A program made the position numbers and the translations under genes. A DNA stretch of 64,000 bases from Diadema antillarum (taxonomy: Eukaryota): positions 3,844,001 through 3,908,000 of the forward strand of contig NW_027270946.1 in assembly GCF_040938485.1 (NCBI RefSeq), in the 5' to 3' direction. The notes under the pieces were generated by a model. That model ran no database searches and was not told where the DNA came from. It saw only the letters and a list, made by a program, of their open reading frames with translations. Positions 1 through 64,000 of the stretch are shown one piece after another. Numbering within the stretch: position 1 is the stretch's first letter; the number at the start of each line of letters is the position of its first letter.

Positions 1-2
1 TG

Positions 3-194
3 GGGAGGGGTTATGACCGCCGAACATCACATTCCAACCCCATGGCCGGTTCATCTGCACAGCCTTTTTTAGGGAAGGCTTGGAGGGGGAGACCTCGAGA
101 TCCTCCTCACACTTACACACCGACAGCAGCAAGGGAGGGTGGCAACAAGCAGCCAACCTACCACAGGCAGAGCCAAAGCCAGGGGAGGAAATAG
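3..194 (+). CDS. C-terminal end of DIRS gag-like ORF (partial)
   Basis: Open frame GRGYDRRTSHSNPMAGSSAQPFLGKAWRGRPRDPP...QSQGRK* ending at TAG 192-194; low-complexity R/G/P/Q tail overlapping the start of the pol frame. Confidence 0.6.
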   Translation, partial: GRGYDRRTSHSNPMAGSSAQPFLGKAWRGRPRDPPHTYTPTAAREGGNKQPTYHRQSQSQGRK

Positions 195-2140
195 AACAGG
201 TAGGTGACTATGAACACAACATAGATAACGATCTAGTTACAACACCAGCTGTCGTCGGAGGTCGTCTGAAGCCATTTTTCCCTGCTTGGGAAAATATCAC
301 GAGAGACTCACACATTATTCAAGCAGTTCAAGGCTATACAATAGAATTTGACTCAGAAAAATTTCCCCCTTCTCGAGAAAAACCTCTGCGCTCTTACAAG
401 CGGAATGCTGAAGAAACAGCCAAGATTGACCATGAGATTCTGGTTCTGGAAGAAAAACAGGTCATTGAAAAATGTGCCCATGAAGAAGGGGAATTTATTT
501 CAGAGGTTTTCACGAGACCAAAAAAGAATGGAGGAGTTCGATTAATTCTTGACCTGTCCGAACTCAACAAAAGTGTTCAGTACCAACACTTTAAAATGGA
601 TAATATTCAATCTGGTATTCTACTCCTCTCAAAAGGGTGTTATATGGCTTCAGTAGACCTCCGTGATGCATACTACACAATTCCCATTCACTTAGACTCT
701 CGTAAATATCTCCGCTTCGTATGGAGAAACCAATTGTGGCAGTTCAAAGCTTTGCCAAATGGCTTATCTTCCGCCCCAAGACTGTTCACCAAAATACTAA
801 AACCAGTGCTTGCCTTACTAAGACAACAGGGGCACACAGTTTTGTCGTACTTGGACGACACACTGATAATTGGGAACAATAAAGCAGACACTCGCTCAGC
901 AGTGCAAGCCACCACTGACCTTTTGACTAGTCTAGGGTTCATTATTCACTCAGAGAAATCGGTACTTGAACCATCCCGTGAGATTGAATTTCTGGGTTTC
1001 CATTTAAATACATCTGAAATGAGAATCACCCTCCCAGCCAGTAAAAGCAATGACATTCAAGATGCATGTCGATCCTTACTTGCTAATAACAAACCTAGTA
1101 TCCGGGAGGTAGCTAAAGTCATTGGGAAGATTGTGGCTGCCTTACCAGCATCTCAGTACGGCCCCTTGCATTACAGGCAGCTGGAAAGGGAAAAAATCAG
1201 AGCCCTGAGAAAACAGAAAGGACATTTCGATAGACATATGAGCCTATCAAATAGAGCCAAGGCGGAACTAGTTTGGTGGTCATCCCATGCACATCTCGTG
1301 TCTAAACCCCTGTACCCAGGGAAAGTATCAAAAGAAATAAGAACAGATGCTAGTGGACAAGGTTGGGGTGCCACAGACCTGCAATCCAAGACAGGTGGTA
1401 GATGGAATGCTCAAGAATTAGCAAGAGCAGCAGGTAATGAAATAAACTATCTGGAAATGCTAGCAGCCGGTTTGGGACTCAAAAGCTTCTGTTCAAATGT
1501 CAGAGATGCACATATACTGTTGAGATTAGACAACACCACAGCGGTGACATACTTGAATAACATGGGCGGCGTCAAGTCTGAAGCATGTAACGAAATGGCG
1601 TTGCAAATTTGGGATTGGTGCAGTAGACGACAAATTTGGATAACAGCATCTCACTTAGCAGGCTCTAAGAACACAGAAGCTGATACGATGTCAAGGAAAT
1701 TCAATGACAATATAGAATGGATGCTAGACAAGACAATATTCAATGAGATAGTGCAGAGGTATGGGTTACCAAACGTAGACCTTTTTGCCACCAGACTGAA
1801 TGCCCAGCTCCCAACATACGTCTCCTGGAGACCAGATCCAGGGGCATGGGCAGTAGACGCATTCACTATTGACTGGGGACCCCTAGTATTTTATGCGTTT
1901 CCCCCATTTAGCTTGGTTGCAAAGTGTCTCCAAAAAATCAGACAAGATGGCGCTAGGGGAATTTTGATAGTGCCAAATTGGCCAACACAGCCCTGGTATA
2001 CCGTACTACGTAACATGCTATTGGAGGAGCCCTGGGTATTGCGAAAACACCAGTTGTTAACCCAACCCATTACAGGTAGACCCCATCCACTTACACATCT
2101 CTCCCTCTTATGTTGCAGGGTTGGAGCAAACATTTCATAG
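80..2140 (+). CDS. DIRS pol: reverse transcriptase, RNase H and methyltransferase-like domain
   Basis: RT motifs ILDLSELN, VDLRDAY, LPNGLSSAP, YLDD. RNase H motifs TDAS, INYLEM, LDNTTAV, NTEADTMSR. MT-like motifs VDLFATRLN and YAFPPF. The frame is open from 17 but has no ATG until inside RT; the start at 80 is TTG. Confidence 0.95.
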   Translation: MEGETSRSSSHLHTDSSKGGWQQAANLPQAEPKPGEEIEQVGDYEHNIDNDLVTTPAVVGGRLKPFFPAWENITRDSHIIQAVQGYTIEFDSEKFPPSREKPLRSYKRNAEETAKIDHEILVLEEKQVIEKCAHEEGEFISEVFTRPKKNGGVRLILDLSELNKSVQYQHFKMDNIQSGILLLSKGCYMASVDLRDAYYTIPIHLDSRKYLRFVWRNQLWQFKALPNGLSSAPRLFTKILKPVLALLRQQGHTVLSYLDDTLIIGNNKADTRSAVQATTDLLTSLGFIIHSEKSVLEPSREIEFLGFHLNTSEMRITLPASKSNDIQDACRSLLANNKPSIREVAKVIGKIVAALPASQYGPLHYRQLEREKIRALRKQKGHFDRHMSLSNRAKAELVWWSSHAHLVSKPLYPGKVSKEIRTDASGQGWGATDLQSKTGGRWNAQELARAAGNEINYLEMLAAGLGLKSFCSNVRDAHILLRLDNTTAVTYLNNMGGVKSEACNEMALQIWDWCSRRQIWITASHLAGSKNTEADTMSRKFNDNIEWMLDKTIFNEIVQRYGLPNVDLFATRLNAQLPTYVSWRPDPGAWAVDAFTIDWGPLVFYAFPPFSLVAKCLQKIRQDGARGILIVPNWPTQPWYTVLRNMLLEEPWVLRKHQLLTQPITGRPHPLTHLSLLCCRVGANIS

Positions 2141-3120
2141 CTCAAGGACTGACGGAGGAGACTGCTGATATAATGGCAGCGTCTTGGAGGAAATCCACCA
2201 AGGAGCAGTATATGGTGTATATTAGGAAGTGGCAAAGGTTTTGTCATGAGCGTCACTTATGTTGGACCCATACGAAGGTGGGAAATTTGTTTGCGTTTTT
2301 TAATTCTATGTACAAAAATGGAGCAAGCTACAGCACCTTGAATACATCAAGGAGCGCACTAGCATCAGTTGTTCTTCTACGGGACGAGAAATACACCATT
2401 TCTACACATCCTTGGATTTCCCGGTACTTCAGGGGCATTTTTAATCTCCGACCACCCACTCCGAGATACAGCTTCATATGGGATGTGGGCAAGGTGCTGA
2501 GCTACCTCAGACAAGTAACTCCAGCTCATAAGATTTCGCTGTGTCAACTGACACACAAAGTATGTTTTTTACTAGCGTTGACTTCTGCCCAAAGAGTGCA
2601 AACACTTTCATACCTAACCCTTGACAATGTGAAGGCGTCCAAAGATTGTGTGGAAATAGCAGTGGCTGATTTGATAAAGCAGAGTCAACCTGGGAATGTG
2701 GGAGTGAAAGTAACACTGAAAGCCTTTCCCGAGGATAAGAAACTCTGTGTTGTACACTATGTTAAAGAATACATTAACAGAACAAGCACATTGAGGAAGG
2801 AGGTGAATGCACTATTTGTCACCTACAAGCAACCCCATGGGAAGGCATCAAAGCAAACCATCGCTCGATGGATAAAAACTGTGTTGAGAGCATCAGGTAT
2901 CGACACCGATCTCTTCAAAGCACATTCAACGAGATCGGCGGCAACCTCATCTGCCAAGAGGAATCATTTTCCAATAGCAGACATTCTCAAGCATGCTGGG
3001 TGGAAAAATGAATCCACGTTCAGGAATTTTTACCTTAAACCGGCATCCCAGGCAACATCTTTTGGACAAGCAGTTCTGGGACAACAGACCTCTAGGAAGG
3101 GACAAGATTCAGTCCTGTAA
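2110..3120 (+). CDS. DIRS tyrosine recombinase (YR)
   Basis: LALTSAQRVQTL (Arg), AHSTRSAA (H-x-x-R), HAGW, FRNFY (Tyr); 336 aa stop-free, overlapping the pol end by 31 nt in the -1 frame. Confidence 0.95.
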   Translation: MLQGWSKHFIAQGLTEETADIMAASWRKSTKEQYMVYIRKWQRFCHERHLCWTHTKVGNLFAFFNSMYKNGASYSTLNTSRSALASVVLLRDEKYTISTHPWISRYFRGIFNLRPPTPRYSFIWDVGKVLSYLRQVTPAHKISLCQLTHKVCFLLALTSAQRVQTLSYLTLDNVKASKDCVEIAVADLIKQSQPGNVGVKVTLKAFPEDKKLCVVHYVKEYINRTSTLRKEVNALFVTYKQPHGKASKQTIARWIKTVLRASGIDTDLFKAHSTRSAATSSAKRNHFPIADILKHAGWKNESTFRNFYLKPASQATSFGQAVLGQQTSRKGQDSVL

Positions 3121-3197
3121 ACATAGGTAAAGTTGCCCAAAAACTTTCTCTGACAATATATTTCTGTGAAAAATGACTACTGTGAAAATCTTTGAAG

Positions 3198-3346
3198 TCT
3201 CATATTACGCAAATTCAGCCAATGGCTAATGCGCAGCCAATGGCTGAATTCTCTACCGTACATTACGAGATAAAATAGAAAATTAAATGAAAAACATTGA
3301 AATTTAATTTGTATTTTATGAGTAATGGGAGGATAGAGAATTCAGC
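3198..3346. repeat. DIRS internal complementary region (ICR)
   Basis: 3198-3255 is a 58-bp direct repeat of 3474-3531; 3275-3346 is the 72-bp reverse complement of 3519-3590. Confidence 0.85.
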
Positions 3347-3473
3347 ACCCTCCGCTCCCTCCCTTACTCTGAACAGCCTTAAATGTGGCTTATACAAGAT
3401 CTATTTTATCTCGAAATATTTTTTTCACAGTAGTCATCAGCTTTTAAAGATGGCGATTGCGCGCGGAACGGCC

Positions 3474-3590
3474 TCTCATATTACGCAAATTCAGCCAATG
3501 GCTAATGCGCAGCCAATGGCTGAATTCTCTATCCTCCCATTACTCATAAAATACAAATTAAATTTCAATGTTTTTCATTTAATTTTCTAT
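3474..3590 (+). repeat. Outer part of DIRS right ITR plus right extension
   Basis: Complementarity to the ICR stops at ...AATTTTCTAT (3590), which defines the element's 3' end. Confidence 0.8.
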
Positions 3591-3643
3591 CAAGACACAC
3601 ACCTAGGGCACTTAGGAAAGAAGGGACACTGTCAGAGATATGT

Positions 3644-3868
3644 TACTGTATACGCTGTTATTTTCGCGTACGGATATTTTCGTGAATGACGAGGTCACAG
3701 TCATTTTCGCGAGATGTTGTTTTCGCGAATCGACGCCGATGCTTACGTTAATGCACTGTTAACAAAGCGCACTGAGACATTTTCACATGTTGTTAAATTC
3801 ACGATCCAACTGTGATTCGCAAAATTAAAGAGAATTAAACCCTCGCGAAAATAACAGCTTATACAGTA
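3644..3868. mobile_element. MITE with TA-CTGTA...TACAG-TA termini
   Basis: TIRs TACTGTATACGCTGTTATTTTCGCG / CGCGAAAATAACAGCTTATACAGTA (one mismatch); internal TTTTCGCG motifs. Confidence 0.85.
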
Positions 3869-4235
3869 CTTTTTGGGGTTATTTTTTAGGGGGGCTGGAT
3901 TTAGAACAAAGAAGGAAATACAAAATGTAAGCCTGAGGAGCAAAAGAGGATAAAATTCTGTTAAAAAAAGAAATCATTCTTTTTGGAAAATAGGCAGCAA
4001 AGAGAGAGAAATAAAAAAAAAAAAAAAAAGGAAGTAAGAGAAAGAGAGGGAAAGAGTCATTGCTTGCTTGAAGGTCATCACAATTTATCAGGCATTTGTG
4101 TAATTGAGAAACAGAGCTCTGCAAATCAGCATCGACTACATCTCTTCTTCCTGCAGCAGGAATTGATGAAAAGATGCCTCAGGTAAGAAAAATTTATTAC
4201 CACTTGAGCTGGGGAAAGTGAAAAAAAAAAAAAGA

Positions 4236-4312
4236 CACACACACACACACACGCGCGCGCGCACAGCAAGACAAATAAGCATATTGGTAGACGTAGAATT
4301 GAGAGAATATGG

Positions 4313-4357
<45 letters not shown>

Positions 4358-4395
4358 TGTGTGTGTGTGTGTGTGTTGTGTGTGTGTGTTTGTGT
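4236..4395. repeat. (CA)n(CG)n and (TG)n microsatellites
   Basis: Read directly from the sequence. Confidence 0.9.
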
Positions 4396-4657
4396 CTAAG
4401 ATAGAGAGAGAGAGAATTGAAAGGGGAGAGAGTGGGAGATCTTGTTTTGTAAGATGGATACCACTTTATACTGCCATGCAAATCAAAGCAATAAATGGCA
4501 AAGCCATCGAAGAAGAAGAAAGGTGCCCATAGAAATATGGCAGTTTGCATGGCAGTTAAGGGAGAAATAGCAATCTCATGTCATGCTAGCAGGGATGCAC
4601 ATATCATGGCATTACCAATAGTCAAAACATGATGGGATGTTGATTTTGGAACTTATG

Positions 4658-4750
4658 TTGACCCGTTGAGGATGGTTTGATTTTGCTACAGTACGCATTT
4701 CCCATAGACACCGGCCCGAGTATACTCAGGACTCGTCCTCAACGGGTTAA
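4658..4750 (-). mobile_element. ~85-bp piggyBac-like MITE, copy 1
   Basis: TTGA/TTAA flanks, CCCGTTGAGGA...TCCTCAACGGG termini; homologous to five other copies. Confidence 0.8.
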
Positions 4751-7700
4751 TATTCATGCAATTTTGACTTCCTTTTTGCATTGGATTATTGCAGATCATA
4801 CAGGTTTTCCAAAATGGCGTACCTGCAGTGTCAATTTCATATGCTGTAGGGGGGCATCTTTGCAGCGTTATGAGGGAAAGTCAAACGAATTGTATCTCTC
4901 CATGTACAAATTGTTGTGATAGGTGTTTGATACTATAAGCATGACATGCAAGCCATCATAATATGGGTAGGCAAACTGGAGGGGTAGCACTGCAGAGTTT
5001 ATGGCCATTTTGTCATGCATGATATTTCATGCTTGGCCCTCGTTGTACTGTGAAGCTGTGGCAGTTATCCCCCTTCTACGTCACTCGTCGTAATTAATGA
5101 AATATTCTGCTCGCGAAATGCGTTTGTAAACAAGGAGTTTGTTCGAGCAAGGGGGCATTGGGGCTCGGGAGAGGGGGGGGGGTTTGAGAGGAATCCGATT
5201 GACTCTGTGGAAAAATGGCCGATCTTGAATGGAGGCGGTAGGAAGCCGGATGTTTGCCTTTGCTCAAGGCTGTTGTTGACTGACGTTGTGTAGCTTTCCA
5301 CCGGGGAAAAGACGACGCAAAGTTCTCCTGCTAGCTAGATTAACTCGTGCGTTGTAAGGGTGCAGTGGGGTAAGGGGTGAATGCAGGCTGGATATATGTT
5401 TTAAAAAAAAAAAAAAAAAAAAAACTTATATTGGAGATAGGTAAGTGTAGCAGAGTAGGTGGATAATTTTAATGAATTCTCACCACATTTAACCCGTGAT
5501 TCTTGCTGCTGTTTTAACAGAATGGAGATTAAAATTCCCTCATATTCTCCCTAAAAAGATAACATACTCTCTACATGATATATTTAGCAAGTGTAATTTT
5601 TCATGAATCAGGACTTTCCAACCTTTCAGCTAGTGGTTATAGATTCGTGATCACGGAGTACAGCGGTGGATAAGAAACTGGCGTCATTCACTCATTTTAA
5701 GTAAGAATTGCACACATCCATTTACACAGTAAGCTCAACAAGACTTGGGTCTACTAAACTGTATCATCTATCATCACTCATGTCACATTCATGTGGGGAT
5801 CAGTGTTCATTTTTGCTGGTTGTTAAATTTTCAAATACATGTAGCACCCAACTCTCAAAATTTGCGAAAATACAAAAATGAGCGAAATGTATGGTGTGTA
5901 CAGTATTAGAATGTGTGAATAGTGCTGCAAGCCATGGAGCAAGTGAAGAATGAGGGATGAGATGAAGTAGCCAAGGATTAAAAAGTGGAGACTAGTCATG
6001 AATATATAATTCTCTCCCGTGAACGGCTCTTTATTTTAGGGGATCATGGATGCCCTGTCTTTGCGTGATTCGAAAATCCTCTCAAGCAGTAGTCGTGTGA
6101 AGTGTCGTACTCGTCTAGACAATTCTGATGCCACTTATTCATCACAGTGATTAATATCAGTGCTAGCATCACGCATTCTGAGTGATTGGGGTTAGTTTTG
6201 ATTACCAACAGTTTTTCCAAACGACCGTTCTTCCTTGATAGGAGGCGCAGACGGTGTCATCATTTCTGAGTGCTCTGTGAACAGTGTCTTCTCTCTGGCC
6301 TGGTACGAGGGCAGGCTTCCTTGCACGTTTCATATTTCCCGATCAAGTCGCGAACACTCCGCGACTCCCCTATCCCATCAAGAGTGATCTAGCTTCCTTC
6401 AGCTCATCATCTTGGTGGTTGCAATGTTTCGGTTAAAAATGCCACGGGAAATGAAATGTTGCTCTCTCTCTCTCTCTCACTCTCTCACTCTGCACAAATT
6501 GAGACCACATAGTATGAAGTGTGACACCTTCGGAGGGCATTTTACTTTCCCCGCCACATTTCCAGCTCACGAAATGACCTTTCTGTTATATGTCATTTAC
6601 TGTCAGCAGTGCAGTGATGTGGATATGTCTGGTTGTAAAATAACTACTCTGCCCACCATGTTCATGTCAGATTTAATAGATATCACATGGTTTTCATGTT
6701 CCTTAATCAATTATCTATTTTTGTATTTTGTATATAAGTCTATTTTTGTTTTCTTTGTTCATTCTCTGTCGATTTCATGTATTTATCTGTAGATTGATAG
6801 ATGGAAAGATTGACATAAATAGAGAGAAAGGAAGAAAGAGATGTAGATAGGTAGAGGGGTATTATGCATATGCGTATGCATAGTCTTTTTAGTGTAAGAA
6901 GAAGTTTAATGTTCAGAGCTCTCGTGAAAGAACTTTGTTGTAAACTTCTTTGCAGAGTTTGGTGGTGATAGTGTCACTGTCACGTGCGTCTGCCGTTTGT
7001 GGGGCGAAACTGATGAACCAATTCCTCGCACAGAGCCAAAAATTGTCGCGCTCTATCAGGTTTTAGACGTCATAATTTGATATCAGGGAAACTGATTGAA
7101 TTCGCCCCATCCCCATCGCACCCCTTTCTCACCACAGACTTCTCTCAGTGGTGACATGTAAACATGACCTGTCTCATGTATGTCTCCTGTATTTGTTGTA
7201 ATTTAATCACATATTTCCCTTCCATTGTGTTTGCCCAAGTACATTCTCTTGTATGCTCTTCTTTTTTAATACATTTTGTTTGTGCTCAGTCACCATGATT
7301 TGTAACATCATTCTCACATCCATGTCATGATGACAAAACAGAAAGAAAAAAAATCTCTACAGTTCAGTGAAATTATTTTGTTTAAGTTGAATACTTGAAT
7401 GTTAGAATGACCCATGCAAGTCCAAGTTTTGCTGATGTGTAGAGACAAGTTACAAACTAATGCAAATATAGATAAACATTCAAGTGACTGTTTTATTTTT
7501 TCATTATATATATATATATACCTAACATTCTCATCACTGAGGAAAAATAAAGAATATGATGCTTTTCTATTTTTTTTTTCAAAATTCTCTCTGCTGGTCT
7601 CAGGGCCTTTCTTATATTCAAGTATTCAAGACTTAAACAGTAGTCATTAAACTGATGGCCTAGGTTTTATAGTGCATCTCTGTTGGTGGTGCTAAGATGC

Positions 7701-8026
7701 TGTTAGCAAAATGGAGTGCAACTTATATCCCTGATGGCAACTGTTCTCCACTAGATCAAGATGTGATTAGCTCACTATTGTTGCACTTTCATTTAATCTT
7801 TCTTACTTTCTGCTTTTTCAATGTTCTCTGAATGTTGGCATCTAAATCATGAAATTACAAAGGTTTACATTTTCATTTAGTTATTGATTACTTCCAGTCA
7901 GTATTTGAGAATGTAAATGTTTCAAGCTCTCCCATTCCCTTTCATATTTCTGTGTGTGTGTCTGTGTGTGTGTTTATGTCTGTGTCTGTGTATCTGTGTC
8001 TGTGTCTGTGTCTGTGCATTTGTAAA

Positions 8027-8159
8027 NNNNNNNNNNNNNNNNNNNNNNNNNNNNNNNNNNNNNNNNNNNNNNNNNNNNNNNNNNNNNNNNNNNNNNNNNN
8101 NNNNNNNNNNNNNNNNNNNNNNNNNNNNNNNNNNNNNNNNNNNNNNNNNNNNNNNNNNN
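8027..8159. other. Assembly gap (N run) adjacent to a TG/TGTC microsatellite
   Basis: Run of N. Confidence 0.99.
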
Positions 8160-10850
8160 TTGAAGCTTGAATCGATTTTAGTTCAGGTTACACCCAGGCT
8201 CCACCTGGTTGTCAGTTGAATAAATACATCCCCCACCTTTTTTCCCCTCTCATTTCTACGTCTCAAGTTGCTCGCTCGTGGAACTATAAGCTTTAGACCC
8301 CAATCATATCACCATGACAACAGTTGTCAAGGTAAAAATAGATGAGAGGATCTTCTTCAAATTGCTTCCTCCAATTTTGTATAGTGAAATGGATATCTTC
8401 AAATTGATTTAGTAAAGAGTCAAGACTGTGTGAACGCAAGCATGAAATTGGATATCTTCTTGATCCAAACTCCAGCTTCCATGCATATATTTTTTTCTCT
8501 CTCTCCAATAAATGCATTGGAGATGATTAATGTTCCTGTAGATACCAGACCAAGGTAGATTGGTTTTCTGCAGTGGAAATGATCTACCATCAAACCTGTT
8601 ACAAATGCTTAAGAGAATAATCTTCAGAACATGATACCAGAAGAGATGCAAAAGCACCAGAAGTTTTGGTCACTGGCATGGTGATGTAGTCACGATACAT
8701 GAATGCACTAAGTACAGAGATGCCAAGTTTCTCAGCCAGCTGAGGGTGAGAAAATTGTGGTAGTTAAGCAACAGGGAGTGGGGGTGGCAGATGCCTACCC
8801 CCTCAAGCTTTTTCATTTTGGAATTAGAAATTGTGCATGGTTATAATACAATTTTACTTGCATAATTCTCATCTATTGATTATGGAAGATGGTCCTTCAA
8901 GACATCATTCTGAGCACTTCTTGAGCAAATTTTGGACAAGGGTGAATGAGTCTAGAATGTTTGACGGACATCACTTAATAGATGGCAGAATTTTTAGAGA
9001 CCTCTTTGGATTATTTATGTAGAAAGAAAAATAGCTTTGAGATACAGCCATGTAGGTATCCTCTAGCCAACAAAAAGAGTAGAAGAAAGAGTTAGCCTTG
9101 CTCGCTTCATCATAAAATACTGGTTTCTCGTACAATATTTACTATTTTTCTACCTGCCGCATTTTCATTTTCTTCTTTCTTTTTTTCTTTCTTGGAAGTG
9201 TGAGAAAAAGATTGCTATTAAAAGCAGGTAAGCTTGAGTTGGGTTGCTGGGGAACGAGACTCATGCCATAGGTGTGAGACTTGGTAGGTCTGTAAGGAGC
9301 AATTTAATCTACAATCTAAAACTTGTGTGCATGCTTTCATCTGGACCATCTTCACTCTCTCCTAACTTTTTCTTTGTCTCTGTGAGACTTCTTGTCTTTC
9401 TCCTCCTCCCTGTGTCAGAATGTTCACCTTGACCTCATGGCCGGAGCACCTGGGGTAACACGATTCCCCAAGAACCTTGGCCCCTCTTTAATTAGACAGG
9501 AGAAAATCGACCCGACTCGACTAGGGCTTGAGATTAACCACAAATCTTCCGAATGGTGCCTTCCTCATCAGTCAGGTCCATTTTTGGGGGAGTCTGTATA
9601 CCACCTTTTCATCTGTGGCCATGCAGTCTAATATGTTGGGTGTGGCTTCAAAAGCTGTAGGATGCATGGGAAGATAATGTGGTACTGGCTTTACAAAGTT
9701 CTACATGCCTAAACCCAACAGCCAAGACGTGGCAAATATTTTCTCACAATTTGATATGGTAATTTTTGTGTGTGTGTGCTGTGCCAGAAGAGCATGCATT
9801 CATGCACACGTGTACTTGTATGGTCATTATTTCTCTACACTTCTTAAACCTTTTCTGTATTCCGAGTAGGGCCTACCAATTGGCACAGAACACCTCTTAA
9901 TATCCTACGCACTCTTCAAAGTCCCTGGCACAGACAGGGTTGAATATATACAGTACATTAGCATTGTTGAAATCTCCTTTTGAGTGCTCCTCACTTATTT
10001 ATGCAATGCAGGTTTTCTAGGAGCCTTGATGTACAGTCTTTAATGCCTGATCATCTAATCACTGTGTTTATATGCAAGTCTTGAATATGAGTACTTACAC
10101 ATGTGTCTGTGGGTGATGGCTTAACCTCGTGTGAGGCAAGGTGGATCTATAGGCCACACTGGATAGTCCATCATAGTGAGCTATATGGGTACGGTAATCA
10201 TAAAATATGGATGCATCATATATCTGAACCATCATGTGAGTTGGAAGGGTCGTTTCTATGGAGATGAGGTAAAGGCGTGCAATGAAAAGTGTCCTTGATG
10301 GAAAATGCAGAAATTATTGTTTGTGCAGCTTTGTCGTGTACTTCAATGCAGCGTCTATTTTTCATTACAGCATTTCTGCTTGTATGATGTAAGCATTATC
10401 GATTGAAAGTATTACCATGTGCTCTTAATGTCCGCCTCTTATGCTTCTTTTATGTGATGATCTTCTGCATTCCATTAGAGGACTTATTGTTATCGATTGA
10501 ACTAAGATATTTTTTTCCATCTTTGATGTTAACTCTCAACTGATTTGGGAAAAAATATATATTAACACACTATAGAAACATTTGAATGACACAATATTAA
10601 CTGGAAAAAAAAGATATAATACTTGAAGATAAACATTTTGCTCTCTTTCCCACTGAGATTTATTTTGTTTGCAAAAAATAGCATGTGACTAAACCAAGAG
10701 CACTTTTAACATATAATTTTTTACTTTTCCCCCTTCTTCTCTCTCCCCCCATCATTATCTTGGCTGTCCTATCACCGTTGATTCATCCATTCCAACCATG
10801 TGATCAATGAACAGGTGAGTTGTGTATGGAAATTAAGCAAATATTTTAAT

Positions 10851-10992
10851 CCTCAGATTTATGATTTCACATGTAAGTGTTCTCACCAAGGCACTTTCAA
10901 TGTCTAATCAAGTATGACAACTGTAGTTATACTTGATTAGACATTGAAAATGCTCTGATTAGAACATTTATGGTGAAACCATGAATCTTTGA
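10851..10992. repeat. Long imperfect palindrome (foldback element or hairpin)
   Basis: Core arms 10891-10918 and 10926-10953 match at 26/28 around a 7-nt loop; weaker pairing extends outward to about 10851/10992. Confidence 0.85.
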
Positions 10993-11625
10993 TGCTTATC
11001 AGCTACTTGTATTGATGCTAAGTACTGATTACACTGTATTTGTGGATAGTTTAGTATTTTGTTTGCTGTCCGTCCATGTATGTTATATATCCATCATACT
11101 GTCTGACAATCGAGCACAGAATTAAAGTTGGTAAAAACATATTTCTTATAGCACACTTTAAGAACATGGAGTGACAGGGTTTCTGTGTACTTTTTTTTGT
11201 GAGTGGTGGCATACCTTTTAAAAAGCTCATGTTACAGAGACATATTATATGAGCATGCATGCAGTCAGCTGCTAAATGGCTATCATAAGTTTTGATTTCA
11301 TCTGACCATCATGTACAGAATAAATCAGGATTAAAAAAAGAAATTAAAAACTTCAGAAAATAGTTGAAGACAATGGAGAAAGAAAAAATCAACCGCATGA
11401 AACATGGTGTCTTTGAAGTGAGGAAAAACGTGACAGGCGGAATTTACACGAGTCTCTCGACACGGGGATCGATGCACTGCGCCACTGCGTGCTTGTATCG
11501 CCATGGCGTGCGGCGCTCGTGCCGCTGGTGGTATTTCCAGATTCGGCCGGCGGGACACGTCTCTATTCTTCACAGCGGTGGGAACGTGATCAATACACAT
11601 TTTGGGGATGGCATCACCTGATTGT

Positions 11626-11639
11626 GTTGCCATGGAGAC
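11626..11639. promoter_or_regulatory. Candidate RFX X-box at the edge of a CpG-rich patch (~11400-11650)
   Basis: GTTGCCATGGAGAC fits the RFX palindromic X-box (GTTGCCATGGNAAC type); local CpG enrichment against depleted flanks. Confidence 0.45.
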
Positions 11640-13218
11640 CGTTTCCACAGGGAGGCATGCATCAATGCTTTAGATGTGAGATTATTGGGATGGACAGCGT
11701 GTGTCCCAACATATCCGTTTCCTTACAAATTTCCCAATCACATCCTTACCTTTTCTCTTCTGGTATGTTTCTGCATTACGTTGTTGTGTTTTCCCGCAAG
11801 CTGTCATGACAGACTCAAAGGGAAAGCCTTTACAATCAATGTGCGATGACACTTTCTGAATGAAATTTATTCTCATTGAATATTGTTTGAATGCATGCAT
11901 AGGAATATCTTGCAGTGACTACAGAAATCTGAAGCAGAAGGCAGTTTAGCAGAGGGATATGAAATTAATCACAAAGATGTAAAAGATGATAACATTTCGA
12001 CTGCCTGTAGTACTCTGGACCCAATAATAAGGGTAAAGAGATAAGGACAGCCATTCATGTTTATGCACTAAATAAACTTCAGTGGATGGTGTCTCGATCT
12101 TACAAAGATCACTTTGGGATATATGAAGAGGCAGCAGTAGTGAATGGGTTAAAAACCCGCTGGTAATCTCCTATTAACTTTTCTCGTTGCCCTAAGTGGT
12201 CTCGTCACCACTGATGTATTTGCCAGGTATGAACAAGAGGAGAGAGAGACATTCCCCAACCACAGCTTGAACTGGGACGCTGATTCCCCACAATTACTGT
12301 TTGATTATACCAGCCATAGACAAATCAAAACAATTTAAGCACCATCAAGCGATTAGGAGGTAATCATCGTGCCAGACTCGTGACAGATGCAGTTATGGGC
12401 AGAGTGGAAACCCATGTGCACTAAATGCAAATAGGCACCATCTTTAGAGGTGTGTAAATTGTCACTTCAGAGGTGTTATGATTTGACATATCATTGGCTA
12501 TCACCAGTTTGGTCAACTGGCATTCTGACCATCCAGCTTACCCCACTCCCACCCCCATCCTTCTGTATTTAGTCTGTGCTTCAGACCTTCAAACCTGCCC
12601 TCGGCATCATGATTGTGAATATTAACCTGCCCTCCATCATGCAATAATGTCAAAATGCTTCAAGTGCATATTTCGGTTTATCAATACAACGGATCATTCC
12701 GATGATTCTGCAGTGTATTATTGCTAGTGCAGCCCTCAGCGTCACTGCCCTCAAATTGTTACAATCTCTCGTAAAGTTTGTCCATAAATAGCATCCACTT
12801 TTTAGAACAAAAAGGTTGTCAAATCCTTGGTCATATAGATCAGATCATTTTCAACTTGTGAATATGAAAATAGTCAAGGACATGGGCTCGTTACAATGCC
12901 TCCACAAGCTGAATGATGTCGTATGTTTGCCACTTAACTGGGGTAGGGAATCTTTGACATGAGCAAATAAGGTGGTTTTGAATGCTGTGTATAGGATGCA
13001 CACAGTTGTACTCAACAGGGCATTTTGGTTTTAGTGATTCTGACCTCAGATGCCCAGAACCCCCTCTGAACTACTGAAAGTCAGCACATACAACTTCTGA
13101 ATTGGAAGATCTGTTGAGAAAGTGATGGTAATTTCAGAAAAATTAACTGATACTGACGATGAGTGGGGTTAGTGGTGGCAGAGTTACCAAGTCTGCCCCA
13201 TTTTTGTAGATAGCTCCC

Positions 13219-13311
13219 TTAACCCGTTGAGAACGAGTCCCAAGTATACTCGGGTAGATGTCTATGGGAAATGCGTGTTATAGCAAAATCAGCTCGTCCT
13301 CAATGGGTTAA
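13219..13311 (+). mobile_element. ~85-bp piggyBac-like MITE, copy 2
   Basis: TTAA-CCCGTTGAGA...CCTCAATGGG-TTAA. Confidence 0.85.
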
Positions 13312-14744
13312 AACTTAGATATCTCTGCATGTCGTGATATGAGAAACTGAAAGCACCTCTGAGTTGAGAATTATTTTTACTCATTGAGATGTATGCGTAA
13401 CATGGAGGTATCCTCTTTAATCGCTCCCTGAAACCCTCATAGCTTTGATGCGTGAATGCCGCTGGCAGTTCTCTGCTTGTGATGCTCGATAAGTGAGAGA
13501 AGAGCTCTCTTCTGGAAGGAAGACTAGACTACCTCTTCCATCACTCAGCGAAACTGTCAACCCTTCCGATCCCTGCATCAGCGAAACGATGACGGACAGC
13601 CGAGATGAATCCACCGCTTTTGAATCTTCCATCTTGGGGACAATCCGTTGGTAACCGGAGACGGGAAGGACTGTTAGTCACGCATCCCAGTCCCCCAGGG
13701 CGTGGCTCCGCACTGTTCCCCCACTTTGAATATGTTAATGCTCAATTTTTGTGTTACCTTAATAAACCAAGAACAGGCTTTGGGTATTGCACGTGATGAC
13801 TGCAGTGGATACTCCGAATCATGAAGACAGTGCATTCCTGAACCTTGTGCATCGATACAATGATAAATCGTTTTTTTACTTTCAACTACCACTGTAAATG
13901 GCAAAGTTGACTGTAATTCTCTTTGACATGATTCCATGTCGAATGATGTGTTAATAAGAAAGTCACATCAAGCAGCCAAAAGGAAGTAAAAGAAAAGGTA
14001 AAAAAAAAAAATGTGTTCCAATTTTGCTCTTGCAAAGGATTAACCCATCAGCCTTTGGTTACAGCATTCCATGTCAGAGAGAGGTGTGCGTAGCAGGCAG
14101 TCAGGGCAGCTGACTACTCGGTCGATATTGGTTTAGCTGCTGTAATCACACACACACCAGCAAGGTACACACGATGGAAAGGACATTAGTGTTCAGATCA
14201 CGTTAAGCAAGCAGAGACAGAAAGATACAGGGGCTGGGAGACAGACAGAGAGACAGTAATAAAGACAGAGATATAGAGGGGGAGAGAGGAAAGATATATA
14301 GAGAAAGTGCAATTAAAAGATGATATAAGGGCTGGATATTGATACAAAGAGAAGGCAGCAGGGCAAGAGTGAGAGACAAACAAAAATCAGGAAAAGATGA
14401 GAAAGAGAAGAAAGAAAAGATGATAGAAGGGAAGATGCTGATAGAGGAGAAAAGGCAGAGAATCGTGTGAGGGAGAGATAGTGAGAGAGAGAGAGAGAGA
14501 GATTGAAGCAGAACATGTAGAGTATAACATAATATATAAGACTGATAGAGAATTCAGAAGAAACATACATGTGTTACTCAGAAAGAGAAAAAAATGTAGT
14601 AAATAGAGAAGATGATGGAAGGGATTACATCAATACAAAAAGAAGAGAGAGACAAGGTAAAGTGCGTGATTTCACCCAGCTGCACTCTCTGCAATGAATG
14701 GAGCAAAGTGCAGGATATAAAACTTCATGGCAACCACTATGAAG

Positions 14745-15382
14745 GGATTATTAAACTAAGCTGAAAGTTTGCACATCATTAAGTATGAAGAGTTTGTTTG
14801 CAACAACCAATAAGTCCATTTTTGAAGATTTTTAAGTACGGTCTCTGTCATAAAGCACGAAATAATATCTTTTAAATGATATAATGGTCACTACATATAA
14901 AGGTATATTTTTTAAGTTATGGTCAAAAGAAGCAAAATTTTTCTTATTATTCTCTTTGTTTTTCTTGACCTTTAATCGCAAATATCTCAATATGGCAAAT
15001 ATGGACTTATCGGTTTTTGCGAACAAACTCTTCGTATGTTCTTTTCATGACCAGTACACTAACCCCAATGCAATAGCATCATCCTTTCACAAATCTTTAG
15101 AGTTGAAAGTGAAAAGTGTTTTAAGGGTCTCTATTGCTTCAAGTCCTTAAATCTGTGAAAGCCTGTATCAGATCGTAACAAAGTGTTCAGAAAAAAAAGA
15201 GAAAAAAGGCAATTTCCCATTTGTTTTATATGATCCCAAACTTTTTGAAATATTTTGTAGAAGAATCAGTCCTTTGGAAAGTAAAATGAACTATAAATTG
15301 ACTAGATTTTGCCCTTTTACCTGTTTGGAGTTCTCCTTGAAAATCAGGTTGTGCGGCTTTTTGTGATGAACAGTCACATGTG
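14745..15382. mobile_element. Probable old non-autonomous DNA transposon fragment; left boundary uncertain
   Basis: Ends in GTCACATGTG, the reverse complement of CACATGTGAC at 22971, and shares TTTAATCGCAAATAT with 23206-23220. Confidence 0.35.
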
Positions 15383-15631
15383 AGCTAGAGGGAGAGGGAG
15401 AGAGAAACAAGTACCACATTGAGAAAATGACAAGAGTTTCATTGATACAGAAAGGAAACAGAAATACAATTGAAGGAGAGATATCAAAAAAAGAGTGCTA
15501 TATGAGGTAAAGTTGACACACGGAGAGGAAAAAATAAAAGTTCAAGAGAGAAAGATAGAAGGAACGAGAGATAGATAAATAGCTGGAGAGAAAAAAAGAA
15601 AGAGGGGGTTACTAAATAGAGAGAGAAGAAT

Positions 15632-15666
<35 letters not shown>

Positions 15667-15965
15667 TAGATAGATAGCTGGAGAAAGAAAGAGAAAAAGA
15701 GATTTGAATACTAGATAGAGAGAGATGAGAGAGATGGAAGAGAGATGCAAATCATGTTAAGGTTATTGAGGGGACAGAGAAGGAACTGGTTCCACTTGAC
15801 ATACATCTATCAATCACAGACACTAATGCTATTGGTGTTGCATATTTGCTAGGGCTGGTCACACTGTCACACTGGAATGCATTTGGTTTCACATACGATT
15901 GATTGAATGCCGAAAGAGTCCTAACTCATTTATTATGACATCACTGAAGTCTTCCAATGGAGCAG

Positions 15966-16132
15966 TACTGTAAAACCAGATATGTTTGCATGCATTTTGA
16001 TTACGTGAATTTCACGAGAGCCAAGATTCATGAAATTAAATACATGCGAAAGTGCTTGTCTACACAATGTGCATTGAATGCTACCAGCAATTTTTGAAAA
16101 TTTCATGCCGTGAAAATATCTTGCTTTCAGTA
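15966..16132. mobile_element. TA-CTGTA MITE, CpG-decayed copy
   Basis: TACTGTAAAAC...GCTTTCAGTA termini; aligns to the reverse complement of 34780-34973. Confidence 0.8.
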
Positions 16133-18610
16133 TTAGCCTCATAACTAAAACATGTAAGCTGAATTATAGTAAGAGAATAATGATATTGGCTGGCAATGAT
16201 ACATGTGCTTGTTATGATTTTGTTTGTTTTTTGTTTGTTTGTTTGTTTGTTTGTTTGTTTGTTTGATTGTTTGATTTTGTGTGTGTGTGTGTGTGTGCAT
16301 ATGTGTGTGTTTTACAGAAACATGATATGCTTTTCATTCATGAGACAAGGTTGAGGACAGCTAAAATAATTATTATCCCAATCTTAAACCTATTGCCTTC
16401 TGCAACTGGATAGGTCATATGTGGGAAAAAAAATGAGGATTTGTGATATTTCAGAGGTAAAGGCACAATGTGGCAATCTGCTATGAATTACACTCTCCAT
16501 TGGGTGATGCTATCAGAAATCAAATCATTTAGCAAGCAGCTGGCCAGGGACGTTGGGGCTAGCAAGCCCAACACTCACTGTGCTCAATCTCTGAAGCAAG
16601 CAAAATTGTGTGCGCTGCCCTCTTGTGGGAGAAACACTGCAGGATCGTGGGATTCTTATCCGTTTTGCTTTTGTGCAGCCATGGACTTGCAATGTTGCAG
16701 GTCCACGCATGGTGCATTCAACTAATATGAGAACGTAAGGACCAACCTTCTCAACAATGCAGTGTGTCTACTTGAAATTCTTGACTCAAACATACACAAC
16801 CACAATTTATGTCATCTTATCTAACTGCTTTATAGCAAAGATGAAAGGGAAGTGGGGTATTATAAGGTAAGATAGAGTTGGTATGTATCTTTTTAAACTG
16901 TACATTTCTTGGAAGCAGTATGATTCTGTGGCAAATATGAAAACAAATTCATGTTTATTACTTGTCTTAGACTTTGCTTCATGGTGCATATTGTCTTTTT
17001 TTTGGGGGGGGGTATCAGTAGGCACAAAAATATAACAATCATGAAAGTTAATTTACAGGTAGGCCTATAATAAAAATGTGTATTAGAGACCACGTTTTGT
17101 AATTGAGACTAGAATAAAAATAATACTTCATCCTAATCCAGAAATATGCAAAGTATGAAAACAGTATATGTATATAGGCACCTGTTGTGTTAGGCCACAA
17201 ATAAAACATGAAAACATAACCATGCTGTAAGCATTTTGAATCTACTCATGACAGGATTTTTTTTTTCTTGAACTTTTTTATGTGACAATCCAGGTATGCG
17301 AGGCTATAAACAATCTATGTAAAACTTCACGGACTAATACCATATAGAGCAAGTTTAAAGATACTTCTTTAGATTAAGTATGGTTTGATGACATGAACTA
17401 TCTGGGGACTTTTAATGTCTTTTTTTGGAAGTTAGGAGAAAAGGTTTTGAAACTTTTAATGCTGGGGCATAAAAATGGAGCAATAAAGAAATAATATCGA
17501 GTGGAGTAGAGTTTAAAATTCTTCCAATTATTATATGATATTCTCTTCTGCCCCTGAGTCCGTCTCACATGAGACCAAAATTGGGGTCAAAGGTGAAACT
17601 CAAATGCATGTCATCATGGCTCCAGAGATCATGACGGGTGTAGAGTATATACATGAAGACTCATTGTCGGGGATGGGTGGGTTGACAATTGATGGGTGTG
17701 GTGGTAGTGGGGGTGGTGGTAAGGGGGGGGGGGGGGGGGACAGGGTAAAGTTAGAGACATTGGAGTTCAGGTGCAGCTCCCCGGAGACTTTCATTCTCAG
17801 CCCATTCTATGTTGTCTTCCCCATTCATGTTGAGAGGATTGGCTGATAGAGAGAGATTCGTCAGACCGAGTGTTGTCTGACGGGGAAGAATGGCGTGCGC
17901 TCCAATGCAAGACATGTTTGATCATGCCTGGGGGGTAGACGATGACTGTCATGTACAATGCCTTTCATTTGACATTCTTCAGAGGAGGGAGAGGATTGAG
18001 TAGAATAGCATATCATCATTTTATGCCCCACACCATTATATTTGGTGGCACCAAATGCGGTGTAAAAGACCATTGTCCTCTCACAACAGATCCCGACAAT
18101 CAATGTGACACTATAAATGATTACGGGCCTCATTGAATTCCGAGCTGTAAATTTACCAAAGAATGCTCTTGTATCTCTGTAGCAGTTTCACCTGTTAAAA
18201 GGGCAAAAGGGGAAGGGGGGGGGGGGGGGTCATTAAAGGAAATATGATTCACTATGGTAGTAGACAGCGAGAAATAGTCATAGTGCTTTGCCCAAGGGTG
18301 TCATCATTTTTAAGAACTGCTTAAAGATTTTTCCTGCTCTGGTTTGCTGATGGGTAACATGACACACACGAAACGAGATCTCAGTATACGTAGACGCAGA
18401 ATCAGTTTGCATTGAAAGGAAAGAGAGAGAGAGAGAGAGAGAGCGTGCTCCACAGGTAGAGACTGACATATGAACAGAGAGAGCAAGGTGTTACAGGTTT
18501 TGCAGAAATTAACTGCAAATATGTTCATGTCAAAGTAATCTTAAATATTGCATTCACATTGACTGAAGAATTTGTACAGGTGTTGCACGGATGCAATGCC
18601 TAGGTATTAA

Positions 18611-19170
18611 AGGACAAGTTCACCCTCGTAGACATGTGGGTTGAGTGAATGCAGCAATATTAGTAGAACACATCAGTGAGAGTTTGAACAAAATCGGACA
18701 ATCTGTTAAAAAGTTATGAATTTTTGAAGTTTCTGCTCAGTCATGGCTGGATGAAAAGACTGCTATAGCTTGTGATGTCACATGAGTACAACGATATAAA
18801 GAAAGAATAAAGAAAATTCAACATATTTCCATTTTTCTCGCATAACAAAAGAACACTCGACTTCTCTCTTTCAGAAGGCAGGGGGAATAATATTACCCTT
18901 AACATACGTCAGTAGCAAGTCGAAGAAATGTGCACTTTATTCAAAAAGTAAAGTTTTGTGAAATTGTCTTTTTATTTTCCTTTTTATAGTTGTACACATG
19001 TGACATCATACACTGTAGTAGTCTTCTCTTCCAGCAGTGACTGCGCAGACACTTGAAATATTCGTAACTTTTGAACGGATTGTCCAATTTTCCTCAAACT
19101 TTCACTGATGCGTTCTACTAATATTGCTGCATTCTCTCAATTCTTATGTATATGAAGGTGGACTTGTCCT
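18611..19170. mobile_element. Kolobok-like non-autonomous element with long TIRs
   Basis: TTAA|AGGACAAGTTCACC...GGTGGACTTGTCCT|TTCA; imperfect inverted homology extends over 100 bp. TTAA target with RR...YY ends is the Kolobok signature. Confidence 0.8.
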
Positions 19171-21397
19171 TTCAACCGCGACAGCCCAGTTGCAGATTCT
19201 TCACCCTGCTCTCCCTCTCTTGGAACAACTTCAATGCATACCTGTGTTTCGTCATATCTTTGTAATTTGTGCCAAAGTGTAGCATCGTTCACTCTTGTAA
19301 TATCTGCTTCAATAAGGTGGTGCTATGTTTGTTTTTGATGCTTCTATAGTAGCTAACCTGCCCTGATGAAGAGATAGGATTATATCTTTTCATGCCTATT
19401 GAAATCAAAACAAAATGATATTGAGATTAGTATACAAGTGTCATCTTCCTACCTGAAGATAAAGTAAGTCTAATACAGGACCGATGTTACTATGATTGTT
19501 TCCATATTTGAAATCAACTCTGAATATTTATGCGCAACTGATCTACCATGTTCCTGCGAGATGGTTGTTGTTGCTGCAAGTAACACAGAGTAACACTGAC
19601 CTTATTGCTGAAAAGCCAGTGGATTATATTGTAATTATGGCATTTATGACAATTATACCATTATGACATTTGGCTGAGAAGAACTTACATTGAAAGATGT
19701 AAAATACACCAAACTGCTGTTGTGTGTTCCCCCCATCATGGTAAGATAGGAAATGATAATGATTTTATTGTCATAATGATATACAGTCAATTGAAATGGG
19801 ATATTTAATTGTGTGTGAAGCTTGATGATCGCTGCAATAGGAATTCAACTGGAAGATGAAAGTGCATTCACTGTCAGAAAGGCACCATTTTAAGTACTGC
19901 GCTCACATAGGTGTCGGGTTTGCCACCGTGCTCTCGAACTGACTGGAACCGTGTGATGTGAAATTCAAAATCCTGTGAGGAATCGTGCTAGGAGTCGTCG
20001 TCGCAGAGCGTGGTGTGAATGCACGACGTGTCCGCACCCTTGAAGGACATCAGTCAATGAAGAGCTTTTTGTTGCTCATCGGGTCCACAATTGCGGTTGG
20101 CCCAAAACGTGTCACAAAATTATTCTGTCTGAATCAACTCGCCAGGTTCTGAGGTTAACAGTATGAATGAGTTGAAGTTTGTACTTGTTTTCCTTTCTCT
20201 CAGAGTTATCATTGGACTTTTTTTATATCTTTTTTTTTCCTTTTTGCTGTGAATTTCCCCGTTGCTCCAGCAATACACCAGTGCATGCTTGTCACATTGA
20301 TTTTGTAGTATTCTCTTCCCGATTGGAAAATAACATAACATTCTAGCCATCTGTTCAGTGAAGAAATCATGTCTGATAAGCTGAGAATATAGTACATCAG
20401 CGTCAACTCTCCATATCTCTATCTGCCCTTATTGACAGAAGTTTTGATTACTGAGGAAGCTGGTATGTGTTGAAAAAGACCAGGCTGGGATTATTTTGGG
20501 ACTCTGCAAGTGAGCTTATATGTGCATGTTGGGTATCACGTTTGCTTCAAATTGACAGTTGCTTGGCTGGCGTGTGAAGTTTGGCATCACCCCGTGCGAT
20601 ATTGGGAACCGAGTCGCGATGATGCTACGCTGGATTCAGGATGTCATCACCATTATGTCAGATGATGACAGCACTGATACATGTGTGGAGTCTGACGGGT
20701 GTGTATACCACAAGGCAATAACAACAAGAAAAAATCCTCAGAAATCTTGAAAAACAAACAAACAAAAAAGCAAACTTTAAGTGAGGGTGTTCAACACTAA
20801 GATGACAGATTGATAGGAATAGATAGTTCAATATATTATGTGATAAACTTGTGTGAGGATGGAATTCTGCAATACACACAAAAACTTTGTGTGTATACCT
20901 AAAGCAAAAATTAAATTTTGAATTTGTAGAGAGTATCATATAACTGTAACAACAGGTTCTTTTTGTCAGTCCTGCATCATTTCAACACACGGATGATTAA
21001 AAGATGATCTAATGTATTGTGTCGTGAAGTTCACATATTCCAGAACTCTGCTCTAATTCTTGCAAAAAATTTTGAGATGAGCAAAAATTGCCGAGTAGAG
21101 CATAACACAATTTGTATACATGCATCGTGATCCATGGTTCTTTCCATGTTGAATGAGAACAATTATATTTACTTTATTTGTCGGAAGTGCGAGCTGACAG
21201 AATGTTTTGGTATTCTCCCTTTTTTTATAACTTTCAACTGCAGTATGATTGAATAGTTTGAAAAATTGTGATTCAAGTTATTCAGAATTTTGGGACCAGT
21301 TTCCCAAATGTTTCATTGAGTGTTTTGAGAATGCGAGCATAAAATCTCTGGCTTTGTGTAGTTGCCTCACTATCGATGGAGCAAAAAGAAGTCTTGC

Positions 21398-21789
21398 TTA
21401 AGGAGATAGTACAGTGTTGGTGGAGATGAGAATTGGGCTTTTATTTTTTTTTTGCGAGATACCAAGAAAACACTTATGATATAGAACAGAGCATACCACT
21501 TTAAGAGGAATTCAAAGTTTATTTGATGAAAATCGGGTTTGGAATGACTGAAACATCCAAAAACAAAGTAAAACAAAGCGATCGTAATGAAGTGTGGGTC
21601 CCACACTTTATTAGAATCACTCTTTTTTGGATATCTCAGCCATTTCAAAACCAATTTTCATCAAATAAATGTTGAATTCCTCATAGAATTACATGCTCCT
21701 TCATATTTCATAAGAGGTTTCTCATTATCTCACCAAAAGATGTCAGAAACCTGAAATTAGGTCTCAACCAAAACTATACGAACCCTTAA
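21398..21789. mobile_element. Kolobok-like MITE; inverted copy of the 49716-50096 family
   Basis: TTAA-flanked; nearly the reverse complement of 49716-50096, producing the same spurious ORF MVLKWL..YPK..D. Confidence 0.85.
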
Positions 21790-61627: not shown

Positions 61628-61828
61628 GATGACACAACAATTGCTCCATTCTTATTTTCTGTAAGGACTTTTGGTTGAGTTAGATCTCGTGATAGAGTTT
61701 TAGGTTTAGTTTGAAGGAAGGATTAGGATTAGGGTTGGGGTTATGTTTGTGGGTAGGTTTTATGTTTGGCTTTAATAGCAAGCAGATATTTCATGGGAGC
61801 AATTGTCGCAGGAGCAAATGTCATGGAA
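61628..61828. mobile_element. MITE with ACAATTGCTCC / GGAGCAATTGT termini and TTAGG(G)-like internal repeats
   Basis: Inverted 11-bp match; GGATTAGGATTAGGGTTGGGGTT core. Confidence 0.5.
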
Positions 61829-62167
61829 TGGAGTTAAAGACCTGGTACGTGAAGAAATATGACTGGTCTGATTGAATATATCTTCATTTGCTGTCCACTG
61901 GGGTACATTTGAAAAACTGTGAATAATGCCTGTCAGCGAATAGGCACCTATGTGCACCAATTAGCATGGTGTGTACACTTATTGGTAGTGGTCGACTTCA
62001 GTCAAGATTCTTAATCTGTGTGTGTACTTACATGGAAATCGATGATAAAGCGGTATACAATTCGTTAGTGGGACTTTCAAATGTATCAAAGTTGGACCAG
62101 CCTCCCCACTCATTGGTATCCCCATGCTACCACATCTTTTACATGCAGTGTCCCTCATCATACCAAA

Positions 62168-62741
62168 AGGGCTTTTTACACTTGCAAATTTTTGCTTAGT
62201 CCCGTGCCAACGGTGGGGCTAAGGGGGGGGGGGGGGCTTAGCCCCACCGTTGGTACCGGACTTTCCTTAGCCCACTTTCTGTTTACACTTGTTTTTGTGA
62301 AAGTGGGCTAGTTCCACCGATAATCCCGTACTATCTGGCCCTGCAAAATAGCAGGGTTAGCACCGCAATCGTGTTGCTAACCCCGCAATTACGGTGACAA
62401 GCAAGCGAGTGTAAACAGAACGAAAAAATAATCCGGGGCTGAGCGACGGAGACGAAGTCCGACCCCCCCACTGACCAATCAGAAACGAGGTAATCAAGTG
62501 CTGCCGGTGCGTGCGTGTACTTGTACAGTGCACAGCATAATCATGAATATTCATGTGGTTTGGAAAGTACGGGGCTAAGAAATATGAGTGTAAAAAGGTC
62601 AGTTTTCTCCTTAGCCCAGGACAAGAGCTGAGTACGGGATTTATTGGCGAGTGTAAAAAGCTGAAAAACTTGGTATGGGACTAACGATAGTCGTGGGTCA
62701 GAGAAAGTACAGGGTTAAGAAACACAAGTGTAAAAAGGGCT
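62168..62741. mobile_element. Harbinger-like MITE with CTTTTTACACTTG / CAAGTGTAAAAAG TIRs and an internal hairpin
   Basis: 13-bp perfect TIR core; repeated GAGTGTAAA, GGGCTAAG and CTTAGCCC motifs. Confidence 0.75.
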
Positions 62742-62935
62742 AAAGTTATTTCTACACCCAATGCAATCCCAGTCACTACCAGGTCATTCCCCACATCCAT
62801 ATCAGATATGGAGCAATGTGAGCATAGCAGGACTGAAGAGAATGGAATGTTTGCTTTGGGCAGGTATAATTAGTATAGCAATTGCCATAAATCTGCCTTT
62901 GTTGTTTATCTCTCTGATAGTACTTGTGACTTGCA

Positions 62936-63028
62936 TTAACCCATTCAAGATCAGTCCCAAGAATACTTTGGCAGGTGTCTATGGGAATTGCGTGTTATAG
63001 CAAAATCAGTCCATCCTCAATGGGTTAA
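62936..63028 (+). mobile_element. ~85-bp piggyBac-like MITE, copy 6
   Basis: TTAA-CCCATTCAAGA...CCTCAATGGG-TTAA. Confidence 0.8.
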
Positions 63029-64000
63029 TGAGATGAATGCAATGCAAAATCAGGAGTTGAACATCAGTTTTGTCTCTTTGAAATTTATATCATGCTCACG
63101 ATCTGAAAGGCAGACCAGCAAGGGGCGGGGGGAGGGGGTAGAAGAAGGAACATTTTCTGAAAAAATGCATTAAAAGTTGACTGGCGAGAAGTTTGCTTGA
63201 GACAAACCTGGATGCATAACATGTACTAAACTGTGAACAGTCTTGGTCACAAGCTTAGATTTGCGTTCAATAAGTGTGTATGCTTTAGCTCCATTAGTCA
63301 CCTTCACACCTTCTGGGCAACATATTAGATACCGGTATTATGGGAGACCAAACTGGAAATGGAAAAATCCCCCCAAGAAATTCAAACGGGAATCACAACC
63401 CTCTATAGTTTTCTTTCGTCTGACTCACCCGGAATCCACAGGTTTATACATTGTCAACCCAGCAGACGAATGACTATCGACGGAGTGTATGGCCAAAATT
63501 GCTAATGTCCGTTTGAGCTTAACTACCTCAGTGGATGCAGTACAATGACCCCCAGATCATGCATTCTTCTTGGAATTGGAAAGGAAAAAAAAATGAAAGA
63601 GAGGCAGTTGTACCTGACAAGAAATTCTTTACTTTTTTCTTACTGTATAGAAGTTCATCAAACTGTTTGTTTATTCAAAATATCACTGATAGTACTTTTT
63701 TTTTTTTGGGGGGGGGGGGGTGGGGGAATGGCATTGCTTTGCTGAGAGTTGGGACCCATAAGCCCATGATGTTAATGATCCTTTGGTCACTGGACTGGGC
63801 TTGTGGGTGAGAAAAAAAAAGTTAAAATGTTAGAGGGCTAGAGAGATAGAGAAAGAGAAAAGGAGAGAGTGAAAGGGAGAGAAAGATGAAGAAAAAAAAG
63901 CGGGAAGAATTTTTTCGTTTATCTCATGCTTTCGTGAATGATGAATGATGTTTATGATACTTTTGATATTGAAGTTATCCACTGTACCAAAGTGGCTCAT

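Follow-up and report, generated by a model that had tools for sequence, protein, structure and literature searches.

How does a DIRS1-like retrotransposon translate its start-less pol and recombinase ORFs? These elements are widespread, and the literature examined, in the parts of the texts available, is silent on the matter. One such element opens the window, by which we mean the whole 64,000-nucleotide stretch of Diadema antillarum DNA analyzed here. The original prediction, made from the sequence alone, was that this element makes a Gag-Pol fusion by programmed -1 frameshifting. We consider it likely that a -1 frameshift on U UUU UUA near the end of gag yields Gag-Pol from the full-length RNA and a predicted Gag-recombinase from a spliced RNA.

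An intact DIRS1-like element at the start of the window

The element at the start of the window is an intact DIRS1-like retrotransposon, a known kind of element. The window begins inside it, and its left part lies in the DNA upstream. The first ORF, of 443 codons, has its ATG 1138 nt before the start of the window, at L002:363, and its 3' end occupies positions 3..194 of the plus strand, with the stop codon TAG at 192-194. It is labeled gag from its position and its homologues, the nearest named of which are from sea urchin; Pfam gave no match for the gag tail. The pol ORF (17..2140, plus strand) is in the -1 frame with respect to gag, being open for 707 codons from stop to stop. RVT_1, at residues 168-330 (E 6.5e-23), was the only match that Pfam reported in it at E<=0.001. 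The parts of pol that we take to be RNase H and methyltransferase were assigned by motifs and position only. As had been predicted, the RT ORF has no ATG ahead of RT: the first ATG of the -1 frame, at 596, is residue 194 and falls within the RVT_1 match. The third ORF (2080..3120, plus strand) encodes a tyrosine recombinase with matches to Phage_integrase (E 1.5e-11) and Phage_int_SAM_1, so that gag, RT and tyrosine recombinase ORFs are all present.

The termini are also those of a DIRS1-like element. The right terminus spans 3447..3590, and 3447-3553 is an inverted repeat of the left terminus (L031:4628-4734). The two arms are 107 nt long and 91% complementary, and they are inverted repeats, not split direct repeats. 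The left internal complementary region (3198..3277, 80 nt) matches the left end of the element, upstream of the window, with 100% complementarity, and the right one (3275..3346, 72 nt) is 100% complementary to 3519-3590. The two share 3 nt (3275-3277), which form the circular junction. Inverted termini and internal complementary regions are among the features stated for DIRS1-like elements in the available part of PMC3266345. The element is young, since 25 stop-free genomic copies reach >=97% against RT query residues 1-185 and the six T's and the splice donor described below are kept in all 30 fetched loci of its own family.

Several other features were seen along the way. In two copies of the element (G000:C253:7358 and C2109:7431), the open frame at pol extends over 1034 codons, and one extra base is present near the end of pol; these copies possibly carry pol and recombinase in one frame. 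Directly past the DIRS element, at 3644-3868, is a 225-nt MITE-like element with 25-nt inverted ends (96%). Further along, the minus strand holds a single 405-codon ORF at 47662-48879, which resembles a trypsin-like secreted protease whose catalytic motif is altered, and a 373-codon ORF at 53273-54394, which looks like a fragment of a non-LTR retrotransposon reverse transcriptase.

A slippery heptamer in phase with gag

The predicted -1 frameshift site is the heptamer T TTT TTA at 65..71 on the plus strand, which covers Phe402-Leu403 of Gag. The gag-frame reading proposed for 63-83 (CCT TTT TTA GGG AAG GCT TGG) was confirmed, and the frame is the end of the 443-codon Gag ORF, which places the heptamer in the X XXY YYZ phase as claimed. 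It agrees with the canonical rule, namely X XXY YYZ in phase with Y being A or U and Z not G, as defined in the part of PMC3561942 available. From the site, an open -1 frame leads into a conserved ORF that lacks a start, which is the arrangement expected of a canonical signal.

The original prediction also stressed that 13 nt at this site are identical to the HIV-1 gag-pol slippery site. Among the literature matches listed for the 13-mer (65-77), most are HIV papers, as far as the available text of the matches goes. GGGAAG follows U6A in only one of 21 U6A families, and the identity beyond U6A and the following G is a coincidence. Judged from these sequence comparisons, the likeness to HIV-1 reaches the heptamer and the following G, and neither the 13-mer nor the stem.

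The site is conserved in phase among families

Three genome searches supplied the own-genome loci, which were chosen across score classes before their gag/pol overlaps were inspected; to these were added 80 metagenome loci that an RT alignment had picked up. A filter for an RT start and a long upstream ORF kept 32 of the 80 metagenome loci and dropped 48; 43 own-genome loci were used. Removing five further loci in which the overlap was missing or fused left 70. With a clustering cutoff of 80% RT identity, these formed 37 clusters, which became 35 families once the broken copies L067 and L157 were merged into theirs. At least 13 distinct DIRS1-like families are present in the own genome. Several of them have numerous open-frame copies that are nearly identical, and a first look returned 2773 RT candidates. 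Three metagenome RT loci (L114, L123 and L125) have 438-682 open codons before RT and perhaps carry gag and pol in one frame.

The pol ORF is in the -1 frame in 67 of the 70 loci kept. Of the 35 families, 31 have a strict in-phase XXXYYYZ heptamer where gag and pol overlap (13/13 from the own genome and 18/22 from metagenomes, where four lack it), compared to 2.4 expected when bases are shuffled and 8.7 when the same Gag is recoded synonymously; as families share ancestry, these tallies are not independent trials. Counted by phase, 34 overlap heptamers are in phase and 7 are in the two other phases combined. TTTTTTA accounts for 21, AAAAAAC for five, GGGAAAC, CCCAAAC and CCCTTTT for two each, and GGGTTTT and CCCTTTC for one each. 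The substitution of other canonical heptamers for TTTTTTA is what -1 frameshifting predicts and what a splice acceptor does not. Comparison of related families had been put forward as a check on the predicted frameshift, and the site proved to be conserved in both nucleotide sequence and phase in distant families. In-phase conservation and heptamer replacement together support the core claim, that programmed -1 frameshifting produces Gag-Pol, and indicate that the slip site is real and a conserved recoding signal.

Another possible explanation for a T-run at this place is slippage of a polymerase, in transcription or reverse transcription, where an extra T would put Gag-Pol in one frame. HIV-1 RT slips at U6A in vitro, according to the available part of PMC5737442, and one genomic copy, L057, has seven T's and a single gag-pol frame of 859 codons. 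L057 (G000:C144:235200-240800) is a copy of another family, and its seventh T could come from reverse-transcriptase slippage or from a homopolymer error in the assembly. Slippage of this kind needs no phase, but phase is kept (34 in, 7 out), and GGGAAAC and CCCAAAC sites occur without a long run. Moreover, the element's own family has six T's in 30/30 loci, and no T-run indel was listed in the RNA reads at a depth of ~25. We regard polymerase slippage as extremely improbable.

The slip-site codons are fixed

Conservation of the site might instead be due to Gag itself, if the motif were kept solely for the Gag peptide Pro-Phe-Leu-Gly and pol started at its own ATG or at a non-AUG codon. Phe-Leu is the sole invariant pair of the Gag tail. 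Of the 130 Gag homologues (among 169) that passed the motif filter, 113 carry it in their tail, against 11 expected by shuffling; the count of 113 may be biased upward, as the search profile included the FL column. A Met is present before RT in three families, but between the slip site and the RT start it is absent from ten of 13. Codon use also speaks against a peptide constraint. It was compared in the ten U6A families of the own genome, whose RT is 47-65% identical to that of this element, at 105 columns with an invariant residue (32 in Gag and 73 in RT, with Met and Trp left out). Only two of the 105 columns use a single codon in all ten families, and these are the TTT and TTA of the slip site, while all 103 others vary in codon. 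Leu is encoded by TTA in 11-12% of cases and Phe by TTT in about half. In-phase TTTTTTA is found a single time among the 13,592 codon positions outside the overlaps and in 10/10 families inside. We hold an explanation by the Gag peptide to be highly improbable.

No conserved stem follows the site

An 8-bp stem at 83..108 on the plus strand (pairs 83-90/101-108, one G-U) had been proposed as the downstream element of the signal. The stem can form, with an 11-nt spacer after the heptamer, but it is no better than shuffled sequence and is not conserved. At the element itself, four downstream windows gave z values of -0.18 to -1.50 against shuffles. For the 65 nt 3' of the site in 31 families, the mean z was -0.30, compared to -0.24 upstream and -0.14 further downstream, and one of the 31 families had a downstream fold at z<=-2. 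In models restricted to stem-loops, no stable stimulatory stem appeared about 6-8 nt downstream; neither these folds nor Rfam, which had no match in window 1-400, identified a 3' stimulator. The slip site can itself sit in a hairpin at 61-80 (61-68 with 73-80). The fold of 60-200, one of five windows, has z -2.07, with the slip site within the hairpin.

HIV-1 needs a stem 8 nt downstream, and U6A without structure gives ~0.1% frameshifting, according to the part of PMC3561942 available. The absence of a conserved stem here may mean that the rate is low, or that a pseudoknot, long-range pairing or a protein factor is involved.

A splice removes pol and enters the recombinase in phase

The RNA data came from three polyA runs, in which 550 reads lie on the element, mostly 95-99% alike and on both strands. 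The RNA donor's element differs from this one by 1-5%, and the donor species is possibly other than that of the genome. One run (X12) contained a joint from 199 to 2119, supported by four reads with three start points and a shorter side of 64 nt; no other joint was listed. The joint removes a GT..AG intron at 200..2118 on the plus strand (1919 nt), which takes out nearly all of pol, and the reads have the form expected of a spliceosomal GT-AG intron. The donor, CAG/GTAGGT, lies 5 nt past the gag stop, and the acceptor is preceded by a pyrimidine tract. The joint, which lies beyond the gag stop, falls between codons on both sides: a codon of the -1 frame ends at 199 and one of the recombinase frame begins at 2119. 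The spliced exon enters the recombinase ORF at codon 2119 for 333 codons. Across 63-199, the -1 frame is the only one of the three that is free of stops. The segment 65..199 (plus strand), from the slip site to the donor, provides 45 stop-free codons of the -1 frame that would be common to the predicted Gag-Pol and Gag-recombinase. The original prediction had missed this splice to the recombinase from the same -1 frame.

Intronless genomic copies were also sought: among 42 matches, which exclude the RNA donor's own DNA, none ends at 199, and none begins at 2119 among the 40 of 66 candidates scored. The X1 contigs lack the joint, but they do not bridge the sites. In a second family (L049), 21 partial RNA reads were found, none across the slip site or the splice sites. 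RNA support for the expression layout is modest.

The phase of the splice sites is conserved as well. The best-scoring donor, ranked with a simple score of our own, has phase 0 relative to the -1 frame in 13/13 own-genome families and 15/22 metagenome families, and the recombinase acceptor keeps its place and phase in 10/10 U6A families. Two AAAAAAC families of the own genome showed no clear candidate for the recombinase acceptor. In the distant families L069, L071 and L073 (RT ~40% identical), the heptamer A AAA AAC is followed at once by the gag stop, and this in turn by a donor-like GTAAGT; L072 has AAAAAAG at the slip-site position.

Since the splice links the -1 frame in phase to the recombinase, one slip site likely gives either Gag-Pol or Gag-recombinase, and since the donor is past the gag stop, the spliced product would still need the frameshift. 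This could be avoided if only pol depended on frameshifting and the recombinase were translated from the spliced RNA by re-initiation at its own ATG past the gag stop, without a Gag fusion. The position of the donor just past the gag stop would suit re-initiation, and a Met lies 19 codons past the acceptor in this element and two other families. Five of the ten U6A families, on the other hand, have no Met in the first 50 codons past the acceptor, and the -1-frame phase of the donor, kept in 13/13, would be needless. We find re-initiation quite unlikely.

The strongest rival to frameshifting is a second splice. TTTTTTAG (65-72) could be a 3' splice acceptor, through which an upstream exon with an ATG would join base 73 and start both pol and recombinase with no frameshift. 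The element demonstrably splices (199/2119), a T-tract plus AG fits the acceptor pattern, and G follows U6A in 19/21 families, so the site can usually also be read in this way. The frequent G fits equally the role reported for the 3' G-run in HIV-1 frameshifting (PMC5737442, available part). In the two remaining families, T follows U6A and the AG is absent, and ten families carry other heptamers in place of U6A. The surroundings of TTTTTTAG also differ from those of the recombinase acceptor: the upstream pyrimidine share is 0.51 versus 0.81, and a competing AG lies <=20 nt upstream in 7/10 families versus 0/10. T/C changes would be tolerated in an acceptor tract, but there are none in the ten families. 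No joint was found here at a summed depth of ~25, which with a threshold of 3 reads has limited power, while the recombinase joint was listed. On the joint, the pyrimidine tract, the competing AG and the constancy of the AG, TTTTTTAG did not pass as a 3' splice acceptor, and we rate this explanation as very unlikely.

Discussion

Our results point to programmed -1 frameshifting as the way in which this element reaches both of its start-less ORFs. Translation by most ribosomes would end at 192-194, with Gag (443 aa) as the product. For the minority of ribosomes that slip at 65-71, another 43 codons in the -1 frame would follow, up to 199. On unspliced RNA, these ribosomes would continue into RT and make a Gag-Pol of ~1,090 aa. 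Where 200-2118 has been spliced out, they would enter the recombinase instead and make a fusion of ~780 aa. The ORF layout, the conservation of the site at the nucleotide level, the conserved phase of the splice sites and the splice in the RNA of a near-identical element were observed directly; we infer the frameshift, its rate and the two fusion proteins from sequence.

We favor, by a little over even chances, a broader reading in which DIRS1-like elements across animals use a two-layer switch. Frameshifting would set the ratio of Gag to enzyme, and the splicing of pol would choose between RT and recombinase. Such a switch is not known to have been described for other retroelements and would operate without a conventional 3' structure; a shift of this kind suggests that an unknown stimulator may be involved. 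If the recombinase is made as a Gag fusion, this would explain how it arrives in the particle with the cDNA. There is also a consequence for annotation, as gene callers will cut RT to an internal Met and miss the real start of the recombinase. The many natural U6A sites that lack a conserved stem downstream are a resource on other drivers of frameshifting, and the exact coordinates given here for the slip site, the 45-codon shared segment and the splice in RNA are testable.

We found no description of a DIRS gag-pol slip site or of a splice that removes pol; the search covered texts other than the main DIRS reviews, and an earlier mention is possible. The words "slippery" and "splic" do not occur in the available parts of PMC3266345, PMC3783388 and PMC9210276, which give no expression mechanism. 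In the parts seen of PMC13003380, PMC7192593, PMC4157794, PMC4495291, PMC6681497 and bioRxiv 2021.01.25.428050, neither the slip site nor the splice is described for DIRS. The element otherwise resembles the DIRS1-like elements of PMC3266345 (available text) in its gag, pol and recombinase ORFs, its inverted termini and its internal complementary regions that overlap by 3 nt.

With HIV-1 gag-pol (PMC3561942 and PMC5737442, in the parts available), the element shares an in-phase U UUU UUA near the end of gag, a 3' G-run and a start-less pol in the -1 frame. At the HIV-1 site, a stable stem follows 8 nt downstream (PMC3561942, same limits), whereas the sole stem here lies at 11 nt and is neither significant nor conserved. 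Also unlike HIV-1, the element has no protease or DDE integrase, and its -1 frame leads into a splice as well. Animal LTR retrotransposons likewise have heptamer shift sites between gag and pol, and a survey cited in PMC5009743 has pol in the -1 frame in 28/51 elements, but their Pol includes the integrase; the 300,000 characters of that text examined make no mention of DIRS. Shared ancestry with LTR elements is as possible an origin for the site as convergence with retroviruses.

Ribosomal frameshifting in a tyrosine-recombinase retrotransposon has been proposed before, for Ngaro, where Poulter and Butler (2015) placed it at the overlap of RT/RH and recombinase (as given in the available part of PMC13003380). 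In the present element, unlike in the Ngaro proposal, the shift would lead from gag into pol, and the recombinase would be reached by splicing out pol. Alternative splicing of a single genomic RNA selects the protein made for retroviral env, foamy virus pol and copia gag, and in these systems the spliced RNA has an in-frame start. The donor of the element described here differs from theirs in lying past the gag stop.

What the first reader, a model, noticed from the sequence alone, without database searches (positions are those of the whole stretch)
197..2124. Predicted intron removes the whole RT/RNaseH/MT region and fuses the frameshifted frame to the tyrosine recombinase
Seen: donor CAG|GTAGGT at 199/200, five nt after the gag stop (192-194) and phase 0 in the pol frame. 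At the other end are a branch-like CTTAC (A2093), an AG-free pyrimidine tract ACATCTCTCCCTCTTATGTTGCAG and an acceptor at 2118/2119, phase 0 in the YR frame. Splicing out 200-2118 (1919 nt) gives ...KPGEEIEQ|GWSKHFIAQGLTEETADIMAASW..., fully in frame. Inference: unspliced RNA yields Gag and Gag-RT-RH-MT, spliced RNA yields Gag and Gag-linker-YR, so one slippery site and one intron would set the levels of both enzymes and could tether the recombinase to Gag for packaging. This would address how the overlapping third ORF is translated. Matching phases alone have a 1-in-3 chance, so the case rests on the joint strength of the signals.
Basis: partly seen in the sequence, partly recalled or inferred. 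Interest (0 to 1): 0.78.

Follow-up and report, generated by a model that had tools for sequence, protein, structure and literature searches.

The report
Spliced-out polymerase gene in DIRS retrotransposon
A sea-urchin DIRS retrotransposon carries a real, conserved intron that removes its whole reverse-transcriptase gene and joins the stretch just after gag in frame to its recombinase, which probably explains how these elements make the recombinase.

Summary
Observation confirmed and interpretation supported at the RNA level. Window 1-3590 is the 3' 3.6 kb of a DIRS1-like element of a Diadema sea urchin (98.8% identical to a D. antillarum copy).

- **Signals.** Donor CAG|GTAGGT (199/200) and acceptor TTGCAG|GG (2118/2119) sit as described. 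Each is the best-scoring site of its kind in the element (1 of 145 GT, 1 of 243 AG). Phases are 0/0.
- **RNA.** In polyA RNA-seq raw reads of the same species, the only joint found over 3.7 kb is this one. It skips 1919 nt with GT..AG ends: 4 reads, 3 start points, 64-nt anchor, one run of three.
- **Conservation.** The element-wide best donor lies 5-42 nt after the gag stop in 11 of 16 DIRS families. It is an island of conservation in an unconserved linker. TTGCAG| is invariant at the start of the recombinase (YR) frame in eight elements.
- **Inferred, not shown.** Pol has no start codon of its own and needs the conserved in-phase slip site in exon 1. Ribosomes that shift on spliced RNA should therefore read into YR and make Gag-linker-YR.
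- **Not excluded.** Genomic intron-less copies as the source of the junction reads, and separate YR initiation.

I found no paper describing native DIRS splicing. The scan noted the same idea on other copies of this genome.

The parts
1..194 (+). C-terminal end of gag (frame 3), cut by the window edge; stop TAG at 192-194
   Evidence: Translation. It is homologous to the tail of the 443-aa gag ORF of the full-length D. antillarum copy L001 2755-4086.
65..71 (+). -1 slippery heptamer U UUU UUA in gag phase, shifting into the pol frame; it lies in exon 1 and is kept in the spliced RNA
   Evidence: CC TTT TTT AGG (QPFLGK) is conserved in phase in L002, L010 and L011. L013 has A AAA AAC in phase instead. 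The first Met in the pol frame lies inside the RT domain.
17..2140 (+). pol frame (frame 2): linker, reverse transcriptase, RNase H and methyltransferase; stop TAG at 2138-2140
   Evidence: translation has no internal stop. Pfam RVT_1, E 6e-23.
197..205 (+). Splice donor CAG|GTAGGT, with exon 1 ending at 199
   Evidence: best of 145 GT sites. Junction reads. Conserved as AG|GTRRGT in 12 elements while the flanks are unconserved.
200..2118 (+). Intron of 1919 nt holding the whole RT/RH/MT coding region
   Evidence: joint 196->2116, 'skips 1919, GT..AG (cut +3)', which equals 199->2119. Run X11, 3+1 reads, 3 start points, 64-nt shorter side.
2090..2094 (+). Branch-point-like CTTAC (A2093), 25 nt upstream of the acceptor AG
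   Evidence: Similar yTnAy motifs sit at -22 to -28 in relatives. Not tested functionally.
2095..2118 (+). AG-free pyrimidine tract and acceptor TTGCAG|
   Evidence: best of 243 AG sites. TTGCAG| is invariant in 8 elements. It is the element-wide rank-1 acceptor in the window family, L002, L011, L018 and L019 and in L010, and rank 2 in L013.
2119..3120 (+). Exon 2: tyrosine recombinase reading frame (frame 1), stop at 3118-3120
   Evidence: Pfam Phage_integrase E 1e-11 and Phage_int_SAM_1. 98% identical to a D. antillarum protein. Protein conservation among relatives starts right at the acceptor.
2110..2112 (+). ATG of the annotated YR ORF (MLQ), lying inside the intron; candidate start on unspliced RNA
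   Evidence: ATG is kept in L002, L015 and the proteins P0007/9/10/15. It is GTG in L011, TAT in L010 and GGC in L013.
2173..2175 (+). First in-frame ATG of exon 2 (A at -3, G at +4); candidate start for a free YR on spliced RNA
   Evidence: The equivalent position is Ile in P0007/9/10/14/15 and GTG in L010.
3198..3590 (+). 3' repeat region: internal complementary region and right terminal repeat; the element ends near 3590
   Evidence: Direct repeat 3198-3314 / 3474-3590 and a 72-nt perfect inverted repeat 3275-3346 / 3519-3590. Both are reverse-complementary to the left terminus of L001 (2521-2626), and homology to L001 ends at 3590.

Best explanation
The element is a DIRS1-like tyrosine-recombinase retrotransposon with a genuine U2-type GT-AG intron at 200-2118. 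The intron contains the entire RT/RNase H/methyltransferase gene.

**Two RNAs.**
- Unspliced RNA is the genome and the messenger for Gag. After a -1 shift at U UUU UUA (65-71), it also encodes Gag-Pol.
- A fraction of transcripts is spliced just after the gag stop. This gives a short gag-YR messenger that keeps gag, the slip site and the 43-codon linker. The recombinase frame now follows the linker in phase.

**Translation of the spliced RNA.** Most ribosomes stop at the gag TAG. Those that shift frame read across the junction and make Gag-linker-YR.

**Status of each step.**
- Shown: the signals, their rank within the element, the junction in RNA, and their conservation and phase in relatives.
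- Inferred: that frameshifting occurs, that the fusion protein is made and used, and that the donor sits within 50 nt of the gag stop so that this stop escapes nonsense-mediated decay.

My odds are about 0.85 that the intron is real and selected. They are about 0.55-0.6 that the Gag-linker-YR fusion is the functional product.
For: **RNA.**
- In polyA RNA-seq raw reads of the same species, the only joint reported over window 1-3700 is 199->2119, with GT..AG ends. It has 4 reads, 3 start points and a 64-nt anchor, and it sits exactly at the site predicted beforehand.
- In that run, depth rises from about 5 in the last intron bin to 19-35 in 2109-2480.

**Signal strength.** The donor is the best of 145 GT sites and the acceptor the best of 243 AG sites.

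**Donor conservation.**
- In 11 of 16 DIRS families with a recognisable gag, the element-wide best donor lies 5-42 nt after the gag stop. A 40-nt window in about 4.2 kb would hold it about 1% of the time by chance.
- The donor is in phase 0 of pol in 9 of those families. In the other two, L018 and L019, the best-scoring donor is phase 1.
- The donor core carries 1.51 bits per position against 0.33 in the flanks.
- Val-Gly changes to Val-Ser (GTAGGT, GTGAGT, GTTAGT) while +5 G and +6 T are kept. This fits a nucleotide constraint rather than a protein constraint.

**Acceptor conservation.**
- TTGCAG| is invariant, in phase 0 of YR, in eight elements at 40-100% YR identity.
- Intron lengths of 1919, 1907, 1901 and 1898 nt are all 2 mod 3.

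**Translation logic.**
- The pol frame has no Met before the RT domain.
- The slip site is conserved in phase, and L013 has a different canonical heptamer in the same place. Frameshifting is therefore needed for Pol anyway, and its signal stays in exon 1.
- YR protein conservation begins at the acceptor, upstream of ATG 2173. That ATG is Ile in several relatives.
Against: - **Thin RNA support.** There are only 4 junction reads, in one of three runs, with about 12% of each run read. The library looks unstranded.
- **No DNA control.** Table 5b was not given, so transcribed genomic intron-less copies are not excluded.
- **Depth profile.** Depth does not fall directly after the donor; it stays near 15 until about 750. 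The reads come from several family copies.
- **Coding overlap.** Both sites lie in coding sequence. The acceptor overlaps the conserved pol tail HLSLLCCRVG and the YR start MLQ.W, so its conservation is confounded.
- **Alternative start.** The ATG 2110 equivalent is kept in several relatives.
- **Exceptions among relatives.** In L018 and L019 the strongest donor lies 4 nt downstream of the in-frame one and would be out of frame. Five of 16 families lack a top-ranked donor at this place.
- **Unspliced contigs.** All eight assembled contigs of the 68% relative, and L097, are unspliced at the acceptor.
- **Method limit.** My site-scoring matrices are heuristic, built from remembered metazoan frequencies.
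- **No protein data.**
Confidence: 0.7

Rival explanations
1. The intron is real and makes a gag-YR messenger, but YR is translated as a free protein rather than as a Gag fusion. It would arise by termination-reinitiation or leaky scanning. In this family that would use AUG 2173, which lies 59 nt after the gag stop once the RNA is spliced. The matching phase would then be coincidence.
For: - After splicing, the gag stop lies only 5-42 nt from the junction.
- ATG 2173 has a good context.
- In L010 and L013 an ATG follows the junction within 5-9 codons.
- In L051 and L097 an acceptor-like AG is followed at once by the YR ATG.
- Phase match alone has a 1 in 3 chance, and it is inherited rather than independent among relatives.
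Against: - Residues between the junction and ATG 2173 (W..F..QGL(T/S)..DI) are conserved as protein.
- The ATG 2173 equivalent is Ile in P0007/9/10/14/15. L015-type elements have no early Met after the junction.
- If the slip site works, as Pol needs it to, shifted ribosomes on spliced RNA must read into YR.
Confidence: 0.2
2. The junction is not a product of current, adaptive splicing. On this view the four reads come from genomic deletion derivatives or from template switching at the CAGG microhomology. The 'signals' are by-products of coding constraints. YR is made from ATG 2110 on unspliced RNA or on an internally initiated RNA.
For: - Few reads, in one run, with no DNA control.
- Four nt are shared at both junction sides.
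- The acceptor overlaps two conserved reading frames.
- MLQ is conserved in many relatives.
- Assembled contigs of relatives are unspliced.
- The sharp depth rise at 2109, with only 4 junction reads, could reflect an internal start.
Against: - The joint falls exactly on the predicted GT..AG pair and is the only joint in 3.7 kb. It has three start points and 64-nt anchors.
- CAG|G microhomology is what consensus splice sites produce.
- The donor is conserved in an otherwise unconserved linker and survives an amino-acid change.
- It is the element-wide best donor in 11 of 16 families.
- ATG 2110 is lost in L010, L011 and the intact L013.
- No cluster of read starts or loose ends was reported near 2110.
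- Even DNA copies with this exact deletion would imply past splicing.
Confidence: 0.07
3. The splicing is real but works against the element. The host spliceosome would use cryptic sites to remove pol and disable transcripts, and the product would have no role for the element.
For: Spliced forms that disable transposons are known in other systems (my own knowledge, for example spliced LINE-1 RNAs). The spliced fraction here looks like a minority.
Against: Cryptic, harmful sites should decay. Instead they are the best sites in the element and are kept across families at 40-68% YR identity. The donor always lies just after the gag stop, and the phase is compatible with YR.
Confidence: 0.03

Closest known systems
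DIRS1-like tyrosine-recombinase retrotransposons (DIRS-1 of Dictyostelium; SpDIRS1-type elements of sea urchins)
   Same: It has gag, an RT/RH/MT pol, and a tyrosine recombinase whose ORF overlaps pol. It also has inverted terminal repeats with an internal complementary region (PMC3266345, PMC5633606).
   Different: The papers I could search describe overlapping ORFs but no native intron and no route to YR translation. The 2011 overview (PMC3266345) contains neither 'intron' nor 'splic'. The only DIRS-1 splicing in PMC7192593 concerns an artificial marker intron.
Retroviral subgenomic spliced mRNAs (env; foamy-virus pol) and gag-pol -1 frameshifting (my own knowledge)
   Same: A full-length RNA serves as genome and as gag/gag-pol messenger, and a spliced subgenomic RNA expresses a downstream gene. 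The slippery heptamer U UUU UUA is the same as at HIV-1 gag-pol.
   Different: Here the donor lies after gag, not in the leader, so gag and the frameshift signal stay in the spliced RNA. The downstream enzyme is placed in the frameshifted frame. The gene removed is the polymerase itself.
Drosophila copia 2-kb spliced RNA and plant Copia elements such as BARE (my own knowledge)
   Same: An LTR retrotransposon uses splicing that removes pol sequence to adjust the ratio of Gag to enzymes.
   Different: In those elements the spliced RNA yields Gag only. Here it also brings a second enzyme, the recombinase, into a translatable position.
Long pol/YR ORF overlap of many DIRS1-like elements (PMC3266345)
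   Same: In the long-overlap families found here (L023, L044, L064, L096), the YR frame opens exactly at a strong acceptor-like site in the pol motif YAFPPF|S. That site is in phase with the post-gag donor.
   Different: This family has a short overlap and uses a different acceptor 207 nt further downstream. The YAFPPF site may score well only because of the protein motif. There is no RNA evidence for it.

Membership tests
DIRS1-like retrotransposon | pol with reverse transcriptase (plus RNase H and methyltransferase-like region) | tested here: met
   Pfam RVT_1, E 6e-23, in ORF 80-2140. MT-type motifs DLFA..., YAFPPF and NWPTQPW are visible. The MT domain has no Pfam hit.
DIRS1-like retrotransposon | Tyrosine recombinase instead of a DDE integrase | tested here: met
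   Phage_integrase E 1e-11 and SAM-like N-domain. 139 YR relatives were found.
DIRS1-like retrotransposon | Inverted terminal repeats plus an internal complementary region near the 3' end | tested here: met
   Window 3198-3346 and 3474-3590 are repeats of each other and reverse-complementary to the left terminus of the full copy L001. The left end itself lies outside the window.
Spliceosomal (U2-type GT-AG) intron | GT..AG boundaries with consensus donor, pyrimidine tract and branch-like motif | tested here: met
Spliceosomal (U2-type GT-AG) intron | The exact junction is present in RNA | tested here: met
   4 reads with 3 start points in run X11. There were none in X9 or X10, where depth at the donor was only about 2-6.
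Spliceosomal (U2-type GT-AG) intron | The joined form is absent from genomic DNA (removed at the RNA level) | not testable with these tools
Spliceosomal (U2-type GT-AG) intron | The sites are conserved in relatives beyond what coding explains | tested here: met
   For the donor: an island of conservation that survives a Gly/Ser change and ranks first in 11 of 16 families. For the acceptor: invariant TTGCAG|, but confounded by dual coding.
Programmed -1 ribosomal frameshift (gag to pol/YR frame) | X XXY YYZ heptamer in the zero frame within the overlap | tested here: met
   U UUU UUA at 65-71 in gag phase. It is conserved in L002, L010 and L011, and L013 has A AAA AAC.
Programmed -1 ribosomal frameshift (gag to pol/YR frame) | Downstream stimulatory RNA structure | tested here: inconclusive
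   The fold of 60-199 gives -43.3 kcal/mol with z = -2.35. No clear spaced hairpin or pseudoknot was defined.
Programmed -1 ribosomal frameshift (gag to pol/YR frame) | Frameshifted protein product | not testable with these tools
   No proteomic or ribosome-profiling data were available.

The most novel reading that the evidence does not exclude
Excising pol by splicing, combined with a single shared -1 frameshift site, may be the ancestral and general way that metazoan DIRS1-like elements express their recombinase. On this reading:

- YR is made as a Gag-linker-YR fusion that is packaged with the RNA.
- The long pol/YR ORF overlaps seen in many families exist because the acceptor sits at the YAFPPF|S motif.
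- The donor is held within 50 nt of the gag stop to avoid nonsense-mediated decay.
- Spliced RNAs, which keep both termini, seed non-autonomous gag-YR copies.
Probability: 0.4. Interest if true: 0.85.

Novelty: new variant of a known kind. Interest (0 to 1): 0.78.

Why it matters
How DIRS elements translate their third, overlapping ORF has been left open. The papers I could read describe the overlap but give no mechanism (PMC3266345, PMC5633606, PMC7192593).

A conserved intron that swaps the polymerase for the recombinase behind one frameshift site would give a concrete, testable expression logic for a whole order of retrotransposons. It would have several further consequences:

- It would add a third design to the known retroelement uses of splicing. 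The first two are the retroviral env messenger and the copia gag messenger.
- It would suggest that the recombinase travels with Gag.
- It would predict gag-YR deletion copies in genomes.
- It matters for annotation. Gene predictors and TE libraries treat these elements as intron-less.

Tried and rejected
- **Spliced ORFs in the protein collection.** I looked for YR proteins carrying the linker at their N-terminus. None was found. The longer YR hits (P0025, P0029-36, P0044-46) carry the alternative-frame reading of the MT motif, meaning they come from unspliced DNA.
- **Spliced contigs in assemblies.**
  - L003-L009 are collinear with L002.
  - L097 is unspliced.
- **P0021.** This gag-YR chimera joins mid-gag to mid-YR, not at these sites.
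- **Canonical -1 slip site in the pol/YR overlap (2080-2140).** I considered this as an alternative route to a Pol-YR fusion. No X XXY YYZ heptamer is present.
- **Other copies in the window.** There are none.
- **Loci without DNA.** Four ENA loci (P0010, P0014, P0015, P0019) returned no DNA.
- **Automatic frame test.** My first automatic pick of 'best acceptor near the YR start' gave 11 of 37 in frame, which is chance level. In distant families the search window was misplaced and many copies are degenerate. I therefore do not use that count. I report per-family inspection instead.
- **Literature.** Six searches found no native DIRS splicing.
Full report
**What is in the window.**

Window 1-3590 is the 3' part of a DIRS1-like retrotransposon; the window edge cuts its gag.
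- The gag frame ends at TAG 192-194.
- A second frame, open from 17 to TAG 2138-2140, carries a reverse transcriptase (Pfam RVT_1, E 6e-23) and the RNase H and methyltransferase-like region.
- A third frame (ATG 2110 to 3120) is a tyrosine recombinase (Phage_integrase and the SAM-like N-domain).
- The 3' end holds the repeats expected of DIRS elements. There is a direct repeat at 3198-3314 / 3474-3590 and a perfect 72-nt inverted repeat at 3275-3346 / 3519-3590. Both are reverse-complementary to the left terminus of a full-length copy.

The host is a diadematid sea urchin. The YR is 98% identical to a Diadema antillarum protein. Window 1-3590 is 98.8% identical to a 4.96-kb copy in a D. antillarum contig, L001.

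**The observation.**

- The donor is CAG|GTAGGT, with exon 1 ending at 199. That is five nt after the gag stop and phase 0 in the pol frame.
- CTTAC lies at 2090-2094, followed by an AG-free pyrimidine tract.
- The acceptor is TTGCAG|GG, with exon 2 starting at 2119, phase 0 in the YR frame.
- 1919 nt are skipped.

These are not ordinary motifs within the element. Of 145 GT sites in 1-3200, this is the only one matching 8 of 9 consensus positions. Of 243 AG sites, it has the most pyrimidine-rich tract, with YAG|G and an AG-free zone.

**RNA evidence.**

No run on record as RNA held the sequence in the index. Three 2026 polyA RNA-seq runs of the same species label were offered as raw reads. I laid these, plus one contig run, on window 1-3700 at 90% likeness.
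- The only joint reported anywhere in the 3.7 kb is '196->2116, skips 1919, GT..AG (cut +3)'. That is 199->2119, the predicted junction.
- It is seen in run X11, with 3+1 reads, 3 start points and 64 nt on the shorter side.
- X11 is the run with the highest expression, with depth about 16 over exon 1. X9 and X10 have depth about 2-6 at the donor, and only about 12% of each run was read. Their silence therefore says little.
- In X11, depth rises from about 5 in 1985-2108 to 19-35 in 2109-2480. This fits extra RNA that begins at the acceptor.
- Depth does not drop right after the donor. Many fixed differences show that the reads come from sister copies rather than from this locus.
- The library looks unstranded.
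- The table that would say whether the joined form also exists in DNA runs was not given.

**Relatives.**

A word search with exon 2 alone found 139 YR relatives. I obtained DNA for these elements:
- a 68% relative, L002;
- a second 68% relative, L011/L012;
- a 56% relative, L010;
- an intact 47% relative present in two assemblies, L013/L014;
- 80 further DIRS loci from a metagenome-collection scan.

In L002, L011, L010 and L013 the whole layout recurs.
- There is an in-phase slippery heptamer. It is U UUU UUA in three of them and A AAA AAC in L013.
- The gag stop follows. Then, 17-26 nt later, comes a donor in phase 0 of pol: AAG|GTAGGT, AAG|GTAGGT, GAG|GTGAGT and AAG|GTTAGT.
- TTGCAG| lies in phase 0 of the YR frame.
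- Intron lengths of 1907, 1901 and 1898 nt are, like 1919, 2 mod 3.

**Is the conservation more than coding?**

For the donor, yes.
- Stacking 12 elements in register, the nine donor positions carry 1.51 bits each. The 51 flanking positions carry 0.33.
- The two codons after the junction change from Val-Gly to Val-Ser while keeping G at +5 and T at +6.
- Among 16 families with a recognisable gag ORF in the +1 frame relative to pol, the best donor of the whole element lies 5-42 nt after the gag stop in 11. By position alone, about 1% each would be expected. The families share ancestry, so this shows maintenance rather than independent origin.

For the acceptor the case is confounded.
- TTGCAG| is invariant in eight elements. 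It is the element-wide best acceptor in six of the seven short-overlap elements scored and second best in L013.
- However, it lies inside the conserved pol tail (HLSLLCCRVG) and the YR start (MLQ.W).

My scoring matrices are heuristic and come from remembered metazoan frequencies. The ranks, not the scores, are the result.

**Exceptions and extensions.**

- L018 and L019 have two overlapping donors, GAG|GTAG|GTRAGT. The upstream one is homologous to the window's and is in frame. The stronger one lies 4 nt downstream and would be out of frame.
- Five of 16 families have no top-ranked donor at this place.
- In families with a long pol/YR overlap (L023, L044, L064, L096), the best acceptor is the pol motif YAFPPF|S (TATGCTTTTCCCCCCTTTAG|). 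It is in phase 0 of YR, and the YR frame opens exactly or almost exactly there. This would explain the long overlaps noted in PMC3266345. The motif is pyrimidine-rich for protein reasons and I have no RNA for it, so it is a lead only.
- An automatic in-frame count over 37 loci gave chance level (11 of 37). Windows were misplaced in distant families and many copies are broken, so I do not rely on that count.

**How it most likely works.**

The pol frame has no Met before the RT domain, and the slip site is conserved in phase. Pol must therefore be made as Gag-Pol by a -1 frameshift. This is an inference from sequence, in line with what is established for retroviral gag-pol.

The donor lies 128 nt downstream of the slip site, so the spliced RNA keeps gag, the slip site and the linker. 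Any ribosome that shifts on the spliced RNA then reads ...KPGEEIEQ into GWSKHF..., because the phases match.

Two further observations favour translation entering from upstream rather than from an internal AUG.
- YR protein conservation begins at the acceptor, upstream of ATG 2173.
- That ATG is Ile in several relatives.

The rival start, ATG 2110, lies inside the intron. It is kept in many relatives, which weighs against the fusion model. It is lost in L010, L011 and the intact L013.

The gag stop is always less than 50 nt from the junction. On the established 50-55-nt rule, this would spare the spliced RNA from junction-dependent nonsense-mediated decay. This is my inference and is untested in sea urchins.

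The spliced RNA keeps both termini. It could therefore be copied in trans into gag-YR deletion elements. That is both a prediction and the main caveat for the junction reads.

**What is known.**

Six literature searches found no description of native splicing in DIRS elements.
- The 2011 overview of DIRS1-like elements mentions ORF overlaps but never 'intron' or 'splic'.
- The Dictyostelium papers use only an artificial marker intron.

Splicing that yields subgenomic messengers is well known for retroviruses and copia-type elements (my own knowledge). I therefore class this as a new variant of a known kind.

The scan's notebook shows that the same idea was raised on two other copies in this genome, and that other follow-up agents accepted it (s1-229757, s1-224546). 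Those are unchecked AI notes. I tested the claim independently here.

**Limits.**

- Four reads in one run, with no DNA control and no protein data.
- The junction-sequence search and any engineering of an active element were left out and are listed as referred steps.

**Verdict.**

| Question | Result |
|---|---|
| Observation | confirmed |
| Interpretation at the RNA level | supported |
| Gag-linker-YR fusion | probable but unproven |
| Interest | 0.78 |

Noticed in passing
window 3644-3688: A 45-nt stretch just outside the element has RNA depth of 40-70 in all three RNA runs. It shows fixed differences at 3653, 3672 and 3673, and the reads run on into unrelated sequence on both sides. It looks like a piece of an abundant expressed repeat.
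   Followed up: no
P0021 (573 aa): A database protein joins the N-terminal half of a DIRS gag in frame to the middle of a Strongylocentrotus-like YR. Its YR part is near-identical to that of P0020 (one residue differs in the part I compared). It is either a gene-model chimera or a deletion copy. The joint is not at the splice sites studied here.
   Followed up: partly
L018:1800-1820 and L019:1742-1762: Tandem donors lie 4 nt apart (GAG|GTAG|GTRAGT). The upstream one is in frame with YR. The stronger, downstream one ends exon 1 on an in-frame TAG of the gag frame.
   Followed up: partly
L023:3055-3075, L064:3129-3149, L096:5025-5045, L044:4371-4391; window 1891-1911: The pol motif YAFPPF|S encodes a strong acceptor-like site. 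In long-overlap DIRS families the YR frame opens exactly or almost exactly there, in phase with the post-gag donor. In the window it is the second-best acceptor, but the YR frame is closed after it.
   Followed up: partly
L051:6124-6146 and L097:400-424: In two further families an acceptor-like AG is followed immediately by the YR ATG. This would suit reinitiation on a spliced RNA.
   Followed up: no
L013:1486-1492: This intact 47% relative uses A AAA AAC, in gag phase, 12 nt after the pol frame opens. It stands where the window family has U UUU UUA.
   Followed up: partly
L010:1200-1330; L011:3227-3245; L001:5000-5800: Several relatives are broken copies. L010 has a frame change in the gag tail, L011/L012 have a truncated pol, and L001 has pol in three frames.
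   Followed up: partly
one search hit list (P0114): Animal DIRS recombinases turn up in records labelled as bacterial MAGs (Candidatus Thiodiazotropha taylori) and in TARA and JGI metagenome contigs. This is presumably host or larval DNA in those samples.
   Followed up: no
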